A DNA stretch of 58,978 bases, taken from positions 85,978 through 144,955 of the forward strand of contig JBBUDU010000003.1 in assembly GCA_038057125.1 (NCBI GenBank). The letters are read 5' to 3'. This document shows positions 1 to 58,978 of the stretch, one piece after another. The notes under the pieces are model-generated. The model searched no databases. It worked only from the letters and a program-made list of their open reading frames with translations, and was not told where the DNA came from. Position 1 is the stretch's first letter. Every line of letters begins with the position of its first letter. Position numbers and translations under genes: made by a program. This stretch comes from Patescibacteria group bacterium (GTDB lineage: Bacteria; Patescibacteriota; Minisyncoccia; Phycocordibacterales; UBA1550).

Positions 1-47
1 TGTGCGTACATTTGGGAAAAGTCGCACAATCCACGTTTGCGACAGGA

Positions 48-269
48 CTAACTAAGAAGCCCGTTGATACTCGCCCAGATGTACATAGCGAGCGGCTTTA
101 TGTATGTTATCCACGCTACCAAAAAGATACTCCAGATTTTTTGAAAGATTGGTTGTGCGAAAATTGTACGAAGGTCAACATTAAAATATCCCAGCGCCGC
201 TATAGCAATAATTGCCAAGATCACAATCTGCATAAACCCATGTGAGCCATTTTTATAAATCTCTTTCAT
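48..269 (-). CDS. small hydrophobic protein, hypothetical (73 aa)
   Basis: ORF directly downstream of the M23 peptidase gene on the same strand. Two hydrophobic stretches (IVILAIIAIAALGYF, IWSIFLVAWITYI). No family recognised. Confidence 0.35.
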   Translation of the reverse strand: MKEIYKNGSHGFMQIVILAIIAIAALGYFNVDLRTIFAQPIFQKIWSIFLVAWITYIKPLAMYIWASINGLLS

Positions 270-293
270 ATTGATTAAAGTATAGACTATGCT

Positions 294-1577
294 TTACAAG
301 TAGTCCATTGGGTCAAGGTACGCGTTTAGTGCCGCCAGTGGTATTGTGTACACCCTACCACCACAAGACTTGCTTGCCCGGCTTTCGACCTTTACACCGC
401 TTGCCGCGAAAACAGTCAGGTGCAGGTGCGGACCCGTGGAATATCCAGTGTTACCGCTATAGCCAATAACATCTCCCGTCTCAACCACTTGCCCTTCAGA
501 CGCCTTCAAGAGTGACAGGTGCGCATAGAGGCTTGCAAGGCCGTTCTTGTGCCGAATCAAAACCCAACGGCCGTAGGATGCCCCAGGACACGTCAAATCT
601 GTGTCCCCCGCACCAATTATCGTACCTGAAAGCATGGCCTTCACAGGTGTTCCTACGCTTACGCCGAAGTCAGTGCCATTATGAGTTCCCGATGCATACA
701 GGCGCGCAGAGGACGTCGTCTTTCCAAATTGCTGTGTTATGCGAATATTATCAAGCGGCGACGCGAAAACTTTTGTTCCGCGCTGTGGGAAGGATGTCGG
801 GTCAAGAATAAACTTCAAAGTTGATTCATAATCGCGAAGCTCTTGTTCAAGCGCAACTTTAAGCGCAAGTTTTTGTTTAAGAGCTTTTTGATATTGCGAC
901 TCCTGATTATTCGTTTTCTTAAGGAGTTCTGCTTTCTGTTTTTTATTGTCTTCAGTTATTTTCTTTTGATCTCCAAGCTCTCCCTTAAGTCCGAGGAGCT
1001 TCCCTTTTTCTGTTTTCTGTTTTTTGTTCTTCTCTTCCAAGTCTTTTTTGAAAGACTTAATCAATTTAACATTTTCATTTACACCATCACTAAATTGCTC
1101 CAAAGTTTCAAGGTCATTCCAAAGGTCGGAAAAACTTTCATTTGATAGAGCAATCTGCGCCAATGACTGCTCGTCGCTTTCATATATCGCAAGAAGCACT
1201 TCTTTAAGGGCCGCCAATCGCGCGCTTAGCTCATCTTCTTTGTACAATATTTCAGAACCAAGTTGGCGAATTTTTAAATCCGTGGTATCAACTTTGGTTT
1301 GTGTAATCTTTATATCTATCTCAAGCTTCTTCTTTGTGAGATCAAGTGTTTTTATTTCAGTACCGAGTGTTTTTTTCTGTGTACCCGTGTTTATAAGATC
1401 TTTTTCCAACTGCTTGATTTCCGGTATAAGTTTTTGTACTTTGTCTGTGTTTGAAGATATTTTTTGCTGTAATTCATCAATTGTTTGATTTGTTTGCGCA
1501 TGGACAAACGAGCCCGCGGCAAAAAAGATTGTTACGAGAGATACAAAAATTGCAAATTGTGAGATGCGTGTTCGCAT
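294..1577 (-). CDS. M23/LytM-family peptidase with N-terminal anchor and long coiled-coil (EnvC-like)
   Basis: Hydrophobic N-terminus FAIFVSLVTIFFAAGSFVHA, K/E/L-rich coiled-coil, C-terminal HNGTDF...GPHLHL M23 motifs. Start moved to the ATG at 1575-1577 because the longer ORF overlaps gltX. Confidence 0.8.
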   Translation of the reverse strand: MRTRISQFAIFVSLVTIFFAAGSFVHAQTNQTIDELQQKISSNTDKVQKLIPEIKQLEKDLINTGTQKKTLGTEIKTLDLTKKKLEIDIKITQTKVDTTDLKIRQLGSEILYKEDELSARLAALKEVLLAIYESDEQSLAQIALSNESFSDLWNDLETLEQFSDGVNENVKLIKSFKKDLEEKNKKQKTEKGKLLGLKGELGDQKKITEDNKKQKAELLKKTNNQESQYQKALKQKLALKVALEQELRDYESTLKFILDPTSFPQRGTKVFASPLDNIRITQQFGKTTSSARLYASGTHNGTDFGVSVGTPVKAMLSGTIIGAGDTDLTCPGASYGRWVLIRHKNGLASLYAHLSLLKASEGQVVETGDVIGYSGNTGYSTGPHLHLTVFAASGVKVESRASKSCGGRVYTIPLAALNAYLDPMDYL

Positions 1578-1593
1578 GGCATAAATATTACCC

Positions 1594-2931
1594 CTAAAGA
1601 AGCTTTTGCGCGTGAGTGATGCGGCGCAGAGTTGTTTCTTTTCCAAGTATACTTGCGAGCGTAAACGGGTCCGGAGACTTTTCGCGACCAGACAAAGCAT
1701 AGCGCATAGGCCAAAGTACACTCCCCCGCCCTTCTTCTGTTGCATAATCCCAGATAGTGGTTTTTATGGTTTCCGGTGTAAAAGATATCTCATCAATCCC
1801 GTCGATAAGTGTGAGAACTTTTTGTAATTTTCCCGCCGCCTTCGCGAGCTCCTTCTCATCTTTCCACAAAAGTTTTTCGGCAGTGTAAACAGGGTCTTCA
1901 AAAAAATATCCGTATTCACCCGCTTCTGCGAAAACACGAGCTTCCCCAAAAGTAGAAATGTGTTCAAGAATAACAGGCACTACTTTTGTGAAAACTTTAA
2001 CATTATTGCGTGCTATTCTTTGTAGTGCCTCAGGAAACCGAAGGAGGATCTCCTCCCCTAGCTTATCAGCAGGAAGCATTTTCATATAATGTTTATTCAG
2101 CCACTTCAATTTATCAATATTAAAAACAGCGGCACCTTTTTGAACTTTTAAAAGCGTAAAAAGCTTGATCATCTCATCAAGAGAAATAATTTCTTGGTCA
2201 TTACCTGGGTTCCACCCCATGAGGGCGACAAAGTTGAGAATTGCCTCTGGCAAATAGCCTTCTTCGCGATACTCCGTGACCGCCAAGGCGCCGTGTCTCT
2301 TGGAAAGTTTTGATTTATCAGGCGCGAGAATCATTGGTAAATGCGTGTAAACGGGGCGTGTGGCACCGAGCGCTTCTTGTATGAGTATTTGTCGAGGCGT
2401 ATTAGAAATAGCATCATCACCACGAATTATATGTGTGACACCCATTTCGAAATCATCCACCACTACCGCAAAATGATAAAGTGGCGACTCGAAATCTTTT
2501 GCTATCACGAAATCGCCCAGCTCTGTGGTGTCAAAAGAAATATCACCGCGCGCTTCGTCATAAAAAGTGACGACTCGGTTTGGGTTTTTAAAACGAATTA
2601 CCTCGGCGCGTTCACCGGGCTCCTTTGGTTCTTCTTTTGAAACATATGCAGTGCCGTTTGCAACAAGTGCGTTAAGATGTTTTTTGTAAATCTCGCCACG
2701 GTCTGACTGGCGAAAAAACTCATCGTGAGTAAGGCCGAGCCACTTCAATCCATCAAGAATATTTTCTTCAAACTCTTTTTTTGAACGTTCTTTATCTGTG
2801 TCCTCGATACGAAGAATAAATTTCCCGTTATTCTGCCGTGCATAAAGCCACGAATAAAGAGCCGTACGCACAGAGCCTATGTGGAGCACTCCGGTCGGTG
2901 ATGGCGCAAATCGTGTAATTACTTTTGTCAT
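1594..2931 (-). CDS. gltX: glutamyl-tRNA synthetase
   Basis: Class I signatures: PSPTGVLHIGSVRTAL (HIGH) and KLSKRHG (KMSKS). Length 445 aa. Confidence 0.9.
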   Translation of the reverse strand: MTKVITRFAPSPTGVLHIGSVRTALYSWLYARQNNGKFILRIEDTDKERSKKEFEENILDGLKWLGLTHDEFFRQSDRGEIYKKHLNALVANGTAYVSKEEPKEPGERAEVIRFKNPNRVVTFYDEARGDISFDTTELGDFVIAKDFESPLYHFAVVVDDFEMGVTHIIRGDDAISNTPRQILIQEALGATRPVYTHLPMILAPDKSKLSKRHGALAVTEYREEGYLPEAILNFVALMGWNPGNDQEIISLDEMIKLFTLLKVQKGAAVFNIDKLKWLNKHYMKMLPADKLGEEILLRFPEALQRIARNNVKVFTKVVPVILEHISTFGEARVFAEAGEYGYFFEDPVYTAEKLLWKDEKELAKAAGKLQKVLTLIDGIDEISFTPETIKTTIWDYATEEGRGSVLWPMRYALSGREKSPDPFTLASILGKETTLRRITHAQKLL

Positions 2932-2950
2932 GGGTTATTTGAATATAGTA

Positions 2951-4078
2951 TCAACCCCGGTGTACAATAAGCACCGATACAATTTGTTCCGCAATTTGTT
3001 CCGCAGCATCAATGCGCGCAAATGCTTTAGCGGAATCTTTCATTGTCGCCCGTTTATTTTCGTCCTGCATCAAATTCTCTATCTCTGACATTAAAATATT
3101 GGGTCCGAGATTTGCCTCTTCGATAACGATCGCACCACTCACGCGTGCATATGCAAATGCATTTTTTCTCTGATGGTCTCCAACATGGTTTGCGATTGGA
3201 ATGAGAATAGATGGGATTCCCCACGCCGCAATTTCAAAAATTGCCGACCCCGCGCGCGATACAACAATAGTCGCCGCCTCTGCAGCAAGTTTCATTGTTT
3301 GATTGTCGAGATACCCATAAATATGGTAACGCGATGCATTTGAGTTTCCTCCCAAAAGTCCGTTTACTGTAGTTTTTACCTCTGCCATATTTGCTTCACC
3401 TGTCTGGTGTATGATTTGATACTTTTCTACGAGGCGCGGTGCCAGAGTCTCCATTTGTGCATTGATCATGCGCGCGCCGTTTGAACCACCAAGCACTAAA
3501 ATAACTGGAATTTGAGGATCAAGACCAAGCTCTTTAAATGCATCTTTTCCTGATGGACGCAAAATTTCGTCACGAATCGGATTACCAGTAAGAGCCGTGC
3601 GTCCTTCTGGGAAAAATTGAGCTGCTTCAGCATATGAAATCGCGATTTTTTGCGCAAACTTTCCAGCCCAAGCATTTACGCGCCCCGGAACACTGTCTGA
3701 CTCATGAATAATGACCGGTATGCGAAAAAACCGCGCGGCGAAAAGCACCGGGAAACTCGGAAAACCTCCCTTACTAAAAATGATGTCGGGGTACAGAGCA
3801 AAAAGCTGAAAAAATCCCTTAAAAACGCCCCATGCTGTTTTAAACAAATCAAAAAAATTTTGAACAGAAAAATACCCACGAAGTTTGCCGGCAGTCACCT
3901 GCTTGAATGTTATTTTATTATCAAACAAAAGTCGCTCATTGTAAGGCTCGGTCGACATGTAGAAAAGCTCCACATTGGCTACATTTTCATTCTCGAGCAT
4001 TTTATTTAATTTTTCCGCAACTGCAATAATCGGATAAAAATGCCCGCCACTGCCTCCACCTGTAAAAAGAATCTTCAT
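2951..4078 (-). CDS. murG: undecaprenyl-PP-MurNAc-pentapeptide GlcNAc transferase
   Basis: N-terminal GGGSGGHFYPIIAV motif of the GT28 family. Lies in a dcw context next to ftsW and mraY. Confidence 0.85.
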   Translation of the reverse strand: MKILFTGGGSGGHFYPIIAVAEKLNKMLENENVANVELFYMSTEPYNERLLFDNKITFKQVTAGKLRGYFSVQNFFDLFKTAWGVFKGFFQLFALYPDIIFSKGGFPSFPVLFAARFFRIPVIIHESDSVPGRVNAWAGKFAQKIAISYAEAAQFFPEGRTALTGNPIRDEILRPSGKDAFKELGLDPQIPVILVLGGSNGARMINAQMETLAPRLVEKYQIIHQTGEANMAEVKTTVNGLLGGNSNASRYHIYGYLDNQTMKLAAEAATIVVSRAGSAIFEIAAWGIPSILIPIANHVGDHQRKNAFAYARVSGAIVIEEANLGPNILMSEIENLMQDENKRATMKDSAKAFARIDAAEQIAEQIVSVLIVHRG

Positions 4079-4348
4079 TTACCCGAGAAAATTTTTACTA
4101 ATAAAAAAATTGCTGAGGACCTTTTTGATGTGATTTCTGCCGTATTGTGTTTTCATATATTTTTCACGATTATAAGCATCTTTACTGTCAATATACGCTT
4201 CGTAGTAGATAATTGCAAGCGGCGCGTTTTTCTTTGTTGAAGCAACTTTTTTCGCATTATGCAATACCAATCGAGCCTTTAAATCCTTTGTGCAACCAGT
4301 GTATAATTCACCGTTCTTTTTACTCTCAAGTACGTAGACGTATTGCAT
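4079..4348 (-). CDS. stand-alone GIY-YIG (URI) domain protein, 89 aa
   Basis: N-terminal YVYVLES...GELYTGCTKDLKARLVLHN matches the GIY-YIG pattern. Abuts the murG start with no gap. Confidence 0.7.
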   Translation of the reverse strand: MQYVYVLESKKNGELYTGCTKDLKARLVLHNAKKVASTKKNAPLAIIYYEAYIDSKDAYNREKYMKTQYGRNHIKKVLSNFFISKNFLG

Positions 4349-4366
4349 AATGCATTAGTAAAAACT

Positions 4367-5482
4367 TTAGCGGGTGAATTTAGAAATATTTAGTAAAATA
4401 CCAATCTCAATAAAAGCAAAGATAAGCGCTGACCCGCCCTTGCTCACAAAGATAAGAGGAATTCCTTTGAGCGGAATAACGCCAAGCATCGCTCCTATAT
4501 TCACAAAAGACTGAGATACTATTAGTATAACAATTCCAACAGCCAAAAGCGACTCAAAAGAATTCGGAGCACGATGTGCAATTTGGAGTCCGCGAAGACC
4601 AAACAAAAGAAATAAAATAATAAGAATTGTTCCGCCAATAAACCCAAACTCCTCCGCCGCGACTGCAAAAATAGAGTCCCCTGTCGGTTCGGGAAGAGCC
4701 CCAAATTTTTGAATACTTTGGCCAAATCCACGCCCCGTGATGCCTCCAGACCCAATGGCGAGAAATGATTTTTGTATCTGATAGCTGGCCCCCTGCGGAT
4801 CATTAGATTGATTAAAAAAAGTAACCACGCGCGCTTTCACATGGGGGCTTGTCAACGTGAGTACGCCGACAGAAAAAATACCAATAACGACGAGAATAAA
4901 AAAAACGCGTATTTTTGCTCCGCTTGCAAGAAGCATCGCACACATAGCAACAAAAAGGACGGCAAGTGTACCATTGTCGGGCTGCAGAAGAAGGATTACA
5001 GAGGGTATGGCAATTGCCCCAAAAAAGACACCTATTGCATATTTTGTGACTTGAATACGGTCTTTTAAAAGTGCGAGTATTGCGGCGAAATAAATGACGG
5101 TTCCAAGCTTAAGCACCTCGGAAGGCTGGAATGAGATTGGCCCAAGCCATAACCAACGCTTTGCTCCGCCATGTTCCGCCCCAAGACCCGGTATAAAAAC
5201 AAGAAGCGTGAGAATCGCAGCCACAATAAAAATGTGTAGCGCATAAGAACGCAAAATATTAAGTGGAATATTAAGCATTACAATAAGCAACACAATCCCC
5301 AACAAAAAACCCAACCCAACCTGGTCAAAAAATAAATCTCTTAGAGAAAGTCCGTCGCTGACAAAAAGTCCGAACGAAGCAGAGGTGAAAACAAAAAGTC
5401 CTGCTAATGCGAGGAGGAATACGATGCCGAGAAATATTTTATCGATTGATTGGATTTTTTTCATCTCATTCCAGAATAACAA
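4367..5482 (-). CDS. ftsW: SEDS-family lipid II flippase / peptidoglycan polymerase (FtsW-like)
   Basis: About 10 predicted TM segments and the position between mraY and murG. The start could instead be Met7. Confidence 0.8.
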   Translation of the reverse strand: MLFWNEMKKIQSIDKIFLGIVFLLALAGLFVFTSASFGLFVSDGLSLRDLFFDQVGLGFLLGIVLLIVMLNIPLNILRSYALHIFIVAAILTLLVFIPGLGAEHGGAKRWLWLGPISFQPSEVLKLGTVIYFAAILALLKDRIQVTKYAIGVFFGAIAIPSVILLLQPDNGTLAVLFVAMCAMLLASGAKIRVFFILVVIGIFSVGVLTLTSPHVKARVVTFFNQSNDPQGASYQIQKSFLAIGSGGITGRGFGQSIQKFGALPEPTGDSIFAVAAEEFGFIGGTILIILFLLFGLRGLQIAHRAPNSFESLLAVGIVILIVSQSFVNIGAMLGVIPLKGIPLIFVSKGGSALIFAFIEIGILLNISKFTR

Positions 5483-5485
5483 TTA

Positions 5486-6541
5486 CTATCCGATTAACGC
5501 TATTATAGTACCAAGAACAGAAAACACGACCGATATAACCCAATATCGCATCGTCACTTTATATGAGGGCCACCCGAGCGCCTGAAAGTGGTTGTGGAGT
5601 GGCGCCACCAAAAATACCTTTTTGCCATTGCGGTATTTTTTGGAAACAATTTGAATCAAACTCGACGCGCTCGTTGCAATAAGGAGGCCTGCGATTATTG
5701 GAAGCACCAGCACCGCATTTGTTAAAAACGCGACGACAGTAAGAGACGTAGTAAGAGCCATTGTCCCTGTTTCAGAATTAAAAAATCTGGCGGGTGGAAT
5801 GTTGAACCACAAAAATGCGAGTATACCGCCCACGACAACGCTCGAAAATGCCGCAAGATCTATTTGTCCTTGAGCGAACGCGATCACTGCGTACGCAGTA
5901 AAAATCGATGCAAACACACCACCGGAAAGTCCATCGATGCCATCAATAATACCACCTGAATAAATTCCGATCATAAAAATTATGAAAAGCGGAATAAACA
6001 AAAGCCCAAGATGCATGTCTCCAACAAAAGGAATATGTACGCTGTCCATTCCGAGCTTCGCATAAAACCACCATGCACCGCCTAGCGCAAGGAGGAAAAC
6101 AAAAGCGAGCCTCACGCGAAGAGAAAGTCCTCCGCCCACATAGCTACCACTCTCTCGACAAACAAGGTAATCATCGATAAGGCCAAATAGAGCGGCAGCA
6201 ATAAGAGTAAAGAGAGGAAGCCATGTTTGGTTGCGTGAAAGAAACGAGAATTTTGCAAAAATACTATCTGGAAAAATTGCCGCGAATATAAAAAATAAAA
6301 AAACAGTAATTAAAACGGACCCCCAAATCACTACTCCGCCCATCCGAGGAGTCTTTCGCTCTTCGTCATTATGAAGCTTGCTTGAGATGGGGGCTCCCCT
6401 TCCGTCCATAGCGAGCTTCACGCTCGACTTCTTCCACATCTTGTGGCGATAGAGAAAATCCGTTAAGAATGGGGTTATAGCGATGCCAACAAAAAAGGCT
6501 GTTGCGGTAGTAAGAAAGATTTTAACGACATCAATAGGCAT
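5486..6541 (-). CDS. mraY: phospho-N-acetylmuramoyl-pentapeptide transferase
   Basis: Polytopic membrane protein with DDYL and GIIDGIDGLSGG motifs and an APLHHHF-like NHFQ segment. dcw context. Confidence 0.85.
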   Translation of the reverse strand: MPIDVVKIFLTTATAFFVGIAITPFLTDFLYRHKMWKKSSVKLAMDGRGAPISSKLHNDEERKTPRMGGVVIWGSVLITVFLFFIFAAIFPDSIFAKFSFLSRNQTWLPLFTLIAAALFGLIDDYLVCRESGSYVGGGLSLRVRLAFVFLLALGGAWWFYAKLGMDSVHIPFVGDMHLGLLFIPLFIIFMIGIYSGGIIDGIDGLSGGVFASIFTAYAVIAFAQGQIDLAAFSSVVVGGILAFLWFNIPPARFFNSETGTMALTTSLTVVAFLTNAVLVLPIIAGLLIATSASSLIQIVSKKYRNGKKVFLVAPLHNHFQALGWPSYKVTMRYWVISVVFSVLGTIIALIG

Positions 6542-6621
6542 GATATTTACTCATTGTACAAAAATTATGAGTAAACATCAAACTTTACATAGGCGAGGCC
6601 TATGTAAAAGGTATAAGTTTT

Positions 6622-7596
6622 CTATTTTCGTACAGCCTCAACAAGCTTCTGCATATCATCAAAACGGCCTTTGTAGGTTGAGCCGAGTACGACTGCTACA
6701 ACCGTGTCCCCTATTCCCCTATCAAAAATAACGGCAAGGTTCCCTCCGGAGATATTCGTAAATCCCGTCTTTGAGGCGACGAGCCCCGGAATACGCCCGA
6801 CTATTTCATTTGTGTTTGGGAGGATATGAGCAATGTCGTCTTGCGAATAGATGCGCGCGTCTTTGCGCGCAGTTATTTCAACATTTTCGGGATATTTTTT
6901 CCACAGCTCGGCAAATAGCTCCGCAACATTTCGCGCGGATCCATAGCCACCATTTTGTGTCACACTGACATCAAGTCCCGATTCATTAAAAAACTCCATC
7001 TGGTCGAGTCCAAGCGCAAGCGCCTTTTCGTTCATCATTTGTATAAAACGCCCGCGAGATGGCATAGTATCGACACTTTGTTCCATACGCCCTTCTCTTC
7101 CGGTAAATTCCGCAACTGCGCGAGCCGCATCATTTGAAGAAATAATCATCATTAGATTCAAAATATCGCCAAGTCTCCACCTCTCTCCAGTGCGAAGCCC
7201 TGAATCCCCTTCTGCGGAAATATCATCCTTGGTAATCGTTATTACAGAGCTTTCTGGCAAATGTTCACGGGCAACAAGCGCTGTCATAATTTTTGTAATT
7301 GATGCAAGAGGAATCTTTTCGTTTTCATTTTTGGCATACAATACTGCATTCGTTTTCAAGTCGAACACATACACCGCGCGTGCTTCAAGAGAAATGTTTT
7401 CAAAAGGATTTGTAGTTTTCGCGGAACGAATTTCTTCTTGAGTTGTAATATCCAAATTTGTTTGTGCCGCTGTCGGCATAGCAAAAGAAAGAAGCCCTTG
7501 CAGTGCAATTGCAAAACCTGCTCCGCCACCGAGTACAACAGCAAGCGCGTGAGCCCTCTTTGTCATAATTTTTTCTCTACTCTTCTTCGTGTTCAT
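6622..7596 (-). CDS. D-alanyl-D-alanine carboxypeptidase (S11 penicillin-binding protein)
   Basis: SITK (SxxK), SSND (SxN) and KTGF (KTG) motifs in the canonical order, with an N-terminal hydrophobic anchor. Confidence 0.8.
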   Translation of the reverse strand: MNTKKSREKIMTKRAHALAVVLGGGAGFAIALQGLLSFAMPTAAQTNLDITTQEEIRSAKTTNPFENISLEARAVYVFDLKTNAVLYAKNENEKIPLASITKIMTALVAREHLPESSVITITKDDISAEGDSGLRTGERWRLGDILNLMMIISSNDAARAVAEFTGREGRMEQSVDTMPSRGRFIQMMNEKALALGLDQMEFFNESGLDVSVTQNGGYGSARNVAELFAELWKKYPENVEITARKDARIYSQDDIAHILPNTNEIVGRIPGLVASKTGFTNISGGNLAVIFDRGIGDTVVAVVLGSTYKGRFDDMQKLVEAVRK

Positions 7597-7708
7597 CCCG
7601 TTAGAGGTAGGAAATTATTAAAAATTTCCGTAGTTATCTTATAATAATTACTAATAATAGCACATCTCTCTACAAAACCAGTGAGCACTTAATTTAACTG
7701 AGTGACCT

Positions 7709-8248
7709 CTAACGGGATTCATTTTCTTCAGTTGTCTGTTTAAACTCTTCAACTTCTTTTACCGTTTTCTCATACTCCGGCAAATCCGTTACCTTGCTCA
7801 CTCCCATATAAGAAAGGAGTTCAAATGTCGGCTGGTAGACCGTACTGCGTCCGCCTTGATCGACCTTTTCAATAAGCCCTCGCACAAGAAGGCTTCGCAA
7901 GATATAGTTTGAATTTACTCCGCGAAGGTAGTTTATCTCGCTTCTCAAAATAGGCCCACGGTAAAGTACAATCGCAAGTGTTTCGAGGCCAGCCTTACCG
8001 AGCTCTTTGCTGATCTCCTCCTTAAGCAGCGCCTCAATTGTCGGGCCCATTTGTGGAGCCGAGCCGAGCATATATTCGCCGCCATTTTGCATTAAAGTAA
8101 TTCCGCGGCCCAAAAGAGACTGTTCAAGCTCTGAAAGTCCCCTGCGCGCATCATCCTCGGATACACCGAGAGTTTTCGCTAAAAAACCTACTGTTACAGG
8201 TTCTCCTTTGAAAAACAATAGTGATTCTATTTTTTTAGAAAGTTCCAT
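7709..8248 (-). CDS. scpB: segregation and condensation protein B
   Basis: Winged-helix ScpB-like sequence (ESLLFFKGEPV..., YRGPILRSEINYLRGVN). Immediately downstream of scpA. Confidence 0.8.
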   Translation of the reverse strand: MELSKKIESLLFFKGEPVTVGFLAKTLGVSEDDARRGLSELEQSLLGRGITLMQNGGEYMLGSAPQMGPTIEALLKEEISKELGKAGLETLAIVLYRGPILRSEINYLRGVNSNYILRSLLVRGLIEKVDQGGRSTVYQPTFELLSYMGVSKVTDLPEYEKTVKEVEEFKQTTEENESR

Positions 8249-8267
8249 GTGCGTATTGTATCACACC

Positions 8268-9005
8268 CTACTTTACCCCATAACTTGGGGTTTCAAGTAC
8301 GTTTGTTTCTATTTCAATATCATCTCCGTGCGCACCTTGAGTTACCGCTATCATTCCCTGTTTTACGAGTTCAAGCATAGCGAGGAAACTCACGATTATG
8401 TTCACCTTCTCCTCCTTACCCACTCCTGCAAACTCTCGAAAACTCATTTTCAAACTTCCGGTAATACGTGCGGTGAGTCGGTCCATCATATCTTCAAGCG
8501 AGATTACTTTTTTCACCACCACTTTCGGAAGTGTGATTTTTTTAGGGAAATGTAGAATTACATCTCGCATCGCAGAAAAAATGCTTTGCGTGGAAATTTC
8601 CGCACTGGGAGCAAAAACCGCTTCATGCGCGCGCGTAGCCCCTTTTGGAAACGAAACATTTGTGCCAAACATTTGCTTCACACGAACCGAAAGTTCGCGG
8701 ATTTTCTGGTACTCCTTGAGGCGACGCTCGAGCTCATCAATATCCTGTGTTTCTTCTTCGGTCAAAGAAAGTGTTGGCAAAAGCGACTTCGATTTAATGA
8801 GAATAAGTGTCGATGCGACAATTAAAAAATTTGAAACAAAATCCACCGGCATTTTTTCAAATGTTTTCAAGTGCAGAATATAGTCATCTGCAACAGTCGC
8901 AAGCGAAATCTCATTGATGAAAAGCTTTTTCTTTTCCACCAAGTCAAGCAAGAGCTCAAGCGGCCCTTCAAACGCTTCCGTTTTAATTACATACGGAGTA
9001 TCCAT
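8268..9005 (-). CDS. scpA: segregation and condensation protein A (kleisin)
   Basis: N-terminal FEGPLELLLDLVEKKKL motif typical of ScpA. Paired with scpB. Confidence 0.8.
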   Translation of the reverse strand: MDTPYVIKTEAFEGPLELLLDLVEKKKLFINEISLATVADDYILHLKTFEKMPVDFVSNFLIVASTLILIKSKSLLPTLSLTEEETQDIDELERRLKEYQKIRELSVRVKQMFGTNVSFPKGATRAHEAVFAPSAEISTQSIFSAMRDVILHFPKKITLPKVVVKKVISLEDMMDRLTARITGSLKMSFREFAGVGKEEKVNIIVSFLAMLELVKQGMIAVTQGAHGDDIEIETNVLETPSYGVK

Positions 9006-9010
9006 AGTTT

Positions 9011-10339
9011 TTATTCTGAAAGAAGATTGTCGATACGGTTTAGGTCGCGAGGAAAGAGAGTTGCCTGCTTCACATTTTCGAGTCCGAGAAATTTTGCCGT
9101 GAGACGCTCTAGCCCAAGCCCAAGCCCGCCATGCGGAGGCATTCCATATTTGAAGGCCTGCAAGTAATAGCGAAACTTTTCTGGATCAAGATTTTTGTTT
9201 TTCATGGACTGAACGAGCGTATCATAATCATGAATACGTTGAGCAAGTGTAGTGATTTCTATTCCACGGAAAAGGAGGTCTCCACCCTTTGCGTAACCAG
9301 GATCATTTTCATCCTCGTGAGTGTAAAACGGACGCTTTGTAATTGGGAAGTGTGTTATGAAAATGAAATCAGAATTAAATTCACGCTTGGAATACTCACA
9401 AAGGAAACGCTCGTGTGCTGGCTCTAGATCAGGCTCCTTTGTGCAGTCCTCCCCTGTTTCTTTTTTAATAACCTCCTGAGCCTCGCGGAGTTTCATTGCA
9501 GGAATTTTTTCTGGTATCTCGGGAATTGTAGCGCCAAAAAGCGCAAACTCAGCTGAACATTTTTCTTTGAGCTCCTTTGTTATATGCGCTAGAACACGAT
9601 TCTCCATATTCATGACATCTGTATGATCCTTGATGAATCCCATTTCTAGATCAAGACTTGTGTACTCGTTTAGATGTCTTGTAGTACTGTGCTTTTCAGC
9701 TCGGTACACATTGCCTGTTGAAAATACGCGCTCAAATACGCCAACCATTATTTGTTTATATAGCTGAGGGCTCTGCGCGAGATGCGCCGTGTGTCCAAAA
9801 TACTCAATATTAAATGAGTCTGCACCGCCCTCGGCGTCCTCACCAATAAGCTTAGGTGCCTGAAACTCAGTAAATCCTTCGCCTACAAGAAAGTTGCGAA
9901 AAGCATGGATAATAACAGCTTGAACCTTAAACACTGCGTGAGCTTTTTCTTCGCGGAGCGTAAGTGGAAGATAATCAAGATATGTATCTAGGTTAATATC
10001 TGTTCCAAGTTCAAACGGCAACTCTTTAGCTTTGCTTAGCACCTCAATATTCAAAACCTCAAGCTCAATGTCACCATTAAAAACGTCTGCTTTGATATTG
10101 CGTTCGGGGCGCTTGTTTACATGGGCGGAAACACTGACAACCCACTCTGGGCGTACACGCTGTGCCGTCTCAAGAGCTTCAACGTGACTAGGTAGGACCA
10201 CCGCCTGCACCTTACCACTCATATCTCTCATATCAAGAAAGACCATTTTGCCTTGATCTCGACGGACATCAATCCATCCTGAAATGGTAACTTCTTTTCC
10301 GATGTTATTTTTTAAATCTTTAATGTATGTTCGTTCCAT
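9011..10339 (-). CDS. aspS: aspartyl-tRNA synthetase, short archaeal/eukaryal type (possibly non-discriminating)
   Basis: Class IIb motifs: OB-fold N-terminus (ISGWIDVRRDQGKMVFLDMRD), FRAEKHSTTRHLNEYTSLDLEM, GGLGLGLERL. About 440 aa from the Met at 10339. AsnRS is not formally excluded. Confidence 0.75.
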   Translation of the reverse strand: MERTYIKDLKNNIGKEVTISGWIDVRRDQGKMVFLDMRDMSGKVQAVVLPSHVEALETAQRVRPEWVVSVSAHVNKRPERNIKADVFNGDIELEVLNIEVLSKAKELPFELGTDINLDTYLDYLPLTLREEKAHAVFKVQAVIIHAFRNFLVGEGFTEFQAPKLIGEDAEGGADSFNIEYFGHTAHLAQSPQLYKQIMVGVFERVFSTGNVYRAEKHSTTRHLNEYTSLDLEMGFIKDHTDVMNMENRVLAHITKELKEKCSAEFALFGATIPEIPEKIPAMKLREAQEVIKKETGEDCTKEPDLEPAHERFLCEYSKREFNSDFIFITHFPITKRPFYTHEDENDPGYAKGGDLLFRGIEITTLAQRIHDYDTLVQSMKNKNLDPEKFRYYLQAFKYGMPPHGGLGLGLERLTAKFLGLENVKQATLFPRDLNRIDNLLSE

Positions 10340-10343
10340 AATT

Positions 10344-10610
10344 TTAGTGGTAAAATTTACTCTGTATTTCATCGAGTGCTTCTTCGCGAGTCTTATCATT
10401 TATGAGCCTCTCAATCAAGTCACTTTTTGGATCATCTATAATCTCTCGAAAACGCGCGCTATTTGAGGCAATCCACGCCTCGGCAAAGTCATCTCCGCCA
10501 GCCCTTCTAATGAGTTCCATTTGCGCGCCCTGTATAATTTCAAATTTACTTTGTTCGGGGTCGATAAATGACTCAGTTTTACCAACAATTTTTTCAAAAA
10601 AATTTTTCAT
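10344..10610 (-). CDS. hypothetical acidic protein, 88 aa
   Basis: Fills the gap between trpS and aspS exactly. No family recognised. Confidence 0.4.
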   Translation of the reverse strand: MKNFFEKIVGKTESFIDPEQSKFEIIQGAQMELIRRAGGDDFAEAWIASNSARFREIIDDPKSDLIERLINDKTREEALDEIQSKFYH

Positions 10611-10614
10611 ATTA

Positions 10615-11631
10615 TTACATTACTAATCCCATTTTTTCTCGCATTTCTTTCATTGTTTTTGCGACCACCACACGCCCGCGATCGGTACCTTCTTTTATGA
10701 TAGTCCTTACAAGGTTTTCGTTTTCCTCGTAATACTTTCTCTTTTCTCTTATAGGCTCGAGAAAATCATCAAGGACTTTATAAAGAATTTCCTTAACTTC
10801 CACATCTTTTATACTTCCCTCTCGATAACGTCTTTTTAATTCTTCGTTTTGTTGCTTATTACTATTAAAAGCATCCAAGTAAATAAAAACGGGGTTCCCT
10901 TCGACTTTTCCAGGATCATTGGCGTGAATTCTGCCAGGGTCAGTATACATTTTCATGACTTTCTTTTTTAAACTATCGGGACTTTCCGATAGATTAATCG
11001 TATTTCCTAAGGACTTACTCATCTTTTCTTTGCCGTCAGTGCCTTTTAAACGAGGGAAATCAGATATTAGACTTTGAGGAAGTACGAATAAATCCCCGTA
11101 TATACGATTAAAATTCCTGGCTATCTCCCTCGCCTGTTCTATCATGGGAGACTGGTCTTCGCCGATAGGAACAAGATTAGCATTAAAACCAAGAATATCA
11201 GCAGCTTGGCTAATTGGGTATATGAAAAATCCTACCGGTAAAGAGCCACGAAATCCTTTTTTCTTGATCTCCTCTTTAACTGTCGGGTTTCTCTCTAGTT
11301 CCGCTACTGTAATTAAATTCATAAAATATACAGTCATTTCAAATAATTCAGGAATTTGCGATTGCAAGACAATAGATGTTTTTTGAGGGTCAATTCCAAC
11401 ACTTAAGTAATCGATGGTCACAGTAATTATATTCTGGGAGATCTTTTCCGAGTGCTCAAAATTATCAGTCATAGCTTGAACATCAGCGATAAGTATGTAT
11501 TGTTCATACTCATCCTGAAGCTTTATCCTGTTAATTAAAGAACCCAAATAATGCCCCAAGTGCAAAGGGCCGGTAGGTCTGTCTCCAGTTAAAATTCGTT
11601 TTTTTCTATTATTTTGATTCTTATCTTCCAT
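10615..11631 (-). CDS. trpS: tryptophanyl-tRNA synthetase, divergent subtype, full length
   Basis: TGDRPTGPLHLGHYLGS (HIGH) and KMSKSLGN (KMSKS). 338 aa. Visibly more AT-rich than flanking genes. Confidence 0.88.
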   Translation of the reverse strand: MEDKNQNNRKKRILTGDRPTGPLHLGHYLGSLINRIKLQDEYEQYILIADVQAMTDNFEHSEKISQNIITVTIDYLSVGIDPQKTSIVLQSQIPELFEMTVYFMNLITVAELERNPTVKEEIKKKGFRGSLPVGFFIYPISQAADILGFNANLVPIGEDQSPMIEQAREIARNFNRIYGDLFVLPQSLISDFPRLKGTDGKEKMSKSLGNTINLSESPDSLKKKVMKMYTDPGRIHANDPGKVEGNPVFIYLDAFNSNKQQNEELKRRYREGSIKDVEVKEILYKVLDDFLEPIREKRKYYEENENLVRTIIKEGTDRGRVVVAKTMKEMREKMGLVM

Positions 11632-11744
11632 TGAATTTCATTATACAAAAAAATGAGGAATGACGCTACTTTCACCGTAATATCTCAGTAATATTGAATG
11701 GCCCTTGTCTACAGAAAGTATAAGCAGAGCAAACATTAAGCACT

Positions 11745-11773
11745 CAAACAAAAACCCCACATAAGTTTTGTTC
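11745..11773 (-). terminator. rho-independent terminator after the radical SAM gene
   Basis: An 11-bp stem, ccccacataag/cttatgtgggg, followed on the minus strand by TTTTTGTTTG. Confidence 0.7.
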
Positions 11774-11798
11774 TTATGTGGGGGAGAGTTGAAATCCT

Positions 11799-12908
11799 TC
11801 AAAACGAAGGTGGTGCTACACCAAATAGATTACAGAGAGACATGAAAGAATCTCTTTCTTCTGCCGGTAAAATCGGAAGAATTTCTTTTTCTACAAGAGG
11901 CAACAAGGAACAACATTTTGGATCAGGGCTAAAGATAGAGCCTGTCAGATACTGCGAATCAGCGCGACAACCACCACCGCAGATTCTTAAATACCGACAA
12001 CTAACGCACTCAGAAATCTCTCGAACCTTCATTGAGTAAAAAGGGTTGCCTTTGGAAGTTGAGTATGCAACTTTTAGAGATGTTCCCTCCCCTACATGCG
12101 CAGTTTTTAGATTATAGGCAGCGCAAACATTGACATCACCGTTCGGCTTTACGCACACGATATCTCGATAACAACATGGGTGCATATTGATATCAAATTC
12201 ATGATATGGAACGCTAGCAATTTGTGACTTGTAAATGTTCGCAATACCTAACCGAAACGGCCGCTTATCCTCAAGGTAAAGCTTGAGCAATTCCTTCACC
12301 ATGGCTATTACTTTGAAGTACGGTGGTATACCAAACTCAGCTGGTGCCTTTTTGTAAAGGTCAGAAGAAAAAGGGATGTCCAAATTCCACCAGTTGATAC
12401 CTAAAACCTTAAGCCTTTGGTAGAGAGGCAAGATGTCATCCATATTGCTATTATTAATCATTGTCACAACAGCTAATGGAATCTCTGATTCTTCCTTAAC
12501 CATCCTTATCCTCTCAAGTACTAGTTGGTGGTTACCATTTCCCCTGAATGAATCATGAGAGTTGAACCCGTCCAAGCTGAGCCGAATAGCTCTCAGTTTT
12601 CCAGTACCAACTAACTTTTTAAAACGATCTTTTGTTAGTAAATGACCATTAGTCAGCAAGATTACCGGGGCATTACAGGCGTTGATAAGCTCAATAAGCA
12701 TATCGCAATTACCGCGCTGATAAAGAAGCGGTTCCCCTCCTGAAAAATTGAAACGCTCACATTGCAAGGCGTTGGCTTCTTCTATTAACCGCAACCATTC
12801 CTGATGAGTCAGTTCCTTACTTTTGGTGGATGGCAGATTGTATACTTCGTTGTAGCAATGAGCACAACCCAGATTGCATTTTCCAGTTAACTCCAAGTGC
12901 ATAAACAT
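11799..12908 (-). CDS. radical SAM enzyme with C-terminal SPASM domain (peptide-maturase-like)
   Basis: CNLGCAHC (CX3CX2C) at residues 11-18. C-terminal Cys pattern C..CVKPNGDVNVC, CVSCRYLRICGGGC (CX2CX5CX3C), then KCC. RBS AAAGGAG 6 nt before the ATG. Confidence 0.85.
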   Translation of the reverse strand: MFMHLELTGKCNLGCAHCYNEVYNLPSTKSKELTHQEWLRLIEEANALQCERFNFSGGEPLLYQRGNCDMLIELINACNAPVILLTNGHLLTKDRFKKLVGTGKLRAIRLSLDGFNSHDSFRGNGNHQLVLERIRMVKEESEIPLAVVTMINNSNMDDILPLYQRLKVLGINWWNLDIPFSSDLYKKAPAEFGIPPYFKVIAMVKELLKLYLEDKRPFRLGIANIYKSQIASVPYHEFDINMHPCCYRDIVCVKPNGDVNVCAAYNLKTAHVGEGTSLKVAYSTSKGNPFYSMKVREISECVSCRYLRICGGGCRADSQYLTGSIFSPDPKCCSLLPLVEKEILPILPAEERDSFMSLCNLFGVAPPSF

Positions 12909-12940
12909 ACGGAACTCCTTTCGCTTTTAGGTTACAAAGA

Positions 12941-12973
12941 GGGGGTATCGATTTCAAAAAAATCGATACCCCC
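12941..12973 (-). promoter_or_regulatory. perfect 13-bp-stem hairpin between the peptide ORF and the radical SAM gene
   Basis: gggggtatcgatt / aatcgataccccc with a 7-nt loop. Only a weak T-tract (TCTTTGT) follows on the minus strand. Confidence 0.6.
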
Positions 12974-12990
12974 AAGTGTTTGCCACTTCG

Positions 12991-13140
12991 TTATATGTCG
13001 CACCAATGTCCCTTAAGCACAATGCCGCCCTCTTTTTGAATTGGGGCAACTGGTGTCGCAGGCTTCGGTACTACGGGCTTTTGAACAACCGCTCCTTGCA
13101 AAAGGACAGGTTGCTTCAGGGGCTGCGTCTGCATTTGCAT
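12991..13140 (-). CDS. candidate RiPP precursor peptide, 49 aa (MQMQTQPLKQPVLLQGAVVQKPVVPKPATPVAPIQKEGGIVLKGHWCDI)
   Basis: Hand-translated and below the ORF-track size cutoff. AGGAG lies 7 nt upstream of the ATG. The ORF sits immediately upstream of the rSAM/SPASM gene and has its own promoter. Pro/Val/Gln-rich leader, Gly-Gly, short C-terminal core. Confidence 0.5.
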   Translation of the reverse strand: MQMQTQPLKQPVLLQGAVVQKPVVPKPATPVAPIQKEGGIVLKGHWCDI

Positions 13141-13211
13141 GATAAGTCTCCTAACAAGGAACGCTGGCATCGTCGAGGGCTCTCAACTTAAAACACCAAC
13201 ACCTAGTGGAA

Positions 13212-13239
13212 AGTATACCTTAATATGACACAAAGTCAA
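13212..13239 (-). promoter_or_regulatory. sigma70-like promoter for the peptide-rSAM operon
   Basis: On the minus strand: TTGACT, 16-nt spacer, TATACT. About 70 nt upstream of the peptide ATG, inside the 3' end of the trpS remnant ORF. Confidence 0.55.
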
Positions 13240-13492
13240 CCTTTACAATACCAGATATCGTCTTTTTAGGGTCTATGCCTATGGCGAGATAATCCATCGC
13301 GAGGTCAAGCGTAAGTTTTTTGAGGAGAACGCCGTCTGACACGCTCGTGAGCGCGTGATAGTTGGCAATAAAAATAAACTGGCGATAGTTACCCTGTTGG
13401 TTAACAAACTGGCGCATAGCTCCAAAATAGTTACCAATATGAGCCGTCCCCGATGGTTGCACCGCCGAAAGTAGTGTTTTCTGCATTTCCAT
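13220..13492 (-). pseudogene. trpS: 5' remnant of a canonical bacterial-type trpS (first ~79 codons)
   Basis: LSAVQPSGTAHIGNYFGAMRQFV...YLAIGIDPKKT matches the TrpRS N-terminus including HIGH. Similarity stops near 13255 and a stop codon follows 11 codons later. Confidence 0.7.
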
Positions 13493-13655
13493 ATACTACC
13501 AGAAGCGAGTGATTTTCAAAAGGTTTGTCACTGAGTAGATGTTCAGGCGCCACATATACGAGGAGCCTAGAAATTTTTTGAGAAAGATGTACACATAGTA
13601 CTTCGACGAAAAAAATTTAGTAGCGACAAAGTAGATGGGGATGTGTGGACATCTA

Positions 13656-14690
13656 CTACTTGCCTGAAATACGGAGCAGAGCAAGCTCGAGAGAAAGCCC
13701 CGGGACTTTCGCCACCCGCACGGACTCATAGGCGCGCAGGAATTCGGCAAGCTCTTTTGACGTCAATGTATGCGTTGCGTTCTTTGCAAGATCTTCAATA
13801 ATTGTCATATCTTCTGTCGGAAAATCCTCGGCAAGGCGCTTTGCAGAGCCCGCCACAAAACGAAACATCATTACCGCGCGCATTTTGCGGAGAAGTAAAT
13901 CAAGAAAAACTTTTTCTTCTACTCCTTGTTCAACTGACTTTGCAAGGGTCGAAAGTCCTGTCTCGACATCGCGCGCCACCACCGCGCGGAGGAATGAATT
14001 TACAATGCGACTATCGGGCGCGCCAGTTGCCGATTCCACTTCTTGTTGAGAAATCTTTTTGCCCGCGGATGCCGCTATGACTTTTTGAAGGATGCCGTAT
14101 GTATCACGAAACGAACCATCGCCAAGAAGCGCAATGAGGTCCGCCGATGCAGGCTCAAGTGTGTAGCCCTCTTGTTTGATTACACGTTCCACCATTACTT
14201 TGAGCGTTGCCTGTGAAGGCTTCTCAAAACGAAAACTCTGGCAACGCGAAACGATTGTTTCAGGAATTTTGCCCTCATCGGTTGTAGCAAGAATGAACAC
14301 AACGTGCTTTGGTGGTTCTTCAAGAGTTTTTAAAAGCGCAGGAAATGCTTCGCGCGAGAGCATGTGCGCTTCATCAATAATATATACTTTGTATTGCGAG
14401 TGCATCGGCACGGTGTGCACCGCGTCCCTAAGAGCGCGTATGTCATCAATGCATCGATTGGACGCTGCATCAATCTCATAAATATCATCATCGTGCGCCC
14501 CAATAGCCCGCGCAAAAATACGCGCGATTGAAGTCTTGCCTGTACCGCGAGAACCGGAAAAAAGATACGCGTGCCCAATAGAACCCGCCTTAATAGCGCC
14601 CAAAAGTGTTTTTATGGTTTGCTCTTGTCCGATGACCTCTTCAAAAGTTTTCGGGCGATATTTGGTATAAAGTGCGAGGCTTGAGGACAT
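13656..14690 (-). CDS. dnaX: DNA polymerase III gamma/tau subunit (short form)
   Basis: Walker A GSRGTGKTS, DEAHML box, SRCQSF sensor motif. 344 aa. Confidence 0.85.
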   Translation of the reverse strand: MSSSLALYTKYRPKTFEEVIGQEQTIKTLLGAIKAGSIGHAYLFSGSRGTGKTSIARIFARAIGAHDDDIYEIDAASNRCIDDIRALRDAVHTVPMHSQYKVYIIDEAHMLSREAFPALLKTLEEPPKHVVFILATTDEGKIPETIVSRCQSFRFEKPSQATLKVMVERVIKQEGYTLEPASADLIALLGDGSFRDTYGILQKVIAASAGKKISQQEVESATGAPDSRIVNSFLRAVVARDVETGLSTLAKSVEQGVEEKVFLDLLLRKMRAVMMFRFVAGSAKRLAEDFPTEDMTIIEDLAKNATHTLTSKELAEFLRAYESVRVAKVPGLSLELALLRISGK

Positions 14691-14710
14691 TGTAACAACA
14701 GTATAACAAA

Positions 14711-15733
14711 CTAAAGTGACTTGAGAAAATCCCGCACAATGCGCTCCACCTCGTCGGCATTTTTCGCATCCATCATTTGCACGCGAAGTTCTTTTGCGCC
14801 GTCAAATCCGTTTACATAAGCCTTGTAGTGCTTTTTCATAATTGCGAAATTTTTAATGTCGCCCAAAAGTTTTTCAAAGAGGTGCGTGTGCTCGATGAGT
14901 ATATTGAATTTTTCTTCAAGCGTTGGGGGTGCGGTGCGGTTGCGGTCAAAAAGCCACGGCGTGCCAAACATCGCGCGACCGAGCATCACGCCGTCTGCAT
15001 CAGTCTCTCGTGCTTTAGTGTGCGCATCAGTGAGGTCTCGTGCATCGCCATTGCCGATTATGAGCGTACCAGTACCCTCCGCAAGTTTTACAGCGCGCGC
15101 GACCTCTTCCCACCGCGCTGGCACGAGTGAAAGTTCTTTGCGTGTGCGCGCATGCACGGTAATAGCTGCGGGCTTGGTCTCAAGTATCGCGCCAATCCAC
15201 TCTTCGAGGTTTTCTTTATTATATCCAATGCGAGTTTTAACCGACACGGGCAAACCACCTGCACCCGCCATTGTCGCACGGATTACTTCTTGCGAAAGTT
15301 TCAAATTTTTTATATGTGCCGCACCAGCGCCTTGTTTCTCAATGCCTTTATCGGGGCAACCCATATTGATATCAATGCCGTCAAAACCGAGAGACTTGGC
15401 GAGTTCGGCTGTCTTTTTCATATTTTCCGGATTTGAACTAAAAATCTGCGCGACAATAGGGTGCTCGCGCTCGCTGAATGCAAGGTCTCGCTTCAAAATC
15501 TCGCGACCCGCACTACACAAGCCGTCCGCAGAAACAAACTCAGTCCAAAACACATCGGGGCCGCCTCCCGCTTCACCATGACGACTATACTTTGAAATCA
15601 TCTGGCGAAAGGCTGCATCCGTCACATCCGCCATCGGCGCAAGCGCAAAAAAGGGTTTCTTGAGATCTGCCCAAAAACCCATAATAGGTCCGCTAGCACT
15701 TGTTTGTTTCACTTCTTCTTTCATACGTGGCAC
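14711..15733 (-). CDS. dus: tRNA-dihydrouridine synthase
   Basis: FFALAPMADVTD start, DGIDINMGCP motif, TVHARTR motif. Confidence 0.85.
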   Translation of the reverse strand: MPRMKEEVKQTSASGPIMGFWADLKKPFFALAPMADVTDAAFRQMISKYSRHGEAGGGPDVFWTEFVSADGLCSAGREILKRDLAFSEREHPIVAQIFSSNPENMKKTAELAKSLGFDGIDINMGCPDKGIEKQGAGAAHIKNLKLSQEVIRATMAGAGGLPVSVKTRIGYNKENLEEWIGAILETKPAAITVHARTRKELSLVPARWEEVARAVKLAEGTGTLIIGNGDARDLTDAHTKARETDADGVMLGRAMFGTPWLFDRNRTAPPTLEEKFNILIEHTHLFEKLLGDIKNFAIMKKHYKAYVNGFDGAKELRVQMMDAKNADEVERIVRDFLKSL

Positions 15734-15751
15734 TCTAACATAAGTAGTTGA

Positions 15752-16180
15752 CTACTTCAAAAAAGTAAATTCGTTTACAATTCTTTTTTGTGTATTTTCA
15801 AGAGAGGTTTTTAGGTCTTCTACCGTGCTAAACTGCTGGTAAAAATAGGGGGTTGTCTGAGGTCCGCCATAAACATGGAGATGAAAATGTCGCACATCCT
15901 GAGCGTCTTCCCCATTTACTTGATGTAAAATAATAGACGTATACCCAAATATTTTTTTTAAAATAACCGCAGATTGTTGCGCAAGTGACATAACAGCAGA
16001 GAGTTCTTCTTCTGAAATATCGAAAATATCGTTTGCATGATGTTTTGGGATAATCAATAGGTGCCCTTCTGTTGCTGGCTCACGATCAAGAAATGCAACA
16101 GCAAAAGAGTTTTCATCAACAATATAAGCAGGTGCTTCCTTTGCTGCAATCGCACAAAAAATATCTTTATGGGGAGTCAT
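15752..16180 (-). CDS. HIT-family nucleotide hydrolase/transferase
   Basis: Histidine triad HFHLHVYG. Start placed at Met16 of the track ORF. Confidence 0.8.
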   Translation of the reverse strand: MTPHKDIFCAIAAKEAPAYIVDENSFAVAFLDREPATEGHLLIIPKHHANDIFDISEEELSAVMSLAQQSAVILKKIFGYTSIILHQVNGEDAQDVRHFHLHVYGGPQTTPYFYQQFSTVEDLKTSLENTQKRIVNEFTFLK

Positions 16181-16263
16181 GTGTATACAATAAAGCAAAA
16201 GTAAATAAAAAAGAAGAGCAAACACAATGTTTGCTCTTCAAAGGAACCAGACGCCTTTTATCG

Positions 16264-16947
16264 CTAGGCGCCAACGGCCTGTTTCAAGGGAACAAAAGAA
16301 TCGAATGCACTTGCGCGCAACATGCATTGACGACACACACCGCAAGGAACATCTGAAGAGGCGGAACATGAATGGGTGAACCTGAAATCAATATCAAGAG
16401 TTACGCCAAGATTTACCATGTCCTTTTTTGAATACCCGATAAAAGGGGTCTCAAAATTACATGGTGAATACGACCCGAGGGCGGGAAGTTTTTCGAGAGC
16501 ACGTAAGTACTCCAGAACTTTTTCCTGCGACGTACCAATAAGGTCGTCTTGATGGATTGCCCAGTAAATATGCTTTATCCCACGGATCCTTGCAAACATG
16601 AGGGCAGTGAGGTGCAATAGCTCAACGCTCATAGGAACAGGGGTTTTCCCGCGAGAAACGCAATTATTGACGGACCCGCCAACATTAAAAGACATGTTGG
16701 TGTTTGTCCCTCCAAGCATCTGCTCAATAAATTTGAAGTCGAGTACGACATGCAAAATATTGAGCTTCTTAGCAAGAAACGTTGCGTTGTTGATTTCCAC
16801 CCAGTTTGTATCGCCAGGGTACCGCAAGCTTAGTGCATGCACCTTTTTTCCTTCGGCACATAATTTTGCTGCACAAACAGCGGAATCAATCCCGCCAGAC
16901 AACAGAACTAAAACCTGCTGTTTCAGAACAGTACAAGAATTATCCAT
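16264..16947 (-). CDS. QueC-like PP-loop ATPase (7-cyano-7-deazaguanine synthase family)
   Basis: PP-loop LLSGGIDSAV near the N-terminus and C-terminal SC...CGVCRQCMLRASAF Zn-Cys motif typical of QueC. Start placed at Met16. Confidence 0.65.
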   Translation of the reverse strand: MDNSCTVLKQQVLVLLSGGIDSAVCAAKLCAEGKKVHALSLRYPGDTNWVEINNATFLAKKLNILHVVLDFKFIEQMLGGTNTNMSFNVGGSVNNCVSRGKTPVPMSVELLHLTALMFARIRGIKHIYWAIHQDDLIGTSQEKVLEYLRALEKLPALGSYSPCNFETPFIGYSKKDMVNLGVTLDIDFRFTHSCSASSDVPCGVCRQCMLRASAFDSFVPLKQAVGA

Positions 16948-17029
16948 GATTGCTTCTTCTTTGAATGTAAAAGGTACAAAATCGCACCACATTTATAATA
17001 CCATAAAAATTGAGAATTTCAAGGGCCAC

Positions 17030-17881
17030 CTAATTTTCAAACCCGAAGAAAATTTTATTTCCAAAACGCATATCTATATATAAAAGTTTCTTTTTTAGCG
17101 CGACATTGTCGGGAAACTCTTTGGAAATTGCCGAGTGCAATCTTTTTATGAGCACTGCCGGACTCTCTTCATCTTTAAATCGGATTGTAACTCCCAGAAG
17201 AAACGGGTACGCCTCACTCGCGCGAATAATAATTTCGGCTTCCCCTTCAGGTTTCAAAATAATGCGAAGTGGGTCCCCCACTTCCCTCTCCAAAAGTTTT
17301 ACAAATGTATCTGCAGAAATAAAACGACTATGCGGGAGCGAGGCACGCAATGGAACGCCTACATTTTTTTCTATGAGCTTTGAATACACCTCAAGGTAAA
17401 CCCCGCCGGAAAAAACTGGAGCATGATCAAATACAAAACCGGCTTCATCGATGAACCAACAATCAACGAGAGACGGAGTGACATTCTGTCCGCACCACAG
17501 CGCGTACGGCTTGCGTTCAGATGTATTAATTTCCAGAGCGCGATTATCGGTACGATTTACAGAGACTGTCGCAAGACGCGGAAATGTTTCAATGATGGAC
17601 AGCTCTATTTCTTTTTTAGGAAACAAGTAACTATTGTTTCGCGAATACACAAAAAAATAATTTCCAAGAAGTTTTTCCTTCGCAAGCGCACGCACGGCAT
17701 CCTCTGAAACAGTTTTTATGCCTGTAATGTCTAGCTGGCTAATCTGCCACCTATCGTTGTGCGACACTCCACCAAGCGCAACAAAAAACAAAAACGCAAG
17801 GAGTAGTACGATAAAAGTTCTACTGAGCCACCGGCTCGATTGTTCACGGAGACGGAGAAAAATATTCGCCAAGCGTGTCAT
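17030..17881 (-). CDS. FtsQ/DivIB-like cell-division protein (single TM + POTRA-like region)
   Basis: N-terminal TM (FIVLLLAFLFFVALGG), then ISQLDITGIKTVSEDAV, typical of a POTRA start. Weak family-level call. Confidence 0.55.
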   Translation of the reverse strand: MTRLANIFLRLREQSSRWLSRTFIVLLLAFLFFVALGGVSHNDRWQISQLDITGIKTVSEDAVRALAKEKLLGNYFFVYSRNNSYLFPKKEIELSIIETFPRLATVSVNRTDNRALEINTSERKPYALWCGQNVTPSLVDCWFIDEAGFVFDHAPVFSGGVYLEVYSKLIEKNVGVPLRASLPHSRFISADTFVKLLEREVGDPLRIILKPEGEAEIIIRASEAYPFLLGVTIRFKDEESPAVLIKRLHSAISKEFPDNVALKKKLLYIDMRFGNKIFFGFEN

Positions 17882-17893
17882 ATTAAAAAAGTT

Positions 17894-19159
17894 TTATCCA
17901 ATTTTATATCTACCGCCCATGTATGGGCGAAGTACCTCAGGAATTGTTATAGAGCCATCAGAGTTTTGATAGTTTTCTATGAGAGCAATAATAGGTCGTG
18001 GAGTGGGTAAAGCTGTACCATTAAGTGAATGTGCGAAACGCAACTTGCCATCTACGTCTTTGTAACGAATATTTAAACGACGTGTTTGAAAATCATGAAA
18101 ATATGAAATTGAGTGTGTTTCTCGGTATGTGTTTTGAGAAGGCACCCACGCTTCTATATCATATTTTTTTACTTGACCAAGACCTAGGTCACCACCACAG
18201 TTTACTACAACGTGGTAAGGGATCTTTAAATCCTGCATAACTTCCTCAGCGAGAGCAGCTAATTCTTCATGGTACTTTACGCTCTCCTCATGAACAGCTT
18301 CACACAGAACAACCTGCTCCATTTTGAAAAATTCATGGACCCGCATAAGTCCTTTGGTGTCCTTACTGTGACTCCCTGCTTCACGACGAAAACACGGAGA
18401 GAAAGCAATAAATTTCATAGGAAAATCTTCTTTGCGTAATACTTCATCCATATAGTATGCCATCGTGCCAACTTCACCAGTACCTGCAAGAAAATCACCA
18501 TCTTGTGTTTTATACAGGTCATCTTCTCCTTGAGGTAGGTACCCAGTTCCCACCATTGTTTCTCTTTTTACTAGAGACGGTACGAGGATTGGAGTGAACC
18601 CCTTAGCAACAAATTTTGCGAGGACAAATTGCCATAGCGCAAAATTAAGCAACATTCCATCATTTTTTAAAACATAACCACGGAACCCGGCCATTTTTGT
18701 CCCTCTTTCAAAATCTACGAGGTCCAATTTTTCCATAAGCTCAATGTGGTCTTTTGGAGTAAAATCAAATTTTGGAATCGTGCCCCATGTGCGCACTTCC
18801 ACATTGTCCGAATCTTCCTTGCCTTCTGGTACCGACACATCGGGGATGTTTGGCACCTGCACCATAAGTCCGTGCCATGTTTTCATTATCTCGGTCAGCT
18901 CGGCTTCTTTCCCCTGAAGGACTTCCTTAATCGCTTTTGATTCTATGATTAGCTTTTCACGCTCTTTTGGGTCTGTGGCGCGCGGTACGGCATCTGCAGT
19001 TTCATTTTGTTTACCACGCATAGCCTCTACATCAAGAAGAAGCGCGCGGCGCTCATCATCCACTCTCAAAAGCTCTGCGACATCAAAAGCAATGTTCTTT
19101 TTAACAGCCCCATCTTTCACGAGATCCGCATTCTCACGAATGAATTTGATGTCTAACAT
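17894..19159 (-). CDS. serS: seryl-tRNA synthetase
   Basis: MLDIKFIREN start, coiled-coil arm, class II motifs (FRRE..., GTALPTPR). Start placed at Met11 of the track ORF. Confidence 0.9.
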   Translation of the reverse strand: MLDIKFIRENADLVKDGAVKKNIAFDVAELLRVDDERRALLLDVEAMRGKQNETADAVPRATDPKEREKLIIESKAIKEVLQGKEAELTEIMKTWHGLMVQVPNIPDVSVPEGKEDSDNVEVRTWGTIPKFDFTPKDHIELMEKLDLVDFERGTKMAGFRGYVLKNDGMLLNFALWQFVLAKFVAKGFTPILVPSLVKRETMVGTGYLPQGEDDLYKTQDGDFLAGTGEVGTMAYYMDEVLRKEDFPMKFIAFSPCFRREAGSHSKDTKGLMRVHEFFKMEQVVLCEAVHEESVKYHEELAALAEEVMQDLKIPYHVVVNCGGDLGLGQVKKYDIEAWVPSQNTYRETHSISYFHDFQTRRLNIRYKDVDGKLRFAHSLNGTALPTPRPIIALIENYQNSDGSITIPEVLRPYMGGRYKIG

Positions 19160-19200
19160 ATAGTAGAGAGTATACCAGACGTGATACAATCAGTAAAATT

Positions 19201-20076
19201 ATGAGTAAGCAACATTCATATACTATTAGTACACTTCCGGCTCTGGAATTTCCAAAAGCGCTTCTTGAAATTCCGCAAGTTCCTGAAAAGCTTTTTATTG
19301 CGGGCGAGCTACCTGACCCGTCTCAATACTACTATTTGTCTGTCGTTGGTTCTCGAAAATATACGAGTTATGGGCGAGAAGCATGCGAACGCATTATCGC
19401 TGGACTTGCGGGCTATCCTATTTGTATCGTCTCTGGGCTAGCAATGGGAATCGACGGCATTGCGCATCGCGCGGCTCTTGATGCGGGGCTTCGCACCATC
19501 GCAGTACCCGGCTCGGGACTTGACCCGAAAGTTATTTACCCACGCACGCATTTAAACCTCGCTCGCGAGATTATTGAAAACGGAGGCGCGCTTCTTTCTG
19601 AATATGAGCCAGACTTCAGGGCGGCACCGTGGAGCTTTCCGCAGAGAAACAGAATTATGGCGGGGCTCTCACAAGGTGTGCTCATTGTTGAGGCTGAAGA
19701 AAAATCTGGCACGCTCATCACAGCGCGTATGGCGCTCGATTATAATAGAAATGTTTTCGTCGTTCCCGGCCCTATTTTTTCCGCTACATCAAAGGGCACC
19801 AATAATCTTCTTCGCCATGGCGCAACGCCGATTACTTCTGCAAAAGATTTACTTGAGGAAATTGGTTTTATTGAGCAAACATTCGGCACCCTCGACCTCG
19901 CGCTTTTTACTCCGGAAGAACAAGCGGTGCTTATACTATTAGATGAGCCACTCGCGCGCGAGGATATTCTCGCATCACTAGACACCCCTCCCGCCCAAAC
20001 GCTTTCAATACTCACTGTACTAGAAATAAAAGGTTTAATTCAGGAGCGAATGGGAAAAATTGAGCGTATGAAATAA
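19201..20076 (+). CDS. dprA: DNA-processing protein A
   Basis: Rossmann-like DprA core (VVGSRKYTSYG, SGLAMGIDGIAHRAAL, GTLITARMALDYNRNVFVVPG). Confidence 0.85.
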   Translation: MSKQHSYTISTLPALEFPKALLEIPQVPEKLFIAGELPDPSQYYYLSVVGSRKYTSYGREACERIIAGLAGYPICIVSGLAMGIDGIAHRAALDAGLRTIAVPGSGLDPKVIYPRTHLNLAREIIENGGALLSEYEPDFRAAPWSFPQRNRIMAGLSQGVLIVEAEEKSGTLITARMALDYNRNVFVVPGPIFSATSKGTNNLLRHGATPITSAKDLLEEIGFIEQTFGTLDLALFTPEEQAVLILLDEPLAREDILASLDTPPAQTLSILTVLEIKGLIQERMGKIERMK

Positions 20077-20090
20077 TAGATTATGGGGGC

Positions 20091-20119
20091 TTGACAAATA
20101 GCACAGGAGGTGCTATACT
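20091..20119 (+). promoter_or_regulatory. near-consensus sigma70 promoter
   Basis: TTGACA, 17-nt spacer, TATACT. Confidence 0.6.
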
Positions 20120-20182
20120 TGTCTTACATGAATCACGGCACCCTGCTGTGAATGTCATTTGAACCTTCAAGAGGCGAAAAAC

Positions 20183-20326
20183 ATGAACGTGTCATTCTTC
20201 CAAAGCTTCAAAAAACCTTACTCCTTCGGGGAAAAAGTTTTTCTGACGGTGGTCACGGTTATCGTTACTGTCGCAATAACCGTCGCCTACACTCATTGGA
20301 TACCGATTGTACTCCATCGTTCATAA
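20183..20326 (+). CDS. 47-aa single-TM micro-protein (MNVSFFQSFKKPYSFGEKVFLTVVTVIVTVAITVAYTHWIPIVLHRS)
   Basis: Hand-translated. AGAGG lies upstream of the ATG. Sits between the promoter at 20091 and the terminator at 20351. Preferred over the overlapping 65-aa track ORF. Confidence 0.35.
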   Translation: MNVSFFQSFKKPYSFGEKVFLTVVTVIVTVAITVAYTHWIPIVLHRS

Positions 20327-20350
20327 AACAACGGAGTATGAAAAAATAAT

Positions 20351-20389
20351 CCGTGTAGCACTATCACAGTGCTACGCGGATTTTATTTT
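20351..20389 (+). terminator. rho-independent terminator
   Basis: A 12-bp stem, ccgtgtagcact/agtgctacgcgg, followed by ATTTTATTTT. Confidence 0.6.
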
Positions 20390-20432
20390 CCAATTTGCAA
20401 AAAATATCACTCTATAGTACTACTATGTATTA

Positions 20433-22640
20433 ATGTCTACTAAGTCATACAAACTCCTCATCGTTGAGTCGCCATCAAAAGCGAAGACGATTGGAAAATA
20501 TTTGGGTAACGAATATATCGTGAAGGCGAGTGTCGGGCATGTGCGCGACCTACCAAAATCGAACAAACAAGCTATCGATATCCCCGGTGGCTTTATTCCG
20601 TTTTATGAAATCTCCAAGGGCAAGGCGGACATAGTGCACGAGATTGACTCCCTTGCAAAAAAAGCGAGCGAAGTACTGTTAGCAACGGACCCCGACCGTG
20701 AGGGTGAGGCTATTGCTTGGCACATCGCAGAGGCTTGTGGATTGAAAAACCCAAAGCGTGTTACCTATCACGAAATTACCAAAGCTGCCATCGAGGAAGC
20801 TATTGCACACCCAAGAAAGATAGACCAAAATCTTCGCAAAGCTCAGGAGGCGCGTCGCGTACTCGACCGGCTCGTGGGCTACGACCTCTCGGGTCTCATT
20901 TGGAAAAAGGTGCGCTACGGCCTTTCGGCTGGTCGGGTGCAGTCCCCTGCTCTCCGTATCATTATGGAGCGTGAGCGAGAAATCCGCGCATTTATCCCCG
21001 AAGCATATTGGGCACTCACCGCAAAAGTTAAAACAATGAAGGGTTCCGAGCTCGAGCTTTCGTGTACCGAGGAACCGCGTGACGAAAATATCGTGAAAAA
21101 TATTTTAAAAATTGGACGCGCGAATCAGTGGGTTGTGCGCGAGGTAAAAGAAAGCGAAGTGAGTCGCACACCAAAAGCGCCATTTATCACTTCCACACTC
21201 CAACAAGCAGGCTCATCGCGTTTTGGTTTTGCGCCGTCTCGCACGATGGGTATCGCGCAAAAACTTTACGAAAAAGGTTTTATCACTTACATGCGTACCG
21301 ACAGCACGACACTTTCAAAAGACGCGACCACGGCAATACTCGCAGAAATCACCAAGCGCTATGGCGCCACATCCGCAGAGGCGCGCGTATTTAAAACCAA
21401 AAGTAAAAATGCGCAGGAGGCGCACGAAGCTATTCGCCCCACCGATATGGGAAAGGACGACTTAGGCATCAACCCCGAAGAGAAAAAACTTTATCGACTC
21501 ATCTGGGCGCGCACAATCGCATCGCAAATGATTGACGCAAAACTCGCCCGCACAACCATCCTCGCGAATGTCCGAGACTTTTCAATACCCAATTTTTCTG
21601 TTACCGGTTCGCGCGTTATTATGCCCGGGTGGCTCTCCGCAGACCCAGACTCGCGGGGTGAGGATGTGGAGCTCCCAAAGGTTACAGAGGGTGAATCGCT
21701 CATGCTCCTTTCTCTTGATGATGAAGCAAAATTTACCGAGCCACCACCTCGCTACTCCGAGGCAGGGCTTGTAAAGGAGCTGGAGAAGCGCGACATCGGC
21801 CGTCCATCCACATACGCGTCTATTATTAAAACCATTCTCGATCGTGGCTATGTTATAAAAGACGGCAAGGCGCTCAAACCCACCGACACGGGCGATGTGG
21901 TGAGTTCTTTTCTCGAAGAGCATTTTGCAAACTACATCTCAGACACTTTTACCGCAGAAATGGAGAACAAACTCGACGACATCGCAAACGGCGAACGCGA
22001 GTATGTAAAAACACTAAAAGAATTTTACGGACCTTTTTTGAAAGAAGTAAAGTCAAAAGACAAAATTGACAAACTCACCACGCTCGGCGATGCAGACCCA
22101 AAACACAAATGTCCAAAGTGCAATGGCTCGATGATTATAAAGCTAGCGCGCACGGGGAAATTTTTGTCCTGTAAAAATTATCCTGAATGCGTTGGCGCGC
22201 GCATGATAGACGGCACCGAGCTCGCTGGTCCCCGCGACACGGGCGAGCTGTGCCCAAAATGCGAAAAGGCAAACCTCGTGGAACGCGACGGTCGCTTTGG
22301 CAGATTCATCGCCTGCGGAAGCTACCCGAAATGCAAGTTTATTAAAAAAGACGAAGCAGCGGCACTTCTCAATCACACTGGCGTACCTTGCCCTGCCTGT
22401 AAAAAAGGTTTTATGACCGAACGCAAGGGCCGTTTCGGTATTTTCTATAGCTGTACAGGCTATCCCGACTGCAAGAACGCAATCAAAGCAAAGCCCACCG
22501 GAAACTTTTGTACATATCCAAAACTTGATGACTCTGCCTGTGGATCACTCATGATGCTCGGCACCAAAACAATTCCTGAACGCTGTTCACTGAAAACTTG
22601 CCCTAACCACAATCCACACAAACTCGAGAAAGCAAAATAA
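20433..22640 (+). CDS. topA: DNA topoisomerase I with C-terminal zinc-ribbon repeats
   Basis: TOPRIM start LLIVESPSKAKTIGKYLG, active-site region GFITYMRTDS, and four C-terminal CxxC...CxxC fingers. Confidence 0.92.
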   Translation: MSTKSYKLLIVESPSKAKTIGKYLGNEYIVKASVGHVRDLPKSNKQAIDIPGGFIPFYEISKGKADIVHEIDSLAKKASEVLLATDPDREGEAIAWHIAEACGLKNPKRVTYHEITKAAIEEAIAHPRKIDQNLRKAQEARRVLDRLVGYDLSGLIWKKVRYGLSAGRVQSPALRIIMEREREIRAFIPEAYWALTAKVKTMKGSELELSCTEEPRDENIVKNILKIGRANQWVVREVKESEVSRTPKAPFITSTLQQAGSSRFGFAPSRTMGIAQKLYEKGFITYMRTDSTTLSKDATTAILAEITKRYGATSAEARVFKTKSKNAQEAHEAIRPTDMGKDDLGINPEEKKLYRLIWARTIASQMIDAKLARTTILANVRDFSIPNFSVTGSRVIMPGWLSADPDSRGEDVELPKVTEGESLMLLSLDDEAKFTEPPPRYSEAGLVKELEKRDIGRPSTYASIIKTILDRGYVIKDGKALKPTDTGDVVSSFLEEHFANYISDTFTAEMENKLDDIANGEREYVKTLKEFYGPFLKEVKSKDKIDKLTTLGDADPKHKCPKCNGSMIIKLARTGKFLSCKNYPECVGARMIDGTELAGPRDTGELCPKCEKANLVERDGRFGRFIACGSYPKCKFIKKDEAAALLNHTGVPCPACKKGFMTERKGRFGIFYSCTGYPDCKNAIKAKPTGNFCTYPKLDDSACGSLMMLGTKTIPERCSLKTCPNHNPHKLEKAK

Positions 22641-22700
22641 GGAAAAGCAAATAAAAAGCCCGCCCTTTTTAAAAAGGGCGGGCTTTTTATTTGCTTTTCC
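22641..22700. terminator. perfect 60-bp palindrome (30-bp arms), bidirectional terminator-like
   Basis: ggaaaagcaaataaaaagcccgcccttttt / aaaaagggcgggctttttatttgcttttcc. The GC core gcccgccc/gggcgggc is flanked by A/T runs on both sides. Confidence 0.7.
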
Positions 22701-22725
22701 TTACACATTCCCATAATATTAAAAG

Positions 22726-24231
22726 ATGTCTCATCCTTCATATCCATCAGTCGATGAAATAATCGCGCTTATGAAATCGCCAAGAGAGGGCGAGCGCGAA
22801 CTTATTGCAAAAGCTTACACATTTGCACAAAAAGCTCACGATGGACAAAAACGCTACTCTGGCGAACCATACTTCAACCATGTTGCCCATGTGGGCGCAA
22901 ACCTCGCGCAAATTCATGTCGACGCGGTAACCGTTGTTGCAGGGCTCCTTCATGACACGATAGAAGATGCGAACATCTTGCCCAAAAATATAGAACAAGA
23001 ATTTGGAAAAGAAGTTCTAACGCTAGTAGAAGGTGTGACCAAACTCGGTAAACTCAAATATCGCGGCGTGGAACGACATGTAGAAAGTTTGCGCAAATTT
23101 TTCATTGCAATGTCTCACGATGTCCGCGTGCTCTTGATCAAGCTCGCCGACCGTCTCCACAACATTCAGACACTAGAACATGTTCCAGAGGCAAAAAGAC
23201 ATAGGATTGCTCTAGAGACCCTAGAGATCCACGCGCGCCTCGCTGATCGTTTTGGTATGGGAAAATGGAAAGCAATATTTGAAGATTCGGCCTTCCCTTA
23301 TGCTTTCCCAAAAGAGCATGCGCAAGTCCTCGCCGTCATAAAGAATAAACGAATTGCCGACGAAAAGTATGCAGAAAAAATTCACCGTTCTATCCAAAAA
23401 GAACTCGTTGCAAACGGCCTCAAAACTGCGCGCGTAGACTACCGCGTAAAAAACCTTTTCAGTTTGTGGAAAAAACTCCAACGCAAGGAAATGGACCCTG
23501 ACAAGGTGTACGACATTCTTGCCGTGCGTGTCATTGTAAAGTCTGTAGAAGACTGCTACCGCGCACTCGGCATCATTCACAAACATTGGCGTCCTGTTTC
23601 CGGTAGAGTCAAAGACTACATTGCTGTGTCAAAAGCAAACGGCTACCGTTCTCTCCACACCACTATTTTTCGCGGAGATGGCGGTATTATTGAAATACAA
23701 ATTCGTACTGAAGAAATGCACAATGAGGCACAATACGGTATCGCTTCACATCTCGCTTACAAAGAAAAAGGTGGTGCTACAGGTTCCCGTCCAGGACGCG
23801 AATCTGTTGATTCGAAAAATCTCGCGTGGGTTAAAGAGCTTACAAAATGGCAAAAAGAAGTTGCGAGCTCTGATGAATTTATGGAACATCTCCATATGGA
23901 TTTTTTCAAAAATCGCGTATTTGTATTCACACCAAAAGGTGATGTGATTGACCTCCCTGAAGATTCAAGCCCCATCGATTTTGCATACGCTATTCATTCC
24001 AACATCGGCAACCACCTGTCGGGAGCAAAAATAAACGGCAAACTTGTCTCAATAGAAACAAAGCTAAAGAATGGCGACATTGTTGAAATCGAAACAAAAG
24101 AAAATGCGACACCAAAGCGCAAGTGGCTCGACTACACAAAAACAACAATGGCAAAGAGGCATATTCGTATTTACCTCGAGAAAACGAGTACAATCGGCGC
24201 TATTGCTCAGAGGTTTTTCAGAAAGAAATAA
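22726..24231 (+). CDS. rel: bifunctional (p)ppGpp synthetase/hydrolase, RelA/SpoT homologue (HD + synthetase + TGS)
   Basis: HD motif LLHDTIED, synthetase region YRSLHTT, C-terminal TGS-like segment. 501 aa, so the distal regulatory domains are absent. Confidence 0.85.
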   Translation: MSHPSYPSVDEIIALMKSPREGERELIAKAYTFAQKAHDGQKRYSGEPYFNHVAHVGANLAQIHVDAVTVVAGLLHDTIEDANILPKNIEQEFGKEVLTLVEGVTKLGKLKYRGVERHVESLRKFFIAMSHDVRVLLIKLADRLHNIQTLEHVPEAKRHRIALETLEIHARLADRFGMGKWKAIFEDSAFPYAFPKEHAQVLAVIKNKRIADEKYAEKIHRSIQKELVANGLKTARVDYRVKNLFSLWKKLQRKEMDPDKVYDILAVRVIVKSVEDCYRALGIIHKHWRPVSGRVKDYIAVSKANGYRSLHTTIFRGDGGIIEIQIRTEEMHNEAQYGIASHLAYKEKGGATGSRPGRESVDSKNLAWVKELTKWQKEVASSDEFMEHLHMDFFKNRVFVFTPKGDVIDLPEDSSPIDFAYAIHSNIGNHLSGAKINGKLVSIETKLKNGDIVEIETKENATPKRKWLDYTKTTMAKRHIRIYLEKTSTIGAIAQRFFRKK

Positions 24232-24240
24232 CAACAAAAA

Positions 24241-24290
24241 AACTATCTGCATAATAAGAATGCGGTCGCATTCTTATTATGCAGATAGTT
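24241..24290. terminator. bidirectional terminator between convergent rel and parB
   Basis: A stem of about 23 bp, aactatctgcataataagaatgc / gcattcttattatgcagatagtt, with an A-run before and a T-run after. Confidence 0.75.
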
Positions 24291-24301
24291 TTTTGCTTAT
24301 A

Positions 24302-25303
24302 TTACAGCGAGAAGTTTTTCACATTGTAAAGATCCTCGTCTGGGTCTTTTTCCATCGCATCCTCCCCGCCTTCTGCGAGCTCGTCAGCCTGCGCTGGAGT
24401 TACCGCTTCGGTTGGAGTTTCACCAAGCGGTGCCTCAATTTTTCCTGTCTCTATTTCATTATGCAAACGCTTCATAAAGTTGCGTACATCGTCATTTGAG
24501 AAAAAATCAATAACAATTTTCCCGCCGCCTTCTCGCTTTTCGATATGTACACGCGTTCCTAAAACTTCAGTGAGTTCTGCTTCAAACTCCGCAACCTCAG
24601 GATCAATAAGACCGAGCTTTCGAACTTTTTCTACCGCAATCCGGCGCGCAATCCGTTCAGATTCGCGCACATTCAACTTTTTGAAAATTATTTCCTTGTA
24701 AAGAGTCAGCTGTTCTTCTTTGCGATCACAAAGCATGAGAAGTGGGCGCGTATGTCCCTCGGTAATTTTACGCTCCGCCAGAGCAATAAGCATTTCTTCG
24801 GGAAGAGCGAGGAGGCGGAGTGTGTTGGAGACATACTCACGGCTTTTACCCACCTTTACAGCAATTTGCACATGCTTGAAACCAAAATCGTCCACAAGGC
24901 GCTGAAATGCCCTTGCGCGGTCGACAGGATTCAAGTCTTCACGTTGCAAATTTTCGATAATAGCGAGCTCGAGCTTTACTCTGTCTTCTTCCTCTTTTCC
25001 CTCTTCGCCGATACGAATGAGCACCGGCACTTGCGAGAGTCCTGCGATTTTTGATGCACGCAAGCGGCGCTCTCCGGCAATAAGCTCGTACTCCACCGCG
25101 AGACCTCCATCGGACTTTTCAATCTCACGGCGCGTGACCACGAGAGGCTGTAAAATACCGTATTGTTTTATGGAATCCGCAAGGTCGCGGAGTTTGTGCT
25201 CGTCAAACTCCTTTCGTGGCTGAAAAGGGTTTGGCTTAATTTTATCAATTTCAATCCAGAAGATTGAGTTTTGATACATTTGATTTGGCATTCCGATGGG
25301 CAT
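24302..25303 (-). CDS. parB: ParB/Spo0J chromosome partitioning protein
   Basis: NPFQPRKEF and GILQPLVV ParB boxes, GERRLRA arginine patch, HTH region. Confidence 0.85.
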   Translation of the reverse strand: MPIGMPNQMYQNSIFWIEIDKIKPNPFQPRKEFDEHKLRDLADSIKQYGILQPLVVTRREIEKSDGGLAVEYELIAGERRLRASKIAGLSQVPVLIRIGEEGKEEEDRVKLELAIIENLQREDLNPVDRARAFQRLVDDFGFKHVQIAVKVGKSREYVSNTLRLLALPEEMLIALAERKITEGHTRPLLMLCDRKEEQLTLYKEIIFKKLNVRESERIARRIAVEKVRKLGLIDPEVAEFEAELTEVLGTRVHIEKREGGGKIVIDFFSNDDVRNFMKRLHNEIETGKIEAPLGETPTEAVTPAQADELAEGGEDAMEKDPDEDLYNVKNFSL

Positions 25304-25430
25304 GAGAGTAAATAATTAAATTCTGTTCACTCATCTTATCACACAAAAACGCATCCGCAAAAAATTGACAAAACAAAATACAAGATGGTAAACTACTAAA
25401 AGTGACATACACAAGTAAGGAGACACCATC

Positions 25431-25631
25431 ATGGAAATACCAAAAAATCTCGACCCTCGAACCCAAGCAATCCTCCAGAGCCATCTCAAAGATCCTGCTT
25501 TGATTAATGGCGAGACAGGACATCTTGAAGTACCCGATCAAACAACTACTGACAAGGCACCCATTGAACAAAAGACAAAAAAGGCTTTTCCAACGTTTGC
25601 TGAAAAATCACTTCCACCAGAACGGGATTGA
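25431..25631 (+). CDS. hypothetical small protein, 66 aa
   Basis: AAGGAG lies 8 nt upstream of the ATG. A hairpin terminator (atgcccacac...gtgtgggcat plus T-run) follows at about 25647-25680. Confidence 0.5.
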   Translation: MEIPKNLDPRTQAILQSHLKDPALINGETGHLEVPDQTTTDKAPIEQKTKKAFPTFAEKSLPPERD

Positions 25632-25703
25632 ATGTCCAAAATAAATGCCCACACCGTTATTTACGGATGTGGGCATTTTCTTTTTACTTCGGCGATTCGC
25701 AGG

Positions 25704-25811
25704 TTAAGGCTTGTGTTCCTTTTCGTCTTGTCCGGTCAATTCCCTGACTTGTGACGGGGATACAAACGCTTGCAACACAGCTACAATGGCCGAGCAGATT
25801 TTCTTAAGCAT
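25704..25811 (-). CDS. possible 35-aa micro-protein (MLKKICSAIVAVLQAFVSPSQVRELTGQDEKEHKP)
   Basis: Hand-translated. GGAGG lies 5 nt upstream of the ATG. There is no other support. Confidence 0.25.
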   Translation of the reverse strand: MLKKICSAIVAVLQAFVSPSQVRELTGQDEKEHKP

Positions 25812-25891
25812 GGAGCAACCTCCGTATGTGATTTCCAAATATATCGTACCACAATTCCAAATAAAAAGCAAGTGCGAGTAATCATCTGCTC

Positions 25892-26605
25892 CTAAAGCTC
25901 GTAAATCACGTCCTTGCGTTCAACCACTGTTTCCCAATCCATTCTTTTTGCATGGCGGTAAAGTTTTAGGTTTGGATTAAAACAAATTGGTCGATCAACA
26001 AGTTCAAGAAATGAAATATCACCCTCGGTGTCTCCCACACCAACAGAACCTACAAGAGTTAGTCCTTCTTTTTCAACCGCGCGCCGTAGGATACCAGCCT
26101 TGTTCGCAATCAAGTGTTCATCCATAATATTTCCAGTAAAGCATTCTGTGGGTCCGGTCTCATAGAGTCGCCCATAAGTTTTGTCAAAACCAATTTCTTT
26201 ACAAAACAGATCAAGGGTTCCCTTTGGCGACTGCGAGATTGCAAGAAGGAAATATCCTTTCTTTTTTAAGTCTTTTATTAGCTTTTCTGTAAAGACGTAT
26301 GTGCGATGACGATAACGCTCAACTACAAGCTCTGATGCACGCATAAATTCACGGTACGGCATACCTTTTATATTTTTCAAAAATACTCCCACGACCGCCA
26401 TAATATAAGACTCGTAGTCGCCCTTGCGGTTGAGCCAGCGCACTTTTTCACGCTCGTACTCCGCGCGTACTTCAATAGGAAAAAGTCCAACTTCTATCAA
26501 AACTTCGACAAGCTCAATGAGCAAGCTTGAACGGAAAATAGTGCCGTCTATGTCAAATATCGCCACCTTACGCAATGTGTCTTTTTTGAGTATCGCCATA
26601 TGCAT
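25892..26605 (-). CDS. HAD-superfamily hydrolase (SerB/phosphatase-like)
   Basis: Motif I, FDIDGTIF, near the N-terminus. Motif IV-like GVGDTEGD near the C-terminus. Confidence 0.75.
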   Translation of the reverse strand: MHMAILKKDTLRKVAIFDIDGTIFRSSLLIELVEVLIEVGLFPIEVRAEYEREKVRWLNRKGDYESYIMAVVGVFLKNIKGMPYREFMRASELVVERYRHRTYVFTEKLIKDLKKKGYFLLAISQSPKGTLDLFCKEIGFDKTYGRLYETGPTECFTGNIMDEHLIANKAGILRRAVEKEGLTLVGSVGVGDTEGDISFLELVDRPICFNPNLKLYRHAKRMDWETVVERKDVIYEL

Positions 26606-26696
26606 TACATTTTACATCGTTTAAGACACTGACGCAAAAGAAAAAAGCCCAGCCACTCTAGAGTGGCTGGGCGTTTTTGAATTTTTTACATTTTTA

Positions 26697-27059
26697 CTAT
26701 TTTGGTCGCGTAGGGCGTCTTTCAAGCTGCCCTACAACACGCCTTACTTCCTTCGTGCGGTGGAGTTTCCTCTTGTCGCTAAAGGGCCACAATTTCATCG
26801 CACTCTCGCCTTCTGTCTGCGTAAACACCCGAAAGAGGTGTTTAAAATTCAAAATGTTACGTTCCATGAGCGCAACAAAAGGATGGTCAACTTCTACAAC
26901 ATCGTGTGCCACGCCTTTGTTGTCTACTTTGCCGTGATAAATCTTGTCTTCAGTCGCCTTGCACAACCCTACGAGAGCCATCATGGCATTTTCGTTGGTA
27001 GTCGCATTGCGCGGTTCCACAAACCACCTCGTCACTCTTTCCACCTTTTCGGAACCCAT
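26697..27059 (-). CDS. hypothetical protein, 120 aa, basic C-terminal tail
   Basis: AGGAGG RBS. The ATG directly abuts the stop codon of the upstream 47-aa membrane ORF, with no gap. A hairpin terminator lies downstream at about 26646-26672. Confidence 0.5.
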   Translation of the reverse strand: MGSEKVERVTRWFVEPRNATTNENAMMALVGLCKATEDKIYHGKVDNKGVAHDVVEVDHPFVALMERNILNFKHLFRVFTQTEGESAMKLWPFSDKRKLHRTKEVRRVVGQLERRPTRPK

Positions 27060-27203
27060 GTTATCCTCCTGTGTTTTGCATCATTTGCTTCATATAAACA
27101 ATCATTGCGATTTGAAACACAACGACAGGTACAATAACAGATGCAACAACAAAGATCAAAATTACCCACAGTAATGTGAGGACAATTCCTGCGAAGAGAA
27201 TCA
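27060..27203 (-). CDS. 47-aa hydrophobic micro-protein (MILFAGIVLTLLWVILIFVVASVIVPVVVFQIAMIVYMKQMMQNTGG)
   Basis: Hand-translated. GGAGGG lies upstream of the ATG. The stop codon directly abuts the start of the next gene. Confidence 0.4.
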
Positions 27204-27360
27204 TACACCCTCCATTCATTGCAAACATTTGAAATGACTATCTAAGCTCCACCATACCACAAAAATATATAAAAGCAACGCCCCGAAACGGTAAATTCGC
27301 AAAAAGAGCAAAAATGTGCTATGGTTTTTGTAAGCGCCATTGGGCGCTTTGAAATTAACA

Positions 27361-27432
27361 GGCCCTATCGTCTATCGGTTAGGACACATCCTTCTCAAGG
27401 ATGGAAGCGCGGTTCGATTCCGCGTAGGGTCA
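27361..27432 (+). tRNA. tRNA-Glu (anticodon CUC)
   Basis: Manual cloverleaf: acceptor GGCCCTA/TAGGGTC, D arm GTCT-ATCGGTTA-GGAC, anticodon arm CATCC-TTCTCAA-GGATG, T arm CGCGG-TTCGATT-CCGCG. CCA is not encoded. Confidence 0.85.
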
Positions 27433-27443
27433 CTCGTAAAAAA

Positions 27444-27485
27444 GAAAAGGCTGACAATTGCATGATTGTCAGCCTTTTCTTTTTT
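27444..27485. terminator. bidirectional terminator between tRNA-Glu and murF
   Basis: A 15-bp stem, gaaaaggctgacaat/attgtcagccttttc, flanked by A and T runs. Confidence 0.7.
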
Positions 27486-28779
27486 ACGCCTTTGCTTTCC
27501 ATTCCTCCTCCTGTCTAACGAGGAATTCGCTAGCACGCTCCGGCTCTGCCATTATTTCTTCCACGGCGCGCTCCATACGGATACCCTGCGAGCCTTTCAT
27601 GAGCACAATATCTCCAGCGCCGATAATACCTTCGAGATACTTCCCAGCCAAACGCGAATCATCAAATTCAATAATATTTTTCTCGCTCATATCGGCATCA
27701 AGCGCGCCCTCTACAATGTACTTTGCGCGCGGACCGACAGCAAGCAACAGATCCACGAAACTCCCTGCTAGTTTACCGATTTTTTTGTGCTCATCGATGG
27801 TAAATTTGCCAAGCTCGAGCATGTCTCCAAGAACCGCAATTCGTTTACCTTTTGTTTTGATACTCTTTAGCGCCTCAAGAGCGGCTTCTGCGGCAACAGG
27901 AGATGCATTGTAGCTGTCATCAATAATACTTGAACCCTTAATCCCCGAAAGCACTCTCATGCGCCCCGGCGGACTCATATGTAAAGAGAGTCGCCCAATA
28001 ATGTCAACTACATTGAGCTTCAGATATACGCCGGTCGCTATGGCTGCAAGCGCACTATATACGGGTTGAACACCCAAAACACCATGCATTGCAACTGGAA
28101 ATACATTACCGTCATATTCGAGCTTGAATGTCGTACCGACTGGCATGTGCCCCTCGTAAGCGGTTTGTATGTTTGATGCGCGAAACATCGCGCCTGCTTT
28201 TAACCCATACGTAAGCGACTTTGCTTTTGTTTTTTCTCGAAGCGCGAGCACGCGTTCATCGTCAGCATTTACAATAAGCACGCCAGTGGAACGGAGCGCT
28301 TTTACAATGTTTGCTTCCTCATCAAAAAGTTCTTCGGGTGATTTGAAAAATTCTACATGTACCGGCACATCTCCAAAGCGCGTAATGACGGCAACATCAG
28401 GTACTACCAATAAAGTGGCGTGCGCTATGTCCCCTGGCTTGTCTGCCCCAATCTCAAGGACAAGCCACTTTGGATAGTGCACGCGAGTTAGGATTAGTAT
28501 TAACCCCTTCAAAATATTTTTAAACCAAAGAAGGGGGTTTAACCACGCGTTTTCACAATTTAAAATAGTGAGAGGAAGCCCTATCTCACTGTTGAAGCTC
28601 TTCATACTTTTGCTCGCTACAAGCGCCTCGCCCACCACCGCAAAAATCGCATCTTTTGTTGAGGTTTTTCCGACTGTTCCCGTGACCGCAATAATCTTTG
28701 GGTTGTACTTGCGGAGCACAAGCTTTGCCTCTGCTTCAAGTATTTTGGTAACGATGTTTCGTAGTAATGTTTTAATCAT
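27484..28779 (-). CDS. murF: UDP-MurNAc-tripeptide--D-Ala-D-Ala ligase
   Basis: Mur ligase P-loop VTGTVGKTSTKD and position downstream of ftsI in the dcw block. Confidence 0.85.
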   Translation of the reverse strand: MIKTLLRNIVTKILEAEAKLVLRKYNPKIIAVTGTVGKTSTKDAIFAVVGEALVASKSMKSFNSEIGLPLTILNCENAWLNPLLWFKNILKGLILILTRVHYPKWLVLEIGADKPGDIAHATLLVVPDVAVITRFGDVPVHVEFFKSPEELFDEEANIVKALRSTGVLIVNADDERVLALREKTKAKSLTYGLKAGAMFRASNIQTAYEGHMPVGTTFKLEYDGNVFPVAMHGVLGVQPVYSALAAIATGVYLKLNVVDIIGRLSLHMSPPGRMRVLSGIKGSSIIDDSYNASPVAAEAALEALKSIKTKGKRIAVLGDMLELGKFTIDEHKKIGKLAGSFVDLLLAVGPRAKYIVEGALDADMSEKNIIEFDDSRLAGKYLEGIIGAGDIVLMKGSQGIRMERAVEEIMAEPERASEFLVRQEEEWKAKA

Positions 28780-28788
28780 AATGGTAGT

Positions 28789-30495
28789 TTACCTGTCGGG
28801 CGGAACCTCATAATAGTTTATCAAAAATTTCGTGATTTGCATAAACGGTAGAGAGAGTGTGTGTGATGCGTACGCTTCCCCGCGTGGATTTTTGAGTGTG
28901 ATGAATATAATAAATTTTGGATCACGAGAAGGGAAGTATCCAAAGAAAGTGTGGAGGTAATCGGTCTTTGAATAAACGCCGTCTTCCACAAGCTGTGCGG
29001 TACCAGTTTTTGCGGCAATACTGTAATGCTCCATTTTAAGAGTACCACCCATAAGAGCCTTATCGACCACTACGGTAAGCATTCGTGAAATCTCTTCTGA
29101 TGTTTCCTTTTTTAGCACACGTCGTTCGTTCGACGGTACAAAATCACGCGAAGGTCCAATACTGTATTCGGTGCGCTTGACCACATGCGGGGTTACCAAC
29201 ACGCCACCGTTTGCAAGTGAGGCAAGCGCGCGTATTGTCGCAATTGGTGTCATTGAAATACCCTGACCAAATGATGCGGTTGCGTATTCAATGTCACGAG
29301 GGCTCTCAAGGTTCTGCAGTTTGCCCACGCTCTCGTTTGGTAAATCAATTCCTGTTTCTTCTCCAAGTCCGTATGCTTTAAAATATTCCCTAAAACGGTC
29401 TTTACCAAGACGATCCATCACAAACATTGTTCCCGTGTTGAGAGACTGATTAAGAATTTCCTGCATTGGCACTACCCCGCGCGATTTTCCGTCAAAATTG
29501 GCAATGCGTTTTGTGTTTACAACACGAAACCCTTTATCGTCGTAGGTGGTACTTGCGGTTATCACACCTGCGTCTATGCCTGCTGCTATTGTGAGAGGCT
29601 TTACAATAGAGCCCATTTCATACACCCCATCCACGAGCGGATTTGCGAAAACACTTTGGTTTTTTTCTTTCGAAAAGTTGTTTGGGTCAAATGTTGGCAT
29701 TGTTGCCATTGCTAATATCTCGCCTGTTTTCGGGTTCATAATAATTCCGCCTACACTTGCAGCATTATATTTTTTTAAAATATCATTCTCGAGAGTCCGC
29801 TCGAGAAACCCTTGCACGGTGGGCTCAATGGTTGTCACCAAGTCCCCTTCGCGCCCTCGGTCAAAAAGTATCGCTGCGCCCGGCTTCAAAAATAAATCTG
29901 CAAAAAAGTTCGTTGACTCATTATTTCCAGACCGAGTGAGTGGTTCATTATAATATTGCTCGAGGCCGTATCTGCCTGTGACCACGCTACCATTTGACCC
30001 TATGAAGCCAAGGACTTGCGCCGAGAGCTGATTCCCTGGGTAAAAGCGTTTTTTATTTTTCTCTAAGATGATACTTCTGTCGGCGAGTGCTTTAATCCCC
30101 TCAATTTCTTTCTCAGACAAATGCTTTGTGACTTCTTCATATTGGTCGTTCGCGCGCCCCATCCGAGCAATCAAATCCGCGCGGTCAAAAGAAGCAAACG
30201 TCGCCAGTTTATCCGCGAGGGCTTCTTTATCCTTGACCTTTGAAGGGTCTACGGCAAGCGTGTAGTCAGGCACTACAGTAGCGGCAGAAATGGTGCGCCC
30301 AGTCTTTTCTGTAAAAAATATAGTACCTCTGTCGAATGTTCCACCCGTGGAAGAAAGGTAGGGAGATTCTGCTTTATTTCTATAGAATTCCCCTTTGTTT
30401 ATTTGTAGATATCCAAGTTTTGTAATCAAAAGGAGTGCTATCAAAAGCACTCCTGTGTTTAAAAACCATATATTGTAAATCCGACGCTCTTTCAT
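28789..30495 (-). CDS. ftsI: class B penicillin-binding protein (division transpeptidase)
   Basis: N-terminal TM, transpeptidase motifs SIVKP (SxxK), SLNTG-type SxN, KTGTA. Position after the ftsL-like gene. Confidence 0.85.
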   Translation of the reverse strand: MKERRIYNIWFLNTGVLLIALLLITKLGYLQINKGEFYRNKAESPYLSSTGGTFDRGTIFFTEKTGRTISAATVVPDYTLAVDPSKVKDKEALADKLATFASFDRADLIARMGRANDQYEEVTKHLSEKEIEGIKALADRSIILEKNKKRFYPGNQLSAQVLGFIGSNGSVVTGRYGLEQYYNEPLTRSGNNESTNFFADLFLKPGAAILFDRGREGDLVTTIEPTVQGFLERTLENDILKKYNAASVGGIIMNPKTGEILAMATMPTFDPNNFSKEKNQSVFANPLVDGVYEMGSIVKPLTIAAGIDAGVITASTTYDDKGFRVVNTKRIANFDGKSRGVVPMQEILNQSLNTGTMFVMDRLGKDRFREYFKAYGLGEETGIDLPNESVGKLQNLESPRDIEYATASFGQGISMTPIATIRALASLANGGVLVTPHVVKRTEYSIGPSRDFVPSNERRVLKKETSEEISRMLTVVVDKALMGGTLKMEHYSIAAKTGTAQLVEDGVYSKTDYLHTFFGYFPSRDPKFIIFITLKNPRGEAYASHTLSLPFMQITKFLINYYEVPPDR

Positions 30496-30501
30496 CCCAT
30501 T

Positions 30502-30837
30502 TTAGCGCGCCATTGAAATTTTTGTGGGAGACGTCTCTGCCGTTGCCACTGCAATGACTGGCGAACCCGCAAACTTTGCATTTATCTCAGAAAAGCCGAG
30601 GGTCTCTGCATACGCAAGGGTAACAGAATTTGTTTGCGATAAATATTCCGCTTCAAGCGCGCCTGTCTTTTTTGCAATCTGATGTGCGGCGAGGTTCTGT
30701 CTGTTGCGGTCCACAACTGCGAGCGTGAGCGACAGCACAGAGTACAAATAGAATGCAACCACCACGCCGATTAGTGCCGCCAATATCCAAAAAATCTTAT
30801 GTTCTATATTATTCAACTCGAGTGTTTTTGTGGTCAT
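30502..30837 (-). CDS. FtsL-like small bitopic membrane protein
   Basis: Single TM (IFWILAALIGVVVAFYLYSVL). Occupies the canonical slot between rsmH and ftsI. The call is positional only. Confidence 0.45.
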   Translation of the reverse strand: MTTKTLELNNIEHKIFWILAALIGVVVAFYLYSVLSLTLAVVDRNRQNLAAHQIAKKTGALEAEYLSQTNSVTLAYAETLGFSEINAKFAGSPVIAVATAETSPTKISMAR

Positions 30838-30846
30838 AGTAGAGAA

Positions 30847-31731
30847 TTAATTTTTAATGATTATTCTTAATTTCGCGCTTCGAGATTTCGGGTTTTCTTT
30901 TATTTCAATGTCGCCGGGAACGATTGGTTTTTTTGTAACAAGAGTTGCTGTTCCTTCTTCTTTTTTTTGTCTAAAAAATTCTTTTACAATGCGGTCTTCG
31001 AGTGAGTGAAATGAAATGACCGCCATTCTGCCACCCGGGGCAAGGTGTGCAAAACCCCTTGAAATACCTTCTCGCAATGCACCGAGTTCGTCATTTACCG
31101 CGATGCGAATGGCCTGAAATGTCTTTGTGGCGGAGTTTATCTTGCCAAAACGTTTTGGCACACTCTGTTTTACGATTTCGGCGAGCTGTCCGGATGTTTC
31201 GATGGATTTTGACGCTCTCGCTTCCACGATTCCACGCGCAATCCTCTTTGCGTATCTCTCTTCGCCGTAGCCAAAAATAATATCCGCGATACTTTCCTCT
31301 GCCCATTCGTTTACAATCTCGCGCGCAGTGAGGCCATCGCCCTCTGAGCGAAATGTCATCAAGAGCGGTTCGTCACGCATAAAAGAGAATCCGCGCGGTG
31401 AAACCGAGAGCTGGCGATTTGAAAGGCCGATGTCGAGCAAAATAGCATCAATTTTTTCGACGCCTGCATTTTTGAGCACTGCGTCAATGTTTCGGAAGTT
31501 GGCGCATACAAAGAGTTTTTTACAAGGAAGGTCTTTTAAACGTTCCTCGGCTATTGCGAGAGACTCTTTGTCAGCATCCGTGCCGATAAAGAAACCGCCC
31601 TTCCCTATCTTTTCGCAAAGAACTCTGCTGTGCCCGCCGAGACCGACGGTCCCTTCGAACACTGTCTTGCCAATGGTGAGCGCAAGCCCCTCTGTGGATT
31701 CCTGTAAAAGAACTGGGATGTGGCGATCCAT
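30847..31731 (-). CDS. rsmH: 16S rRNA (cytosine1402-N4)-methyltransferase
   Basis: HIPVLL start, GTVGLGGHS, DLGLSNRQL and ISFHSLEDR motifs. Confidence 0.9.
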   Translation of the reverse strand: MDRHIPVLLQESTEGLALTIGKTVFEGTVGLGGHSRVLCEKIGKGGFFIGTDADKESLAIAEERLKDLPCKKLFVCANFRNIDAVLKNAGVEKIDAILLDIGLSNRQLSVSPRGFSFMRDEPLLMTFRSEGDGLTAREIVNEWAEESIADIIFGYGEERYAKRIARGIVEARASKSIETSGQLAEIVKQSVPKRFGKINSATKTFQAIRIAVNDELGALREGISRGFAHLAPGGRMAVISFHSLEDRIVKEFFRQKKEEGTATLVTKKPIVPGDIEIKENPKSRSAKLRIIIKN

Positions 31732-31737
31732 ACCCGC

Positions 31738-32172
31738 TTATATGACGCCTATCTCTCCAAGCTTTTCTGCGAGAGCATCCGCTCCTTTTTGAATACGCGC
31801 CTTGTATTCTTGCCATACTTTTTCGTTCCAGAGCTCGACACGAGTGGAGACGCCCACGACGGCAACTTGAGTTTTCAAATCTGCAAACTCTTTTAAAAAA
31901 TCTGGAACAAGAATACGACCAATGCTGTCGACATCTGTTTCTACGGCACCCGCGAGCATAAAGCGTCCAAAACCACGCGTGTCTGCTTGTCCCATAGGGA
32001 GTCCCGCAAGTTTCCCTGCAACTTTTTCCCATTCTTTTATAGGATAAACAAAAAGACAATTATCAAGACCATGTGTGATTACAACTTTCTTACCAAGTTC
32101 CTTGCGAAACTTCGCGGGCAGCGCGAGACGTTTCTTGGGATCGAGGGTATGAATGTATTCGCCGATAAGCAT
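31738..32172 (-). CDS. mraZ: transcriptional regulator MraZ
   Basis: Duplicated SpoVT/AbrB-like halves with DPKKRLALPAKFR and DSIGRILVPDFL (two DXXXR motifs). First gene of the dcw block. Confidence 0.88.
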   Translation of the reverse strand: MLIGEYIHTLDPKKRLALPAKFRKELGKKVVITHGLDNCLFVYPIKEWEKVAGKLAGLPMGQADTRGFGRFMLAGAVETDVDSIGRILVPDFLKEFADLKTQVAVVGVSTRVELWNEKVWQEYKARIQKGADALAEKLGEIGVI

Positions 32173-32243
32173 AGTAATTTTTTTAGTGAGATTTTTGTAG
32201 AATTTCTAATTGTCTATGGCCTAGCCAAGAATTTGCTAATTCT

Positions 32244-32289
32244 CCACTTCATCCCACTTGGCTACATTATATTACACTTTACTCCACTC
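32244..32289 (-). promoter_or_regulatory. candidate MraZ operator: four phased (A)AGTG(G/T) boxes bracketing a TATAAT
   Basis: Plus-strand ccactt 32244, ccactt 32254, acactt 32274, ccactc 32284, in 10-nt register. A minus-strand TATAAT at 32266-32271 occupies the empty register position. Confidence 0.5.
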
Positions 32290-32318
32290 TACAACAATAG
32301 TTATCCACAAGCGAGTGA

Positions 32319-32342
32319 GGGGTCAAAAAGTACCCTTTTTAG
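32319..32342. repeat. degenerate copy of the REP-like palindrome (ggggtcaaaaagtaccctttttag)
   Basis: Matches the element flanking the RAYT gene (gggggtcaggtaccctttttag) apart from a short internal indel. Confidence 0.5.
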
Positions 32343-32393
32343 TCCCGAGCGAGCGAAGTGGATATTGTATCTAGTTATATCCACAGTTTGGAC

Positions 32394-32430
32394 AAAAGAA
32401 AAAAGCACCATTTGCGTAGCAAATGGTGCT
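32394..32430 (-). terminator. rho-independent terminator about 150 nt downstream of lysS
   Basis: A 12-bp stem, agcaccatttgc/gcaaatggtgct, followed on the minus strand by TTTTTTCTTTT. Confidence 0.75.
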
Positions 32431-32582
32431 TGAGTAAAACCTCCAGACTCGTGTGAAGGATGGGCACACTGCCTAGAGTAAAACCCAATGAAAACAAGGG
32501 GAAAGAGGGGTCTTCAGTGGATTTTTAACCTTATTTAAAGTCCTTTCAACCTATCTAAAGGAGAGTATACCACAAAAAAACC

Positions 32583-34055
32583 CTACTCGCTCTGTGGTCT
32601 CATTGTGGGGAAAAGTACTACCTCGCGGATATTTCGTGTATTGGAGAGAACCATGACCACGCGGTCAATGCCTATACCCACCCCGCCGGCAGGAGGAAGG
32701 CCATACTCAATAGCCTCGAGATAGTCTTCGTCCGAGGGCGACACATCCCCTTCTCCCCCCTTTTTCTTTTTGTCCTGTTCTTCGTAGCGAGCTTTTTGTT
32801 CTAGCGGATCGTTCAATTCTGAAAATGCATTCACCATTTCAATACCTGCGATGACGAGTTGGAACCGGTCAATGAGGGCGGGCTTCGCTTCTTGCTTCTT
32901 TGCAAACGGCGAAAAACCGGCAGGGAAGTCTACGATAAATGTCGGCTGAATAATTTTTGGGCGACAAGTTTTTTTGTAAACATTGTCCATTATTTTTTCT
33001 ATGGAGTCTGATGGTTCTACGCGCACCCCAAAACGCTCCGAAGAAAGCTTCCAATCTTCCCTAGACATTGTCTCAGGGCTCTCCATAGACGCGTAACGCT
33101 TGAATAAGTCTAAAAATGATACTACTGTAAACTTTTTTGAAGTATCAATAATATCCTCGCCGTTTTTAATTTTACCCCCTTTCAGGACAGTTTTTACAAG
33201 AGTCTTTATAAATTTCTCAACAAACGCCATTTGTGAGGCGGAAGTTTCGTATGCGGCATAAAATTCTAGCATCGTAAACTCTGGATTGTGCGTCATATCG
33301 ATACCCTCATTTCTAAAATTACGGCCAATTTCGTACACGCGTGGAAATCCGCCAATCAAAAGTTTTTTCAAATAAAGCTCTGGGGCAATGCGCAGATTGA
33401 GGTCAATATCGAGCGCATTGTGATGCGTTTCAAAAGGCATGGCCAAGGCACCACCAGCAAGAGACTGCAGGATTGGGGTTTCAACTTCAAGATAATCAGC
33501 ATCATTTAAAAACTTGCGAATCTCAGTAATGACATTCGAACGAAGCACGAAGCGTGCGCGAACTTCCTCCGACATAAGCAAATCCAAATAGCGTTTACGA
33601 AAACGCTCTTCCACATCTTGGAGGCCGTGCCATTTATCTGGAAGCGGGCGCAAACTTTTCGCAAGAATCTTCCAATCCTTCACGAGAATAGTCCTCTCTT
33701 TGCGCTTTGTCATAAAGAGCGTCCCTGTACATTCTACAAAATCACCAACATCCACAGCGTCTTGAAAAAGCGCAAAAAGACTCTCGTCCATTTCATCACG
33801 CTTAAGAAAACCCTGAATAGTGGCTTCCCCGTCGCGAAGATTAAAAAACACAAGAGCGCCTTGACCGCGAATAGCCACGACGCGACCCGCGAGCGTCATT
33901 TTTTTATTATCACGCGACAATTTTGCAAATGAAGCCAAGGCTTGCGCGACAGAAAAAGAACGCTTGGTTGCAATAGGATACGGATTGATTCCCTTCTCTT
34001 TGAGAAGTTCGAGTTTCTTTATTCTTTCAGCACGAAGCTCTAGGATAGAAGCCAT
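32583..34055 (-). CDS. lysS: lysyl-tRNA synthetase, class II
   Basis: OB-fold N-terminus and class II motifs (FRNEGIDMTHNPEFTMLE, GGVGIGIDRVVM). 490 aa. Confidence 0.92.
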   Translation of the reverse strand: MASILELRAERIKKLELLKEKGINPYPIATKRSFSVAQALASFAKLSRDNKKMTLAGRVVAIRGQGALVFFNLRDGEATIQGFLKRDEMDESLFALFQDAVDVGDFVECTGTLFMTKRKERTILVKDWKILAKSLRPLPDKWHGLQDVEERFRKRYLDLLMSEEVRARFVLRSNVITEIRKFLNDADYLEVETPILQSLAGGALAMPFETHHNALDIDLNLRIAPELYLKKLLIGGFPRVYEIGRNFRNEGIDMTHNPEFTMLEFYAAYETSASQMAFVEKFIKTLVKTVLKGGKIKNGEDIIDTSKKFTVVSFLDLFKRYASMESPETMSREDWKLSSERFGVRVEPSDSIEKIMDNVYKKTCRPKIIQPTFIVDFPAGFSPFAKKQEAKPALIDRFQLVIAGIEMVNAFSELNDPLEQKARYEEQDKKKKGGEGDVSPSDEDYLEAIEYGLPPAGGVGIGIDRVVMVLSNTRNIREVVLFPTMRPQSE

Positions 34056-34065
34056 AAATTAAATT

Positions 34066-34533
34066 CTACTCCACATCAACAATCTTTGCTTCGACGAGAC
34101 CAACCGGTGTTTCGTAAGAGATTTTGTCTCCTTTTTTCTTTCCCATAATGGCTTCTCCAAGAGGCGACTTGTTTGAAATTTTATTTTCTTTTGTGTTCGT
34201 TTCTTCAGAGCCAACAATCTGATAGCGGCGCTCCGCTTTTTCTCCGCCCTTTATAATAACGACAGTTGAACCGATAGTGACTACTCCACCTTTGTGTTTT
34301 TCGGTAATAACAACATTCTTAATCATCTGCTCAAGCTTTGCGATGCGTTCTTCGGTCTCTGCCTGGTTTTGGCGTGCTTCGTGATACTCGGCGTTTTCCG
34401 AGAGGTCCCCTAGGCCCTTTGCAAACTCAAGTTGCTCCGCAATCTCCTTGCGACGCACGCTCTTCAAGTGGTCCAACTCCTTGGTTAATTCCGCAAATTT
34501 CTCTTTGCTTAAATATTCTTTTTCTTCTGACAT
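34066..34533 (-). CDS. greA: transcription elongation factor GreA
   Basis: Coiled-coil with the acidic tip motif GDLSENAEYHEAR, followed by a C-terminal globular domain. Confidence 0.92.
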   Translation of the reverse strand: MSEEKEYLSKEKFAELTKELDHLKSVRRKEIAEQLEFAKGLGDLSENAEYHEARQNQAETEERIAKLEQMIKNVVITEKHKGGVVTIGSTVVIIKGGEKAERRYQIVGSEETNTKENKISNKSPLGEAIMGKKKGDKISYETPVGLVEAKIVDVE

Positions 34534-34577
34534 ATGAGTGCCATTCTATCGGTTTCCCGCCCAGAAGTCAATTCGCC

Positions 34578-36320
34578 TTACTTGAGGTATTCCGGCGTAT
34601 TTTCATTCATCCAGTCCAAAAGCTGTCGCATTACGTATACACCACCGATGGTGTTTGCGTACGGACCGCGTTCCATCACGACAGTAAAAGCATAGCGCGG
34701 TTTTTCATAAGGGAAAAAACCGACAACCCATGAGTTGATATACTTTTTCCCTGCATCTATTTCGGCTGTACCTGTCTTGCCGGCAACATCTACATACCAC
34801 ACATTTAGACCTGCTACGGTCCCTTCCGTAACTGCTTGGCGCATTCCATCACGCGCGACTTGAAAGTGTTCCGAGGAAATTGGAATCTTTGAGGTTGGAA
34901 ATTCTTGCGCGGGATCTTTCAAAAGATGCGGAGTAACGAGCGTGCCGTCGTTTGCGATACTTGCGATACCGCGAACTGCCTGCAAGGGTGTTGTTTGAAA
35001 ACCATACTGCCCGATGACCGTGTGGTATGTGTCTCCCAGACGCCACGTTCCGTCCTTAAACATTTTTTGTTTCCACTCCGGACTTGGGATGGTTCCGTTT
35101 TTTTCATCGGTAATATCTATTCCGGCCGGCGAGCCAAAACCAAACATACGAGAGTATTTTTCAATGTTCGCAATACCGATGCCTTTTTGACTTTCAAAAC
35201 CGCCGCCGATTGCATAAAAATATACATCCGACGATACTGCGAGAGCACGGCGCATATCCACCCATCCGTGCGCCTTCCAGTCATTAAATACTGATTTTAT
35301 ATTGGGATAGTATGGATTTTGAATTGAAATAGATCCGGTACTTAAAATTTGTTTTTCTGTATTAATAACGCCTTCGGAGAGTGCGGCAATAGCCATAAAA
35401 GGTTTTATAATAGATCCAGGTGTATACACGCCTGAAACAGCGCGGTTTAAAAACACAGCACGCTTGTCTAGGTTATAACTTTGGATAAGTTTTTTATTTT
35501 TTCCTTCGGAGAGCACGGAGCTTTCATATTCCGGATAGCTTGTCATCGCCAAAAGCTCCCCTGTTTCAATATCCATAATAGTACCAGCGCCAGCCACATA
35601 GCCAAAGTCATTTGCGGTTTGCCTGATCGTGGTATGGAGCTTTTCTTGCACACGCGAGTCAATGGAGAGTGTAAGGGGTGTGCCGTTCTTTGGCGCTTCA
35701 ACGATACTTCCAGCCTTTGAATTCCCAAGTGCATCTGTTTCCACGATCTGGAGTCCGTTCTCTCCTGATAGACTCTTGTTGTAATACTCCTCGATGCCAT
35801 CTTTGCCATCAAACTTTTCCTGATAGTAGTATCCGCGAGTGTCGCGCTTTGGGTAACTCACATAGCCAAGTGTGTGTCCAAAACCGGGTGATGCAATGTA
35901 TGAACGATGCGGAAAGGGCATTTTTTCGGTTGTAGAACTCGTGTCTGACATAATGAGCGCTGTCCGAGCTGCCTCGTCATCAAAAGAATTCCACGCAAGA
36001 GGAACTTTGTTGCGGTCATAAATAACACCACGCATGGCAAAAAGTGGCGTATGATCAAGACGATTGTTTTCGCTCTTTGCAAAAAAATCGGCACCGTTTA
36101 CAACCTGCAAACTTGTCACCTTTACAAGAAAAGTGGCGGACACCAAAAGAAAAAAAACAAAAACACCCAATATAGACATTCGACTTATGGATTTTTCTAT
36201 TCGCCCCTCAAACTGGTCTTTGTCAAATCCAGGCAAATTTTTTGAATCAAGAAAAATCTCATCCGGATTGATGTCTCGAGAAAGCTGTCTTAAGTGTCGG
36301 GCGAAGATTTTCTTTGACAT
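34578..36320 (-). CDS. mrdA: class B penicillin-binding protein 2 (elongation transpeptidase)
   Basis: N-terminal TM, SIIKP (SxxK), SSDVY (SxD), KTGTA. Directly downstream of mreBCD. Confidence 0.8.
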   Translation of the reverse strand: MSKKIFARHLRQLSRDINPDEIFLDSKNLPGFDKDQFEGRIEKSISRMSILGVFVFFLLVSATFLVKVTSLQVVNGADFFAKSENNRLDHTPLFAMRGVIYDRNKVPLAWNSFDDEAARTALIMSDTSSTTEKMPFPHRSYIASPGFGHTLGYVSYPKRDTRGYYYQEKFDGKDGIEEYYNKSLSGENGLQIVETDALGNSKAGSIVEAPKNGTPLTLSIDSRVQEKLHTTIRQTANDFGYVAGAGTIMDIETGELLAMTSYPEYESSVLSEGKNKKLIQSYNLDKRAVFLNRAVSGVYTPGSIIKPFMAIAALSEGVINTEKQILSTGSISIQNPYYPNIKSVFNDWKAHGWVDMRRALAVSSDVYFYAIGGGFESQKGIGIANIEKYSRMFGFGSPAGIDITDEKNGTIPSPEWKQKMFKDGTWRLGDTYHTVIGQYGFQTTPLQAVRGIASIANDGTLVTPHLLKDPAQEFPTSKIPISSEHFQVARDGMRQAVTEGTVAGLNVWYVDVAGKTGTAEIDAGKKYINSWVVGFFPYEKPRYAFTVVMERGPYANTIGGVYVMRQLLDWMNENTPEYLK

Positions 36321-36338
36321 GGTATTACTGTATCACTA

Positions 36339-36587
36339 CTATCGCACTATTTTCTTTACATAGGTAGCCAGAGCAAAAACAATAACAGACCCGAGAATAC
36401 CTGCCATCCCCATGGCGGACAGGGTGCGCGCTCCGTACAAAAAATCAATAAGGGCGCCAAACACTATAACTTCATAAAAAGACGAAAAGAACAAAACGCC
36501 GAAGAAGGCGAGTACCGCCACAAACCACCATGGCGTATAAAAAACCGCGCAAAGCAACACAAAATCAAAAAAAAGTCGCTTCTTCAT
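36339..36587 (-). CDS. MreD-like small polytopic membrane protein
   Basis: 82 aa from Met7 and very hydrophobic. Occupies the mreD slot between mreC and mrdA. The call is positional. Confidence 0.4.
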   Translation of the reverse strand: MKKRLFFDFVLLCAVFYTPWWFVAVLAFFGVLFFSSFYEVIVFGALIDFLYGARTLSAMGMAGILGSVIVFALATYVKKIVR

Positions 36588-36588
36588 G

Positions 36589-37383
36589 TTACAAAATCTT
36601 ATCAAGAATTATTTCCACGGAACGAATTTCTGTAATATTGAACGGAACTCTAAAAAATACGCGTGCAAACGGCAAAGAAGGTTCTCCTTCGACCAAAGAA
36701 ACAGTGCCGAGCAAAAGTCCTTCTTTAGATGAAGTAACATTATCTCCAACAAGTATAGTGCTACCCTCCGGAACCTTGGCTTCAAAGTTTCCCATCCCTT
36801 TTCCGAGTGCCTTTGCTGGAATAAATCGTCCTCCAATATTCACCAAGTGCTCCTCTCCCGGAGATGAATATAGTTTTATTTTTGAAGATAGAGCAGTGAC
36901 TTCAACAACTTCTCCAATAGCCCCTGACCCTGTGTAAACAACAATATCCCCTATTGCAACACCCTTGTCGGTACCAGCATCAACAACCAAGGTGTCATAC
37001 GGCGACAACCCCGGACCCGCGAGCACATAAGCAACTACTCGATTGTCACCTTGCACTCGCCCAAACATCGCTTCGAGCTTGTTTACTTTTTCATAAAGAA
37101 GATTCCTGTCGAGAACTTGCGCTTGCATGCGATTGACATCCGCACGAAGCGTATCATTTTCTAACACAAGAGTATCCTTCGAGCGAAAATTTGTTGTAAA
37201 AGAATTCCACGCGCTTGAAGCCAAGTCGCCGGCGCCCCACACCTTTCCAGAAACAGCGTACACCGACTGTGTAACCATATTCCTAGCTGGAGCATACAAA
37301 AGAGCGAAAGCGCTTACGGAAAAAATGGCAACAAACGCGATATTTTTTCGTGCAAAGAATATGTTATCGCGGCGGTATATCAT
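36589..37383 (-). CDS. mreC: rod shape-determining protein MreC
   Basis: N-terminal TM, coiled-coil (LRADVNRMQAQVLDRN), beta-rich C-terminal domains. Start placed at Met16. Confidence 0.75.
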   Translation of the reverse strand: MIYRRDNIFFARKNIAFVAIFSVSAFALLYAPARNMVTQSVYAVSGKVWGAGDLASSAWNSFTTNFRSKDTLVLENDTLRADVNRMQAQVLDRNLLYEKVNKLEAMFGRVQGDNRVVAYVLAGPGLSPYDTLVVDAGTDKGVAIGDIVVYTGSGAIGEVVEVTALSSKIKLYSSPGEEHLVNIGGRFIPAKALGKGMGNFEAKVPEGSTILVGDNVTSSKEGLLLGTVSLVEGEPSLPFARVFFRVPFNITEIRSVEIILDKIL

Positions 37384-38413
37384 TTTCGTGTTCAATAAGC
37401 ACCCCGCGAAACCCTTCCATGTCTTCAAGAATAACTCCAGCGCCGCGCGCGACTGCTGTCAGTGGGTCGTTGGCAACATAGACGGGAACATGAAGCGTTT
37501 GAGAAAGGAGCTCATCTAGTCCTCGAAGGAGCGCGCCTCCGCCGACCAAAATAATTCCACGGCTCATCACATCCGAAAGAACTTCAGGTGGTGTGGTTTC
37601 GATAACTTCTTTTACTGACTCAACAAGACTAATAATAGAAGCGCTCATCGCTTCTCGAATATCCGTGTCCGTTACCACCACTTCGCGTGGAAGCCCTGTC
37701 ACAAGGTCGCGCCCGCGAATGACCGCCTCCATCGGTTCTTTTCCTTTTTTTGCAGAGCCAATAGCGATTTTTACGCTTTCCGCAGTACGCTCACCAATAA
37801 GCACGCGAAATTCATCGCGCACATAATTGATAATGTCATTATTTAAACGATCCCCTGCGACATGAAAGTTTTTTGAGCGTACGATACCGCCGAGCGAAAT
37901 AACCGCAATGTCTGTCGTACCGCCGCCAATGTCAATAATCATATTGCCAATCGGCTCCTTCACGGGGAGCTTGATGCCAATAGCCGCGGCCATTGGCTCT
38001 TCAACAATATGCACTTCGCGCGCGCCAGCATTTTTTGCCGCATCATAAACCGCGCGGACTTCAACCGTCGTGATGCCGGATGGGACGCCAATAACCACGC
38101 GTGGACGAACAGTTTTTTTACTGATTTTATTTGCTTTTCCAATCAAATACGAGAGCATTTCTTCGGTAACTTCGAAGTTTGAAATAACGCCATCAACAAG
38201 GGGGCGTATTGCCACAATGTGCCCCGGTGTACGACCGAGCATTTGTTTTGCCTGCGAGCCAAGCGCAACAACCTGCCCCGTTTTCTGGTTCACAGCAACA
38301 ACCGACGGTTCATTGATAACGATGCCGTGGTCGCGCAGATACACAAGCGTATTCGCAGTACCAAGGTCGATACCGATATCATTAGAAAAAAGTTTGTAAA
38401 ATTTCTCAAACAT
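37364..38413 (-). CDS. mreB: rod shape-determining actin homologue MreB
   Basis: DIGIDLGTANTLVY phosphate-1 motif, DIGGGTTD, GGGALLRGLD. Start placed at Met23, which abuts the proS stop. Confidence 0.92.
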   Translation of the reverse strand: MFEKFYKLFSNDIGIDLGTANTLVYLRDHGIVINEPSVVAVNQKTGQVVALGSQAKQMLGRTPGHIVAIRPLVDGVISNFEVTEEMLSYLIGKANKISKKTVRPRVVIGVPSGITTVEVRAVYDAAKNAGAREVHIVEEPMAAAIGIKLPVKEPIGNMIIDIGGGTTDIAVISLGGIVRSKNFHVAGDRLNNDIINYVRDEFRVLIGERTAESVKIAIGSAKKGKEPMEAVIRGRDLVTGLPREVVVTDTDIREAMSASIISLVESVKEVIETTPPEVLSDVMSRGIILVGGGALLRGLDELLSQTLHVPVYVANDPLTAVARGAGVILEDMEGFRGVLIEHENDIPPR

Positions 38414-38414
38414 A

Positions 38415-39665
38415 TTATTTATTTTTACACTTTGCAAAAAGTTCTTCACGGGAAACCATAGACACCTCCCCAGTAGCACGGTCTTTTAATTCGAAACTTT
38501 TGCTCGCAAGAGTTTTTGCTGATACGACGACACGTATCGGAATACCGATGAGGTCACTTTCTGCAAATTTTTCTCCAGCCCGAAGGTCGCGATCATCCCA
38601 CAAAGTTTCCACATTGCATGCATTGAGCTCTGCATAAAGCGCTTTCGAATATTCTTCGACATCCTTGTTCCCTGCGGATAAGTCCACTAAATGCACAGCA
38701 AATGGAGCGATTTCCTCGGGCCACACAAGCCCTTTGTCATCGCCAAGCACCTCTACGACAGTCCCCAAGACGCGACCAAGCCCAATACCATAACACCCCA
38801 TGACGACCGTTTGCTCTTTCCCTTCTTCGTCCTTGTACGAGAGGTTAAACGGCGCCGAGTATTTGGTTTTTAGCTCAAAAATATTCCCTACCTCTACAGA
38901 CGTTTCCGTACGCAAATTCTTTCCTTGACACTTTGGGCACTCGTTATTCTGGTCTTCAATAATCTCTTTGTTCACTGCAATATGACATTTGTCGCATATA
39001 TGAATAGTGTCCTCGCCTGCTGGAGTCACTGTCTGAAATTCGTGCGAGTATTTTGAAAAACTTCCGCCGGCGGCAAGAGTAAGGAATGTTGTTGCGCCGA
39101 TGCCAGCGCGCTCAAAAACGCGCACATACACACCTTTTATTTTTTCATAAAATATTTTCATATCTGCCTCATCACGGTGAAAGGAATACATATCTTTCAT
39201 CATAAACTCACGACCGCGTAGGATGCCTGACTTTGCGCGAAGCTCCATGCGAAACTTATTTTGAAATTGATATGTTGAAAAAGGGAGGTCGCGATACGAT
39301 GAAACAAACTGCTTAACGAGTGGAACTACGATTTCCTCGTGAGTGGGTCCGAGGGCGTTTTCGCGCCCAGATGTGTCGCTCACTTTATAGAGATCGTCCA
39401 TCGTGTCCCATCGCCCTGTCGTTTGCCAATTTTCTTTTGGCTGAAGTGATGGCATCAAAATTTCTTGTCCACCAGCACTGTTCATTTCCTCACGAATAAT
39501 ATTTTCGATTTTCTTTAGCACGCGAAGACCGAGCGGAAGATATGTGTAAACGCCGGCCTGAAGCTTGTCGACAAAGCCCGCGCGGATGAGAAGCTTCGCG
39601 TTTTTTGCCACTTCATCTGCTGGAGCTTCTTTTCGAGTTTTTGTGAATAATTGAGACTGTCGCAT
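38415..39665 (-). CDS. proS: prolyl-tRNA synthetase, bacterial-type N-terminus but no INS editing domain; CxxC...CxxC insert instead
   Basis: MRQSQLFTKTRKEAPADE... start, class II motifs. Only 416 aa. ICDKCHIAVNKEIIEDQNNECPKCQGKNL sits where INS is found in E. coli-type ProRS. Confidence 0.85.
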   Translation of the reverse strand: MRQSQLFTKTRKEAPADEVAKNAKLLIRAGFVDKLQAGVYTYLPLGLRVLKKIENIIREEMNSAGGQEILMPSLQPKENWQTTGRWDTMDDLYKVSDTSGRENALGPTHEEIVVPLVKQFVSSYRDLPFSTYQFQNKFRMELRAKSGILRGREFMMKDMYSFHRDEADMKIFYEKIKGVYVRVFERAGIGATTFLTLAAGGSFSKYSHEFQTVTPAGEDTIHICDKCHIAVNKEIIEDQNNECPKCQGKNLRTETSVEVGNIFELKTKYSAPFNLSYKDEEGKEQTVVMGCYGIGLGRVLGTVVEVLGDDKGLVWPEEIAPFAVHLVDLSAGNKDVEEYSKALYAELNACNVETLWDDRDLRAGEKFAESDLIGIPIRVVVSAKTLASKSFELKDRATGEVSMVSREELFAKCKNK

Positions 39666-39776
39666 ATGTATCTTGTATCTGCGTATCTTACATTAAAAAC
39701 CATACAGTACCAAATTATTTGACTTTTGATTCTTGGTGTGGGGCAATATCAAAAAAACTGTGTCGAGCAAGCATTA

Positions 39777-40868
39777 CTACTGAATCAACTTCGCCACATC
39801 GTGGAAAGTTATGAACACCATAAATGCAATAAGTATAAGGAAACCGATTCCGTTCACGGCGTTTGCAATTACTGGTTTTATGGGCGAGCGTTTTATCGAC
39901 TCGATGAGTAAAAACAAAAGTCGTCCGCCGTCGAGCGCAGGAAATGGCAGTAAATTTATAATAGCGAGGTTAATAGATATAATGGCGGTGAGTGAGAGCA
40001 AGTGTATAAAGCCTAATGTTGAAGCATCGCTAACGATGCCAACAATTCCCACGGGGCCAGAAATGTCCTGAAAACTTGCTTGCCCAATAAATATATTTTT
40101 AAAAAAATCAATGATGCCAACAGCCATCGCCATAGTGATTGATGCCGTTGTTGAAAGACCAACATACAATGCTTCATGAACAGGGAGACGAAGCATCCCT
40201 ATAACATCCATAGAAATACCGATGGCTCGGCGACCATCTACAACCCCCTCTTCGCCTCGCACAGTTGCAGTTTTTGTTTCAATCCCGCGCAAATAAGTAA
40301 GTTTTATTTCTTCGTTTGATGCAATAAATCTTTGCGTTGCCGGAACCTTTGGATTGGTGAGAATATTTTCGCCAGAAACAAGACTCACAATAATATCTCC
40401 GCCTTTGAGTCCCGCTTTTTGCGCGGGAGACTTTGGCGCAACCTGCGTGATGGTGAGGTTTAGATTTTGCACGCGAGCGCCGTATTTAGAATCATTTCCT
40501 GAATACGGAAGCCCCGCCATAAAACCTAAACTAATGAGAAACCATGCAAAAAGTAAATTAAAGACAACTCCAGCGGAAATAATCCATGCCTGCACAAGGC
40601 GCGGCTTTTGGGTCAAACTGCGTGAAGAATCCTTTCCTTCCAAGGATTCTTTGTTGGGGTCCTCGCCAAAAATTTTCACAAACCCGCCAATAGGGAAAGC
40701 ATTAAAAGAATAAATAGTCTCCCCTACCTTTTTCTGCCATAGGCGAGGCGGGAAACCAATGCCAAATTCATCGACACGCACCCCCGCGCGCTTTGCAGCG
40801 ATAAAATGCCCAAGCTCGTGGACGAGAATAAGAGCTGCAAGAATGATTATGAATAAAATGATGCTCAT
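39777..40868 (-). CDS. rseP: site-2 (M50) membrane metalloprotease RseP-like with PDZ domain
   Basis: HELGHF at residues 17-22, PDZ-like PAQKAGLKGGDII, C-terminal NLLPFPALDGG motif. Confidence 0.88.
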   Translation of the reverse strand: MSIILFIIILAALILVHELGHFIAAKRAGVRVDEFGIGFPPRLWQKKVGETIYSFNAFPIGGFVKIFGEDPNKESLEGKDSSRSLTQKPRLVQAWIISAGVVFNLLFAWFLISLGFMAGLPYSGNDSKYGARVQNLNLTITQVAPKSPAQKAGLKGGDIIVSLVSGENILTNPKVPATQRFIASNEEIKLTYLRGIETKTATVRGEEGVVDGRRAIGISMDVIGMLRLPVHEALYVGLSTTASITMAMAVGIIDFFKNIFIGQASFQDISGPVGIVGIVSDASTLGFIHLLSLTAIISINLAIINLLPFPALDGGRLLFLLIESIKRSPIKPVIANAVNGIGFLILIAFMVFITFHDVAKLIQ

Positions 40869-40891
40869 TTAAATTGTGTGTGGTGGACGAA

Positions 40892-41446
40892 TTATTCCCC
40901 CATAATTTCTTTTTCTTTTCTCGCCCCGATGGACTCGAGATTGTTGTTTGCTTCATCGACAAACTTTTGGAGGTCCTCCATGGCGCGCGTCTTTTCATCT
41001 TCGCTCATTCCCCCGTCACGCTCCGTTTCAATGATGGAATTTTTTGTTTGTTCGCGCACCCCCTTTATGGTCACGCGCGCAGACTCTACTTTTTCACGCA
41101 CAATTTTTGTAAACGAAACGCGGCGCTCGGTAGTGAGCGGAGGGAAAAATATGCGAAGCCCAGCATCGTCTGTGGATACAGAGATGCCAAGGTTTGCGGT
41201 ATTGATTGCCTTTTCAATCTCTTTGCCGTTTGCCTTTTCCCACGGCACGATGCGGAGCGTACGCGCGTCCTCGTTTGCGATAGTTGCAACATGTTGAATC
41301 GAGAGCTGTGCGCCATACGACTCGACAAAAATGCCATCGAGTATTGAGCTTGATGCGCGCCCTGTGTGAATAGCGGAAAGCTCTTTGCTCAAATGTTCGG
41401 CAATATCCCCTGTCTTCTTTTTAAATCCTGAAAAATCGTATGTCAT
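40892..41446 (-). CDS. frr: ribosome recycling factor
   Basis: RRF-like sequence (LSAIHTGRASSSILDGI, NLGISVSTDDAGLRIFFPPLTTERR). Start placed at Met13. Confidence 0.9.
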   Translation of the reverse strand: MTYDFSGFKKKTGDIAEHLSKELSAIHTGRASSSILDGIFVESYGAQLSIQHVATIANEDARTLRIVPWEKANGKEIEKAINTANLGISVSTDDAGLRIFFPPLTTERRVSFTKIVREKVESARVTIKGVREQTKNSIIETERDGGMSEDEKTRAMEDLQKFVDEANNNLESIGARKEKEIMGE

Positions 41447-41503
41447 ATGATATGGACAGTATCTTATCAAGATTCCGCTCAAACTTCAATGAGAACTTGG
41501 GTA

Positions 41504-41899
41504 TTATTTCACCGACTCGCCATACGCTTCGTCCTCATCGTCTTTGTCTGCATCAGCCTTTGTGGCGTGCATGCGCCCATCGATATGATTTGGAGGGGCA
41601 TACACAGTATAAACTTTGAGTGAACTATTACCGGTATTTTTGAAATTGTGTTTCGTGCCGGGAGGCACAACCACTACATCACCTTCACCTATTGCACTTT
41701 CTTTCCCGTTCAAAATCGCTTTCCCTGTGCCACTCAAGAAAAAAAGAGTTTGCTCTACATTGTGATGTGTCTCCTCTCCTATTTCACCGCCCGCGGGAAT
41801 ATCCATCACCACAAGCTGGCTCCGCGAGCCCGTGAAAAGCACTTTTCTAAAATTAGTGTTTTCCGCTGTATCTTTATGTATGTTTCCGATGTATGACAT
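41504..41899 (-). CDS. cupin-domain protein
   Basis: G(x)5HxH-like GEIGEETHHNVEQ and GDVVVVPPGTKHNFKN motifs. Minus-strand promoter TTGCAA, 18-nt spacer, TATACT just upstream. Confidence 0.7.
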   Translation of the reverse strand: MSYIGNIHKDTAENTNFRKVLFTGSRSQLVVMDIPAGGEIGEETHHNVEQTLFFLSGTGKAILNGKESAIGEGDVVVVPPGTKHNFKNTGNSSLKVYTVYAPPNHIDGRMHATKADADKDDEDEAYGESVK

Positions 41900-41937
41900 A
41901 TATGTGCCAGTATATCAATTTTACATAAAAACTTGCA

Positions 41938-41970
41938 AGAAAAAAGACGGTCCTTTTTACGGGACCGTCT
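41938..41970 (-). terminator. rho-independent terminator of the GC-rich orphan gene
   Basis: A 9-bp stem, agacggtcc/ggaccgtct, followed on the minus strand by TTTTTTCTT. Confidence 0.7.
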
Positions 41971-42007
41971 TTGCTACTTACTACACAGCATGGTGATTAC
42001 TTCTGAC

Positions 42008-42298
42008 TTAGGCAGACAGAGCCTTGCTTGCCGCGGCGCGGACTTCGTTGTACTGCGCCGAGAGGACCTCGAGCTCGTTGGCGTCGAACGAAGCTTCGAA
42101 GCCGTCGGTGCGCTTGACGATAGCCGACTCACCGACGAAAGCGATCTGCAGGCTGTTCACCTGGACGCCGGACTTGGTTTGGCCGTGGCAGTGAAACCAC
42201 TTGTTCGCGGGAATGGTGGAGGCGTCGATCGCAGCCTTGGAGCCGTTGATCGTGATTGGGAGCATGGCTTTCTTCTGCGTACCTTTATTGGAATTCAT
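42008..42298 (-). CDS. hypothetical protein, 96 aa, strongly GC-rich coding sequence
   Basis: Intact ORF with GGAGA RBS, its own promoter and terminator. G/C-ending codons dominate, unlike every neighbouring gene. No family recognised. Confidence 0.55.
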   Translation of the reverse strand: MNSNKGTQKKAMLPITINGSKAAIDASTIPANKWFHCHGQTKSGVQVNSLQIAFVGESAIVKRTDGFEASFDANELEVLSAQYNEVRAAASKALSA

Positions 42299-42390
42299 GC
42301 GATATCATTCTCCATGTAGTTGAGTTGAAAGAACATTCACTTCTGCCAGATGACAAAAAATGAAAACGACCCCAAAAGGTCGATTGGGGC

Positions 42391-42419
42391 ATCCTACACT
42401 ATGCAGGTTTTAATGTCAA
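42391..42419 (-). promoter_or_regulatory. sigma70-like promoter of the GC-rich orphan gene
   Basis: On the minus strand: TTGACA, 17-nt spacer, TAGGAT. A leader of about 90 nt follows, holding two mutually exclusive small hairpins and a T-run. Confidence 0.45.
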
Positions 42420-42485
42420 GCTTTGTGGCTTATGTGGAATATGGGTGCGGGTTGGAACCTTTTTGGGCTATATATCAGTATATCT

Positions 42486-42791
42486 TTATGGCAATATTTT
42501 TAAAATAAAGACGATATTGTCGTCTGCTAAAATTTCTTCTTTTTTTCGTACTGCAGCCTTAATCGGCAGAATATAGCACTCGGACCTCTTCTCGTAGAAA
42601 ATTGATGTCACCCATGTTGTTTTTCCAATTGTTACAGATACAGGAAGCGAACCCCATCCGCGCTTCATTGCCCCAAAATTCTTAGTAATTTCTGCTGATT
42701 CCTTTTTAGGAACATTCACAAAGTGCCACTGCGCAGTTTCGCTCGGATAAATCCATACCCTAGCGTCAATTTTGTAATTGCTCTTCTTCAT
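42486..42791 (-). CDS. DUF1905-like small beta-barrel protein
   Basis: Pattern W.FV.VP......I......RGWGSLPV.VTIG...W.TS.. is what I recall for DUF1905/YdeI N-terminal domains. The call rests on memory. Confidence 0.5.
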   Translation of the reverse strand: MKKSNYKIDARVWIYPSETAQWHFVNVPKKESAEITKNFGAMKRGWGSLPVSVTIGKTTWVTSIFYEKRSECYILPIKAAVRKKEEILADDNIVFILKILP

Positions 42792-43001
42792 AAAAGAACT
42801 CTAACATTTTTTAGTATTGCTGACTTACTCGGTTGTGAACCCCACACCTTGAGACCTTGTAAGAACATTTTAGCATCCCTTCTACTCACTAGATGAGCCG
42901 TCTCGGTCACTGTCTCATTTACAACTCTTTTGACTTTGTTAACTTCTGCTTCATACCCCAAGTATATAGGGAGAAGATAATTACTCTGCTTTTAATATCT
43001 A

Positions 43002-43832
43002 TTAGTGTGTATGGCTATCGTCGTTGGCATGTTCCTCAACCCAAAATACGTGAGTGATTTTCTTGTTACCATGGCCGAGGTCCTTCTCAAACTCGTTGTT
43101 GCGACCATGTGCGTCCTGACCTATAGCCCTGCCCCATTCGGACGCATTGGTAAATTCGTCGCTTTGTGCTGCTGCCGATGCGCCGCGATTGCTTGCTGAT
43201 GCGGTGCTAAACGAGTTGGACGAATCAACATGCGCGTATATTGCGGCAAGCTGGTCGTAGTCGTGCTGGTTTGGCAAGGTGCTTAGCGTGCTTGTAGCAT
43301 TGGCTCCTGTGTTAGAGAAGTAGTCCATGCAGGTGTTCTGCGATGAGCCGTCCTCGCTTGTATGGCCCAAGCCAAAAGTGTGGCCGACCTCTTGGCACAT
43401 TACATGCAACTTTTCGTTGGGATTATTGTACTTAGCAGTATTGAAGTAGGTGTCATTCATTTTAGCGACTCCCTGGGTAATATGGGAGCCGGATGTCCAA
43501 ATTTGTGCGAGTCCGAGCCAGCCGTTATTTCCGTATGCTTTGTTGCACACCTGCACTGTGCCAGCCACAGGCGAACAGTCCTTTTTAGTAGCTTTATGTC
43601 TTAGCGCTGTGCCAACAACAACGGTGGTATCGAGTACGTTTGACTGGCTCCATGCGTTTGAAGTCGTGGCGAGATAGGAGTCCCATGTAGATGTGACATT
43701 GTCACCGAGCGTAAGTGCAAAAGGGGTTGTAGTACGGCCCCAGTGATAGCCACCCCACGAGTGACTAGCTAGTGCTACCGATGCCGACCCCAACCCTACA
43801 ATAATCGCCGCTACGTATAAATATTTTTTCAT
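43002..43832 (-). CDS. secreted metzincin-like protein with QEVGHTFGLGH in place of HExxHxxGxxH
   Basis: Signal peptide MKKYLYVAAIIVGLGSASVALA. Extended zinc-motif look-alike followed by a possible Met-turn, TCMDY. The first His codon reads CAA (Gln). Confidence 0.55.
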   Translation of the reverse strand: MKKYLYVAAIIVGLGSASVALASHSWGGYHWGRTTTPFALTLGDNVTSTWDSYLATTSNAWSQSNVLDTTVVVGTALRHKATKKDCSPVAGTVQVCNKAYGNNGWLGLAQIWTSGSHITQGVAKMNDTYFNTAKYNNPNEKLHVMCQEVGHTFGLGHTSEDGSSQNTCMDYFSNTGANATSTLSTLPNQHDYDQLAAIYAHVDSSNSFSTASASNRGASAAAQSDEFTNASEWGRAIGQDAHGRNNEFEKDLGHGNKKITHVFWVEEHANDDSHTH

Positions 43833-43894
43833 ACAGTTAAGTATACTCCCGTGTCAACAAAATTGCAAAGAACCCTGTTTGCGCGGAAAAGGGA

Positions 43895-43917
43895 AAAGGG
43901 GGTCAGGTACCCTTTTT
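43895..43917. repeat. REP-like palindrome, left copy (aaagggggtcaggtacccttttt)
   Basis: Exact 23-bp inverted repeat of 44602-44624. Overlaps the stop codon of the RAYT gene. Internally self-complementary (aaaaggg...ccctttt around ggtacc). Confidence 0.8.
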
Positions 43918-44577
43918 AGGTCTCCCTGTTGCACGGGCAGTAGCCTCTAACCCAAACTTTTTAATCATTATATCAATCCACTCGCCTGTCCCAAAAGGCT
44001 TCCCCTTTATCACCGACGCTCTTATATTTTCTACTTCCTCTATTGTTTGCGGAGTATTTACAAATGACAGATAATCCTTAGGTTCTAATATTGGCCAAAC
44101 CGACAGAAGTTTCTTTTTCTTTACATCTCCTGAGAGCCTTCGCGCGAGACTACAGAAATCCCAATTCTCAGATTTTTTCACAAGTTTTGCGCGGAGAGCA
44201 TTTCGTTCAACATAACGAATTACGGAAAGGAGGTTTTCATCGTCCTGTATTAAAAAAGATTTGTATCTCCCTTGATACAGGTGCCCGCTCCCCTTTGTGC
44301 TGTTGGCTTGGTGCCATCGCTGTGTATGTGTGAGTGTGAGCCATTGCATAAATTTACCCATGTCGCCGTCACATTTAGGGTAGAGTACTAGATGGAAGTG
44401 GTTTGGCATAAGACAATATGCGATGATTCTCATGGAAAACTTCTCTATTGCTTCCTCTAGTACCTTTTCAAACAGAATATAATCCTCTTTCTTGAAGAAG
44501 ATCGGCATGCGTGCGTTAGCACGATTAATGACATGGTAGCAATAATTGCCGATGTCTGTGCGGGTGATACGCGGCAT
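43903..44577 (-). mobile_element. REP-associated tyrosine transposase (RAYT; IS200/IS605-like Y1 HUH transposase)
   Basis: HUH motif in MPNHFHLVL and the catalytic-Tyr region IRYVERNALRAKLV. 224 aa. Flanked by inverted REP-like palindromes. Confidence 0.75.
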
Positions 44578-44601
44578 TAGTTTAGTATATCAGTATTCAA
44601 T

Positions 44602-44624
44602 AAAAAGGGTACCTGACCCCCTTT
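44602..44624. repeat. REP-like palindrome, right copy (inverted)
   Basis: aaaaagggtacctgacccccttt is the reverse complement of 43895-43917. Confidence 0.8.
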
Positions 44625-44742
44625 CTCGGTCTGGTGACCTCGAAACCTGCGTGCTCTCTTCGAGCACTGCGGCCCGCGTCTCAATTTCATTGAGACAATC
44701 TTGACGGCTTCAAAGGCCCTTATTGTCTGTTTGCGCCCTAAG

Positions 44743-44813
44743 CTGGGAGGCTTGGAATCGAACCAAGATTGACGGCTTCAAAGGCCGCTGTCCTACCATT
44801 AGACGATCTCCCA
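44743..44813 (-). tRNA. tRNA-Gln (anticodon UUG)
   Basis: Manual cloverleaf: TGGGAGA-TC-GTCT-AATGGTA-GGAC-A-GCGGC-CTTTGAA-GCCGT-CAAT-CTTGG-TTCGATT-CCAAG-CCTCCCA-G. U1-A72 and G73 as in bacterial tRNA-Gln. One A-C mismatch at position 7-66. Confidence 0.8.
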
Positions 44814-44853
44814 GCTTAACTCGCAAACAACGACAATTTTCTTACGAAACCAG

Positions 44854-44881
44854 ATGAATTGCAAAGCAGTTTGCCATTCAT
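44854..44881 (-). repeat. hairpin of tRNA-like unit B (ATGAATGGCAAA-CTGC-TTTGCAATTCAT)
   Basis: A 12-bp stem with one mismatch and a CTGC loop. Preceded by TTGGAGATCGTCGTATGGTGGGA, which resembles the 5' half of the adjacent tRNA-Gln. Confidence 0.5.
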
Positions 44882-44941
44882 TCCCACCATACGACGATCT
44901 CCAAGCAATAATTACAAACAGCACCGATTCCTTCGGACCGG

Positions 44942-44969
44942 ATGAAACAGTATGCAGATACTGTTTCAT
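44942..44969 (-). repeat. hairpin of tRNA-like unit A (ATGAAACAGTAT-CTGC-ATACTGTTTCAT)
   Basis: Perfect 12-bp stem with a CTGC loop. Preceded by GGCGGGCAGGTCTAATGGTAGGAT, an acceptor plus D-arm look-alike. Confidence 0.5.
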
Positions 44970-45113
44970 TATCCTACCATTAGACCTGCCCGCCACTGCC
45001 TAATCGCTCAAAAAAACAGCTGGGCGATGGCAGGCGGGCGATCTCCTAATGACTCGTTATTTTAAACGCACACTGACGCAGAATACACCAAAAAGCACCA
45101 TTTGGCAAGGTTT

Positions 45114-46349
45114 TTATGGCTTTGCGGGGAGTTCGACATAAAACGATGAGCCAGTACCCTCGCCTTTCGACTCCGCCCAAATCCTACCCACGTGCTTTTT
45201 GATGATTTCATTTGCCACATAAATTCCTAGGCCAGTACCTAGAGCGTACTCCATGCCACCATTATCAACACGGGCAAGTTTTCTAAATATCTCCTCGAGC
45301 GTTCTCGGGCTCATCCCTATCCCCGTATCTGACAGACTAAAAAGAATTTTTTTATCATCAGGGCTCTTGTGAAGAAGCAACGATATTTCTCCGCGAGGCG
45401 TGTACCTTACCGAATTATCAATAAGATTTGAAAGAACTTGTCGAAGTTTACTCTCATCGCCTATTGTTATAAATTGCCCGATGGTAAGACTGTCATCAAT
45501 AGTTAAGTTGAATGTCAGCCCTGCGTGATTTGCGGATCTCTTCATCTCGTTTGCAACATCAAGAGTAAGTTTTTTAATATCTACATCGGTAAAATTGTAT
45601 TCCATGTCTCCGCTGTCGATCCGAGAGATATCCACAAAATTAGAAATTGTAGTGACCAAGTGCCTGCTCGAAACAAAGATTTTTTCAACAGCATCAGATA
45701 TCGGCACTGAAAGTTCGCCAAAGGACCCGCTGGCAAGCATCGAAGAATAACCTTTTATCGAAGTCAACGGATCAAGTAGATTAAGAGCCGCGACAGAGAG
45801 GAATTCAGATTTTTTATTGTCTAGAACTTTCAATCGCCCGGAAGTCGTTTCAAGCTCTCGTGACAGATGCAACACCTTGTCTTTTGCCTGTATCCCTCGT
45901 TTTATACTACCAACCAAAAATGCGCCCGCAAAAACAACTACTGTAGTAGTCATCGTTTTGATAAATAAATCGAGAAACGAGCTTACAAAGAAAAGTCCTA
46001 TGGTAAGTACAAGCACTGTTACTGAAATGAACAATTCAATCACTATGATTTTAATATCCACAAAATTGTATTTTACAAGTAAGAAAACTGGCACAATCGC
46101 CGAAGTAATATATAGAATCATCATTCCGGCGTAACCAACAGAAGCGCCAAATGAGCCTCCAAAAAATGTGTAAACAACTGCCACAGAGGCATTGACGATT
46201 CCAAAAAGAAAAAGGAATTTATTGCTACTCTTTGTTAGATCCTGCCAGAAAATAACACCACAAAGCATAGCTGAAAGAAAACTGCTTATTACAACCCCCC
46301 ATCCGACAAACGAGATATTGTTGATAATATCAAATATGCTACCAATCAT
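45114..46349 (-). CDS. membrane histidine-kinase-like protein lacking the phospho-acceptor His
   Basis: Multi-TM N-terminus. DHp helix reads KSEFLSVAALNLLDPLTSIKGY, with Leu where the H-box His is expected. N box (LIDNSVRYT), G1 (DTGIGM) and G2 (GTGLGI) are intact. Confidence 0.8.
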   Translation of the reverse strand: MIGSIFDIINNISFVGWGVVISSFLSAMLCGVIFWQDLTKSSNKFLFLFGIVNASVAVVYTFFGGSFGASVGYAGMMILYITSAIVPVFLLVKYNFVDIKIIVIELFISVTVLVLTIGLFFVSSFLDLFIKTMTTTVVVFAGAFLVGSIKRGIQAKDKVLHLSRELETTSGRLKVLDNKKSEFLSVAALNLLDPLTSIKGYSSMLASGSFGELSVPISDAVEKIFVSSRHLVTTISNFVDISRIDSGDMEYNFTDVDIKKLTLDVANEMKRSANHAGLTFNLTIDDSLTIGQFITIGDESKLRQVLSNLIDNSVRYTPRGEISLLLHKSPDDKKILFSLSDTGIGMSPRTLEEIFRKLARVDNGGMEYALGTGLGIYVANEIIKKHVGRIWAESKGEGTGSSFYVELPAKP

Positions 46350-46370
46350 GGAATAAGTATATCATTCTTT

Positions 46371-46784
46371 TCACACAAAATTCCTTGGAAGCTCCGTCAG
46401 CTCAGTCGCGCCTTGTTCTGGATCCCCTATATTGATATGTGAAACCCCAAGCAAGCCATCGGTCAATTCAACAACTTTTTCGCTTGATTTGTAAAGCTTC
46501 TCCACGGCATCACGCGCGGTGTCTGGAATAGTGCCAAATGTCCCCTCAAGAATCATAGACGCGTACCCCTTTATACCGGTAAGCGATGTGCGCATCTCAC
46601 GCGAAGTAATGGACGCAAACTCCATCTTTTGGCTTTCCATCATTTGCAAACGCTCGTTCGCTATCTTTATTTCCTTTACGAGCTCCAGAGCCCGTTTGCG
46701 GCTGCGAATATCTTTCCGAATACTATAAATCAGGAAGATACCAAGAAGCAAGACTATCGATACGAAAACCAAGTTGATTACCAT
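46371..46784 (-). CDS. TM + DHp-only histidine-kinase fragment-like protein, His replaced by Arg
   Basis: Single TM, then MEFASITSREMRTSLTGIKGYASM, which is H-box-like with SRE instead of SHE. No ATPase domain. Lies 21 nt upstream of the kinase-like gene. Confidence 0.55.
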   Translation of the reverse strand: MVINLVFVSIVLLLGIFLIYSIRKDIRSRKRALELVKEIKIANERLQMMESQKMEFASITSREMRTSLTGIKGYASMILEGTFGTIPDTARDAVEKLYKSSEKVVELTDGLLGVSHINIGDPEQGATELTELPRNFV

Positions 46785-46843
46785 GAACTTATTCTAATCT
46801 ATTTCTAAAATTTATAAAAGAATGCTGGGTCGCGGAGTGGGGG

Positions 46844-46872
46844 TTGACTTGAAACAATAAGTTGTGTAGAAT
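46844..46872 (+). promoter_or_regulatory. near-consensus sigma70 promoter
   Basis: TTGACT, 17-nt spacer, TAGAAT. About 130 nt upstream of the 60-codon ORF at 47006. Confidence 0.55.
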
Positions 46873-47005
46873 GTATTTTGACGGAAAACGACGCATTTGC
46901 GAATCAGTAGATTCGTGGCTCGGCCATAAGCGTTTTTTGTTTTTAGTTCTTTGGCTTCTTAAAAACATTCAAACTTCAACCGTTACATACAAAAAAGGGT
47001 TAACG

Positions 47006-47188
47006 ATGAACAAAGGAAAAACAGCAGCATTTGCAATGGAGATAAGCCGTGAATGCGTAATGGAGCTGAGAAGTCTGCAGGACCCAACGGAACAAATGGT
47101 CGTCCAAACGGAACCCGCCCATGAGTTTCCATTTCCATGTGGATACATCGACGATCGCCCCGAACCAAACCACCGCAGGTCACGGTAG
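47006..47188 (+). CDS. possible 60-aa protein (MNKGKTAAFAMEISRECVMELRSLQDPTEQMVVQTEPAHEFPFPCGYIDDRPEPNHRRSR)
   Basis: Lies between the promoter at 46844 and the terminator at 47243. Weak RBS (AAGGG). Could instead be part of a non-coding transcript. Confidence 0.3.
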   Translation: MNKGKTAAFAMEISRECVMELRSLQDPTEQMVVQTEPAHEFPFPCGYIDDRPEPNHRRSR

Positions 47189-47242
47189 GCACTACCGATC
47201 CAAACAAAAAAAGTAAATAAGAAACAAACTCAATTCATACAA

Positions 47243-47270
47243 AGCGCCCTCCAACAGGGCGCTTTTTTTA
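47243..47270 (+). terminator. rho-independent terminator
   Basis: An 8-bp stem, agcgccct/agggcgct, followed by TTTTTTT. Confidence 0.75.
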
Positions 47271-47423
47271 ATAAAGGATCCTCGGGGCAGAGCCCCGAGG
47301 TATTATCGGAACTCGCTTTGCTCGCACAATACGCCCCAAGGGGCGTGGTATTTACCTATATTAGCTCCTCGGCTCGGAAGTGAGAATGGGGTACATTCTC
47401 ACTTCGCTCGCTCTACGTCGCTA

Positions 47424-47458
47424 ATAAAAAAGCCCCGCGCATAGTAATGCGCGGGGCT
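47424..47458 (-). terminator. rho-independent terminator
   Basis: A 12-bp stem, agccccgcgcat/atgcgcggggct, followed on the minus strand by TTTTTTATT. Confidence 0.75.
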
Positions 47459-47481
47459 GAAATGATCAGACAAATAGGATA

Positions 47482-47646
47482 TTAATCCCCTGTGTCTTCT
47501 TGATTTGCACTGAACTGGTCGTTAGAAGTGCCGAGATTCGTGCAGGGTTTCCCGCCGTGATCTCGTCTTCCTATAAGGTGTGGTGGATCGATGGGGCAAA
47601 ACGCTCCCACTTCTATTTCCATGTGGCCATCAATATTGTCATTCAT
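47482..47646 (-). CDS. possible 54-aa protein (MNDNIDGHMEIEVGAFCPIDPPHLIGRRDHGGKPCTNLGTSNDQFSANQEDTGD)
   Basis: Hand-translated and below the track cutoff. AAGGGG lies upstream of the ATG. The terminator at 47424-47458 lies directly downstream. Confidence 0.3.
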   Translation of the reverse strand: MNDNIDGHMEIEVGAFCPIDPPHLIGRRDHGGKPCTNLGTSNDQFSANQEDTGD

Positions 47647-47761
47647 TACTTATTTTCCCCTTGGTTTAAGGCACTACGTGCCAGTTAAAAAGAACACTCC
47701 AAAAACTGGGTACACAATATCATATAATTTATATTTACACAAATTTTTGTTGCGCTAGCAC

Positions 47762-47800
47762 AAAAAAAAATACGCGTAACCATAAATATGGTTACGCGTA
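47762..47800 (-). terminator. rho-independent terminator of the LysM gene
   Basis: A 13-bp stem, tacgcgtaaccat/atggttacgcgta, followed on the minus strand by a 9-T run. Confidence 0.75.
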
Positions 47801-47820
47801 TCAGTGATACATATTTTATA

Positions 47821-48243
47821 TCACTTTGGGATTGTGAGAAGCTGTCCGGGGCGAAGTTTGGTGTCGCTCGTCATGTTGTTTGCGAGAAGGAGTTTCTTTG
47901 GCGGAACATCATGCTTTCGCGCAATGTTCCAAAGCGTATCTCCTTTTTTCACCACATACTCACCCTTGAGCTTGCCGACATGTTCCCAGAGCACATCCTT
48001 CTTCGGTGTCTGCGCCTGTGTCTGTTCCTTTTTGGCAACCTTATCGGGTGCCTTTATGGACGATGAACCGCCGTGAACGACCGTCTTTTTCACCTCCACC
48101 TTATTCAGGTAGTCTGTCGCCAGTTGAGTATAGGTGACAACTTGGGTCTTGTCGCCAATCCACAAGAGGCTGACAGCGATGAACGCAACGGCTAGCACAC
48201 GCCAAGTGTTTCTCGCGTACTGCTTCAGAATGACTATATTCAT
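47821..48243 (-). CDS. membrane-anchored LysM-domain protein
   Basis: N-terminal TM. C-terminal YVVKKGDTLWNIARKHDVPPKKLLLANNM...LRPGQLLTIP matches the LysM consensus. Confidence 0.75.
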   Translation of the reverse strand: MNIVILKQYARNTWRVLAVAFIAVSLLWIGDKTQVVTYTQLATDYLNKVEVKKTVVHGGSSSIKAPDKVAKKEQTQAQTPKKDVLWEHVGKLKGEYVVKKGDTLWNIARKHDVPPKKLLLANNMTSDTKLRPGQLLTIPK

Positions 48244-48307
48244 AGCAAAGAACTCCTTTTGGTTGAATGAAACTACTCCCCTAAGTATACACTATTTCAG
48301 CTTTTTG

Positions 48308-48598
48308 TCAAGCCCTTGTAATCATATAATTTGTAGCGCACAAGACACTAAATATTCCGCGTCCTTTTAGTTTCGATAAGCTTCTTCGATTGTCGGATTT
48401 CTTCTGTGCTTTGATTGCACAATAGCTTCCATAATCCTCTTTGTTTCTTCTGAATTCCCTAGAGATGACTGAGTCGTCAACCATAAGAGCAATGGCGATT
48501 CCGTGATAATTTTTTTTGTCCATCCACAATGCTTCGATACGAAAACGATTTTCTTGCGTCAAATGCGCAGAATCTTTATGAATTTTTAGTAGAACCAA
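48308..48598 (-). pseudogene. IS30-family transposase N-terminal (HTH) fragment
   Basis: HLTQENRFRIEALW...ISREFRRNK...AIKAQKKSDNRR resembles the IS30 N-terminal HTH region. No DDE catalytic domain follows. Confidence 0.5.
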
Positions 48599-48640
48599 AG
48601 CAGTGACTCGGTTTTCCTGTTTTCTGCTCTCTCGTGACTA

Positions 48641-49408
48641 CTATTTCTTCAAAAACTTGAGTGTTTTCTCAAAGAGTTCTTTTTGGGTTCGCCTACCGTC
48701 AAAAAGATGATTTGCTTTTTTGATAATTGTAAATACTGATTCTCTTTTGTTACGAAGGTTCAGTTTCGCAAAATATTTTTTTGCATCCTTACCAACCCCC
48801 TTATCTGCGCCAATTACACAAACTTTCATGGAAAGTCCTTTCAAAATCTCTACTGCATCCATCGTTTCTGAAAGTTCTTTATAAAACCCTGCATTAAAAA
48901 TGCAAGCATCCTTCCCTCTTTTTTCAATATATACTTTCCTTTCACGATCAAAGGCAAACGCCTCATCCATCAGTTTTTTCTTAAATGGCAAAATACTTGG
49001 GTCCCACAAAACAAGGCTTGTTCTTTGAGCATATTTCTTGTATTTATTCAGAAAAGTAATTAATATGGGAGCGCCAAAGCTATGTCCAACAAATATAAAC
49101 TTCGAGTATCTTTCCCCTCCAGTATAATCCAGTAGATTTTTTAACTCAATTGCATAAATCGAGAAATTCATAATTTCTAGAGCGAGCGCATCAGTTTTTT
49201 TGGTTTTCTTTTCGTTGCTATTACACAGATTTGTTCTTAATATACTAAACCCCATCTTGCAGAACTCTTTTTCTGCCGTTTTAAAAAGGGGTGTGTCTTT
49301 CTCCCCTGAGAGTCCACTTAAAAACAAGACGAGGGTAGTCGATTTTTTATTTTCTTTTAGATTATAGTAAATACTCTTAGTGATCTTTGTTTTTGATCTA
49401 ATTTTCAT
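48641..49408 (-). CDS. alpha/beta-fold hydrolase
   Basis: Nucleophile elbow GHSFG, and a C-terminal KANHLFDG segment that could carry the catalytic His. Confidence 0.7.
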   Translation of the reverse strand: MKIRSKTKITKSIYYNLKENKKSTTLVLFLSGLSGEKDTPLFKTAEKEFCKMGFSILRTNLCNSNEKKTKKTDALALEIMNFSIYAIELKNLLDYTGGERYSKFIFVGHSFGAPILITFLNKYKKYAQRTSLVLWDPSILPFKKKLMDEAFAFDRERKVYIEKRGKDACIFNAGFYKELSETMDAVEILKGLSMKVCVIGADKGVGKDAKKYFAKLNLRNKRESVFTIIKKANHLFDGRRTQKELFEKTLKFLKK

Positions 49409-49544
49409 GATTTTAATTTATATAAAAACACACCCCGCAATAGCTTGTACTGCAGGGTGTGGGTAGCGAAAATCAGACATCGAATTCGCTATTTTTCACA
49501 CCAGCCACAAACACCTTCCATTCTTCACGACTGAATACAGTTGG

Positions 49545-49565
49545 AAAAGGTGTCAGGTACCTTTT
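49545..49565. repeat. REP-like palindrome, variant copy (aaaaggtgtcaggtacctttt)
   Basis: Shares the gtcaggtacc core and the A/T-G/C arms with the RAYT-flanking repeats. The following ttctcggt tail also matches 44623-44630. Confidence 0.6.
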
Positions 49566-49626
49566 CTCGGTATTTATAAATATTTCTTCCCCCAATTCTA
49601 CCACGACCCCCACCAAAAACAAAAAC

Positions 49627-50208
49627 TTATTTTACTGCAATAAAATGAAAAACATGCCAGTGCTTCATTTTCCCTGCGGCAGTTTTCTTGTCGGTCTCTA
49701 CTTCCTCAAAAGAAACTATCTTCAAACCAGATAGAAGTTTTTCCGCTTCTGCGCGCGTGTGAAAAGTCATAGATTTTTCATTAGCAGTCCATTCATCATT
49801 CTTTCCGAAAAATTGCCCCGTAAAGACCCCGTTTTCTTTAAGCGAGAAAATAATATCTTCAATTAATTTATTGAAGGTCTCCGGAGAACTGAACGGCAAA
49901 GAATACTGCGCATTTATAAGATCGTATTTATTCTTAGGAAACTCAAAATCCTCAAAGGAGCTAGTGACGTACGAAACTTTTTCTTCTGGAAAATCGCTAA
50001 TATCTTTTTTAGACACCGGGTTTCTGTCAATTGCGGTAACATGATTGAATCCAACAGACAGGAGATATTTTACATCAGTTAGCGCCCCGGGACCCAAATC
50101 TAGAGCTTCATTTTTATCCTTAACCAACGCTGTAGCCTCGATAAGTAGTGGGCGCGGTGGTCTGTCTTTTGTCCTTTCGTAATATCCAGCCCATATATTC
50201 TCTGACAT
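49627..50208 (-). CDS. class I SAM-dependent methyltransferase
   Basis: Motif I-like ALDLGPGALTD, followed by acidic AIDRN. Start placed at Met4. Confidence 0.65.
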   Translation of the reverse strand: MSENIWAGYYERTKDRPPRPLLIEATALVKDKNEALDLGPGALTDVKYLLSVGFNHVTAIDRNPVSKKDISDFPEEKVSYVTSSFEDFEFPKNKYDLINAQYSLPFSSPETFNKLIEDIIFSLKENGVFTGQFFGKNDEWTANEKSMTFHTRAEAEKLLSGLKIVSFEEVETDKKTAAGKMKHWHVFHFIAVK

Positions 50209-50253
50209 AAGTATCAATATACCATATTAACTACTGCACCTCAGGAGGACTGA

Positions 50254-50315
50254 GTTTAGGTTTTAACTCTAGCGCTCTTTCTATGTTTAGGTTTTAACTC
50301 TAGCGCTCTTTCTAT
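50254..50315. repeat. perfect 31-bp tandem duplication (2 copies) across the 3' end of the NUDIX gene
   Basis: gtttaggttttaactctagcgctctttctat occurs at 50254-50284 and again at 50285-50315, with no spacer. Confidence 0.95.
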
Positions 50316-50774
50316 TATTCTGTCGCCAATGCTCCCCCAGTCAAAATACTGCTTGTATTCTTTAGGGTCAATAAGTTTTATTTCTGTTACTGAGAGAGCG
50401 GGGTCGGACACAAAAGGTCCGTAGGGTTGTACTAGGCAGACGTAGCGAAGTTGATAATAGAAACTGTTATCACGAGTATCAATAACTTTTTGATACCCGA
50501 TAGGCAGGAACGACAGCACTTTCATATTTGATTCTTCTTGTATTTCTCGCACAAGTGTTTGCTCAAATGTTTCTCCTTTTTCAATTGTCCCACCTATTAG
50601 CCCCCAGCTTTTCTTTGCGCCACCATACCCTATTACAATTTTATCGCCATAGAAACAAACTCCGTACACTTGTGTACACTTATTAAAATCCAGATTATCA
50701 AAAGAATCAGAGTCGGAGTATTCAAAAATATACTCAACACTAGAATGACCCTTATAGTTATTTATAAGATTCAT
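50256..50774 (-). CDS. NUDIX hydrolase
   Basis: Nudix box GGTIEKGETFEQTLVREIQEESN. Confidence 0.8.
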   Translation of the reverse strand: MNLINNYKGHSSVEYIFEYSDSDSFDNLDFNKCTQVYGVCFYGDKIVIGYGGAKKSWGLIGGTIEKGETFEQTLVREIQEESNMKVLSFLPIGYQKVIDTRDNSFYYQLRYVCLVQPYGPFVSDPALSVTEIKLIDPKEYKQYFDWGSIGDRIIERALELKPKHRKSARVKT

Positions 50775-50782
50775 TGAGGTAA

Positions 50783-51838
50783 CTAAATCCCTTCGTTGCG
50801 GAGGTCTTCGATGAGTTTTTCGGCGGTGCGGGAAAGTTTTACGGGGGTTTTAACTTCGAGTTTAATAAGAAGGTCGCCGCGACGTTTGCTATCGATATGC
50901 ACACCCTTTTCACGCACACGCAAAACCTCGCCGGATGAAACACCTTTAGGAATTTTTAATTTAATTTCTCCGTCGAGTGTCTGTACAGCATACTCCGCGC
51001 CGAGGATTGCGTCAGTAAGCTTCACTCCAAGAGTCATCACGAGATTGTACCCATCGCGTTTGAAAACTTTGTGCGAGGCTACGTGGATGCGCACATACAA
51101 ATCCCCTGTTTTGCCGTTTTGAACGGCTTCTCCAGCGCCCGTGAGACGCACTTGCTCGCCGTTTTGAATACCTGCAGGTACGCGAATCAAAATCTCTGAT
51201 TCTTTTCGTGTGACACCAGCGCCCTTGCAAGTAGTGCATTTTTCTTCGGGAACTTTTCCAGAACCATGACACGTAGAACACTCTCGCTCCTGCGCAAAAG
51301 TACCGAGAATTGTTCGTACAGACTCTTGTGTGCGCCCCTTTCCTTTGCAATGCGTACATTCTTTTGTTTTGGTTCCCGGCTTCGCACCACTACCGTGACA
51401 TATATCACAAGAAGAAGTTTTTGTAATGCGAACTTTGTGTTCCACGCCAAATACCGCTTCGGAAAATGAGATTTCGAGATCAACAGAAATATCACGACCG
51501 CGACGCGCTTGCGCGCGTCTCCCGCCACCAAAAAAGTCTCCAAAGATGTCGTTTAAATCCACACCATCAAAACCCTGCCCTCCAAAACCGGAAAAGCCAC
51601 CTCCTTGTTGTCCTCCGCCAAAACCTTGGCTTGGACCAGCACTTCCATAAGTGTCATACTCCGAGCGTTTCTTTTCATCCGAAAGCACTTGGTACGCCTC
51701 GCTCGCCTCCTTAAACTTTTTCTCATCACCGCCTTTGTCGGGATGATGCTTGTGCGCGAGAGTACGAAACGCTTTTTTAATTTCGTCTTGGGAGGCGTTT
51801 TTTTCGATACCGAGTGTTTTGTAGTAATCTTTTGCCAT
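50783..51838 (-). CDS. dnaJ: chaperone DnaJ
   Basis: J domain DYYKTLGI...HPDK, G/F-rich region, four CxxCxGxG zinc repeats. Start placed at Met12. Confidence 0.92.
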
Positions 51839-51900
51839 TTGTTTATGAGTATAGCAAAACAGAGGGCGCACGGCGAAGCCGTTCGCCCTCTGTTTTATCT

Positions 51901-53790
51901 CTACTTCCCCTCCTTATACTCCGCGTCGTGTACCGCACCTTCTGTTCCTGCCGGCTTTTCTGGAGAGCCCTCTTTCTTCTCTGCTTCAGCGGTCTTCATC
52001 ATTTCTTCGCCAATTTTGGAAAGTGCCTCTGAAAGTTCTGTGGATGCTTTCTTCATTGCCTCGATGTCGCTGCCGGTACTTGCGGTTTTTGCAAGAGCAA
52101 GCTTTTCCTCAACTCCTGTTTTGATTTCAGCGGAGACTTTGTCGCCATTGTCGCGAAGTGACTTCTCGGCAGTATACATTAGTTGCTCGAGCATGTTTTT
52201 TGTCTCGGCGCTGTCTCGCTTTTTTGCATCTTCTTCCGCATTCATTTCTGCTTCTTTTGTCATACGCGCAATATCATCTTTCGAAAGACCGGAGCTTGCT
52301 TCAATGCGAATCGATTGTTCTTTGCCTGTCGTTTTTTCTTTTGCTTTTACTTGAAGGATGCCGTTTGCGTCCACATCAAAAGAAACTTCCACTTGTGGCA
52401 TACCACGATGTGCCGGTGGAATACCATCCAAAATAAAGCGACCGAGAGATTTGTTGTCCGGCGCCATTGGGCGCTCGCCCTGCACCACGTGAATCTCTAC
52501 TGATGTTTGGTTGTCTGCTGCAGTCGAGAAAATCTGTGATCGTGATGCTGGAATCGTGGTGTTTTTTTCGATGAGCTTTGTCGCTACATTGCCAAATGTT
52601 TCTATGCCAAGAGAAAGTGGAATAACATCGAGAAGGAGCACGTCTTTTACGTCGCCCTGAAGGATACCAGCCTGAATAGCGGCGCCGATTGCCACCACCT
52701 CGTCGGGATTGATTGAGCGGTTTGGCTCCTTGCCAAAAAGCTCTTTCACTGCGTTCACGATTGCTGGCATGCGTGTCTGTCCTCCAACCATAATGATTTC
52801 GTTGATGTCTTCTTTTTTGAATGGCGACGCGGCAAGCGCGCGCTTGGTAATTTCGATTGACTTGTCGATATACTCACGAGCGAGGTCGTCTAGCGTCGCG
52901 CGCGAAAGTTTCAAAAGAAGATGCTTTGGACCGTCTGCTCCGGATGTGATGAACGGAATATTAATTTCCGCATCAAGCGTGGTTGAAAGCTCGTGTTTTG
53001 CTTTTTCTGCGGACTCCTTCAATCGCTGGAGCGCCATCACATCTGTCGAGACATCGATTCCTGATTCTTTTTTAAATTCACTAGCAATGTGACGAATGAT
53101 TTTTTGGTCAATATCTTCACCGCCCATATGCACGTCGCCGTCGGTCGACTTTACTTCAATAACGTCCCCGCCAACTTCAAGCACCGAAACGTCGAATGTG
53201 CCGCCCCCGAAATCGTAAACGACAATCTTCTCGTCCTTTTTTTTATTAAAACCGTACGCGAGGGCAGCCGCAGTAGGCTCATTGATGATTCGCTTTACGT
53301 CAAAACCAGCAATCTGCCCCGCGTCTTTTGTCGCCTGACGCTGTGAGTCGTTGAAATATGCAGGCACGGTAATAACCGCCTCGGTGATTTTTTCACCAAG
53401 CTTCGCTTCAGCGTCTGCCTTGAGCTTCTGAAGAACCATAGCCGAAATCTCCTCCGGGCGATATTGGCGGTCACCCATCTTCACAAGCACGCCCCCTGTT
53501 GGTGACTTTTCAATGCCAAAGGGTGCTGTCTTTTTGTCGCGCTGAACACCCTCGTCTTCAAATGTGTGACCAATCATACGCTTGATACCAAAAAGTGTAT
53601 TTTGTGGGTTGGTTACCGCCTGGCGTTTTGCAAGAAGTCCCACCAAGCGTTCACCACTTTTTGAAACAGCAACAATAGACGGCGTTGTGCGCGCGCCTTC
53701 GATGTTTTCTACGATACGTGGCTCGCCTCCCTCAATGATAGCGACCGCGCTGTTTGTTGTACCCAAGTCAATTCCTAAAATTTTTGCCAT
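51901..53790 (-). CDS. dnaK: chaperone DnaK (Hsp70)
   Basis: [25 protein letters not shown] signatures. 629 aa. Confidence 0.95.
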
Positions 53791-53822
53791 GATATTTTTG
53801 TGTGATTACGTTAGTGAGACTG

Positions 53823-54452
53823 TTAAATTTCGACTTTATGTCCAAATGCTTTTACTTTCGCTGGACGGATAACTTTGCTGTGGAGACGATAACCTTTTTG
53901 TATAATCTCAGAGACGGTTCCGATTTCTTCATCTTTTGTCGCTAAAACTTCTTCTATCGCAACATGAGTCCTCGGATCAACTTGCTCACCGACTTTCCCT
54001 ATCTCGGTAAGACCGCGTGACTCAAGGACAGAATACATTTGCGCATAAATATATTCAACCCCCTTTCGCCAATTTGCGTCTACCTTTTCCCATGCTTCCT
54101 TATTTGCAAATGCCATAGTGAAACTGTCGAGCACGGGAATCAAATCATCTACAAGACCCTCTGCGGCAAATTTTATCATTTCTCCGCGACGGGTTTCTTC
54201 ATCTTTTTTTACATTTGCAAAATCCGCGCGCATTCTCTGCCATCCGTCGAGATATTCTTTCTTTTCTTTCTCGCAGGTTTTCAACTTCTCGCGTAATTTC
54301 TTCAAAGCGAGCGCGGGGCTATCTAAATCTTCCTCACTTTCAAACTGAAGGTCATCATTATACAGAGTGTCTTCTTTTGTGTCAAACGAGTTATTTTGTG
54401 TGCCCACATCCCCTGTTTTTTGATCTTTTTCGTCGTGTTCGTTGTTTGTCAT
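53823..54452 (-). CDS. grpE: nucleotide exchange factor GrpE
   Basis: RMRADFANVKKD motif in the coiled-coil, and GYRLHSKVIRPAKV at the C-terminus. Upstream of dnaK. Confidence 0.88.
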   Translation of the reverse strand: MTNNEHDEKDQKTGDVGTQNNSFDTKEDTLYNDDLQFESEEDLDSPALALKKLREKLKTCEKEKKEYLDGWQRMRADFANVKKDEETRRGEMIKFAAEGLVDDLIPVLDSFTMAFANKEAWEKVDANWRKGVEYIYAQMYSVLESRGLTEIGKVGEQVDPRTHVAIEEVLATKDEEIGTVSEIIQKGYRLHSKVIRPAKVKAFGHKVEI

Positions 54453-54539
54453 CGAAATTTAATTTTACCATATTAAATAAAAGAGAGGAAATTACCTTCT
54501 GTAATCGCCCCTCTTTTACTTGAATTTATTTTTCTAGTA

Positions 54540-55013
54540 TTAACGCTTACTCCATTGTGGGGCCTTGCGGGCTTTTTTGAGTCCAAACTTGCGGCGTTCT
54601 TTCATGCGTGGGTCACGCTTTAGGAAACCGAGTTTTTTCAAACGCTTTCTTGTTTCTTCGTCAAATTTAACAATGGCGCGAGAGAGACCGTGACGAACCG
54701 CCTCTGCTTGCGAGTGTATCCCACCGCCGGTTACGCGTGCTGAAACTGCAAACTTCCCCACAACTTTTGATTTTTCGATTGCTTCGGCAACGATGGACTG
54801 GAGCTCTGCTGTTGGGAAATATGTAGGCACATCCTTGTCGTTTATTGTGGCTGATTCTTTTGAAGCCTCTGTAATGCGAACGCGTGCGGTTGAAGTCTTG
54901 CGACGGCCAACAGCTTCAATATACTTGCCGACAACTGCTTTTGTAGCAGGCGCCTTTTTTGCAGCTGCTTTCGCTTTCACTTCTTTTTCTGTTGTAGTAT
55001 CTTTGGTCGTCAT
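54540..55013 (-). CDS. rpsI: ribosomal protein S9 with a Lys/Ala-rich N-terminal extension
   Basis: GRRKTSTARV, GGGIHSQAEAVRHGLSRA and a C-terminal ...KKARKAPQWSKR. Confidence 0.9.
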   Translation of the reverse strand: MTTKDTTTEKEVKAKAAAKKAPATKAVVGKYIEAVGRRKTSTARVRITEASKESATINDKDVPTYFPTAELQSIVAEAIEKSKVVGKFAVSARVTGGGIHSQAEAVRHGLSRAIVKFDEETRKRLKKLGFLKRDPRMKERRKFGLKKARKAPQWSKR

Positions 55014-55014
55014 A

Positions 55015-55359
55015 TTATTCTGTAATTTTTAAATTCTTCATGCGAATCTTGTGCAAACGGTTGCGCGGAATCATGCGTGAAATTGCGCGCAGGAAAACTT
55101 CGGTGTGGCCCTTTTTCTCGATTGTGTATGCAACCGTACGCTCGCGAAGCCCGCCCGGGTAACCAGAGTAAGTCTTTGAGTGCACCTGACCCATCTTTGA
55201 AGGAGTAATAGATGCCTTTGATGCGTTCTCGATTATTACTTCAACATCAGCAGGAATGTGCTTCTGAAATGCGGGTGAAGTTTTACCCATGAGAACGCTC
55301 GCCGCCTCGGTGGCAACGCGTCCTACGGATTTTCCTTTTGCGTCAATTTTGTATGTCAT
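55015..55359 (-). CDS. rplM: ribosomal protein L13 (short, 114 aa)
   Basis: GRVATEAASVLMGK and YSGYPGGL motifs. Upstream of rpsI as usual. Confidence 0.85.
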   Translation of the reverse strand: MTYKIDAKGKSVGRVATEAASVLMGKTSPAFQKHIPADVEVIIENASKASITPSKMGQVHSKTYSGYPGGLRERTVAYTIEKKGHTEVFLRAISRMIPRNRLHKIRMKNLKITE

Positions 55360-55385
55360 AATATGTAGTGTGTTTAATTGGCGTA

Positions 55386-55745
55386 TTAGACGAACTCAAT
55401 AACTGCCATTTTCGACGCGTCCCCTTGGCGACGAGGGAGTTTCAAAATACGCGTGTATCCGCCGGCACGCTCTTTGTAGCGAGGCGCGATATCTTCGATA
55501 AGCTTCTTTGCACCCGCTTCTGCAGACACACCGCCCAAGCGTGAAATGATAAGACGGCGTGATGCTAGGTCTGCCTTTCCGCCACGAGTCACCAGCTTCT
55601 CTACAAAAGGACGAAGCTCTTTGGCGCGCGCCTCGGTAGTCTCTATGTGCTCTGTCTTAATGAGCGCGAGCGCGAGCGAACGCAAAAGCGCAATACGCCC
55701 TGCATGGTCTCGTCCAAATTTTCTCATCGACTTGTGGTGTTTCAT
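55386..55745 (-). CDS. rplQ: ribosomal protein L17
   Basis: MKHHKSMRKFGRDHAGRIALLRSLA...TTEARAKELRPFVEKL. Confidence 0.9.
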   Translation of the reverse strand: MKHHKSMRKFGRDHAGRIALLRSLALALIKTEHIETTEARAKELRPFVEKLVTRGGKADLASRRLIISRLGGVSAEAGAKKLIEDIAPRYKERAGGYTRILKLPRRQGDASKMAVIEFV

Positions 55746-55769
55746 AGTGGTAGTGTTCGGTCAAATTAA

Positions 55770-56735
55770 TTAATCTTTGAGAGAGATGTTGTGTGCTCCG
55801 AGTGCGCGTTTGATTTCCTGAATTCCTTTATCGCCCAAACCGTCAATCTCAAGGAGGTCCTCCTCTGTCTTCCTTGCAAGTCCGCCGATGGTGCGGATGT
55901 TTGCGTTTGAAAGCGCATTGTTCGTACGAGTCGAGAGGTCGAGATTTTCTACTCGAGTTTTCAAGAAGTCATTGTCCGCAAGGTCTTTCTTTGGAGAAAC
56001 CTCCTTTGTGTCTGTAGTCTCTTTTTCCTCAACTTCCGCTTTCTCGACAAAACCAATAACAGACTTGAGTTGGTTTACCATAATCTCAATCGATGCCTCG
56101 AGGGCGCGACGAGGGGAAATCGTGCCATCGGTCTCTATAGAAATACGCAAACGATTGTAGTCTGTGCGGTCACCCACGCGCATGTTGTCTACCTCGTAGT
56201 TTACGCGGCGGATTGGGGTAAAAATAGCATCGACGGCAATAGTGCCGATTTCCACTTTTTCTTTCTGGTGAACTTCTTTTGAAACATAGCCGAAGCCTTT
56301 TGCGACAACAATCTCAATATTGAGAGATGCATTCTTGTCGGTTAGTGTCGCGATATGCTGTTCCGGATTCAAAACTTCCACCTGACCGGAAACTTTGATA
56401 TCACCTGCTGTAATATTTTTCGCGCCTTTCACAGAAAGTGTGACAACCTGCGATTCCATTGTGGAAAGTTTGAAGCGCGCCTTTTTCAAATTGAGTAAGA
56501 TCGTGATGACATCCTCCTTGACTCCATCTATAGTAGAAAACTCATGCGAAACGCCTTCAATTTTTACAGTTGTGATAGCAGCACCCAAAAGTGACGAGAG
56601 TATGATGCGACGAAGTGAATTGCCGAGGGTGTGGCCGTACCCAGGGTAAAGACTTTCAATTTCGTAGCTTCCCTTAAAACCGTCCTCTGAGAGAACTTTC
56701 GGTTTCGATGGCAATGTGATGTTGTAGTCGAGCAT
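55770..56735 (-). CDS. rpoA: DNA-directed RNA polymerase alpha subunit
   Basis: N-terminal GYGHTLGNSLRRILLSS and a C-terminal domain LDLSTRTNNALSNANIRTIGGL. Confidence 0.92.
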   Translation of the reverse strand: MLDYNITLPSKPKVLSEDGFKGSYEIESLYPGYGHTLGNSLRRIILSSLLGAAITTVKIEGVSHEFSTIDGVKEDVITILLNLKKARFKLSTMESQVVTLSVKGAKNITAGDIKVSGQVEVLNPEQHIATLTDKNASLNIEIVVAKGFGYVSKEVHQKEKVEIGTIAVDAIFTPIRRVNYEVDNMRVGDRTDYNRLRISIETDGTISPRRALEASIEIMVNQLKSVIGFVEKAEVEEKETTDTKEVSPKKDLADNDFLKTRVENLDLSTRTNNALSNANIRTIGGLARKTEEDLLEIDGLGDKGIQEIKRALGAHNISLKD

Positions 56736-56798
56736 TGTGGTGTAAAATTAGACGATGAAACTATACCTTAAATTATTGATAAATGCAAACTCGAACAA

Positions 56799-57410
56799 TT
56801 AACGGCTGTAAAATTCAATAACGGATGTGAGGTTGAAGGACATTTCTGCCTGCCCCACTTTTGGTTTTCCTTGAAACGTTGCGATAAACTTATCCGTATC
56901 AAGCTTGAACCAAGTTGGCACGGTCGCGGCCTTTAAACGTTCGCCCAATCCCTCAAAAAGTTTCGTGCTCATACTTCCGGGACGGATTGAGATAGTGTCA
57001 CCAACCTTTAGAAAGCGTGACGCGATGTTTGCGCGACGACCGTTTACCATAATGTGTCCATGGGATACTATTTGACGCGCAAGAGAACGAGATGCTACAA
57101 AACCAGATCGATACACCGCACTATCCAAGCGAGACTCAAGAGCCTCGAAAAGATATTCCGCGGGATTTATTCCGCGCTTTCCTGAAGCCTCTTTAACATA
57201 ATTCGAAAATTGCTTTTCGCTCACACCGTATGTGTGGCGAACTTTTTGCTTCTCGCGAAGCTGGCGGCCGTAGTCGGTCAATGTTGCGCGGTGCTTTTTT
57301 TCAGAAAGCAACTTTCCCGGCGGGTACGGACGCTTTTTAAACGCGCACTTCTCGCGTCCGCAAATGGTCTCCCCGAGACGACGACAAATTTTACATGTAA
57401 CTCTGCTCAT
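56799..57410 (-). CDS. rpsD: ribosomal protein S4
   Basis: CKICRRLGE zinc-knuckle start and S4 RNA-binding domain (RLDSAVYRSGFVASRSLARQIVSHGHIMVNG). Confidence 0.92.
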   Translation of the reverse strand: MSRVTCKICRRLGETICGREKCAFKKRPYPPGKLLSEKKHRATLTDYGRQLREKQKVRHTYGVSEKQFSNYVKEASGKRGINPAEYLFEALESRLDSAVYRSGFVASRSLARQIVSHGHIMVNGRRANIASRFLKVGDTISIRPGSMSTKLFEGLGERLKAATVPTWFKLDTDKFIATFQGKPKVGQAEMSFNLTSVIEFYSR

Positions 57411-57426
57411 ATATTATATTGATAGT

Positions 57427-57861
57427 TTAAATTCTTCGTGGCTTCTTTGGCTTTGGGCCATTGTGTGGAACCGGTGTTACATCGCGGATAAGCGCAATAT
57501 CGATGCCTTTTGAGTTGAACGCTCGAATCGAGCTCTCGCGTCCGGCACCAACACCCTTTACCACTACATCAACCGACTTCATTCCAATCATTGCAGCCTT
57601 TTCACCGACGAGCTCTCCAACCTTTGCGGCGGCAAACGGCGTTCCCTTTTTTGCCCCTTTGAAACCAAGTGAACCGCATGAAGACCAAATGAGCGCATTC
57701 CCAGACTTGTCCGCAAGAAGAAGTTTCGTATTGTTGTATGTTGACTGAACATATAGTATCCCTTCAACGTGTTTCTTTTTCGCAGTGCGAGAAAGAGCAC
57801 GGGATACCAATCCCTGATCAACAGTCTGTCCTTCTTTTTTAATAATTCGTTTTTTGCCCAT
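57427..57861 (-). CDS. rpsK: ribosomal protein S11
   Basis: STYNNTKLLLADKSGNALIWSSCGSLGFKGAKKGTPFAA...DVTPVPHNG. Confidence 0.92.
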   Translation of the reverse strand: MGKKRIIKKEGQTVDQGLVSRALSRTAKKKHVEGILYVQSTYNNTKLLLADKSGNALIWSSCGSLGFKGAKKGTPFAAAKVGELVGEKAAMIGMKSVDVVVKGVGAGRESSIRAFNSKGIDIALIRDVTPVPHNGPKPKKPRRI

Positions 57862-57895
57862 GTTAGTTCTTTGATTCTAGTTTTTATTTCTTGCG

Positions 57896-58276
57896 CTATT
57901 TCTTGTCTGCTTTACGGCGTCCCGAACCCATCGTCTTTCGCATGTTTCCTCGCACTGTGCGAGAGTTCGTCTTTGTGCGCTGTCCGCGGACGGGAAGCTT
58001 TTTTGCATGACGTAATCCGCGATACGCTTTAATTTCTTTCAAACGTTTTACGTTTGTCGAAATTTCACGCTTGAGGTCTCCTTCGAGTGTGAGGCCTTCA
58101 ATAATTTTACGAATCTTTGCCTCGTCCTCCGGAGTCAAGTCCTTGGCGCGCTTGCCGTGGTCGATTTTTGCGGAGTCGAGAAGCTCTTTTGCGCGCGGGC
58201 GACCAATGCCGTACACTGCTGTCAGGCTTATCTCCAATCTCTTTTCATCCGGTATTGTTACTCCTAGAATTCGCAT
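57896..58276 (-). CDS. rpsM: ribosomal protein S13
   Basis: MRILGVTIPDEKRLEISLTAVYGIG start and a basic C-terminal tail. Confidence 0.92.
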   Translation of the reverse strand: MRILGVTIPDEKRLEISLTAVYGIGRPRAKELLDSAKIDHGKRAKDLTPEDEAKIRKIIEGLTLEGDLKREISTNVKRLKEIKAYRGLRHAKKLPVRGQRTKTNSRTVRGNMRKTMGSGRRKADKK

Positions 58277-58311
58277 ATGATGTCTTTTTTATACTTAAAT
58301 GATTAGCTTTA

Positions 58312-58425
58312 TTAGCCTTGGCGCTGTTTATGGCGTGGGTTTGTGCAAATAACACGAATACGGTCTCCACGCTTGACCGTTTTACATTTAACGCAGATTT
58401 TTTTTACAGATGCTCGTACTTTCAT
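58312..58425 (-). CDS. rpmJ: ribosomal protein L36 (37 aa, [37 protein letters not shown])
   Basis: Hand-translated and below the track cutoff. Canonical L36 sequence with the C-x2-C...C...H zinc motif. Sits between infA and rpsM. Confidence 0.88.
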
Positions 58426-58460
58426 ACTAAATATATTGGTGTCATTTATTCGAACAGATT

Positions 58461-58511
58461 GAACAAAAACTCTCTATTGATATCTACCTTTTTGAGTAGA
58501 TGGCAATAGAG
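58461..58511 (-). promoter_or_regulatory. leader hairpin plus T-run upstream of rpmJ (attenuator-like)
   Basis: ctctattg..atctac / gtagat..caatagag stem, followed on the minus strand by GAGTTTTTGTTC. Lies about 35 nt before the rpmJ ATG. Confidence 0.4.
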
Positions 58512-58626
58512 CAAATTGAGCACATGCATAAACAAAGGCACAGACAACTGAGTTTAGGTCCAAGAGTCTACGGCCAAGCCGTGAATCTCCTGATTCAGAA
58601 TCAGCTGATTCGAAAACAGTGAGGGT

Positions 58627-58655
58627 ACTATATCGTATTTTGAAATTAAATGCAA
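58627..58655 (-). promoter_or_regulatory. sigma70-like promoter just after infA
   Basis: On the minus strand: TTGCAT, 17-nt spacer, TATAGT. Confidence 0.5.
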
Positions 58656-58659
58656 GCCC

Positions 58660-58875
58660 CTACAGGCGCTTAATAATACGGCCTTTCCCGCCATATGGAT
58701 CAAGCTTTACCATAACCTTATCCCCAATGAGAACCTTGATGCGATGAAGGCGCATCTTGCCAGCAAGATAGGATATGATAATCTTACCATCAGGAAACTC
58801 TACGCGAAACATTGCGCCCGGAAGCGCTTCAATGACTTCCCCTTGTGTTAGCTCCTCTTTTTCTATTTCTGCCAT
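58660..58875 (-). CDS. infA: translation initiation factor IF-1
   Basis: S1-like OB fold: GEVIEALPGAMFRVEFPDGKIIISYLAGKMRLHRIKVLIGDKV. Confidence 0.92.
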   Translation of the reverse strand: MAEIEKEELTQGEVIEALPGAMFRVEFPDGKIIISYLAGKMRLHRIKVLIGDKVMVKLDPYGGKGRIIKRL

Positions 58876-58917
58876 TTGTGAATCTCTATAATACCAAAAG
58901 TTTTATGTGTCGTCAAC

Positions 58918-58978
58918 TACTTGATAATTTTTACTGTAATCTTTGCGGGGTCTACAGGGAAAGCAGTCTTCCACATCG
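58918..58978 (-). CDS. 3' end of an upstream gene, truncated by the window edge (...WKTAFPVDPAKITVKIIK)
   Basis: Open frame running to the window edge and ending in TAG at 58918-58920. Identity undetermined; map or adk would be usual at this position. Confidence 0.3.

Follow-up and report, generated by a model that had tools for sequence, protein, structure and literature searches.

Gene content of the module

The window, the whole 58,978 nt stretch of DNA analysed here, comes from a member of Candidatus Yonathbacteria (CPR). Between the truncated start of a canonical trpS gene and a resident flanking gene, orf88, is a 2.6 kb segment containing, in order, a promoter, a gene for a 49 aa precursor peptide, a hairpin, a radical SAM (rSAM)/SPASM enzyme gene, a terminator and a TrpRS-II-type gene. 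All of the features described below are on the minus strand.

The peptide/rSAM unit is preceded by a promoter-like site at 13212..13239 (TTGACT, 16 nt, TATACT; 10/12 matches), and TTGACT-type sites were read by eye at the corresponding place in the related loci L087, L088 and L092. A previous reading of the sequence alone (the sequence-only reading) had placed this promoter about 15 nt below the point where similarity to canonical TrpRS is lost; it is indeed present just below the break, but begins 19 nt below it. The precursor peptide gene (12991..13140) encodes MQMQTQPLKQPVLLQGAVVQKPVVPKPATPVAPIQKEGGIVLKGHWCDI, with the core VLKGHWCDI at 13020-12994. Its ATG at 13140 has an SD sequence, TAGGAGA, 6 nt upstream, and was considered likelier than a start at 13170, which was set aside. 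A perfect stem-loop of 14-15 bp (12941..12973) lies directly 3′ of the gene, and an equivalent, non-homologous hairpin was found 3′ of the peptide gene in 9/9 loci folded (z −2.4 to −6.5). Locus L092 encodes a 49 aa homologue of the precursor (dN/dS 0.155). The conserved part of the peptide is the C-terminal VLKGHWC only, and in many relatives the whole gene consists of 8-10 codons; leader-plus-core peptides (43-49 aa) were found in the window, L092 and L093, whilst most relatives lack the leader. Across 10 loci the amino acids of the core are invariant and synonymous changes are present.

The rSAM/SPASM gene (11799..12908) encodes 369 aa without an N-terminal RRE domain (PF04055, E 9e-20), and is followed by an intrinsic-terminator-like hairpin and T-run at 11755..11783. 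The CX3CX2C motif (C11/C15/C18) and the SPASM 7-Cys motif (C245-x11-G257-x4-C262, C301-x2-C304-x5-C310-x3-C314, C333) are invariant in 23 homologues; the Pfam SPASM domain was not reported for this protein at E≤0.01. The AlphaFold model (pLDDT 91) gave PqqE as the top fold, with SkfB, SuiB, anSME (TM 0.72) and CteB also among the best. None of the best 25 of 78 NCBIfam matches, including DynA, PqqE, MftC, WgkB, PapB, YhhB and ScmE, reached its family cutoff: the top score was to ScmE (95 bits versus a cutoff of 400), and those to DynA, PqqE and WgkB were 79/450, 79/381 and 77/650. The CX3CX2C motif, the SPASM motif and an adjacent conserved small precursor gene are each features of an rSAM-dependent RiPP cluster in the broad sense.

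The last gene of the segment (10615..11631) encodes an intact TrpRS of 338 aa with HLGH (HIGH motif) and KMSKS sequences. It matches the TIGR00233 profile over its full length (residues 10-336; 278 bits versus a cutoff of 177) and is 36% identical to the canonical type, bearing out the claim of a complete TrpRS of a clearly different sequence type. The nearest solved relative is TrpRS II of D. radiodurans (1YI8/2A4M, E 2e-119), and identity to the homologues P0002-P0005 is 79-82%. A TATAAT sequence at 11645-11640 is 8 nt ahead of the ATG, so the trpS-II mRNA is probably leaderless or nearly so. The TrpRS-II type is widespread as an ordinary TrpRS, with thousands of homologues and an ordinary context in locus L086; therefore, no special 'resistant' clade is evident.

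Displacement of the resident trpS gene

The ORF at 13220..13492 is a remnant: it retains codons 1-78 (13492-13259) of the resident trpS, which was of the canonical type (type I), followed by 12 unrelated codons and a stop. The sequence-only reading had identified it as the first ~79 residues of a classical TrpRS, and profile searches agreed: the ORF matches positions 1-78 of TIGR00233 (E 6e-20) and also PF00579 (E 8e-11), and the last TrpRS-like residue is T78 (codon 13261-13259). The remnant is 88% identical over 76-77 aa (82% at the nucleotide level) to the N-terminal part of the complete canonical TrpRS encoded by the closest genome, L001, and only 33% identical to the full TrpRS of the window itself. 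A tblastn search of the 59 kb window found no trace of residues 79-322 of canonical TrpRS. TrpRS-II is thus the sole intact trpS at the locus, and the window holds no second, sensitive housekeeping trpS, the canonical copy having been cut to 78 codons. The dN/dS of the remnant versus L001 (0.077) is similar to that of intact neighbour genes, so the gene was cut short recently compared with the divergence from L001.

In L001 the gene order is dus-dnaX-trpS-orf87-aspS, and its dnaX product is 92% identical at the amino acid level. The synteny comparison proposed in the sequence-only reading gave the expected picture: a single intact canonical trpS lies in L001 between dnaX and the orf88 homologue, and the rSAM gene, the peptide gene and the remnant are all missing there. 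The window's orf88 (10344..10610) is outside the module, and shares 57% aa identity (dN/dS 0.24) with L001 orf87, which occupies the same position.

DNA homology to L001 is lost at ~13258, close to the position of about 13255 suggested previously, and returns at ~10630. At the left junction (13256..13260), L001 homology ends after GIDPKKT, and homology to the peptide and rSAM part of L092 starts at 13251. A 15 nt near-repeat spans this junction. The trpS-II sub-block starts at 11640..11650, homology to L082, L084 and L085 beginning at 11650. The right junction (10618..10630) is inside the last trpS codons, where homology to L082 and L085 stops at 10630, and is probably an in-frame fusion to the last four codons of the old trpS (GLVM*), as judged from C-terminal sequences. 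TrpRS-II proteins end in KM plus five residues such as SVESF, and an end like that in the window was seen in none of the ~45 sequences inspected (38 database relatives and those of related loci); the canonical TrpRS of L001 ends in AGLIL*.

The imported block is a mosaic, in which the peptide and rSAM part resembles L092, the trpS part resembles L082 and L085, and GC content differs between the two. GC content is 36.7% in trpS, 35.3% in the rSAM-trpS spacer, 41.6% in the rSAM gene and 50.6% in the peptide ORF, the mean for the window being 44.2% (sd 2.9%, 1 kb windows). Among same-size windows, trpS plus spacer falls at the 1.6th percentile for GC and the whole block at the 5.7th, and by tetranucleotide distance the whole block is among the most atypical 1.5%. 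By these figures the block is compositionally atypical, as had been anticipated, but the earlier description of it as more AT-rich than its flanks holds clearly for trpS only and not throughout.

Identical copies of the remnant, rSAM and TrpRS proteins have each been recorded from 4-6 contigs, so this is no one-off artefact of assembly. Together, the synteny and DNA breakpoints with L001, the HMM match of the remnant, the chimeric 3′ end, the atypical composition and the recurrence on contigs show that the resident canonical trpS was displaced in place, with codons 79 to ~318 swapped for 2.6 kb of foreign DNA. The earlier suggestion that a module had inserted into, or recombined with, the resident trpS is therefore supported, and the conditions named in the sequence-only reading as able to refute it (synteny in relatives, alignment of the remnant and composition) all came out in its favour.

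Synthetase genes beside related peptide/rSAM pairs

Nine related loci had an rSAM at least 42% identical to that of the window and enough flanking DNA. All nine, like the window, encode both a (M)VLKGHWC mini-ORF, often of 8-10 codons, and a TrpRS-II gene that adjoins the rSAM gene or lies near it. This linkage takes at least five gene orders. Across the family, the arrangements seen are pep-rSAM-trpS; trpS-pep-rSAM; rSAM-trpS-pep with a terminator after it (L095); pep-rSAM facing a convergent trpS; and, with a different synthetase, proS-rSAM-pep. The TrpRS-II genes linked to modules are not monophyletic, and their tree is incongruent with the rSAM tree, so the two are not strictly co-inherited. 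The claim that the peptide/rSAM cassette travels with a divergent trpS thus stands as linkage, and not as strict joint descent.

In a broader set of 21 related loci, L107 alone gave no clear peptide; at all the others a mini-ORF lies beside the rSAM gene. The peptides have the form x-[L/I]-K-..., often in 8-10 codons. In more distant members of the family, xLKGHC(T/C) peptides occur with CysRS and xLKNKQPS peptides occur with ProRS, such that a residue near the peptide C-terminus matches the synthetase: W with TrpRS-II, C with CysRS and P with ProRS. At loci with an adjacent aaRS gene, peptide class and aaRS agree in every case. A possible ArgRS case is weak, the gene being 3.7 kb away. The rSAM of L090 is most similar to Trp-type rSAMs (57-61% identity to those of L091 and L175), yet its peptide has HCC where the others have HWC, and the locus comes immediately after cysS.

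An aaRS gene is present at 18/22 non-redundant related loci, compared with 1/66 control loci (Fisher p = 5e-14); the controls were more distant rSAM/SPASM relatives, surveyed with the same five-aaRS panel. The window and 18 of the 22 loci share one feature of self-resistance synthetases, an aaRS gene within or next to biosynthetic genes. Relatedness among the loci of each class reduces the aaRS/residue rule to about 3-4 independent associations. Among the loci lacking an aaRS, L100 has a GNAT gene and L107 has genes for an M20 peptidase and an MFS transporter. An ABC transporter gene adjoins the peptide gene in L106. The GNATs of family loci are generic and show no particular likeness to any solved immunity acetyltransferase. 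No earlier description of this small peptide and rSAM family was found in NCBIfam or in the literature searched, and the recurrence of residue-matched synthetase neighbours suggests a family, as yet undescribed, of modified peptides directed at synthetases.

Possible functions and comparison with known systems

We infer that the peptide is a substrate of the rSAM enzyme rather than a regulator. This reading draws on the position of the mini-ORF, which is beside the rSAM gene wherever the aaRS lies, on the invariance of the core despite many synonymous changes (together with the dN/dS of the precursor), on the leader-plus-core forms in the window, L092 and L093, and on a complete SPASM motif in an enzyme whose closest folds are peptide and protein maturases.

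It is about an even chance, judging from gene context, that the module makes a RiPP-like product aimed at the cognate aaRS and that the linked aaRS is the producer's insensitive enzyme. The suggestion in the sequence-only reading that the product may target TrpRS gains indirect support from the correspondence of peptide residue and synthetase in the wider family. The rSAM enzyme would take the peptide as its substrate and modify it by radical chemistry, most probably by cross-linking residues within the peptide at or beside the W-C end of the core, and the hairpin 3′ of the peptide gene would give the peptide transcript in excess over that of the enzyme. Either the mature peptide or a piece released from it might then act on the cognate aaRS of other cells as a mimic of the amino acid or aminoacyl-adenylate, with the linked aaRS serving the producer as an insensitive version. 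Such a synthetase would keep the module beside an aaRS gene and would allow an acquiring genome to lose its original, presumably sensitive, trpS. More tentatively, with odds somewhat short of even, we hypothesize that leaderless 8-10 residue mini-peptides (x-L-K-...-X-C/T/S), matured by RRE-less rSAM/SPASM enzymes, are an unrecognised family of aaRS-specific inhibitors whose target depends on residue X (W, C, P, perhaps R). The module would carry, or settle beside, the matching insensitive aaRS, and its arrival here would have erased the presumably sensitive original TrpRS. Several observations count against the mechanism: the window cassette (peptide, rSAM and trpS) has no exporter, protease or other immunity gene; the incongruent trpS and rSAM trees fit strict co-transfer poorly; the aaRS of tiarin biosynthetic gene clusters (BGCs) is always a second copy, while the other copy in the window is destroyed; TrpRS-II is ordinary elsewhere, the GNATs are generic, the ArgRS case is weak and the independent associations are few.

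The linked synthetase might instead be a working partner of the pathway and not an immunity gene, which we consider unlikely. It could recognise the matching side chain and offer the tiny leaderless peptide to the rSAM enzyme, which has no RRE, supply aminoacyl-tRNA or aminoacyl-AMP to a step of the biosynthesis, or be regulated by the modified peptide. The rSAM does lack an RRE and many substrates lack a leader, the linkage persists despite the disagreement of the trees, as if any local TrpRS-II serves, TrpRS II of D. radiodurans is reported to work with the Trp-modifying enzyme NOS (PMC9437257), and an aaRS gene in a BGC can alternatively indicate a tRNA-dependent step (10.64898/2025.12.02.691738). 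However, the matching residue is already encoded and is internal in the peptide, where an aaRS pocket, which reads the free α-amine and carboxylate, should not bind it; replacement of a canonical trpS by type II would be needless if any TrpRS served; and some loci without an aaRS have GNAT, peptidase or transporter genes instead. Similarly improbable, in our estimation, is a product comparable to PQQ or mycofactocin: a cofactor, metabolite or signal made from the peptide and having no effect on synthetases. The aaRS neighbours would then reflect co-regulation with amino acid supply or historical hitch-hiking, but hitch-hiking leaves unexplained the match of three aaRS types to peptide class and the W-to-C switch beside cysS, and the window lacks the peptidase or oxidase partners known from pqq and mft operons. 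In its favour are PqqE as the top structural match, PqqE and MftC among the top profile matches, tiny precursors with C-terminal conserved residues, a cassette without an exporter, and the metabolic dependence of CPR cells, which could use such molecules.

We regard it as very unlikely that the mini-ORF is a regulatory leader acting by attenuation or ribosome arrest, which would use its W, C or P codon to sense charged tRNA or free amino acid, with the hairpin as attenuator and the rSAM acting on something else, such as tRNA or an aaRS. Leader-peptide control does predict the codon/aaRS correspondence, and a stable hairpin follows the mini-ORF in every locus folded; the core also resembles the E. 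coli TrpL sequence (...VLKGWW...), auxiliary trpS genes of Streptomyces are controlled by attenuation, and L082 and L085 have a different Trp-containing small ORF and hairpins directly upstream of trpS-II. Gene positions speak against it. The aaRS is upstream of the mini-ORF in L087, L091, L175 and L176 and convergent in L093, L174 and L104, whilst L095 and L101-L105 end in the mini-ORF, with a terminator after it. The mini-ORF therefore cannot control the aaRS, and several loci have nothing downstream to control; attenuation calls for an upstream leader with alternative hairpins, whereas the mini-ORF is downstream or convergent in most loci. There is, moreover, a single cognate codon, the whole 7-residue core is invariant, and the folds show one perfect hairpin, with no alternative (anti-terminator) pairing noticed in a non-systematic look. 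The least probable account is a plain xenologous replacement of trpS by horizontal transfer beside a RiPP pair with no functional tie to it. In-place displacement of aaRS genes is common in bacteria, and the two sub-blocks differ in nearest relatives and GC, but this account is disfavoured by the co-occurrence statistics, the neighbourhood recurring in many orders and flanks.

The proposed synthetase-directed module can be set against several known systems. As in other cases of xenologous in situ aaRS displacement, a foreign equivalent occupies the same position and the flanking operon context is kept; in contrast to these, the window retains a 5′ remnant, gains a peptide/rSAM unit and has a 3′ junction that is seemingly an in-frame chimera. 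Antibiotic-insensitive second TrpRS genes are known for indolmycin, with self-resistance in producers of TrpRS inhibitors (PMC9437257). The window TrpRS is nearest to D. radiodurans TrpRS II among solved structures and can be set beside the auxiliary enzymes of indolmycin and chuangxinmycin producers, but it is not auxiliary, its type is also widespread as an ordinary TrpRS, and its insensitivity is putative. The rSAM enzyme shares its fold and three-cluster cysteine pattern with SuiB (streptide, Lys-Trp), SkfB and CteB (thioethers), PqqE, anSME and DarE/DynA, and likewise has an adjacent substrate gene followed by a hairpin; the core residues K, H, W and C are ones that such enzymes cross-link. 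It differs from these maturases in its identity of only 13-20%, in having no RRE and in scoring far under the family cutoffs.

Microcin C offers a parallel in size and proposed action. Its 7-codon gene, one of the smallest known, yields the MccA heptapeptide-adenylate, a Trojan-horse inhibitor of AspRS whose C-terminal residue defines the target, and immunity is provided by the GNAT MccE and the peptidase MccF. The very short peptides of the family described here may likewise become Trojan-horse aaRS inhibitors; the ThiF-like adenylyltransferase MccB is absent from the cassette, and immunity would reside in the aaRS itself.

In the tiarins, Trojan-horse RiPP inhibitors of aaRS, the synthetase encoded in the BGC corresponds to one residue of the core and immunity comes from GNATs (bioRxiv preprint 10.64898/2025.12.02.691738); the text of that paper does not mention radical SAM, TrpRS, tryptophan or Patescibacteria. 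Tiarin chemistry relies on TfxB/C-type enzymes and on a Gln that is conserved behind the specificity residue, whereas the window cassette holds only the peptide gene, a lone rSAM/SPASM enzyme and trpS, and no such Gln is present in the cores VLKGHWC and LKGHC(T/C). The family peptides can also be leaderless and 8-10 aa long, unlike tiarins, and tiarin producers always keep the housekeeping aaRS in addition to the second copy in the BGC (10.64898/2025.12.02.691738), while the resident copy in the window was destroyed. What the module shares with tiarins and trifolitoxin is a peptide cluster beside a residue-matched aaRS, sometimes with GNATs, and what may be the same logic of a target-specifying residue and an insensitive synthetase.

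In-place displacement of the canonical trpS gene

On the minus strand the genes run dus, dnaX, a 90-aa ORF, a small ORF, a radical SAM (rSAM) gene, a TrpRS gene, orf88, aspS, scpA and scpB. The dnaX gene (13656-14690, minus strand) shares 76-92% identity with its counterparts in Candidatus Yonathbacteria and related Paceibacteria MAGs, which places the window in a CPR bacterium. The 90-aa ORF (13492-13220, minus strand) matches positions 1-78 of the trpS equivalog model (E 6e-20) and is 88% identical to the TrpRS N-terminus of L001 (JACRKU010000013), the closest genome, versus 33% to the window's own full TrpRS. Past T78 (13261-13259) it runs for 12 unrelated codons to a stop, and no other piece of a canonical TrpRS was found within the window. 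The complete 338-aa TrpRS (11631-10615, minus strand) scores 278 bits against a trpS cutoff of 177. Its closest solved structure by far is D. radiodurans TrpRS II (E 2e-119); for the L001 enzyme it is the Campylobacter and Thermus type. The sequence-only reading, which had described a truncated canonical TrpRS followed by a complete one of a different type, is thus borne out on both counts. It also placed a promoter just below the loss of similarity; a good sigma-70-like promoter (TTGACT/TATACT, 13239-13212, minus strand) is present, although it begins 19 nt below the break rather than about 15.

Synteny with L001 shows that the canonical trpS was displaced in place by a block carrying the peptide, rSAM and TrpRS-II genes, as the earlier reading had proposed. 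The L001 order is dus-dnaX-trpS-orf87-aspS-scpA-scpB, with flanking genes 84-92% identical to those of the window, a single intact canonical trpS (322 aa) between dnaX and orf87, and neither rSAM nor peptide gene. DNA homology between the two genomes covers dnaX and the first 266 nt of trpS, is lost at 13260-13256 and returns in the orf88 region. The window TrpRS matches its nearest relatives (database proteins P0004 and P0005; loci L082 and L085) as far as 10630. It ends MREKM-GLVM, the relatives end MRDKM-SVESF and canonical L001 TrpRS ends KKA-GLIL; no window-like C-terminus occurs among the approximately 45 other TrpRS-II sequences inspected, from database relatives and related loci. Because the C-terminus is L001-like and unlike other TrpRS-II, the right junction most likely lies inside the last trpS codons, giving an in-frame chimera. 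Approximately 2.63 kb (13258-10630) took the place of approximately 0.73 kb of the old trpS. A chimeric assembly was ruled out, as remnant, rSAM and TrpRS proteins of exactly this sequence are each recorded from four to six contigs. The dN/dS of the remnant against L001 (0.077) is like that of intact neighbours (0.05-0.07), which indicates that truncation was recent relative to the split from L001.

The block contains no recombinase, and no direct or inverted repeats flank it save a 15-nt near-repeat (14/15), found at 13254-13268, exactly over the left junction, and at 10824-10838 in trpS-II (codons 265-269). This is either chance or microhomology left by recombination. A search with the 90-aa remnant for an intact, near-identical canonical TrpRS allele returned only short proteins. 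Five short TrpRS N-terminal ORFs of 94-152 aa (P0243, P0264, P0316, P0325 and P0330) lie on contigs of 22 kb to 1.9 Mb and could be additional cases of trpS truncation. In the Yonathbacteria-like loci L002-L016, dus-dnaX is kept and synteny is lost straight after dnaX, where several contigs end; genomes of this group seem to vary on the 3' side of dnaX, and the displacement therefore cannot be dated from these loci. A second indel between the window and L001 lies near the trpS event: a HIT-family gene (15752-16225) and a QueC-like PP-loop ATPase gene (16264-16992), between dus and the next conserved gene (15689-17034), are missing at the same L001 site. In its longest form, starting at 10399, the aspS ORF shares 56 nt with orf88 (10344-10399); its alignment to L001 begins with residue 5, and the gene therefore probably starts further downstream.

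Composition of the block is heterogeneous. The window averages 44.2% GC; within the block the figure is 36.7% for trpS, 41.6% for the rSAM gene and 50.6% for the peptide ORF. The AT-richness previously claimed from trpS to the peptide gene therefore holds for trpS and the spacer, but not for the near-average rSAM gene or the GC-rich peptide ORF, and a uniform AT-rich island was rejected. By tetranucleotide distance the whole block does rank among the 1.5% most atypical windows of its size. From promoter and precursor through hairpin to rSAM, sub-block A (13251-11798) aligns over its full length to related locus L092 at 73% nucleotide identity. The -10 box and trpS make up sub-block B (11650-10630), which aligns to L082, L084 and L085 at 75%. 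The 150 nt between them match neither set and contain a strong terminator (11783-11755). These different nearest relatives, together with incongruent rSAM and trpS trees, weaken the case for a single co-inherited cassette; as the L092 contig stops 35 nt past its rSAM gene, A and B may have arrived either together or separately. Elsewhere, the lowest GC of the window (~35%, 48200-49400), spanning an HTH_38 protein (48308-48598) and a 255-aa protein without clear family (48641-49408), is possibly another foreign island.

The rSAM enzyme and its minimal peptides

The rSAM gene (12908-11799, minus strand) encodes a 369-aa protein with a CX3CX2C motif and a complete SPASM cysteine pattern, invariant across 23 homologues. 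The N-terminal RRE of ~100 aa seen in SuiB, CteB and SkfB is absent. The structure model is confident (pLDDT 91), with PqqE, SkfB, SuiB, anSME (TM 0.72) and CteB as best matches. Membership in named rSAM families was rejected, since no NCBIfam family cutoff is reached. A profile search of 1.84 billion representatives returned 678 proteins at E<=1e-30, and several dozen of the top matches are of equal length, without N-terminal extension.

The peptide ORF, earlier read as 59 aa, stands as an ORF, but its start is most likely the ATG at 13140, behind the Shine-Dalgarno sequence TAGGAGA, predicting a 49-aa product. The L092 homologue is also 49 aa (67% amino acid identity, dN/dS 0.155), and the L093 ORF encodes 43 aa with an unrelated leader. 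In all other Trp-type relatives the gene is the core alone behind a strong Shine-Dalgarno: MVLKGHWCEL (L087), MVLKGHWCDS (L088), MVLKGHWCGD (L091 and L176), MVLKGHWCGS (L175), MVLKGHWCD (L095) and MVLKGHWC (L174). Across 10 loci the seven VLKGHWC codons show many synonymous differences and no amino acid changes. A perfect hairpin of 10-20 bp follows each peptide gene, and the hairpin sequences are unrelated.

The first 13 nt of the remnant ORF (13480-13492) and precursor ORF (13128-13140) are identical at 12 of 13 positions (ATGGAAATGCAGA and ATGCAAATGCAGA); the true remnant start is probably the second ATG (MQKTLL; compare MRKTLL in L001). Cys-type mini-ORFs (L096 1331-1363, L097 4282-4314, L099 7163-7195 and L100 5873-5920) lack a Shine-Dalgarno and have a TATAAT-like box 1-6 nt ahead of the ATG, which suggests that their mRNAs are leaderless. 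The trpS-II gene of the window has a TATAAT (11640-11645) 8 nt ahead of its ATG.

Linkage to cognate aminoacyl-tRNA synthetases

In all nine related loci that offer enough DNA and whose rSAM is at least 42% identical, a TrpRS-II-type gene lies beside the rSAM gene or, in L090, at a distance of 2.5 kb. These nine loci show at least five arrangements with differing flanks, and the peptide gene stays beside the rSAM gene throughout, independent of trpS position. The TrpL-like appearance of the peptide and the hairpins raised the possibility of an attenuation or arrest leader for trpS. This was rejected on gene order: in L095 the peptide gene comes last, ahead of a terminator. Module-linked TrpRS-II genes are scattered over the TrpRS-II tree, and in the rSAM clade of the window, L087, L092 and L093 the rSAMs are 64-76% identical and their partner TrpRSs only ~58% identical to each other. 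The neighbourhood has thus been maintained or re-created, not simply inherited.

The rSAM/SPASM enzyme beside the closest TrpRS relatives (L081-L084) was considered as the same enzyme and rejected, being 21% identical and of a different family. Downstream of it is a 39-aa Trp-containing ORF, with an HD_4 gene after trpS. In L082 (1352-1471; also L085, ~4250-4370) this ORF, MGPALFLKAHYKGTNRQAPVATGIVLNVRASWDHDWQHK, has a strong Shine-Dalgarno and two hairpins and precedes TrpRS-II; the arrangement may represent either another type of Trp-peptide/rSAM/TrpRS-II unit or an attenuator for trpS. In L081 an IS (HTH_Tnp_1 + rve) sits between rSAM and trpS, and the contig is its own mirror image, which suggests palindromic mis-assembly.

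More distant rSAM relatives (30-38% identical; L096-L107) are accompanied by ORFs of 9-15 codons and tied to other synthetases. M[T/S/V][L/I]KGHCTD[D/L/Y] peptides occur with CysRS in L097, L098 and L099, L096 being too short to tell, and M[V/A][L/I]KNKQPS peptides with a ProRS gene directly adjoining the rSAM gene in L101-L105. The L106 peptide MVLKSRGWN has an adjoining ABC transporter and an ArgRS gene 3.7 kb off; L100 (MKEKREVLKGHCGDC) has a GNAT and a second rSAM, with no CysRS within 13 kb; and L107 has an M20 peptidase and an MFS transporter. In L090, whose rSAM is closest to the Trp-type enzymes, the peptide MVLKGHCCSG comes immediately after cysS and ahead of a GNAT and an M20 peptidase. 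With the same five-aaRS query panel, an aaRS was present in 18 of 22 non-redundant family loci versus 1 of 66 more distant rSAM/SPASM loci (Fisher p = 5e-14). The mini-peptide/rSAM pairs form a family linked to cognate aaRS genes; since loci of one class are related to each other, the rule that matches peptide residue to aaRS has approximately three to four independent associations behind it.

Possible function and relation to known systems

Adjacency, core conservation, leader/core variants and enzyme type make the precursor peptide very probably the rSAM substrate. By analogy, the modified product, or a fragment released from it, might mimic an amino acid or its adenylate and inhibit the cognate aaRS, and the linked aaRS would be the producer's insensitive enzyme; we would put this reading at slightly under an even chance. 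Such inhibition would explain why an aaRS is kept beside the module, why other immunity-type genes occur where the aaRS is missing, and why type I trpS could be lost on the module's arrival. Several points count against it: the window lacks an exporter, no second aaRS copy is demonstrable, TrpRS-II is a common, ordinary enzyme, the rSAM and trpS trees are incongruent, and the GNATs are generic, which also led us to reject MccE-like GNAT immunity. The rivals are that the aaRS is a biosynthetic or recognition partner, that the product is a cofactor or signal, that the peptide is a regulatory leader, against which the L095 gene order speaks, or that the association is coincidence, to be set against its frequency in family and control loci.

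Whatever the function, the tight three-way link of mini-peptide, rSAM and cognate aaRS needs explaining, as do such very small genes, missed by gene callers. For the rSAM family, mini-peptides and aaRS link we found no curated NCBIfam model and, in a literature search that took in few subscription journals, no published description. RiPP clusters that include a target aaRS are a known kind of system; what is new here is the class of enzyme, the use of substrates of 8-10 aa without a leader, the occurrence in CPR hosts and the fact that the resident target gene was destroyed. Aminoacyl-tRNA synthetase inhibition would imply a minimal two-gene basis (~30 nt of peptide coding sequence and one rSAM enzyme), new rSAM chemistry on leaderless substrates, and a simple, directly testable sequence rule in which a peptide residue predicts the target. 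It would also mean that, in a minimal CPR genome, a biosynthetic module had naturally replaced the gene for its own target, and would offer a candidate weapon or signal for CPR bacteria, whose host and competitor interactions are poorly known.

The same aaRS-inhibitor logic applies to microcin C and to the producers of albomycin and mupirocin. Insensitive aaRSs also feature in indolmycin producers (PMC9437257). In tiarins, the aaRS of the biosynthetic gene cluster matches one core residue and GNATs give immunity (bioRxiv 10.64898/2025.12.02.691738); a match of aaRS to core residue is what we propose for the present family. If the proposal is true, it would stand beside tiarins and microcin C as a second family of aaRS inhibitors that are genetically 'addressable', and its chemistry would be unrelated to theirs.

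What the first reader, a model, noticed from the sequence alone, without database searches (positions are those of the whole stretch)
11745..13239. Unannotated 49-codon ORF plus radical SAM/SPASM enzyme form a self-contained, minimal RiPP-like operon
Seen in the sequence:
- A minus-strand ORF at 12991-13140 is too short for the supplied track. It encodes MQMQTQPLKQPVLLQGAVVQKPVVPKPATPVAPIQKEGGIVLKGHWCDI.
- AGGAG lies 7 nt before its ATG.
- A TTGACT, 16-nt spacer, TATACT promoter lies about 70 nt upstream.
- 82 nt downstream sits a 369-aa gene with CX3CX2C at residues 11-18 and a full C-terminal SPASM cysteine pattern (CX2CX5CX3C plus flanking Cys).
- A clean terminator closes the unit at 11745-11773.

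Established knowledge: rSAM/SPASM enzymes encoded next to a short ORF are the hallmark of sactipeptide, ranthipeptide, streptide and PQQ/mycofactocin-type peptide maturation.

Unusual points:
- The unit has only two genes.
- The enzyme has no N-terminal RRE/PqqD-like extension, because the SAM cluster starts at residue 11.
- No protease, transporter or immunity gene is nearby.
- The host looks like a reduced-genome organism, in which RiPP loci are rarely described.

Inference: this is a peptide-modification system of an uncharacterised subtype.
Basis: partly seen in the sequence, partly recalled or inferred. Interest (0 to 1): 0.85.

Follow-up and report, generated by a model that had tools for sequence, protein, structure and literature searches.

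The report
Tiny peptide, radical-SAM enzyme, matching tRNA synthetase
The short ORF and the radical SAM enzyme are real, but they belong to a conserved three-part module with a tryptophanyl-tRNA synthetase gene: relatives pair an 8-13-codon peptide gene with the synthetase for the amino acid in the peptide's variable spot, which points to an undescribed family of peptides that act on tRNA synthetases.

Summary
The 49-codon ORF, its SD and promoter, the 82-nt gap, the 369-aa rSAM/SPASM gene and the terminator are all present.

The reading "self-contained two-gene operon, no immunity gene" does not hold.
- Only the last ~9 codons (VLKGHWC) are conserved. In most relatives the gene is an 8-10-codon leaderless mini-ORF (MVLKGHWC..), with synonymous codon variation, a strong SD and usually a stable hairpin after it.
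- A TrpRS gene lies in the same locus in all 11 distinct W-type loci long enough to show it, directly beside the pair in nine, in every order and orientation. In the window it is the TrpRS II-type gene at 10615-11631.
- The cassette sits inside a truncated standard trpS (13220-13492).
- Sister clades of the enzyme carry MxLKGHC(T/S)D with CysRS, MVLKNKQPS with ProRS, and ..PLKGHLNDC.. with an AsnRS-like gene. One W-to-C switch inside the W clade has a CysRS directly beside it.

Best explanation (inferred): an RRE-less rSAM/SPASM maturase modifies the mini-peptide into a synthetase-directed compound, and the linked synthetase is the insensitive or replacement copy. This parallels microcin C and the tiarins, but with different enzymes. 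The chemistry and the target are untested. No exporter is present. I found no description in the literature I searched.

The parts
13212..13239 (-). Promoter-like site TTGACT-16 nt-TATACT in front of the peptide gene. Its -35 lies inside the non-TrpRS tail of the trpS remnant ORF.
   Evidence: 10 of 12 matches, best in 10300-13700. Conserved with L198 from about 13247 onward.
12991..13140 (-). Precursor peptide gene, 49 codons: a 39-residue P/Q/V/K-rich N-terminal extension plus the core IVLKGHWCDI. SD AGGAG lies at 13148-13152.
   Evidence: The homologous 49-codon ORF in L198 gives leader pN/pS 0.21/0.60. A 43-codon version is in L088.
12991..13023 (-). Conserved core (I)VLKGHWC + DI + stop, equal to the whole mini-ORF MVLKGHWC(0-2 aa) of most relatives. 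An internal GTG at 13018-13020 is preceded by AAAGAGGG, which resembles the SD of the short forms.
   Evidence: Codons vary synonymously between loci. Core pN 0.04.
12941..12973 (-). Perfect 15-bp hairpin followed by TCTTTGT, between the peptide gene and the enzyme gene. Terminator- or attenuator-like, or a transcript stabiliser.
   Evidence: (-30.4 kcal/mol, z -5.56). A hairpin at the same place but with a different sequence is present in most relatives. The stem differs between the window and L198 while pairing is kept.
11799..12908 (-). RRE-less radical SAM/SPASM enzyme, 369 aa. It has the CX3CX2C cluster at C11/C15/C18 and seven conserved SPASM-region Cys.
   Evidence: AF2 model pLDDT 92.6. 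Fold neighbours are PqqE, SkfB, SuiB and anSME (TM 0.70/0.70), plus CteB. Sequence-profile neighbours are CteB, SkfB, anSME, SuiB and PqqE.
11745..11783 (-). Intrinsic terminator after the enzyme gene: 11-bp stem at 11783-11755 and T-tail to 11745.
   Evidence: (-23.9 kcal/mol, z -4.8).
10615..11631 (-). Full-length tryptophanyl-tRNA synthetase of the TrpRS II type, 338 aa, with HIGH-like HLGH and KMSKS motifs. This is the third conserved component. Its GC content is lower than the flanks.
   Evidence: TIGR00233 278 bits, cut-off 177. (D. radiodurans TrpRS II 1YI8/2A4M, E 2e-119). (35-38% GC against 43-52% in the flanks). A TrpRS of this type is in the locus of every W-type relative.
13220..13492 (-). 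Remnant of the resident standard (type I) trpS. Residues 3-78 are TrpRS and the last ~12 codons are read from cassette/junction DNA. The rest of the gene is absent from the window.
   Evidence: TIGR00233, profile positions 1-78. (best matches are standard bacterial TrpRS 3M5W and 3PRH; TrpRS II is near the bottom). (only two TrpRS matches in the window). Junction at about 13245-13258.

Best explanation
The locus is a three-part cassette that has landed in, and replaced, the resident trpS gene. It consists of a tiny ribosomal peptide, an RRE-less radical SAM/SPASM maturase and a TrpRS II-type tryptophanyl-tRNA synthetase.

Shown:
- The conserved peptide is (M/I/L)-V-L-K-G-H-W-C plus 0-2 residues.
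- It is under strong purifying selection.
- It has its own strong SD, and usually a stable hairpin separates it from the next gene.
- It travels with the enzyme and a TrpRS gene in every gene order.
- In sister clades of the enzyme, the residue(s) just after the conserved L-K motif change together with the neighbouring synthetase: W with TrpRS, C with CysRS, P with ProRS, N with an AsnRS-like gene.

Inferred:
- The enzyme binds the short peptide directly through the invariant N-terminal M-V-L-K(-G-H) and uses a 5'-deoxyadenosyl radical to modify the region around Trp7-Cys8. Candidate reactions are a thioether or C-C cross-link, or oxidation of the Cys.
- The hairpin yields an abundant short peptide transcript, as in mccA.
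- The product, perhaps after trimming by aminopeptidases, presents the Trp-containing warhead to TrpRS and inhibits it.
- The linked TrpRS II-type enzyme is the insensitive copy that keeps the producer alive. This would explain why the sensitive resident type-I trpS could be destroyed.
For: Peptide
- The core is found at every close enzyme homologue.
- Synonymous codon variation occurs under an identical peptide.
- Core pN/pS is 0.04/0.69 and leader pN/pS is 0.21/0.60.
- Mini-ORFs have strong SDs and most are followed by stable hairpins with z from -3.3 to -7.

Enzyme
- It is rSAM plus SPASM with invariant Cys.
- Its nearest solved relatives by sequence profile and by fold are peptide or protein maturases: CteB, SkfB, anSME, SuiB, PqqE.
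- It matches no equivalog.

Synthetase link
- A TrpRS gene lies in all 11 distinct W-type loci: window, L002, L005, L086, L087, L088, L089, L091 group, L092, L112, L196. Orders seen are co-directional, reversed, convergent and mini-ORF-last.
- CysRS lies in all 5 informative C-type loci.
- ProRS lies beside all 3 MVLKNKQPS loci.
- An AsnRS-like gene lies beside the LKGHLNDC peptide.
- The enzyme tree splits by peptide/synthetase type. L004 (MVLKGHCCSG), nested in the W clade, has a CysRS directly beside the mini-ORF and still has a TrpRS three genes further on.
- 80 TrpRS II-type loci from other genomes have neither the enzyme nor the mini-ORF.

Replacement
- The type-I trpS remnant abuts the cassette promoter.
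- The cassette trpS has foreign GC content.

Precedents
- Tiarins: the BGC-encoded aaRS matches a core residue, the aaRS and a GNAT give immunity (bioRxiv 10.64898/2025.12.02.691738).
- Microcin C: a 7-codon gene plus an intergenic terminator (PMC4231749).
- L004 also carries a GNAT and an M20 peptidase.
Against: - No exporter, protease or other immunity gene is in the minimal cassette or its neighbours in the window.
- No modification, inhibition or resistance has been measured.
- Cassette-linked TrpRS show no shared active-site substitutions relative to 80 other TrpRS II-type enzymes.
- They are not clearly monophyletic in a crude NJ tree. They look like ordinary members of a widespread TrpRS subfamily.
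- In these small genomes the linked synthetase is probably the only copy. In tiarin producers, by contrast, the BGC copy is always a duplicate.
- The position of the cognate residue is not fixed. W and C come directly after K-G-H, whereas P and N are one residue later. W-type peptides also carry an invariant Cys without a CysRS.
- The N type rests on a single locus.
- Four mini-ORFs lack a strong downstream hairpin.
Confidence: 0.42

Rival explanations
1. The synthetase is a biosynthetic partner rather than a target or immunity gene. It would supply aminoacyl-tRNA or an aminoacyl-adenylate for a step in making the product, as SerRS VlmL does for valanimycin or as Cys/Trp-tRNA do in PEARL pathways. 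Alternatively it would bind the peptide and present it to the rSAM enzyme, much as D. radiodurans TrpRS II partners with nitric oxide synthase.
For: The tight linkage to the synthetase and the match between peptide residue and synthetase fit this reading equally well. The cassette TrpRS look like ordinary active enzymes. The tiarin preprint itself names tRNA-dependent biosynthesis as the alternative reading of a BGC-encoded aaRS. TrpRS II is reported to work with a Trp-modifying enzyme (PMC9437257).
Against: The minimal cassette has no aminoacyl-tRNA-using transferase (no PEARL, Fem or cyclodipeptide synthase-like gene). The cognate residue is already encoded in the peptide. A housekeeping synthetase elsewhere could supply aa-tRNA without any linkage.
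Confidence: 0.15
2. The product is a self-directed regulator or ligand of the cell's own synthetase. It would act as a translation brake or cofactor tied to Fe-S, SAM or anaerobic status, and not as an exported antibiotic.
For: No exporter is present. The linked synthetase is probably the only copy in these reduced genomes, since the window holds only a remnant of a second one. The peptide is more conserved than the enzyme, as expected for a ligand of a conserved protein.
Against: This does not explain why acquiring the cassette goes with destruction of the resident type-I trpS. It also does not explain why L004 adds a GNAT and a peptidase, which are typical self-protection genes. No known precedent exists for such a regulator.
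Confidence: 0.15
3. It is an ordinary rSAM-modified peptide, such as a signal or an antimicrobial with another target. Its closeness to synthetase genes would then reflect co-transfer or genomic hitch-hiking only.
For: Enzyme-plus-peptide pairs of this kind are common. The K-x-x-W spacing recalls Lys-Trp cross-linked peptides, and SuiB is among the fold neighbours.
Against: Four different synthetase families each match a residue in the variable part of the peptide. This holds across about 20 distinct loci, in several lineages within Patescibacteria plus a Lachnospiraceae, and in all gene orders. The W-to-C switch with a gained CysRS is hard to explain by chance.
Confidence: 0.1
4. The mini-ORF is a cis-acting leader peptide. 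Ribosome stalling at the Trp (or Cys) codon would control the hairpin terminator and so the expression of the downstream genes, as in trp or pheST attenuation or TnaC.
For: The ORF is short and contains the cognate codon. It is followed by a terminator-like hairpin and lies next to the cognate synthetase gene.
Against: The mini-ORF lies downstream of both genes in the L091 group, L008, L009, L010 and L013, and is convergent with the enzyme gene in L007. The full peptide sequence, not only the cognate codon, is conserved from Patescibacteria to a Lachnospiraceae, with synonymous variation. No alternative anti-terminator was evident. No Rfam element was found.
Confidence: 0.03

Closest known systems
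Tiarins: trifolitoxin-like Trojan-horse aaRS inhibitors (bioRxiv 10.64898/2025.12.02.691738)
   Same: Both are ribosomal peptide families in which the specificity of a cluster-encoded aaRS matches a particular residue of the core peptide. Several aaRS specificities occur within one family. A GNAT is sometimes present (L004 here). The precursor has a strong SD and lies next to the enzymes.
   Different: Tiarins are defined by the TfxB/TfxC FMN-dependent dehydrogenases with RRE domains, a conserved Gln that becomes a fluorophore, and 23-65-aa precursors with leaders. Their producers also keep a housekeeping aaRS copy. Here the enzyme is a single RRE-less rSAM/SPASM protein. The conserved motif is M-V-L-K(-G-H). 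Most precursors are 8-13 residues without a leader. The hosts are mostly Patescibacteria, where the linked aaRS seems to be the only intact copy.
Microcin C and McC-like peptidyl-nucleotides (PMC4231749, PMC8323819)
   Same: Both have a leaderless mini-gene of only a few codons, and an intrinsic terminator or hairpin between the peptide gene and the enzyme gene. The N-terminal part of the peptide probably serves as the recognition or uptake handle. An aaRS is the (proposed) target. Distant relatives of the enzyme (L011, L012) sit next to ThiF/MccB-like genes.
   Different: McC needs the MccB adenylyltransferase acting on a C-terminal Asn and targets AspRS. Its immunity comes from MccC, MccE and MccF, not from a resistant aaRS. 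The window cassette has no ThiF-like gene and no C-terminal Asn.
rSAM/SPASM RiPP maturases and protein maturases: CteB, SkfB, SuiB, PqqE, anSME, DynA/DarE
   Same: They share the CX3CX2C cluster, the SPASM domain with auxiliary-cluster Cys, the fold (TM up to 0.70 with anSME) and an adjacent short substrate gene. K-x-x-W and Cys are typical cross-link partners.
   Different: No family cut-off is reached (best 95 bits against 400). There is no RRE or PqqD partner. The substrate can be as short as 8 residues with no leader. Linkage to an aaRS is not a feature of any of these families.
Self-resistance aaRS genes in antibiotic gene clusters (indolmycin TrpRS, albomycin SerRS2, mupirocin IleRS) and D. 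radiodurans TrpRS II
   Same: A second, divergent aaRS (about 30% identity to the standard copy) is encoded next to the biosynthetic genes. The window TrpRS is about 58% identical to TrpRS II, an auxiliary TrpRS.
   Different: In those systems both copies persist. Here the standard copy is reduced to a 90-codon remnant. Resistance of the cassette TrpRS has not been tested. TrpRS II-type enzymes are widespread without any cassette.

Membership tests
Radical SAM/SPASM peptide (RiPP-type) maturase with cognate precursor | CX3CX2C radical SAM cluster motif and Radical_SAM domain | tested here: met
   C11/C15/C18 are invariant in 29 homologues. PF04055 scores 72 bits.
Radical SAM/SPASM peptide (RiPP-type) maturase with cognate precursor | SPASM domain with Cys ligands for auxiliary Fe-S clusters | tested here: met
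   C245, C262, C301, C304, C310 and C314 are invariant and C333 is nearly so. The fold matches SPASM enzymes. The Pfam SPASM model itself does not hit the window protein, but it hits relatives.
Radical SAM/SPASM peptide (RiPP-type) maturase with cognate precursor | Conserved short peptide gene co-located with the enzyme across homologous loci | tested here: met
Radical SAM/SPASM peptide (RiPP-type) maturase with cognate precursor | Leader peptide recognised by an RRE/PqqD-like domain | tested here: not met
   The SAM cluster starts at residue 11. The AF2 model shows no extra N-terminal domain. Most precursors are 8-13 residues with no leader.
Radical SAM/SPASM peptide (RiPP-type) maturase with cognate precursor | Enzyme actually modifies the peptide | not testable with these tools
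   Needs anaerobic co-expression and mass spectrometry.
Named NCBIfam rSAM/SPASM equivalogs (ScmE, PqqE, anSME, DynA, WgkB, PapB, MftC, AhbC/D, NirJ) | Whole-protein score at or above the curated cut-off | tested here: not met
   Best is ScmE at 94.9 bits against 400. anSME scores 73 against 349 and PqqE 79 against 381.
Tiarins | TfxB/TfxC-type FMN-dependent dehydrogenase pair with RRE | tested here: not met
   The window cassette holds only the peptide, rSAM and TrpRS genes. No such genes were called in the related loci.
Tiarins | Specificity of the cluster aaRS matches a defined residue of the core peptide | tested here: met
   W with TrpRS in 11 of 11 loci, C with CysRS in 5 of 5, P with ProRS in 3 of 3, N with an AsnRS-like gene in 1 of 1. 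The position shifts by one residue in the P and N types.
Tiarins | A housekeeping copy of the same aaRS elsewhere in the genome | tested here: inconclusive
   The window shows only a 90-codon remnant of a second TrpRS. Whole genomes could not be queried.
Microcin C-like peptidyl-nucleotides | MccB (ThiF-like) adenylyltransferase and a precursor ending in Asn | tested here: not met
   Both are absent from the window cassette. ThiF genes occur only next to the distant relatives L011 and L012.
Microcin C-like peptidyl-nucleotides | Mini-gene followed by an intrinsic terminator before the enzyme gene | tested here: met
   Precedent is PMC4231749.
Transcription-attenuation leader peptide | Lies in cis upstream of the regulated genes | tested here: not met
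   The mini-ORF is the last gene or is convergent in the L091 group, L007, L008, L009, L010 and L013.
TrpRS II-type (auxiliary-type) tryptophanyl-tRNA synthetase | Full-length similarity to D. radiodurans TrpRS II with class I signature motifs | tested here: met
   1YI8/2A4M at E 2e-119 over residues 10-336. HLGH and KMSKS are present. TIGR00233 is above its cut-off.
TrpRS II-type (auxiliary-type) tryptophanyl-tRNA synthetase | Insensitivity to a TrpRS inhibitor | not testable with these tools
   No cassette-specific pocket substitutions were found. Needs enzyme assays.

The most novel reading that the evidence does not exclude
A modular, previously undescribed family of radical-SAM-made mini-peptides (core M-V-L-K-x-x-[cognate residue]) in which one or two residues programme which aminoacyl-tRNA synthetase is hit. 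Each version travels with its own insensitive synthetase. In ultra-small Patescibacteria the cassette would behave like an addiction module that overwrites the housekeeping synthetase gene, as seen in the window where it sits inside a destroyed trpS. This would be a second, enzymatically unrelated invention of the tiarin/microcin C strategy. It would also be among the shortest leaderless RiPP precursors known.
Probability: 0.3. Interest if true: 0.92.

Novelty: new variant of a known kind. Interest (0 to 1): 0.8.

Why it matters
If the reading is right, this is a new way of making synthetase-directed peptides, with four consequences.
- A simple sequence rule, peptide residue equals target synthetase, would predict targets for Trp, Cys, Pro and possibly Asn enzymes, and could guide further mining.
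- It would show that an rSAM/SPASM enzyme can recognise an 8-residue leaderless substrate. That is useful for RiPP enzymology and engineering.
- It would give Patescibacteria, organisms thought to have almost no secondary metabolism, a compact three-gene weapon or control device aimed at translation.
- It would document replacement of a housekeeping synthetase gene by a cassette-borne one.

Even if the target idea is wrong, the conserved triad across four synthetase families is an unexplained functional link that is directly testable.

Tried and rejected
- **Cis-attenuator or leader peptide.** Rejected on gene order and on conservation at the peptide level.
- **Known RNA element (T-box or other).** None found in 9000-15000 at E<=1, apart from a sub-threshold manA-II match. 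Only two tRNAs were found in the whole window.
- **Membership in a named rSAM/SPASM family.** No cut-off reached.
- **Cassette TrpRS as a special resistant clade.** No shared derived residues. Not monophyletic in a crude NJ tree. 80 TrpRS II-type loci elsewhere lack the cassette.
- **Phage carriage.** No W/C-type mini-ORF in viral contigs. The single P-type pattern hit is the N-terminus of a DNA methyltransferase, so it is a chance match.
- **DNA-pattern hits without an SD or inside long ORFs** (L090, L093, L094, L098-L102, L106-L111, L113). They lack the enzyme and were treated as chance. L103 sits at a contig end and cannot be judged.
- **Distant rSAM relatives L014-L085.** No M-V-L-K mini-ORFs.
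- **The 88-aa ORF at 10344-10610 as a cassette member.** No family and no homologue at other loci.
- **Literature.** No paper holds KGHWC in a relevant sense, and none combines rSAM, TrpRS and a precursor peptide.
- **Not obtained.** Vecchione & Sello 2009 is not held. I therefore could not check whether indolmycin-resistant TrpRS belong to the TrpRS II type.
Full report
**1. The observation**

- The minus-strand ORF at 12991-13140 encodes MQMQTQPLKQPVLLQGAVVQKPVVPKPATPVAPIQKEGGIVLKGHWCDI.
- AGGAG lies at 13148-13152, 7 nt before the ATG.
- TTGACT-16-TATACT lies at 13239-13212. It is the best promoter-like match in the region at 10 of 12 positions, although such sites as a class are not enriched over shuffles.
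- 82 nt downstream starts a 369-aa gene (11799-12908) with C11-x3-C15-x2-C18 and C301-x2-C304-x5-C310-x3-C314 plus C245, C262 and C333. These Cys are invariant or nearly so in 29 homologues.
- A terminator closes the enzyme gene: stem 11783-11755 and T-tail to 11745.

- A perfect 15-bp hairpin at 12973-12941 lies between the peptide gene and the enzyme gene (-30.4 kcal/mol, z -5.6).
- A full-length TrpRS lies directly downstream at 10615-11631.
- The 90-codon N-terminal stump of a different TrpRS lies directly upstream at 13220-13492.

**2. The small ORF is a real gene, but only its tail is conserved**

The enzyme has about 30 close relatives in metagenomes.

The nearest relative, L198 (enzyme 76% identical), has a homologous 49-codon ORF, MQTQQQHHKQPAPFQGAVVQKPVVLKPAMPVVPNARTGATVLKGHWCDI. 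Its promoter and a hairpin are at the same positions, and the hairpin sequence differs while pairing is kept. Substitution counts against L198 are:

| Region | pN | pS |
|---|---|---|
| Leader | 0.21 | 0.60 |
| Core | 0.04 | 0.69 |
| Enzyme | 0.13 | 0.71 |

The long form is therefore translated and constrained. L088 (64%) has a 43-codon version ending LVLKGHWCDM.

At all other close relatives the gene is only 8-10 codons:
- MVLKGHWCDS (L002)
- MVLKGHWCEL (L005)
- MVLKGHWCGD (L086, L089)
- MVLKGHWC (L087)
- MVLKGHWCD (L091 group)
- MVFKGHWCGD (L092)
- MVLKGHWCGS (L112)
- MIVVLRGHWC (L196)

The codons differ synonymously between loci (GTT/GTC/GTG, CTT/TTA/CTC/TTG, AAG/AAA, GGA/GGT/GGC/GGG, CAT/CAC, TGC/TGT), so selection acts on the peptide. 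Nearly all have a strong SD (GGAGG-like). Most are followed by a very stable hairpin whose sequence is not conserved (z -3.3 to -7).

A degenerate DNA pattern for the mini-ORF found 3 hits in one genome per species and 21 in metagenome contigs. Every short, W-containing hit on a contig long enough to judge, nearly all of them with an SD, carried the enzyme. The other hits lay in long ORFs without an SD and are chance.

**3. The unit has three parts, not two**

A tRNA-synt_1b gene lies in the same locus as the enzyme in every W-type locus, directly beside the peptide-enzyme pair in nine of the eleven; in L196 a 280-aa unknown gene lies between the enzyme and TrpRS. In each case it is a TrpRS 48-64% identical to the window's. 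The arrangements are:

| Order | Loci |
|---|---|
| peptide, enzyme, TrpRS | window, L002 |
| TrpRS, peptide, enzyme | L005, L086, L089, L112 |
| peptide, enzyme, then convergent TrpRS | L087, L088, L092 |
| enzyme, TrpRS, peptide | L091 group |
| peptide, enzyme, unknown gene, TrpRS | L196 |

That is 11 distinct loci out of 11. Conserved neighbourhood through rearrangement is the classic sign of a functional link.

The window TrpRS is of the TrpRS II type. Its best solved relatives are D. radiodurans TrpRS II, 1YI8 and 2A4M, at E 2e-119. The upstream stump is a standard type-I TrpRS. Its best matches are C. jejuni 3M5W and B. subtilis 3PRH, and TrpRS II ranks near the bottom.

Homology between the window and L198 begins at about 13247, just before the -35. 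The stump's last ~12 codons are therefore read from cassette or junction DNA. No other TrpRS piece is in the window. The cassette trpS has 35-38% GC against 43-52% in the flanks.

So the cassette sits in, and has functionally replaced, the resident trpS.

**4. The pattern extends to other synthetases**

| Peptide | Loci | Neighbouring synthetase |
|---|---|---|
| MTLKGHCTDG | L006 (Lachnospiraceae bacterium XBB2008) | CysRS in the cluster |
| MKAPIVLKGHCSD | L008 | CysRS |
| MCIKGHCTDD | L194 | CysRS |
| MVIKGHCTDD | L195 | CysRS |
| MTLKGHCTDY | L007 | contig too short to tell |
| MVLKNKQPS (identical peptide, synonymous codons) | L009, L010, L013 | ProRS immediately upstream of the enzyme |
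| MEKENETSMPLKGHLNDCPLGDFETDCNC | L197 | AsnRS-like class II gene immediately downstream |

Two further relatives (L011, L012) instead sit beside ThiF/MccB-like genes. Their precursors are 57-60 aa long and share a CAYNSE motif.

A neighbour-joining tree of the enzymes splits cleanly into W, C, P, ThiF and AsnRS-like clades. L004 is nested inside the W clade, yet its peptide is MVLKGHCCSG. There a CysRS lies immediately upstream of the mini-ORF, a TrpRS still lies three genes downstream, and a GNAT and an M20 peptidase sit in between.

Conversely, 80 TrpRS II-type loci from other genomes have neither the enzyme nor the mini-ORF. Distant rSAM relatives have no M-V-L-K mini-ORF.

**5. What the enzyme is**

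It is an rSAM/SPASM protein with no N-terminal RRE. The AF2 model is confident (pLDDT 92.6).
- Fold neighbours are PqqE, SkfB, SuiB, ChlB, anSME (TM 0.70 both ways, same size) and CteB.
- Profile neighbours in the PDB are CteB, SkfB, anSME, SuiB and PqqE.
- No NCBIfam equivalog cut-off is reached. The best is ScmE at 95 bits against 400.

All of these neighbours modify peptides or proteins, so the peptide is the natural substrate. The invariant M-V-L-K across the W, C and P types is the likely recognition element. The chemistry is unknown. Candidates include a Cys thioether, a Lys-Trp or other C-C cross-link, and Cys oxidation.

**6. How it most likely works**

Shown: a constrained mini-peptide, a peptide-type rSAM/SPASM enzyme, a hairpin after the peptide gene, obligatory linkage to a synthetase whose amino acid occurs in the variable part of the peptide, and replacement of the resident trpS.

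Inferred:
- The enzyme modifies the peptide.
- The hairpin gives an abundant short transcript, as shown for mccA (PMC4231749).
- The product targets the cognate synthetase.
- The linked synthetase is the insensitive copy.

The logic has a close precedent in the tiarins. There the BGC-encoded aaRS matches the residue before a conserved Gln, and both the aaRS and a GNAT protect the producer. It also fits the many antibiotic clusters that carry a resistant aaRS (PMC9437257).

Weak points:
- There is no exporter.
- Cassette TrpRS show no diagnostic substitutions.
- Monophyly of the cassette TrpRS is unclear.
- The cognate residue sits one position later in the P and N types.
- The N type rests on one locus.
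- No whole-genome copy counts could be made.
- No biochemistry exists.

I put the full model at about 0.4. The weaker statement, that the enzyme modifies this peptide and the product works on or with the neighbouring synthetase, I put at about 0.7.

**7. Rivals**

- A tRNA-dependent or synthetase-assisted biosynthetic role: 0.15.
- A self-directed regulator of the cell's own synthetase: 0.15.
- An ordinary RiPP with coincidental linkage: 0.1.
- A cis attenuator: 0.03. It is largely excluded because the mini-ORF is the last gene or is convergent in several loci, and because the whole peptide is conserved.

**8. Comparison with what is known, and novelty**

It works like a tiarin or microcin C system, but it fails the defining enzyme tests for both. 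It has no TfxB/TfxC pair, no conserved Gln, no MccB and no C-terminal Asn.

It is an rSAM/SPASM peptide system, but it lacks a leader and an RRE and belongs to no curated family.

Searches of about 8 million papers and preprints found no description of the motif or of an rSAM-peptide-aaRS triad.

I class it as a new variant of a known kind: RiPP-type, synthetase-linked peptides. If the programmable-target reading is confirmed it would deserve more.

Noticed in passing
window 11640-11647 (-): An extended -10 (TGTATAAT) lies only 8 nt before the ATG of the cassette trpS (11631). No SD lies between them, so this TrpRS may be made from a leaderless mRNA started just after the rSAM terminator.
   Followed up: no
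window 10344-10610 (-): An 88-codon ORF lies between the cassette trpS and aspS. It has no Pfam family and no homologue at any fetched locus. Its GC content is as low as that of the trpS, so it may have arrived with the cassette.
   Followed up: partly
window 15752-16225 (-): A HIT-domain protein lies 2.5 kb upstream of the cassette. HIT hydrolases are reported as immunity factors against microcin C-like compounds (PMC12250964). This one is not conserved at the other loci and may simply be housekeeping.
   Followed up: no
L004 4905-11167: A variant cluster reads CysRS, MVLKGHCCSG, rSAM, GNAT, M20 peptidase, TrpRS, then a protein with a precomputed PF27054 (Beta_methylindole_red_C) hit that my own Pfam scan of the truncated ORF did not reproduce. 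The enzyme is nested in the W clade, so this looks like a W-to-C switch with extra self-protection-type genes.
   Followed up: partly
L006 4716-12437 (Lachnospiraceae bacterium XBB2008): A larger cluster in a cultured Firmicute reads MTLKGHCTDG, a 316-aa rSAM, the rSAM/SPASM homologue, a U32-family protein, an unknown 316-aa protein, CysRS, and a further rSAM/SPASM. This is the most tractable organism for experiments.
   Followed up: partly
L011 1904-4642 and L012 5600-9005: The most distant members of the enzyme clade sit beside ThiF/MccB-like genes, plus a methyltransferase in L012. Their precursors are 57-60 aa long and share ..LG..(M/L)VCAYNSE(V/I).A. The L011 leader shares the hexapeptide PLKQPV with the window's 49-aa ORF.
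   Followed up: no
L195 1530-2993: The cluster-linked CysRS is split into two ORFs of 275 and 199 aa. This is either a frameshift or assembly error, or a decaying gene.
   Followed up: no
L005 171-917: A Peptidase_S51 gene lies three genes upstream of the TrpRS-peptide-rSAM unit. S51 peptidases are reported to give resistance to microcin C (PMC9239234). This is a single case.
   Followed up: no
L002 4535-4720: A GC-rich island of about 190 nt lies in an otherwise AT-rich intergenic region between RNase J and the mini-ORF. It might be a structured RNA.
   Followed up: no
L002 and L086: Two loci share the same neighbourhood (SBP_bac_5, glucose-6-phosphate isomerase, RNase J), but the three cassette genes are in a different order and orientation. 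The cassette is therefore rearranged in place within a lineage.
   Followed up: partly
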